This document shows, in pieces, positions 1 through 19,055 of a stretch of 19,055 nt of DNA. Source of the stretch: Candidatus Thorarchaeota archaeon (GTDB taxonomy: Archaea > Asgardarchaeota > Thorarchaeia > Thorarchaeales > Thorarchaeaceae). Both the position numbers and the translations under genes were made by a program. The notes beneath the pieces are model-generated. The model was not told the DNA's origin. It was given only the letters and a program-made list of their open reading frames with translations, and did no database searches. Position 1 is the stretch's first letter; every line of letters starts with the position of its first letter. The DNA is taken from positions 1 to 19,055 of the forward strand of contig JBHLRQ010000059.1 in NCBI GenBank assembly GCA_048882385.1, written 5' to 3'.

Positions 1-329
1 TCCATAGGCACTGAAACAGATGTGCTGCTTGTACTGCTGTTTGTTGCGAAGTACCGCATCTGATTACTTGCGAAGATGTCGGTTCTATTTCCATATTCTT
101 GGACTGGTAAACCAGAAGATGTGTCAGACCATAGGGTCCATCCTTGAGCAGCATCTGTATACAGCTGATTGGGTGAGATGAGAGGGGTTAGATTTCTATC
201 CTGAAGAGTAGTGTTTTTGTCTGAAATATCAACGTTGCGTGTTGTCTGTGGATCCACAGCTACCAGAACATTGAAGACTATCATGAATGCAAGCAACGTC
301 AAAAGTGGTAATCTATAGCGAGATTTCAT
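1..329 (-). CDS. Partial (N-terminal ~109 aa) secreted/cell-surface protein, paralog of the 2564-aa protein; runs off the left edge
   Basis: Not in the ORF track; translated by hand. ATG at 329-327 overlaps the upstream TGA (ATGA) and is preceded by GGAGG. The frame is open to the window end: MKSRYRLPLLTLLAFMIVFNVLVAVDPQ...GLPVQEYGNRTDIFASNQMRYFATNSSTSSTSVSVPM. It has a basic + hydrophobic signal peptide, and the motif matches PLVVSEYGQRTD...YYTSNTTTTETVSVPL of the 2564-aa protein. Confidence 0.9.
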   Translation of the reverse strand, partial: MKSRYRLPLLTLLAFMIVFNVLVAVDPQTTRNVDISDKNTTLQDRNLTPLISPNQLYTDAAQGWTLWSDTSSGLPVQEYGNRTDIFASNQMRYFATNSSTSSTSVSVPM

Positions 330-3300
330 TCTTCCATCCCTCCAATCTCTTCAAGAAGTGCGTCAATTTCCGCTTTTGATAGATTTCTTGCTTGTTCTAT
401 CATAAGATCAGCTTCTGTTTCTTCGATACCCATCTTAAGCAGACGCTCTTTCAAGTGTAGAAGTTCCTCTTCTGAAAGACGCTCCTCCAATACTTCGGGT
501 GGAGTTCCCTCCTCTGCAAGCCGCTCTGCTTCAGCAAGTTCTTTTGCACGACGGGCTCGTTCTTGCCTTAGTACTTCATTGATGAATCCTGCTCTCTCAC
601 TTGGTCTCATTTTGTCAAGATCTTGTCGTAAAGTATCAACGTCATCAGGAGTAAGTCCAACGACCATAGCTAATTCTTGTAACAAGTCCTCTACGTCCAT
701 AACTGTTACATCGACAGTTGACAGACTGACATCTTCAATCGTCTTATGAAGTCCAATACGCTTGAGGTCTTCGTTCATCATTTTGAGGAGCATACTTCTC
801 CTCACAGGGACATCTGCTGGCTTTGGTATTCTACCCCTTGACAGAGTTCTAATCATTCCTCTGATTATTCTCAATAACTTAGGAACTGATAGGACTCTAA
901 AGTACAGTGCACCGAGTGCGGCGATAGCTAGTATCATTATGGTTCCGTACTGGAATCCAACTACAAGTGCTTCCTGTTCAGGTGTCAGTTCTGTATAAAT
1001 ATCGAATTCAACCTGATAATTCTGGTAGTCAACCTTACTGAAGATTATTCTAAGACTATAGTATGCTAAATCAGGTGCTCTGAAGGCAAGTGTGTATGTT
1101 CCGTTACCATGGTCAATGTCATAGTCAAACTCTCGTATCAAGTCTGTGGTAGCAAGATTACTACTTGATATTACAGTGATTTCTGCATCAGTAATCGGAA
1201 TTGAGTGGTCAAAGTCAAGGTATGTGAAGTTGATTAAGAATAGTCTACCAACGAATATTGGAGTTGGTAGGGATGAGGCTACAACTTCTGTGGCAATCTC
1301 CCTAATTGTCAAAAAGAATTCAATCTCACCAAGAGAGTAATTGCCTCGGGATATTGAAATCCTGATTCTATAGGGCATAGCACTGTCTTGCAAATCCGTG
1401 GCTAAGGCAGCTTCATCTGGGCCAAAAGCATAAGATCCATTGTTGAGATTAGTCAATAGAACGGTACCAAAATCCCAAGTGGCAGTCGCGAATCCATCTG
1501 TTATCCATGTGTCATGGAGATCATCCCAGAATCCGAATAGTGTAGTATAATCATCGTATACAGGGAATTCTGCTTCAGTGGAACCTATAACCTGTGTTCT
1601 TATTGGATCTACACGTAGCTTTACAAGGGTTGTAGCAAACCGGAAATTGTCTTTTCTGAATGATATAGAAATGTCATGGGGCACGCTACCAGCAAGAACT
1701 AGAGAGGTATTTAATGTGAGTGAGTAAGTCCCATCTCCAAGATCGATAAGTGAACCTCTGAACTGTTCCAGAGTATAATTCGTAATCGCACCAGTAATTC
1801 CGAGATTTGCGTGAGTGTCGTTGTAGAAGAGTAAGAAGGTCACTTCCTCACCATAATAGCCGCCAAGTGTTGCAGGTGTTATCAGGACAATCTCTGTGTC
1901 AACAACTTCTACATTCAATGTAAATTGAATTTGTGATGGAGTATATCCGGGATTGTCACTGTTGATAAAAACGGGCCATTCCTGAACACTCAGATATGAT
2001 GTGTTTACCAAAGCGCTATAGTATCCGGGGACTGCTAGTTCAGACAGATTCCCTACCAAAGGTCCAACACCATAGCTCACATAGGCGCCTGTAACTGGTA
2101 CGTTCAAATCAGTGTTGTTTAGGTAAACTGTTATGTTTGCGATGTCTCTATAGTTGACTGTAACGATAAAGTCTGATATAGCCACGAGATTACTAGTAAG
2201 CTCGGTTATTTCCAGTGTGAGTTGCATTGACACGCTTTTGTAATTATCAGAACTGGCCTGAATGAGGATCTGATGAGAACCAACATCAACTCCTGCAACA
2301 ATGAAATCTACAACATATTTACCATCAAGCACGGACCAAGTAAGCTGGCCAGAACCTCCAATCCAACTATAGGTCACATATCCGTCCTCAATCGCTGTGT
2401 TATTGTAGTATATTAGGTAGTCAACTTCAATAGAAACTGATAATCCATTGACGGTAGTCAGGGGGTCAATAGATCCTGCAATCTTTGAAGCCACTTTGTC
2501 AATTCGGATCTGAAAATCTCTTTGTCTACTTTCGTAATTAAGAAGAACAGATCTAACAGTGATAGTATGTTCTCCAGCAACTATCTGCCAACTCTGAACT
2601 GTTGCATTGTATATACCAGGTGCAACTTCAGTCATGTCTATATTGATTGATGATATTGTGAGATTAACATAGGCTCCTGAAACTGGAGCTCCATTTCTGG
2701 CATCAGTTACATTGGCTTGAAAATCAATGGAATCACCCCAGAATGGATTAGTTGGATCAAAGATTAACTCAATTTGAACCGGAATTGCTGACAACAGGAT
2801 GTCCGCCAGTATTGATTGATTCTGATGTAGAAACTTGGATGCGTTTACCATGAACGAATAAAGACCAGCATCCATCCCTGAAGTCTGAATAACCATCTCA
2901 TACACACCCAAGTCAATCGGATTTATGGTGGCAATGGTCGGGTATGTCATGTTCCAGTTACTCCAAATATCTGCACCAGGAATACCAACACCGAACTCGA
3001 TTGCTGTGTAAGTAATATTGGCACGAATCTCGTCTCCAAGATAATATGTGACACCTTGAGGTAGTGTGAAACTGAGCGTTGTAGAAACAGAATTGACAAC
3101 TACTGAGAAACTGAGATTTGTCACATTTGTGTAGTAAGGACTTCCATACCAAGTCAGATTAGCTGTGAAGAAATATCTCCCTAGTCCAGACAGTGTCGTT
3201 GTATCTACTAGAATTCGATACGAGCCATCTCCATTATCTAGAATCCATCCAGTAAATGTAGTTGAATTCTCACAGGCAAGTGAAACACTTGCTCCTGGAA

Positions 3301-6300
3301 TTCCACTTCCAGTTAGATAGTCTCTGAAATCAATTAGAGCACTGATATTGAAGAAGTAGTACGCAGGAGGTGTTGACCGAACAGATGCTTGTGTAAACCT
3401 TGTTGAAATAGTGACTTGAGTATTTGTTGTGGAGTTTTCATAGAATGGTGTAAGATCACCCCAATGGAATTGGATAGTTATTGGGTATGCATCCTCCAGC
3501 TGTGAAGTCAAAATAGTCGAATTTAAGGTAATCCAATAGAAACCATCTGAACCTGTCAATGTATACTGTGAATCGAGTATTAGAGTACCTCCTCCATGTG
3601 TCAGTGTGAGTACAGATTTTGTGAGAGGTATACGTGTACTGTTAACATCGTCAACAGCACTAATCTGAAACTGTACATTGCTTAGGAATGGAGTTGTCAG
3701 CGGCGATCGAGTGACGGATATTGTGGCATATCTTCGAACAACATCGATGGAAACATCCAATACTCGGCTCCGATAAAATGGTGAACCTGACCTACTTGCT
3801 GAAATTGTTATTGTGTACTGTCCGAAATTGCCTAGAGCCAATGTGGATATTCTGACACGATAATCACCAGAACCTAAGGTATCAACCCAGTAGTTGACTC
3901 CTAGTTGCAGTGTTGCATTGGGACAGGTTGCAGTAATTGTTGCACCATCAATTCCAACAAGCGTGCTATCATCGAAGTATGAAATTAACACTTCTGCTTC
4001 TTCAAGGTACACAGCGAGAGATGGAACTTCACTTGTAAGCTGAGTTCTTCTCTGGATTAGTGTGAGATAGAAGAAATCAGTAGCATTATAGCAGAAATTG
4101 GTTCCTGTATACACGATTGATGCGTTGACTTTGAAGATACCAAGAGATGGGAAGATACTCGTGTCAAGAGTTATAGTAAATGTACCATCTCCATTGTTGT
4201 CAACAATGTATGAACCTATGAGGGACACATCAAGAGTAAGATTTCCAGTATTCAAGAGAGACTGATCATCGAGGTCCCTATAGGTGAACTCTATCACCAA
4301 GTCATTCCCATACTCTATTGAAGTGTAAGGACCATGTTCGAGATTCGTATACCGATTCCGGATTGAAATGGATATGGGAATGTTCGTCCTGTTCTGGTAG
4401 TATGGTGTCCCAGCCCATACTACATCAAGATGTAGTGTAAAGGTCCCAACATTATTCCACCAGGTTGTATCAAGTGTTAAAACGAACTCTTGAGTTCCAG
4501 GCAAATAGATTGCACTCAAGACAAGTCCAGTTTCTTGAACTTGATAGCTTAGTTGAGCACCATCTGGAATTGGAAGTCCAGTTAGAACATCAATATATGA
4601 GAAGGTTAGATTCACATTCTCTCCATATGGATTCGTGGGTAATGGGTCCCAAAGAACACTTGTTTGCCTATATCGTGTAAATACTGTGATTGCTAAAGTT
4701 CGGTTCTCATATAGCGGAAGTTGACTTGTAGTCCAATTAGCAAAAATTCGAAGTTGACATCCAATTAGACCGCTTAGATATGATGTGTCGAATGAAATCT
4801 GATATTCACCATTCCCAAGTTCTGTTATCATCATCAGATCCTGAGTAAGAGTTTGACCCGGCGTAATAACTTCGACAAATAGATACACATTGAATGGATA
4901 CATGCTTGTACTGTTTGTGATTCCTGTACTGTTACTCACATCCCAATACACAACAGAGAAAGTAACATTTTCTCCGTATGGTGTAGCGATTGGATTAACA
5001 CCAATGTATAGGTCAGTAGGACTTCCTGCAATCCGTGCACTTACAGATATTACTTTGTTATCGTGTTTGGGTTGAGGACCAGTCCAATTGGCAAAAATGG
5101 ATAGGTCCTTCCAGCCAATTGAACCCCACTGATCTGCTCTAACTCTAATGATGTACTGGCCAGAGATTGACCCATTTACAACCGTGAATTGTAAAGATGG
5201 TACACCAACTGCTTCTGCATAAATCAGAACATCACTTCCTACAATGCCCGAAGAAGTAGTGATGTCGTAGTACATCACATAGATTGTGATTTGACCTGTG
5301 TAAGGTGTTGGTTCTATGGGATTATCTAGAGAGAATGAAGTAAGGTGAGTTATAATATTGACACTGATGTCAAAAGTATGGTTTTGATATGCAAAACGAT
5401 TTACATTGAAAACGACTGTATAGTCCTGAATTTGGTCAGTCTCCTCAGAATAGAATGTTATGTCATACTCTCCTGGAGCACTCGGTACAACAGTGTAATC
5501 TGACCAATTACAGGTGATTGATCCTGCAGCGCCTGATATTGGAAGATCATGATCTGTGTCCCAATATGTCAATGTGATAGTCTGTTCATATCCAACAGGC
5601 AGGGCAATAATACTCTGTGAAACCGAAACTGAAGTGAATATCTGCCGAACCTCCACAAATAGAAGCACTCGTGAAGTTGTGTAATAGTTCTGTTGAGCTG
5701 TGACGATTATTGCATAGGTACCTAAATCCGAATTCCCAGTTGTAATAGTAAGAGTATAGTTACCTGGTTCTCCTAAAACTGGATCGATTGAATAGGATGA
5801 GTCAGTCCAATTACAGAAGAGTTCAGCGTCGCTGATGCCAACACCTTCTGAATCTGCATAGAACAATTCGAGTACTGCATTGTCTCCTCTTGGAACTTGC
5901 ACACCAGGTGCACTTGATGACTGGAGAGTTGTTTCCTCGACCAGATTGATTACAAAGTACCTTTGAAGTGGATCATAGTATTGTTTATTCCAATCTATTC
6001 TAATTACATATCTTCCGGGAATTCCGAGATCTGCTGTATTCAGGACAACGCTGTATTCGCCAGTACCCATATCATTCAGGGATTGAGTTCCAGTTGTCCA
6101 ATTATAGGTGGCAGTTCCTTCTGGAAGAAGCATACCATTGTCAGAGTCGTTTACACCCACTTGAAGGAGCATATCCTGACCATAAGTCAGATTCCTTTCC
6201 CAAGTGAGAACCGACTGTCGTGGGTATGCGATGTACATGTCTGAACCATGTTCGATGGAGAAGGACCGTGAATAGACTCCGATGTTCTCAACAGGACTTC

Positions 6301-8020
6301 CCGAAATTGAGTCATTCACGAATGCTTGTACCGTCCATTCCCCAACCTCTGCGGTATATGCATCCAGGTTCAAATCGGTAGTTTCTGCGATTCCAGAAGA
6401 TACCACTGCATCCAATGTTGTCCATTCAATTCCTAGTGTATTGTAGACTCTGAATGTAACTGTCGCTCCATTGTATGCGGTATCAAGATAGGCTCTAAAG
6501 CGCACATTTTCATCTGCCCGATATGTGGTACTAGTAACCCATGAAGGTCCACTAGACATCCGAAGGTCCTGGATGATGTTTGCAGAGTGACCTGAAATCC
6601 TCCAGAAGCCGTTTTGATACGTTCCAACTACTCCCTCGTAGACTGAAATATTCAGACTTGTTGAAGTAGTTGACCAATATGGAAAGTTGACACCAGGAAA
6701 TCTAGGTTCTGAAACGGTATCAACTATAAGTGTGTCAGATTTGCTTGCATTGAAGTAGAAGTAGTTTGAATATCCATTTGGAACTGCGACATAGTAGTAT
6801 GTTGTCCAGCTCACTTGACTTGCATTTGAGACTGTATAACGAGTTCCTGCACTCAATATATCTGCTTCATACAGAGATGATTGGTCTACTTTTCTTGCAT
6901 ATACCGTCATATCAACAGAGAAAGAAACGCGAATATCCTCGTTTGGATCAGGATTTACTGGAGTTGGAGTCCAACTAAAGGTCGCATTAACCGCACTGCC
7001 ACTCCATGGTATAGTAGCGAACTCTTGGACAGTTCCCAAGCTCCATGTGGCGCCATTGGAAACAGGGATTCCATTCATTTCCAAGTTTACTTGACTGGGT
7101 TGAACACGTGTCTTTATGAAAATCCGAACATTGTCCATTCTTACCTCTGGAAAAAGTTGAGGATTGCTTCCAAAGGACCTTGTAGTTCGCATACCAATTT
7201 GAAGGATGAAGTTTGAAGAAGTAATGAGCGATGGATCTGCCTCAATCAATCCAGTTGAGTACCAAGTTATTTGAGCAAGCACATCACTGAACTGCATATG
7301 CCAGAGGTGGTTTGATACATTATCAGCAGACCCTACCTGAGCATAAAGTTCCCAGAATCCTATCGGTAGCCCACCCCAATTATCATCAACCCAATAATCA
7401 AGGGCTACACCAACCCAGGTTACTTCTCCTCGGTTGGTGTTGATAGTTTGTTGAGCATATTGCCTATCACCAAGATCATGACGGAAGTAACCACCATCCA
7501 AAACACCATCCATTTGGAAACTGACATAACCTCCAGTTATTGTACTAGACATAGGGTTTGTGTGAGTACCAACGTCATCAGTGCCAAGTGTCCAGTCTGC
7601 TGTCGAATCGAAACCAGGATTCGTTAGATAGGTTCGATTCTCCTGTAAGTCGCTTACACTTAGAGACATTTCCGTTCCCTCCCAGAGTGGACCAAGGGGA
7701 ACTGAAACGGTTTCAGTTGTGGTAGTATTTGAGGTATAATACGCAAGCTCCAAATCATCATGGTGGTCAGTTCGTTGTCCATACTCAGATACAACTAGAG
7801 GAGACCCTTCACCTACTATTGTCGTTGGAACCTCAGATAGTGTGAATGATTCAAGAACCTCATCAGGTCCCACCTCGATATACTGCCCATCTCCTAGATC
7901 CACCAGTTCAGAACTTGAATTGGTAGTATTAGAAACACCATCCCGCGTATTAGAAGAACCGAAACTCAGGATTAGTGAAGCTAAAACAAGAAATAGTACT
8001 AGGTTCCTTTTGACTTTCAT
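326..8020 (-). CDS. Giant (2564 aa) single-pass cell-surface glycoprotein/adhesin-like protein: signal peptide, beta-rich head, ~17 tandem Ig-like repeats, TM helix, ~190-aa helical cytoplasmic tail
   Basis: Long uninterrupted ORF with a CAGGAGA Shine-Dalgarno-like motif upstream and signal peptide MKVKRNLVLFLVLASLILSFG. ~100-aa repeats recur with Y-x-D...I-x-GA...D-x-G-x-G-x-Y motifs, and there are many N-x-S/T sequons. TM segment ALVVGFQYGTIMILAIAALGALYF (~899-970) is followed by basic residues and a charged helical tail. Function is inferred from architecture only. Confidence 0.92.
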   Translation of the reverse strand: MKVKRNLVLFLVLASLILSFGSSNTRDGVSNTTNSSSELVDLGDGQYIEVGPDEVLESFTLSEVPTTIVGEGSPLVVSEYGQRTDHHDDLELAYYTSNTTTTETVSVPLGPLWEGTEMSLSVSDLQENRTYLTNPGFDSTADWTLGTDDVGTHTNPMSSTITGGYVSFQMDGVLDGGYFRHDLGDRQYAQQTINTNRGEVTWVGVALDYWVDDNWGGLPIGFWELYAQVGSADNVSNHLWHMQFSDVLAQITWYSTGLIEADPSLITSSNFILQIGMRTTRSFGSNPQLFPEVRMDNVRIFIKTRVQPSQVNLEMNGIPVSNGATWSLGTVQEFATIPWSGSAVNATFSWTPTPVNPDPNEDIRVSFSVDMTVYARKVDQSSLYEADILSAGTRYTVSNASQVSWTTYYYVAVPNGYSNYFYFNASKSDTLIVDTVSEPRFPGVNFPYWSTTSTSLNISVYEGVVGTYQNGFWRISGHSANIIQDLRMSSGPSWVTSTTYRADENVRFRAYLDTAYNGATVTFRVYNTLGIEWTTLDAVVSSGIAETTDLNLDAYTAEVGEWTVQAFVNDSISGSPVENIGVYSRSFSIEHGSDMYIAYPRQSVLTWERNLTYGQDMLLQVGVNDSDNGMLLPEGTATYNWTTGTQSLNDMGTGEYSVVLNTADLGIPGRYVIRIDWNKQYYDPLQRYFVINLVEETTLQSSSAPGVQVPRGDNAVLELFYADSEGVGISDAELFCNWTDSSYSIDPVLGEPGNYTLTITTGNSDLGTYAIIVTAQQNYYTTSRVLLFVEVRQIFTSVSVSQSIIALPVGYEQTITLTYWDTDHDLPISGAAGSITCNWSDYTVVPSAPGEYDITFYSEETDQIQDYTVVFNVNRFAYQNHTFDISVNIITHLTSFSLDNPIEPTPYTGQITIYVMYYDITTSSGIVGSDVLIYAEAVGVPSLQFTVVNGSISGQYIIRVRADQWGSIGWKDLSIFANWTGPQPKHDNKVISVSARIAGSPTDLYIGVNPIATPYGENVTFSVVYWDVSNSTGITNSTSMYPFNVYLFVEVITPGQTLTQDLMMITELGNGEYQISFDTSYLSGLIGCQLRIFANWTTSQLPLYENRTLAITVFTRYRQTSVLWDPLPTNPYGENVNLTFSYIDVLTGLPIPDGAQLSYQVQETGLVLSAIYLPGTQEFVLTLDTTWWNNVGTFTLHLDVVWAGTPYYQNRTNIPISISIRNRYTNLEHGPYTSIEYGNDLVIEFTYRDLDDQSLLNTGNLTLDVSLIGSYIVDNNGDGTFTITLDTSIFPSLGIFKVNASIVYTGTNFCYNATDFFYLTLIQRRTQLTSEVPSLAVYLEEAEVLISYFDDSTLVGIDGATITATCPNATLQLGVNYWVDTLGSGDYRVRISTLALGNFGQYTITISASRSGSPFYRSRVLDVSIDVVRRYATISVTRSPLTTPFLSNVQFQISAVDDVNSTRIPLTKSVLTLTHGGGTLILDSQYTLTGSDGFYWITLNSTILTSQLEDAYPITIQFHWGDLTPFYENSTTNTQVTISTRFTQASVRSTPPAYYFFNISALIDFRDYLTGSGIPGASVSLACENSTTFTGWILDNGDGSYRILVDTTTLSGLGRYFFTANLTWYGSPYYTNVTNLSFSVVVNSVSTTLSFTLPQGVTYYLGDEIRANITYTAIEFGVGIPGADIWSNWNMTYPTIATINPIDLGVYEMVIQTSGMDAGLYSFMVNASKFLHQNQSILADILLSAIPVQIELIFDPTNPFWGDSIDFQANVTDARNGAPVSGAYVNLTISSINIDMTEVAPGIYNATVQSWQIVAGEHTITVRSVLLNYESRQRDFQIRIDKVASKIAGSIDPLTTVNGLSVSIEVDYLIYYNNTAIEDGYVTYSWIGGSGQLTWSVLDGKYVVDFIVAGVDVGSHQILIQASSDNYKSVSMQLTLEITELTSNLVAISDFIVTVNYRDIANITVYLNNTDLNVPVTGAYVSYGVGPLVGNLSELAVPGYYSALVNTSYLSVQEWPVFINSDNPGYTPSQIQFTLNVEVVDTEIVLITPATLGGYYGEEVTFLLFYNDTHANLGITGAITNYTLEQFRGSLIDLGDGTYSLTLNTSLVLAGSVPHDISISFRKDNFRFATTLVKLRVDPIRTQVIGSTEAEFPVYDDYTTLFGFWDDLHDTWITDGFATATWDFGTVLLTNLNNGSYAFGPDEAALATDLQDSAMPYRIRISISRGNYSLGEIEFFLTIREIATEVVASSLPTPIFVGRLFLINFTYLDFDHSIPITDAEITVISSSNLATTDLIREFDYDIDHGNGTYTLAFRAPDLAYYSLRIIFSKVDYQNYQVEFDIYTELTPEQEALVVGFQYGTIMILAIAALGALYFRVLSVPKLLRIIRGMIRTLSRGRIPKPADVPVRRSMLLKMMNEDLKRIGLHKTIEDVSLSTVDVTVMDVEDLLQELAMVVGLTPDDVDTLRQDLDKMRPSERAGFINEVLRQERARRAKELAEAERLAEEGTPPEVLEERLSEEELLHLKERLLKMGIEETEADLMIEQARNLSKAEIDALLEEIGGMEE
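990..6250 (-). repeat. About 17 degenerate protein-level tandem repeats (~100 aa, Ig-like beta-sandwich) forming the stalk of the 2564-aa protein
   Basis: Repeat starts counted by eye, e.g. LTYGQDMLLQVGVND, VPRGDNAVLELFYAD, LPVGYEQTITLTYWD, TPYGENVTFSVVYWD, NPYGENVNLTFSYID, IEYGNDLVIEFTYRD, GYYGEEVTFLLFYND, IFVGRLFLINFTYLD. No obvious DNA-level identity between units. Boundaries are approximate. Confidence 0.8.
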
Positions 8021-8124
8021 ATTGAGGTCTCCTGAATGGGCATGTAGAATACCAAGTCGACTGGATGATAGGGTAGGGATTTACCTCTATATGAATAGAT
8101 GTGCGCTATAGAAATCGTCAAACC

Positions 8125-8140
8125 TTTCGATAAATCGAAA
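8125..8140. promoter_or_regulatory. Inverted repeat TTTCGAT-AA-ATCGAAA; possible operator or terminator-associated element
   Basis: Perfect 7-bp arms with a 2-nt spacer, just past the double stop (TGA TAG) of the protease gene. It lies ~30 nt upstream of a weak TATA-like TTCATATA (minus strand, 8095-8088) in front of the giant gene. Confidence 0.35.
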
Positions 8141-8146
8141 CGACTA

Positions 8147-10285
8147 TCAGCGTTTGCGGTTCATTACAAAAATGCCTGCAATGATGACTACACTGGCTAC
8201 TCCAAGTGCTGCAGCAAGAGGTATTAGTAGATCCGTTAGGAAACTACTTGTGAACTGAACAACACCACCCACCTCAACATTCATTCCCCAATCGTACGCT
8301 CTAATCCATAATGTCAGGTTTGATTCATAATCAAGTGGTTCTAAAACCACAGACCAATTTGTGCTTACATTTGAACATAGATACTTGTGAATAGGTCCAC
8401 CATCCACTTGTACGAAGAGAGTGACATTCTCAATTCCAGATAGATCATCTGTGACATCAGCCCAGTAAAGAAAATCTTGGGCTCCAATATTCTCAGGAAT
8501 AGTACCCCAGTCATTGATTGTTGGAGGTGTTGTATCTAAGATAGAAGAATACACACGTCGAATCCAACCTTTTGCATCTAAGAGTGCATCATATGCCGCC
8601 ATCCAATCCATTTGATTATAGAATTCTCGTGCTGCATTGAAAGCTTCAGCAGCTCTCTGTTCTGCGAGGTCAGTTTCAGGTCTATCGTAGAGGGTTTGTG
8701 GTCGATGAAGCAATTCATCCCAAAGTAATGCCTCCATTTGGTCAAGGTATGTTCCTTGCACCCAGTTCTTATCAAAGGTGGATGTTCCATTATGGACCGC
8801 AAAGTAACCCATGGGACTCCATGAGAAATCACTGGAATATCGTTCATGCTGCCAAGAATGATGGAAGCCTATTGCATGCATTGTTTCATGGAGTTGAACC
8901 ACTGAAATACCATCCTTGGGAGTGACACCATCTGGGCGATAATATCGTTCCCAAGATTTCCAAATGACAGTCTGTCCATTGCCTCCAAGCCCAGTATAAG
9001 TCCCTCCTGCATGCATCTCCATTTGTTTCTTGATGAATATTACACCAAAAACATTGATGTTATCATCATCCGCAACGTACTGAGGTCTCATGACATCATA
9101 GATAGCATCAAACATTGGATACCCCTCAGCTACTGTCGTACCATCTGGTTCAATGGTAGCATACATCCAGAACAATGATGACCAAGCTGACTCCTCACTG
9201 ATATCTAGGAATTCAATATCAACTGTCCAATCGATAAACGGATAGAGTTCTGTCAAGTGTGCTCTCTGCATCTCAGCATCTGTAATCCACCTTAGACTCT
9301 CGACTGAAATACCAGCATCAACATCCATGCAGAAAACCAACCCCTTTAGCGTTCCAGATTGTACATAACTTGCTGGTTGATGTTGATATGGAAAGAAGAG
9401 TTGGTTAATTGGATCCCATACACATTCGTGCAGGTAGACATTCAGCGCATCAACATCTGCAGGGATGGCTAGGTTGAGAGAAGCGACTTTGTCTTCGAGA
9501 TCTTCTGTCCAGAAATCATACTCCGTTAAAAATTGCTCACTCCACCATATTCGGCACCATCTCAAATACCATTGATGAGCACTCGGGTCCACCACGTATA
9601 TGTTGTAGCGACCCCCAAAGAAAGGATAGTCCATCGTAACATCTGTGTTGAGAGCATTGTCCCATTCCAACCGAAACCAGTCCTGCTTCTCGCCGGTATC
9701 GGGATCTTCGGGATGATAGTCATACCAATGCTCAAGACTATGGTCCAGAGAGTCAAATACTGAAAAGTTCACTAAATAGAGAGTGTAGCCCAAATCAGGT
9801 TTCACAGTAAAGGGGTTCTCTACAAGCCAATCCTCAACTGCATATGCATCAATCGCTCTTCCGCTACGTGGATAGAAGATCCTCTGAGGTTCATCCAAGT
9901 GACTCTTTTGATACGAAAGAGCGGTCTCATTTAAGCGAGTTCCAGTATCAGTACCATTGATAGAATTATCAAGCATAACTTGTTGTAGGTCATTCAAAAA
10001 TGTGGAATCAGCATATTCGATAGTATATTCGATGTTGTATGTTATATCAACAGATTCAGCAGAATAAAATCGAGTGGTTGGCAGTCCTGTGAGAAGGATA
10101 GTTTCATCAATCAATACAGGATTATAACCAACGACTACTATCTTGGCTGACCAATCGCGCTCAATTGAAGGAGTGTCTTGACTGAGAGTATTTGTTACAT
10201 TGGCATCTGTTGTAATTCTATCATTTGCCATTAGAGTAATGAAAAGTAAGAGAAATGCTATAGAAATGACAACAGCGCGACGCAT
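8147..10285 (-). CDS. Secreted, C-terminally membrane-anchored zinc metalloprotease (metzincin clan)
   Basis: HETMHAIGFHH (8890-8858) fits HExxHxxGxxH, with a downstream Met-turn-like SPMGY. N-terminal signal/anchor MRRAVVISIAFLLLFITLMA. A DTTPPTI-initiated Ig-like domain precedes a C-terminal TM with basic tail (MNRKR). Start moved from 10300 to ATG 10285 because GGGAG lies just upstream of it. Confidence 0.88.
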   Translation of the reverse strand: MRRAVVISIAFLLLFITLMANDRITTDANVTNTLSQDTPSIERDWSAKIVVVGYNPVLIDETILLTGLPTTRFYSAESVDITYNIEYTIEYADSTFLNDLQQVMLDNSINGTDTGTRLNETALSYQKSHLDEPQRIFYPRSGRAIDAYAVEDWLVENPFTVKPDLGYTLYLVNFSVFDSLDHSLEHWYDYHPEDPDTGEKQDWFRLEWDNALNTDVTMDYPFFGGRYNIYVVDPSAHQWYLRWCRIWWSEQFLTEYDFWTEDLEDKVASLNLAIPADVDALNVYLHECVWDPINQLFFPYQHQPASYVQSGTLKGLVFCMDVDAGISVESLRWITDAEMQRAHLTELYPFIDWTVDIEFLDISEESAWSSLFWMYATIEPDGTTVAEGYPMFDAIYDVMRPQYVADDDNINVFGVIFIKKQMEMHAGGTYTGLGGNGQTVIWKSWERYYRPDGVTPKDGISVVQLHETMHAIGFHHSWQHERYSSDFSWSPMGYFAVHNGTSTFDKNWVQGTYLDQMEALLWDELLHRPQTLYDRPETDLAEQRAAEAFNAAREFYNQMDWMAAYDALLDAKGWIRRVYSSILDTTPPTINDWGTIPENIGAQDFLYWADVTDDLSGIENVTLFVQVDGGPIHKYLCSNVSTNWSVVLEPLDYESNLTLWIRAYDWGMNVEVGGVVQFTSSFLTDLLIPLAAALGVASVVIIAGIFVMNRKR

Positions 10286-10371
10286 AGTTAAAACTCCCAT
10301 CTAATCCATATTAACAAACTGGTTCAAGTATTCGAATGGACTCGAACACCTTTAATGATTGGCGCGTTTCT

Positions 10372-10379
10372 AATATATA
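10372..10379 (-). promoter_or_regulatory. Putative TATA box for the metalloprotease gene
   Basis: TATATATT on the minus strand in the AT-rich divergent intergenic region, ~90 nt upstream of the ATG at 10285. Confidence 0.4.
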
Positions 10380-10387
10380 CACACATA

Positions 10388-10395
10388 TTATATTA
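10388..10395 (+). promoter_or_regulatory. Putative TATA box for the candidate ncRNA
   Basis: TTATATTA ends ~24 nt before the first base of the closing stem (10419-10421), which is typical archaeal TATA-to-TSS spacing. The BRE is weak. Confidence 0.5.
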
Positions 10396-10418
10396 ATAGC
10401 TAATAGTAAGTTGATATA

Positions 10419-10537
10419 GAGGCGTCGGCCAATTGAAGTTACATCGGTTCTCCTCGACAAGTCTTTGAGATTGTCGCACTCGTTTCCGCAGGCGAGTGCA
10501 GTGATGCATCGATCCCCATTTGCTTCGCCGACGCCTT
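10419..10537 (+). ncRNA. Candidate structured non-coding RNA of unknown family (~118 nt; orientation tentative)
   Basis: Closing stem AGGCGTCGGC (10420-10429) / GCCGACGCCT (10527-10536). Inner helices GAAGT/GCTTC (10435-10439/10522-10526) and ATCGGT/ATCGAT (10443-10448/10508-10513). Abutting hairpins CGACAA..TTGTCG (10455-10476) and GCACTCGTTT-CCGC-AGGCGAGTGC (10476-10499). It is a GC-rich island next to an AT-rich promoter region, with a TATA-like box upstream and a pyrimidine-rich tail downstream. Confidence 0.6.
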
Positions 10538-10559
10538 CTCCTCACCCATTTCTTCTGTT
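10537..10559 (+). terminator. Pyrimidine-rich tract, possible archaeal terminator of the candidate ncRNA
   Basis: TCTCCTCACCCATTTCTTCTGTT directly follows the closing stem. There is no long pure T run, so support is weak. Confidence 0.3.
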
Positions 10560-10621
10560 ATCGTCAATCAGTTACTCTTAAATCGCGGAGCAATTCCTCG
10601 CCAATGGCCGGAGACACCTTC

Positions 10622-12058
10622 ATGACACCTGCAAAGAAACCCACAATATCTGAAATCCTCGATATCAAATCAGTCGTGGTAATAGGAGTGTCTGCGAGCA
10701 TGGGATATTACTGGGCACACTCTATGTTACAGTGGGAGCACGATCTCAAGGTGTGGTTTGTTTCCAGGCGTGGAGGAGAAGTCCTGGGTCATACTATTCT
10801 TTCAAGCATCGAAGAAATCCCTGGGAAGATTGACTACGCCATAATTAGAGTTCCATATGGAGTAGTACCAGAAACTCTGAGGGAGTGTCACAAAAAAGGG
10901 ATACGTTGTGTTACAATATTCACTAGTGGATTTTCCGAACTCGGATCAGAAGAGGGAAAACAGAGAGAAATCGAAATCCGCGAGATACTTGATGAAACAG
11001 GGATGAGAGCATTCGGACCGAACTGTATGGGATTAATGTATCCAAAGATTGGGTTCGCGTTTATGCCTTCAATAAAAAGACGCTCTGGAGATGTTGGATT
11101 CCTATCCCAATCTGGCGGGGTAGCGATAACAACTTACACAGCTGGAGTAGAATCAGGCGTTGGTTTCAGCAAAGTGTTCAGTTTTGGAAACCAAGTGGAC
11201 ATCACACCACAAGAGCTGTTTGGTTATTTTTCAGAAGACAATGAAACTAAGGTAGTGGGAGCATACATCGAGGGGGCAAAGAATGGAAAAAGTGTCTTGG
11301 ACTCGATGAAACAACTCGCAATCAAAAAACCTCTTGTTGTTCTGAAAGGCGGTCGCTCAACAGAGGGAGCGCGTGCCGCATCGTCGCATACAGGAGCACT
11401 TGCTGGGAGCAGAGAGATATGGAATGCTGTCTTCCGACAAGCCAATGTTTTGACTGTTGACACTCTTGAAGATATGATTGCTACTCTCAGTGTTTTTTCC
11501 TTAAGCCCTAGACCTGCTTCAAGAAATGTCGGACTTGTTGCAATTAGTGGCGGGACCAGTGTAGTACTCACTGATCTCTGTATTGAAAAAGGATTGCACG
11601 TTCCAAGGACATCTGAAGATACGATCAAAAAACTCGATCCCCTAATTCTCGATGTGGGTACAGGTCTTGGCAATCCAATAGATCTTGCAGCAGATTACTA
11701 TCAGGACCAAACCACTTCAGAAGTGATTCGTCTAGCTGGGAGTGATCCAAATTTCGATTCACTAATTATAGGAGCAGATGTTCACAACATGTACCAAGCA
11801 GCCTCTATCATGGGGGCAGCTGATGTGCTAGTGGAATTCTGGAAAGTCATGGCAGATGCAGGCAGGAAAGTAGTGGAAAAAGAAAAGAAACCAGTTCTCG
11901 TCGCAATCCCTGAAGTGGCATATACAGAACAGAGAGCTGATGCTTGGAATGTTTTTGTCGAAAGTGGACTTCCAGTTTTTAGAAACATCAATGAGGCAGT
12001 AAGCGCACTTTCTCGAGTTTGCGATTACTATGAAAAGCAAGAGAACAGAGGTTTCTAA
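10622..12058 (+). CDS. NDP-forming acyl-CoA synthetase alpha subunit (AcdA-like, acetate--CoA ligase family), ~478 aa
   Basis: CoA-binding Rossmann start SVVVIGVS, GPNCMG, SQSGG, FSFGNQVD, phospho-His loop KGGRSTEGARAASSHTGALAG, ISGG and NPIDL motifs. Start moved to ATG 10622 because GGAGA lies at 10610-10614 and a TATA-like CTTAAAT at 10577-10583; ATG 10604 is an alternative. Substrate unknown. Confidence 0.88.
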   Translation: MTPAKKPTISEILDIKSVVVIGVSASMGYYWAHSMLQWEHDLKVWFVSRRGGEVLGHTILSSIEEIPGKIDYAIIRVPYGVVPETLRECHKKGIRCVTIFTSGFSELGSEEGKQREIEIREILDETGMRAFGPNCMGLMYPKIGFAFMPSIKRRSGDVGFLSQSGGVAITTYTAGVESGVGFSKVFSFGNQVDITPQELFGYFSEDNETKVVGAYIEGAKNGKSVLDSMKQLAIKKPLVVLKGGRSTEGARAASSHTGALAGSREIWNAVFRQANVLTVDTLEDMIATLSVFSLSPRPASRNVGLVAISGGTSVVLTDLCIEKGLHVPRTSEDTIKKLDPLILDVGTGLGNPIDLAADYYQDQTTSEVIRLAGSDPNFDSLIIGADVHNMYQAASIMGAADVLVEFWKVMADAGRKVVEKEKKPVLVAIPEVAYTEQRADAWNVFVESGLPVFRNINEAVSALSRVCDYYEKQENRGF

Positions 12059-12060
12059 TA

Positions 12061-12678
12061 TCAGACTTTGACAACCCAATTTACTAGCTCAACAGCCATT
12101 GGATTCTCCGACATCAATTGGTCTCTATACTCAGGATTTTTCAGTTTGATCCAGACATGCTGCATTTCAAAATCAAACCCGATTATCCTAATTGAAGCCT
12201 CCAGGGGAGATGGTCTAAACGCGATATATCCTAGAAGAAGAGAGAGGAACAAGATTACAACATATGAATACACCCACGGGCTTACGGGACGTCCAGCCCA
12301 ATAATCACTTCCAGCAAACATCAGAGCAAACACCGAGATACCAGAAATGACAGACGCGAGAAAGAGTGAGAGACCTCTCAATCTGAATTCAGCATCATCT
12401 GACATCTCATGGTCTTCACATACATCAACCAGAAAACTCTTGATTTCAGCATTTTCTAATCTACTCTTGCTTTTCCAATCGAATTGTGGATCCCAATGAG
12501 GTCTAAGCCAGACTTTTCTCCGAGGTGTAGTTGAGATGCGAGCATGTTTTTTTGCGGGAGCTCCACAAACTGGGCACGTTTTTGGAAACCTAACTCTATT
12601 GACCTTTGCTCGAACAATGGGATCATCAAAGAATTGCCGCTGTCTTGTAGCAGTCAGGTTCAACAACCTCAGATTCAA
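12061..12678 (-). CDS. Hypothetical membrane protein with CxxC...CxxH putative zinc finger and two TM helices
   Basis: CPVC and CEDH motifs, then hydrophobic segments GLSLFLASVISGISVFALMFAG and WVYSYVVILFLSLLLGYIAF. Start uncertain: no ATG, and the true start may be TTG/CTG at ~12657-12666 after GAGGT. Confidence 0.8.
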   Translation of the reverse strand: MNLRLLNLTATRQRQFFDDPIVRAKVNRVRFPKTCPVCGAPAKKHARISTTPRRKVWLRPHWDPQFDWKSKSRLENAEIKSFLVDVCEDHEMSDDAEFRLRGLSLFLASVISGISVFALMFAGSDYWAGRPVSPWVYSYVVILFLSLLLGYIAFRPSPLEASIRIIGFDFEMQHVWIKLKNPEYRDQLMSENPMAVELVNWVVKV

Positions 12679-12696
12679 TTATCAACAGAGTATCCT

Positions 12697-12704
12697 AATT
12701 TAAA
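12697..12704 (-). promoter_or_regulatory. Putative TATA box for the Zn-finger membrane protein gene
   Basis: TTTAAATT on the minus strand in the 52-nt gap between the LRR gene stop and this gene. Confidence 0.5.
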
Positions 12705-12730
12705 GTATCGAAGCAGGTAATATGGCAACA

Positions 12731-13864
12731 TTAGCTGGAGTACGCATTTTCAACAACAAACAAAATGTGTTTTTTCAAACTAGCAGATGCGCGTATTGGA
12801 TCATTACTAACACATTTTGCAATTGATTCAACTTCTTGTGTCTTAAGTTCAAATCCAAGGTCATCGAGGCTCTTTCTAATTTGGCCGAGTCCATCTCCAA
12901 AGTATTGCGTTCCTATACCAAGTGCTTCCAACATTTTGAAACCGTAGAAACTCAACCATAGTGAGTTCATTAGAGCAATGCTGCCTTTTGTTTGAACAAT
13001 AACATTCTCCATTTCCTGTTTCCTTGCTTCAACTATTTTGGGAATGAGCTTTGATGCGCGAGTCTTCTTCATACCTTCAATGTCGAGGAAGAGTGTTGAA
13101 CCACCGGTCTCAACCTGCTCATCAAGTAACTCAATAGCCCTTGAGAATATCGATTCTCGAGCAGTGGTGTAATCCATATCTTCGGAAGTATCATTCAATA
13201 AATTCCACGGGTCTCCATCATACCCTGCAAGCTCGTTTAATGAAAGAGCCATCAAGAAACCTCTCTGCAGAGCAAACCAATCACTCTCTGGTACCTGGTC
13301 CATGATAGTTCTGATCCGCTGATAAATCTCCGACCATTCTATCTTCTTTGCTAGAGTTTCGTAATTGATCCAAATTATCACTGGGGTTGCAGTCCACGGA
13401 GCTTTATCAGGACGCACAAGCAAGAATCTCTCCTTGAGCTGATGGTTAGTGAGAGAAAAGCGAAGGATGTGATCTGCAGAGATCACGACAGAGGAATCAA
13501 GCTCAATGTGAGCCCTAAGAAATATCGGTGTCAAGTCCAATCCAGGAAGACGGTTGTTCTTGAGATTCAGATGGCTCAGAGCTTTGCAGTTGGCAAGAGG
13601 CCACAAGTCGAGGGATGTTAGATGATTATTTTCAAGAATCAAAGTCATAATCGTTTGATTTTGAGACAATGGAGAGAAGTCAACACTCTCAAGCATGTTA
13701 CTACTCAAATTTAGGGTTTCCAACTGCGTGCATTTACTGACTTCTGATAGATCCACTTTCTGAGCAGCTCTCATTGTCAGATCGATCTTTCGGTCAGTAC
13801 ACTGGAAATTTCGCTCTTCCTGTCTACCAAGGTGACCCCAAGATTTGATGGTAATCTCTTTCAT
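12731..13864 (-). CDS. Leucine-rich repeat protein (3 clear 24-aa LRRs) with a helical C-terminal domain of unknown function, ~377 aa
   Basis: LETLNLSSNMLESVDFSPL / IMTLILENNHLTSLDLWPL / LSHLNLKNNRLPGLDLTPI match LxxLxLxxNxLxxLDLxPL with a 24-residue period. No signal peptide or TM. Start moved to ATG 13864 (AGGT upstream, TTTATCAA at 13900-13893) to avoid the 68-nt overlap with the upstream gene; ATG 13906 and 13891 are alternatives. Confidence 0.85.
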   Translation of the reverse strand: MKEITIKSWGHLGRQEERNFQCTDRKIDLTMRAAQKVDLSEVSKCTQLETLNLSSNMLESVDFSPLSQNQTIMTLILENNHLTSLDLWPLANCKALSHLNLKNNRLPGLDLTPIFLRAHIELDSSVVISADHILRFSLTNHQLKERFLLVRPDKAPWTATPVIIWINYETLAKKIEWSEIYQRIRTIMDQVPESDWFALQRGFLMALSLNELAGYDGDPWNLLNDTSEDMDYTTARESIFSRAIELLDEQVETGGSTLFLDIEGMKKTRASKLIPKIVEARKQEMENVIVQTKGSIALMNSLWLSFYGFKMLEALGIGTQYFGDGLGQIRKSLDDLGFELKTQEVESIAKCVSNDPIRASASLKKHILFVVENAYSS

Positions 13865-13925
13865 TTGCTTATCGACCTGACTGGAAAGCATTTTGATAAA
13901 GGGCATATTGACATTTCGGCAATCC

Positions 13926-16900
13926 TCAGAGAATAGGAGGAGGAGGAAGTCCCTTCTCAGCGACAATGAGGAATCCGTTATCAATCGCTTCAAGCACCAT
14001 CATGTGAGCTTTGCGTTCAGAGAAACCAAGCAAGATGACTGATTTGATTATTGATTCAGGAGATACTCCGTGATCTATATGCATACCCTTCATGGCTTGA
14101 GCTACAGGAGAGAGATGGCTTGGAAGGGTTTTTGTAACACCCACATATTTTTTCAAGAGCGCTCCATCGAAATGTTTCTCAAATATTGGATTGAACAATT
14201 CATTCATCGAGTCAATGCGTTTTGGAGTTTGAAGTACTTGTTTGGTCGCATCTTCATCATGGTCAAAGAATCCTCCAATTTCCATACCAAATGATTCAAG
14301 CTGATGCTTCTGAGTTTCTGATGCACTTTCTACTGTTATGAGTGCACAAATGAAAGATTCAGTCTGCAGAGCCATGATCATTTCAGTTATTGGTATGACG
14401 GTCCATTTTGGTTCATCCATTGAAAACTCGGTTCTGAATTGAGAGATTGCAGATATCAACGAACTCAATATAGTTTCTTGAAATCCTCCCTTGAGAATCC
14501 GGGAATATACAGGAAGACCCACCGAACTATGAATAACAAGTACACCTATCAAATTCTTTGTGTCATCAATTCTATTTGCTAGTGAAAGAAGTTCCAGATT
14601 CCAACGAGCTGTTGTGGACATATAGAAACGACGAATTGCTGTTACTCCTACAACGAGTGAGAAAACAGCTAGAGCTCCTAGTATACTTGCCCTGACAGCA
14701 ACAGCGAACATAGGTTCGGACGATGGAACTAATATATTGATGATGATTTCATTTGCATCAAAGAATGATAAACTGACACTCACAACCATTGTGAAAGTCC
14801 CAGTTCCAATCATTGAAGAATTGAAATCTGCTTCAAACCAACCTCTCGCAAGGTTTGGATTGAAAACAACGTCCTCGGTAGACCAATTGCCAACAACATT
14901 TGCTCCATCCAGAATAGGATTGCCATTATCTTGGTCATAAACGTAAATTGCAGCAGTGAATTGCTCACCAAGTTCAACCTCGATATTTGGCGTATGAGCA
15001 ATAATGTTCAGTCTGTGTCTGACTTCAAATGCCGAATTGCCAAAGGCAACCTCACTACCATTTGACCAAACAACACTAACCATCCATATACCTGGAGTTG
15101 AATTGCTGGGTCCAAGCGTGATTCCGGAACTTACCACAACTGAGCTATTCACATTTTCAATCTCTTCAGTTGACACGATGATTCCTGAAGAATCATACCA
15201 AAGCAGTTCAAGATTGTCTACCGTTGCAAGATAAGCATCATCGGTACCAAGATTGACCTCACACCGAATCAAATCGCCATTCCTAAAGATTGATTCATCT
15301 TGCCAAATTGAACCGGATTCTCCAATCTGAGTTGAGATTGATTTTGCATAGTTCGGGCTCTCAAGAGTAATACTCCACCAACCTACTGAATCAACCACAC
15401 CTGAAGGAACCTCAATAAAATATGAATTAACTATCGACTGATCCGTTACATCAAAACCAAATGGATCAGCGATAGATGCATTCTCCCAATCAGATGGAAA
15501 ATAAACTTTGAAACCAAGATCTTTCACATCTTGATATGATTGGATGTATGTGTAGAGTGAGAGTGCAATACTATCACCAAACTGAGCGGAAAAAGCAACA
15601 CCAAGTTCCTCAAGGCCAGTATTTGAGGAGGATTTACACAATTTGGTCATCCTACTGACTCTCGCAGAGTACTCGAATGATACACTTGTATTGGTGGAGA
15701 ATGTGAAAGGTATTGTAGTAGTATTCCAGTAATTGAAGTCAGCATAAATTGAACTAGTCCCATATTGACCAACCAAAGGAATTGATCCAAGTGGTTGTAG
15801 GCCAACTTCTAGTTGAGTGTCTTCGCACGCAAGAGTTTCCGCACCAACTAGTGAAAGGTCATCAATCATGAATGTGATGAATTCGCCATTAGCTGAATCC
15901 CCATCAAGATCGGGATCATTTTCAGGAATATCAATTGAGGAACCAGGAGTTAGAACCTTCAAGCTCAACCTAGCATCGAATGTAGAAGGAGCCTCAGGTA
16001 TTGTGACTGATAGGGGACCTATAGAATACCAGACACCTCTTTGTGTTATATTGGTAGGATCAATGGACCAATTCCAAAGAACAGCGGACCCATCAAGTAT
16101 CTCGAAAGAAAACTCAAAGATGTCGCTGAAATTCTGTCCAATCGGTCCTCTCTGATACAGGTAACTGATACCAAAATCAAACTCTTCGATAGATTGACTA
16201 TTGTCTATTGTCTGATACCAGTATATTCTGGTGCCATTATAATGACGATAATCAATCGGGTCTCCAACTGCAAACCCTTCATTTTCTAGAGTGATGTACT
16301 TCAGGCCAGTATCGACATAGGATGAACGTTGCCTTCCGTTTGTATACGGATAGCTATAGGAAAAAAGTTCACGGCGCGTGTTCCATCCAGTTGGAGCGTA
16401 GGCTCCATCACCAGACCAGTCAACATTGACACCTGGAATTCCAGTTTCAAAGGACCCATATTGAGCGTAGAGTCTTCTCAGATCTCGAACATTCACTTCT
16501 ATCTCTTCGGCTCGCCACTCCTCACCTCCTATATATACATCATGACTATAGGATGTGTCATCAATGGCTACTAGATTAGCACTCCCCGCAGAGTCTTCCA
16601 GATCATCCTCAAACATGTAATAATGAGATAAACCTGGTTCGGTCCCCGACAGAGTGATGTTGTAATCCCCTATTACATCCTCAAGATTTCTTTGTACTGT
16701 ATAATATCTGAATTCATCAACATGACCATCTACTCTGCCTAGTGAATATGCTCTCGAATTCATGATATCGTTCTCAGTATGATAACCAGAGAGTGTACCG
16801 GTCCAACTCAAAGTGGAGGAATCCTCGACAGGCTCATGATTCTCATCACCCCAATAGAAACTGATGGAGTTCAAATCCTCGTCCCATGTAATTGCTATGA

Positions 16901-17438
16901 AATACCAATGGTTCGGAATCCAATCAGATTTGGTCCCCTGAAATGTGTTGTCAGACCCCCAATCAACCATCAATCTATCACTTGACCATCGTGTTTCGAA
17001 GTCTTGGTCTTGTCCCCAGAAACGACCATGTGGAGCAGATATATCCCATTTCAGCCAGAGAGATATGGTTCCAGCTGGAGAACCAAAATCAGCAGAACCC
17101 CCTGCACCCACTAAGAAGTATCCTCCGTCACAATCAGCAGAGAAGGAATTACCTGGACTGCCTAGAGGTAACCAGGCTTCGGAACCTAGAGAGGGTGCGA
17201 CATCTGTTCGACCAACTATGTACTCAGATGTCCCTGCCATTGAACCAATATGTTCGATATCGACTGGGTCTAAAGTGCCAATATATGTGTCAGAACTAAT
17301 TAGTTCGTGCGAGATGGATGGGACATCCGCCACCGACAGTGAATAATGAATATCAGAAGATTGTGTGCCAAAAATCATGGGTAATGGAATCCAGACTAAC
17401 AGCATACATAGTAGAATGACTGTCCATCTTCTCTCCAA
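13926..17438 (-). CDS. Single-pass surface protein (1170 aa): signal peptide, LamG/concanavalin A-like domain, beta-rich ectodomain, TM helix, cytoplasmic longin-like domain
   Basis: TTG start preceded by GGAGG and a hydrophobic N-terminus. LamG motifs GTISLWLKW, WYFIAITWD, GHVDEFRYY, LSHYYMFED. TM ASILGALAVFSLVVGVTAI followed by RR. Cytoplasmic LIGVLVIHSSVGLPVYS...ILSSLISAISQFRTEF...FICALIT resembles the Asgard longin/roadblock-type pattern. Domain calls are from motif recognition, not an HMM search. Confidence 0.88.
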   Translation of the reverse strand: MERRWTVILLCMLLVWIPLPMIFGTQSSDIHYSLSVADVPSISHELISSDTYIGTLDPVDIEHIGSMAGTSEYIVGRTDVAPSLGSEAWLPLGSPGNSFSADCDGGYFLVGAGGSADFGSPAGTISLWLKWDISAPHGRFWGQDQDFETRWSSDRLMVDWGSDNTFQGTKSDWIPNHWYFIAITWDEDLNSISFYWGDENHEPVEDSSTLSWTGTLSGYHTENDIMNSRAYSLGRVDGHVDEFRYYTVQRNLEDVIGDYNITLSGTEPGLSHYYMFEDDLEDSAGSANLVAIDDTSYSHDVYIGGEEWRAEEIEVNVRDLRRLYAQYGSFETGIPGVNVDWSGDGAYAPTGWNTRRELFSYSYPYTNGRQRSSYVDTGLKYITLENEGFAVGDPIDYRHYNGTRIYWYQTIDNSQSIEEFDFGISYLYQRGPIGQNFSDIFEFSFEILDGSAVLWNWSIDPTNITQRGVWYSIGPLSVTIPEAPSTFDARLSLKVLTPGSSIDIPENDPDLDGDSANGEFITFMIDDLSLVGAETLACEDTQLEVGLQPLGSIPLVGQYGTSSIYADFNYWNTTTIPFTFSTNTSVSFEYSARVSRMTKLCKSSSNTGLEELGVAFSAQFGDSIALSLYTYIQSYQDVKDLGFKVYFPSDWENASIADPFGFDVTDQSIVNSYFIEVPSGVVDSVGWWSITLESPNYAKSISTQIGESGSIWQDESIFRNGDLIRCEVNLGTDDAYLATVDNLELLWYDSSGIIVSTEEIENVNSSVVVSSGITLGPSNSTPGIWMVSVVWSNGSEVAFGNSAFEVRHRLNIIAHTPNIEVELGEQFTAAIYVYDQDNGNPILDGANVVGNWSTEDVVFNPNLARGWFEADFNSSMIGTGTFTMVVSVSLSFFDANEIIINILVPSSEPMFAVAVRASILGALAVFSLVVGVTAIRRFYMSTTARWNLELLSLANRIDDTKNLIGVLVIHSSVGLPVYSRILKGGFQETILSSLISAISQFRTEFSMDEPKWTVIPITEMIMALQTESFICALITVESASETQKHQLESFGMEIGGFFDHDEDATKQVLQTPKRIDSMNELFNPIFEKHFDGALLKKYVGVTKTLPSHLSPVAQAMKGMHIDHGVSPESIIKSVILLGFSERKAHMMVLEAIDNGFLIVAEKGLPPPPIL

Positions 17439-17472
17439 TACCTGGCCTCCAGTGATGCATTTGTGGAATTCT

Positions 17473-17484
17473 ACTCTCGAGAGT
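17473..17484. promoter_or_regulatory. Perfect 12-bp palindrome ACTCTCGAGAGT upstream of the 1170-aa gene; possible operator
   Basis: Lies ~35 nt upstream of the TTG start and downstream of an AT-rich minus-strand TTAAGATATA element (~17523-17514). Confidence 0.35.
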
Positions 17485-17602
17485 GTAGACTTGGGTGTCA
17501 GAGTATTATTCAGTATATCTTAATTGACTGGCTAACGTATTTCAGCTATTGGTGTCTTAACTTGGACATGATATGTGGAGAGGTTTACTAGATGGAGCTG
17601 AT

Positions 17603-19054
17603 TTAAATGAGACCAACTTTCTCATTGAAATCAGTAATCAATGTATCAATTTTAGGAGTCATCCCTTGGATGTTCTCCCAGTATCTTGGATAATCATACC
17701 ACTGTGCATTCAACTCGTCCAGTTCAAAACCCTGTTGCTCAATCCAAGTGAAATACTTGAGATGATGGATTCGCTTTCTATCATAGTGACCAAGCTCAAT
17801 CATAGCATCAGTCTTCTGTCCCAATAGATGAAGATGGTAATCCTTGATGGAGTCCTTCTCAGTATACTTGCCATGAGCTTCTCGAGCTTCAGCTATTCTT
17901 GATTGATACATATCCATAGAGTCGGTGAATATCGTTAGGATGACATCATTCTTTGTGAGTTCAAAGTATTTCGCAAATTTGATTGACATCAGAAGATTCG
18001 CTATACTTGATATTCCTAATAGACCAAGCTGAGATACAATCTTTTCAGGAGCACCAATCTCATTAATCAGGTAATTCCGACCTGCCTCTTCATTGAAAAG
18101 TCGAATCAAATTCATTGAATCATTATCATCGATTGCAATGATCATGTCAGTGTTTCGTACATTATGGATCCAAGGCACATGCTTGTCACCAATTCCCTCA
18201 ATGCGATGAGCACCGTAGCCATTCAACCATAGGGTTGGACATTGGACAGCTTCCCCGGCTGCTATTTTCGATGAGGGGTAGATTTGCTTCATGTAGTCTC
18301 CAGAACCAATTGTTCCAGCAGAACCAGTTGTCAGACACAATCCCCGGTAGGTATCAGTTCCTAGTTCCTTTTCTAGGACTTCCTCCATCGCATGACCAGT
18401 GATATCATAGTGCCATAGATAGTTGCCAAACTCGGCAAACTGATTGAAGATGAATACATCTTCGCGAGTCCTTCTAAGCTCCCAGACTTTGTCGTAGATT
18501 TCCTTGACATTGCTCTCACTGCCCGGAGTTTTGATGATTTCACCACTGACAGTCGACAGCCAATCAAAACGCTCCTGTGACATCTCTTCAGGTAGTATTG
18601 CAATGCTTTCACAAGCGAGAAGGGAGGAGTCATATGCTCCACCTCGACAATAGTTTCCTGTTGAGGGCCAGACTGCCTTATCTTTTGTAGGATCAAATTG
18701 ACCTGTTACGAGTGGTGGAACAAGACATCCAAAAGCTGCACCAACTTTGTGAGCTCCTGTGGGAAACCACTTCCCGACTAGAGCTATAATACGAGCTTCA
18801 ACTCCAGTCAGTTCAGAAGGAATTTCCATGTAGTTAGCAAGTTGCTGGAATTGACCACCTTTGTCAACTGGCTTATTCTTCCATGTGATTCGGAATAGAT
18901 TCTGAGGAACAACATCCCAGAGTTCAATATTCCTCAATTCGTCCTTGATCCTTTGTGGAGTCTTGGATGGATCTCTCATCTGTTCAAAAGTGGGAATTAC
19001 GATATTCCTTTCACGGCACCGTTCCACAGTTCTCTCAAGTTGGGTCTCATTCAT
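17603..19054 (-). CDS. PLP-dependent enzyme, fold type II (cysteine synthase/threonine synthase/tryptophan synthase beta superfamily); possibly 5'-truncated by the window edge
   Basis: Schiff-base lysine motif KWFPTGAHKVGA, substrate loop PSTGNY, phosphate loop TTGSAGT, and IEGIG. The ATG is at the window edge, so the real start may lie further upstream. Specific reaction not assignable. Confidence 0.88.
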   Translation of the reverse strand: MNETQLERTVERCRERNIVIPTFEQMRDPSKTPQRIKDELRNIELWDVVPQNLFRITWKNKPVDKGGQFQQLANYMEIPSELTGVEARIIALVGKWFPTGAHKVGAAFGCLVPPLVTGQFDPTKDKAVWPSTGNYCRGGAYDSSLLACESIAILPEEMSQERFDWLSTVSGEIIKTPGSESNVKEIYDKVWELRRTREDVFIFNQFAEFGNYLWHYDITGHAMEEVLEKELGTDTYRGLCLTTGSAGTIGSGDYMKQIYPSSKIAAGEAVQCPTLWLNGYGAHRIEGIGDKHVPWIHNVRNTDMIIAIDDNDSMNLIRLFNEEAGRNYLINEIGAPEKIVSQLGLLGISSIANLLMSIKFAKYFELTKNDVILTIFTDSMDMYQSRIAEAREAHGKYTEKDSIKDYHLHLLGQKTDAMIELGHYDRKRIHHLKYFTWIEQQGFELDELNAQWYDYPRYWENIQGMTPKIDTLITDFNEKVGLI

Positions 19055-19055
19055 T

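Follow-up and report, generated by a model that had tools for sequence, protein, structure and literature searches.

A candidate small structured RNA gene specific to one family of Thor-type Asgard archaea

The locus and the predicted fold of the RNA

The window analysed here is a stretch of 19,055 nucleotides from the genome of a Candidatus Thorarchaeota archaeon (contig JBHLRQ010000059.1; genome G000, 3.7-Mb assembly, 42.7% G+C). Near its middle, a minus-strand gene for a protein designated UP717 and a plus-strand gene for an acyl-CoA synthetase are separated by an intergenic region that holds a predicted structured RNA, present as a single copy in this genome. The features of the locus are as follows.

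8147–10285, minus strand: UP717, the divergent neighbour, 712 aa, with a signal-like N-terminal segment, the sequence HETMHAIGFHH (HExxHxxGxxH, metzincin-like) and a C-terminal membrane anchor
10308–10314, minus strand: UP717 TATA-like box TTAATAT, which precedes the ATG (10285) by 22 nt and is conserved in the genus alignment
10371–10397, plus strand: promoter block of the RNA, hardly varying within the genus, with the TATA box TATATTA at 10389–10395
10419–10429, plus strand: 5' arm of helix P1, core GCGUCGGC at 10422–10429
10443–10448, plus strand: 5' strand of helix P2 (AUCGGU), partner 10508–10513, closing a three-way junction
10455–10476, plus strand: hairpin P3, 10456–10463 paired with 10468–10475
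10476–10499, plus strand: hairpin P4, 10476–10483 paired with 10492–10499, with the loop UUCCGCAG conserved in the genus
10508–10518, plus strand: 3' strand of P2, then a conserved single-stranded C-run (CCCC at 10514–10517)
10527–10537, plus strand: 3' arm of P1, core GCCGACGC at 10527–10534
10537–10559, plus strand: pyrimidine-rich single-stranded 3' tail, UCUCCUCAC at 10537–10545 followed by a U-rich tract
10573–10585, plus strand: promoter-like box TACTCTTAAATCG of the synthetase, conserved in the genus and outside the RNA
10622–12058, plus strand: ADP-forming acyl-CoA synthetase (alpha-type), with the Shine-Dalgarno sequence GGAGA at 10610–10614

The UP717 protein was assigned to no significant family in Pfam, where only weak matches to Astacin (E 0.93) and DUF7743 (E 0.007) were returned, and it had no match in NCBIfam. 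Its Atlas cluster is labelled Candidatus Thorarchaeota, 'hypothetical protein', and orthologues are found in 60 of the 87 genomes of the class, in all 17 genera. The features listed above suggest a surface metalloprotease-like protein. A TTAATAT-type box lies about 22–30 nt before the UP717 ATG in the other genera examined as well, and from this short distance we infer that the UP717 mRNA is leaderless. The synthetase carries the Pfam domains Succ_CoA_lig and CoA_binding and matches NCBIfam TIGR02717 with 323.9 bits, which is below the cut-off of that model.

The region 10419–10537 of the plus strand folds into a closing stem around a three-way junction. The closing stem P1 consists of perfect pairing between A10420–C10429 (AGGCGUCGGC) and G10527–U10536, to which G10419 and U10537 add a G-U pair, so that the stem of 10 perfect pairs, 11 with the wobble, described in an earlier note on this DNA is borne out by the sequence. 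The two hairpins that the note had described as sharing G10476 do abut at that nucleotide, as P3 (10455–10476) and P4 (10476–10499). Its two further nested helices fared differently from each other: P2 was retained, with support from within the genus only, whereas the middle helix (10436–10440 with 10522–10526) is present in the minimum free energy (MFE) fold of the window but was dropped by the consensus fold. The MFE of the plus strand is −45.9 kcal/mol, compared with a mean of −33.4 ± 3.7 for shuffled sequences (z = −3.37, with 1 of 200 shuffles as good), and this places the fold beyond shuffled sequence, the comparison by which the note had proposed to judge it. The opposite strand folds about equally well (z = −3.50), and for this reason folding alone gives no strand. 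The C-run at 10514–10517 has an unpaired probability of 0.84 in the RNA of the window. The tail at 10537–10559 is invariant in the genus alignment, and its U-rich tract is a putative terminator. Transcription would start at about 10418–10422 and would end within the U-rich tract at about 10548–10560, which corresponds to a predicted RNA of about 125–140 nt in this genome.

Covariation, conservation and distribution

Within the genus of the window (g1), the region was found by BLASTN in 17 of the 27 other genomes, and a covariance model built from 17 sequences (alignment A1) found it in 21 of the 27. The RNA is missing in six of the 27, including G001 with a completeness of 97%, and because these six genomes do without it the RNA can be taken as dispensable. 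In A1, with its 17 genus sequences, 93.7% of 539 cells are standard pairs, versus 24.7–39.8% when the 3' partners are slid. Both-side changes are seen in 17 of 32 pairs and none of 500 column shuffles reached the observed values, so that the covariation on which the earlier note had let its reading depend is present within the genus. RNAalifold, run on the genus alignment, kept 27 pairs, 15 of them compensatory. A 22-sequence alignment fitted to the model gave 92.3% paired cells and both-side changes in 23 of 32 pairs, figures to be read with the fact that this alignment leans toward the structure. Among the individual helices, both-side changes occur in 7 of 8 pairs of P4 (A1), in 4 of 8 pairs of P3 (A1; 7 of 8 on the model-fitted alignment) and in 1 of 6 pairs of P2 (A1; 4 of 6 on the model-fitted alignment), with 93.1% of the P2 cells paired. 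P1, P3 and P4 are well supported helices, and P2 probably forms on less evidence, which comes from the genus alone.

The same alignments bear on the strand. Canonical pairs account for 637 of 690 cells (92.3%) in the plus reading versus 567 of 690 (82.2%) in the minus reading, corresponding to 87 G-U cells versus 17 A-C cells. Since G-U wobbles outnumber A-C cells, the RNA is placed on the plus strand, the orientation that the earlier note had chosen from a handful of G-U pairs. The 5' arm of P1, which is rich in G and U, is nearly fixed, and the 3' arm varies between A and G and between C and U; this variation fits wobble pairing on the plus strand.

Between genera a different pattern of conservation emerges. 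In the window TTATATTA occupies 10388–10395, 26 nt before the GCGUCGG that begins at 10422. The promoter-like signal proposed in the earlier note recurs throughout the family, with the distance from the TATA box (mostly TATATTA) to the stem confined to 23–26 nt in all 42 homologues from 14 genera. Similar A/T boxes were noticed by eye before tRNA genes of the genome of the window. The core of P1, by which the 5' end and the 3' part of the RNA are connected, is 8 bp long (GCGUCGGY with RCCGRCGC). Its 5' arm reads GCGTCGGC or GCGTCGGT in 38 of 42 homologues, and core pairs 1–8 are canonical in 327 of 328 cells (41 sequences, 14 genera). The helix ends sharply on both sides, as the neighbouring outer pair is canonical in 22 of 41 sequences and the inner one in 20 of 41. 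Most of the variation consists of A/G or C/U exchanges in the 3' arm that give U-G or G-U pairs, including U-G at pair 4 in 11 of 41 and at pair 8 in 9 of 41 sequences. Full compensations number only three among the 41 sequences: GCAUCGG/CCGAUGC, GCGUCAG/CUGGCGC and GCGCCGG/CCGGCGC. P1 forms in the MFE structure of 39 of 41 homologues.

The interior spans 80–113 nt, stem arms included, and is unalignable between genera. It is poor in G (0.08–0.26) and mostly rich in C (0.16–0.41), with the same C-over-G bias in 39 of 42 homologues, and is predicted to contain one to four hairpins (two in 24 of 41) together with long open stretches that are C-rich and G-poor. Of 41 homologues, 21 contain at least four consecutive C. 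Visual inspection also showed a recurrent ACAUC-like motif in the 5' interior and, in the 3' interior, a C-run that often reads AUCUCCC. The pyrimidine tract that the earlier note had placed after the stem, at 10537–10559 in the window, has a counterpart in the homologues, in which the 20-nt tail is 0.40–0.95 pyrimidine and has a mean unpaired probability of 0.97 over 41 sequences. Runs of at least three T within 40 nt are found in 33 of 41 and of at least four T in 24 of 41. CTCCTC or CCTCC lies within 30 nt in 25 of 41 homologues, versus 2.8% of random genome windows. In 9 of 14 genera a shorter motif, CTCC or CCTC, is seen, and it is missing within 30 nt in g2, g3, g6, g7 and g34. CCUCC was also seen in the tails of several genera. 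Across genera only the promoter spacing, the 8-bp stem and the C/U-rich unpaired 3' tail persist, and a helix sequence that stays fixed while the interior drifts speaks for a specific partner molecule.

We searched 400 genomes of the phylum with a strict signature (ATATWA-N22-28-GCGTCGG-N60-125-CYGRCGC). It occurs in 42 of the 86 genomes of the family, always once per genome, and in 1 of the 314 genomes outside the family, at a GC-rich locus that looks like a chance match; the reversed-pattern control matched 1 of the 400 genomes. With the looser finds described below, the RNA is present in 14 of the 16 genera of the family, and no copy was detected in g10, g36 or the sister family. A second covariance model (R2) gave five weak matches in other genera. 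Three of these adjoin UP717 orthologues (51–52% identity), with no synthetase downstream. The other two (G069:C268 and G065:C14) were rejected as false, since they comprise stem and tail only, have no UP717 nearby, and real copies lie elsewhere in the same genomes. In a scan of 39 regions upstream of UP717 for the two stem arms, with no more than one mismatch per arm tolerated and 6 or more of 7 pairs required, the arms were found in 23 regions, divergent from UP717 and 92–311 nt from its estimated gene start; the model has matches at the same places. When a loose pattern was run over genome contigs, 4 of 80 among the matches listed were true members by the covariance model, and the remaining loci among those listed were set aside as chance, including one from a Lokiarchaeum. 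Over metagenome contigs the signature yielded 1 true member in 80 among the matches listed, flanked by UP717 and the synthetase. The element is best described as a probable small RNA gene specific to one family of Thor-type Asgard archaea.

Gene neighbourhood and the nature of the element

In the 22 loci of the genus the gene order is UP717 (divergent), RNA, synthetase, apart from one contig that ends before UP717. The synthetase lies 70–110 nt downstream on the same strand in all 22. In g3, three genomes have the same order, and in a fourth, G093, RNA and synthetase are both present and the 5.2-kb locus contains no UP717 match; in another genome, G076, the RNA lies on a contig without a UP717 match. 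The synthetase is found downstream of the RNA only in g1 and g3, and there is no synthetase within the 1–2 kb available downstream in g4, g5, g7, g8, g9, g31, g32, g34 and g35. The next gene in g8 is convergent and subtilisin-like, with no co-oriented gene within about 2 kb. G001 and G012, both of the genus of the window, keep an orthologue of the synthetase (67–68% identity) and its proximal box and have no RNA; in G001 and G017 a UP717-like gene with its promoter is retained and a different divergent gene takes the place of the RNA. The link between RNA and UP717 holds in 14 genera while the downstream gene changes, and the variable downstream context is the outcome of the comparison by which the earlier note had hoped to tell cis from trans action.

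We consider, with a probability of about 0.9, that the element is an independent, free-standing structured small RNA gene. This reading is based on a promoter at constant distance, a U-rich end, a copy that is single and syntenic, and a downstream gene that changes. It was also the first choice of the earlier note, and the constant TATA distance in 42 of 42 homologues, the single copy per genome and the lack of an Rfam family agree with it.

The alternative offered in that note, a cis-acting leader or riboswitch of the ADP-forming acyl-CoA synthetase, now seems very unlikely. The constant position of the synthetase in the genus loci and its presence in four g3 genomes would fit a leader, as would the UCUCC of the tail, which could pair with the GGAGA of the synthetase. 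However, no synthetase lies downstream in the remaining genera where 1–2 kb of sequence is available, the neighbour in g8 points the other way, and G001 and G012 retain synthetase and box without the RNA. A variable T-rich spacer and the promoter-like box separate the RNA from the synthetase; an apparently separate TATA-like element and Shine-Dalgarno sequence for this gene had been pointed out in the earlier note, and the box is conserved in the genus, the RNA-less G001 and G012 included. Aptamers conserve junctions and loops, but across genera the closing helix alone is conserved in this element and its junction and loop nucleotides are not. A riboswitch or leader is improbable to this degree because only the closing helix is conserved and because the synthetase exists without the RNA.

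The conserved 8-bp inverted repeat flanking a variable segment of about 100 bp might instead act at the level of DNA, as the terminal inverted repeats of a MITE, as the ends of an invertible segment or as two operator half-sites. We regard this as still less probable than a leader. There is one copy per genome, in a syntenic place, and the dispersed copies by which the earlier note would have recognised a MITE were not seen. Differences between the arms keep G-U pairing and not the symmetry of DNA, and the interior hairpins covary. No flipped copies are apparent, since the C-over-G bias is the same in 39 of 42 homologues. A DNA-level repeat is unlikely given that the wobbles are asymmetric, the copy is single and the strand bias does not change.

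A small protein gene on the minus strand, with GGUGAGGAGA as Shine-Dalgarno sequence followed by ATG, has a negligible probability: the purine-rich motif is followed by an ATG in 13 of 22 genus members, but the ATG is missing in the other 9, the window included, relative to the ATG the conserved ATCGATGC block can be in frame 0, 1 or 2, with peptides ending after 3–42 residues, indels of 1–3 nt lie inside the region and the pairing statistics favour the plus strand, and it is the inconsistency of the frames that refutes it. A short plus-strand open reading frame from the AUG at 10505 was also set aside, as inspection of relatives showed that indels put the tail in another frame.

Possible roles and relation to known RNAs

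A role in trans is proposed tentatively, with somewhat less than an even chance of being correct. In this model the terminal helix would protect and mark the RNA, and the accessible C/U-rich segments, namely the 3' tail (often CUCCUC or CCUCC) and the internal C-run, would act in trans by pairing with purine-rich, Shine-Dalgarno-like mRNA sequences and so lower translation. The RNA would usually be transcribed back to back with the apparently leaderless UP717 gene, which would escape this control because it has no Shine-Dalgarno sequence. CCUCC is the anti-Shine-Dalgarno core. No 16S gene was found in the assembly of the window's genome, so that no anti-Shine-Dalgarno sequence could be read from it and Shine-Dalgarno usage was taken from start regions. 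These regions show a classical Shine-Dalgarno signal. Between −15 and −8 AGGAG, GGAGG, GGAGA, GTGAG, GGTGA and GAGGA are enriched 3–4.7-fold, the first five of them 3.7–4.7-fold, and the complement of the tail, GGUGAGGAGA, is built from five of the enriched 5-mers (AGGAG, GGAGA, GTGAG, GGTGA and GAGGA). When the tail was scanned for duplexes with 11,912 crudely defined start regions of the same genome, no match stood out or could be interpreted. This result, the lack of the CUCC/CCUC tail motif in five genera and the dispensability of the RNA in six genomes of the genus count against trans pairing or leave it open, and pairing with Shine-Dalgarno sequences leaves the conservation of the helix sequence, beyond that of its pairing, unexplained.

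The main rival explanation, which we consider nearly as likely as trans pairing, is a protein-bound RNA forming the core of a small ribonucleoprotein, in which the invariant helix and the 3' overhang would bind a lineage-specific protein. With the same likelihood the variable interior would then serve as a spacer or display loop, a design like that of Y RNAs or vault RNAs. The conservation described above is what such an RNA would be expected to show, with a helix sequence fixed over 14 genera around an interior that cannot be aligned between them, near-complete canonical pairing with only three double changes, sharp helix ends, and a layout of terminal stem, pyrimidine-rich loop and U-rich 3' end. 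On the other hand, no partner is known, and the Y RNA partner Ro60/TROVE (PF05731) was found in none of the 87 genomes of the class, in a search that detected it in 2 of 14 named control genomes. The RNA has no linked RNA-binding gene, its conserved neighbour being a secreted protease-like protein. A ribonucleoprotein is moreover compatible with trans pairing and does not exclude it.

It is improbable that the RNA is a regulator dedicated to UP717, acting either through divergent transcription from a shared promoter region or by pairing with the mRNA. The divergent arrangement at 92–311 nt, the adjacency in all g1 loci whose contig reaches UP717 and the persistence of the link in 14 genera with a changing downstream gene would be accounted for in this way. 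Cognate RNA-mRNA pairing was, however, no better overall than non-cognate pairing; the mean z of −0.3 to −0.6 was driven by GC-rich genomes and is confounded by GC content, and 7 of the 14 cognate pairs were poorer than average when the first 150 nt were considered. The G093 locus and the G076 contig carry the RNA without a UP717 match, and G001 and G017 carry a UP717-like gene and promoter without the RNA. A likeness (AUGCGUCG in g1) between the start of the UP717 mRNA and the 5' arm of P1 was rejected since in other genera it fails beyond AUGCG, a string forced by Met-Arg.

In its general kind the element is familiar, a small structured non-coding RNA, and we rate it as a probable new RNA family with an unusual conservation pattern. 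A bolder reading would make it a new functional class of the Asgard lineage, either a stable, helix-capped RNA with anti-Shine-Dalgarno mimics, back to back with a leaderless gene, that shifts translation from Shine-Dalgarno-led to leaderless mRNAs, or the core of a Thorarchaeal ribonucleoprotein that recognises the invariant GCGUCGG/CCGACGC helix; we hold this to be a little more doubtful even than a dedicated UP717 regulator. The steady link to an apparently leaderless surface-protease gene, together with the ATP-yielding acyl-CoA synthetase in two genera, points to a possible part in the control of peptide fermentation. Asgard archaea are the known prokaryotes most closely related to eukaryotes and, to our knowledge, hardly any non-coding RNAs have been described for them. 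The RNA is a tangible starting point for RNA-biology experiments on this lineage, which would be the first, and could be added to RNA family libraries as a new model. It is easy to search for, being marked by a constant promoter distance, an 8-bp terminal helix that does not vary, a hypervariable interior and a tail rich in pyrimidines.

The element was compared with known RNA families by search and by design. Rfam 15 at the gathering threshold gave no match over the whole window; a search of 10250–10700 gave four matches at E 3–8.8, all far below gathering, and eight homologous loci from eight genera had no match at E ≤ 0.1. ARAGORN found no tRNA gene in the window. These results agree with the earlier note, which had recognised none of the known families and had suggested that the RNA might be undescribed. 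In the parts of the literature on Asgard and Thorarchaeota small RNAs that were consulted there is no description of the element and no catalogue of Thorarchaeal small RNAs.

With the archaeal small RNAs (C/D box, H/ACA, tRNA-like, SRP and RNase P) the element shares a promoter with its TATA box some 25 nt upstream and a product that is stable and structured. The C box is RUGAUGA and the D box CUGA; in the window a C-box-like GUGAUGC is present, for which relatives have AGAGAUGC or AAAGAUGC, and no CUGA is conserved in the genus. An ACA-type box in a constant position behind the stem was not found, and the hairpin abutting the 3' arm, which might recall a tRNA-like fold, is not conserved between genera. 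A riboswitch or leader is resembled in the window by the closing P1 around a multi-helix junction upstream of a metabolic gene, but the downstream gene varies and has a separate promoter-like box, and P1 is conserved between genera whereas junction and loops are not. No conserved ligand-pocket nucleotides were found in the interiors, which are unalignable between genera, so that only P1 and the tail persist.

Y RNAs are about 100 nt long and have a terminal stem with conserved sequence, a variable pyrimidine-rich interior and a short U-rich 3' tail. Like these and their bacterial Y-like counterparts, the element has 5' and 3' ends that form a terminal stem of conserved sequence around a variable interior. 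This is a likeness of design only; P1 lacks the conserved bulge, and no Rfam Y RNA model matched.

The bacterial RsaE/RoxS RNAs (RF01820) provide the other close comparison. RsaE was the only Rfam hint over the tail, and at 14.3 bits against a gathering threshold of 79 (E = 8.8) the element is not a member of that family. It differs from RsaE/RoxS in being archaeal and in having an invariant terminal helix that joins both ends; no target or chaperone is known for it, and the target scan yielded none. The likeness lies in a small free-standing RNA with its own promoter and terminator, whose accessible C/U-rich motifs are suited to G-rich ribosome-binding sites, and in the element these C-rich motifs are present, predicted to be unpaired and complementary to the enriched Shine-Dalgarno 5-mers.

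The divergent neighbour UP717

The gene that diverges from the candidate small RNA, UP717, belongs to a family of surface proteins of about 710–770 aa that is found class-wide, in 60 of 87 genomes (window 8147–10285, minus strand, and its orthologues in loci L183–L252 of relatives). UP717 carries an HExxHxxGxxH motif, and searches of Pfam and NCBIfam returned no significant family for it. A TTAATAT-type box lies about 22–30 nt upstream of the ATG, and the promoter is apparently of the leaderless type.

Within the window's genus, UP717 opens its coding region with 8 nt (AUGCGUCG, window 10285–10278, minus strand) that resemble the 5′ arm (10421–10428) of P1, the closing stem of the RNA, and are complementary to the 3′ arm of P1. 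Past AUGCG this likeness fails in other genera.

Sequences 3′ of the RNA and upstream of the synthetase

At loci L183, L184, L210 and L216, from another genus of the family, g4, the pyrimidine-rich tail of the RNA (CCUUACUG) and a CAGUGAGG downstream of it can form a helix closed by an A-rich loop, and a conserved GC-rich stretch, GGCGAUCGGUGGCUCUUUCACCGGGUCACCACCGCC, comes next after this pairing. The transcript may be longer in g4, or a second element may follow the RNA.

Upstream of the acyl-CoA synthetase, window 10573–10614 holds a proximal box, TACTCTTAAATCG, and the Shine-Dalgarno sequence GGAGA, both conserved within the genus. An apparent hairpin between them, CGAGG...CCTCG, is probably not structural, because its mismatches are uncompensated. 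Two genomes of the genus that have the synthetase and lack the RNA, G001 and G012, share a different conserved A/T-rich block 5′ of that gene, (T)ACTAGTATATGAATAGATGGTGA..TCCATATA, which may be another promoter or element:

L174 1190–1290 and L173 3160–3260, minus strand, A/T-rich block of G001 and G012

Other reading frames and the assembly

Three further open reading frames were recorded in the window:

326–8020, minus strand, very large ORF, 2564 aa
12731–13993, minus strand, leucine-rich-repeat protein, 420 aa
13926–17438, minus strand, very large ORF, 1170 aa

The stated contamination of the window's genome bin is 4.94%, and six short contigs (C101, C200, C215, C218, C223 and C247) with GC far above the genome average of 42.7% look like contamination of the bin. 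The assembly holds no 16S gene and only 22 tRNAs. ARAGORN called a tRNA-SeC on contig C4, in agreement with the selenocysteine use reported for Asgard archaea.
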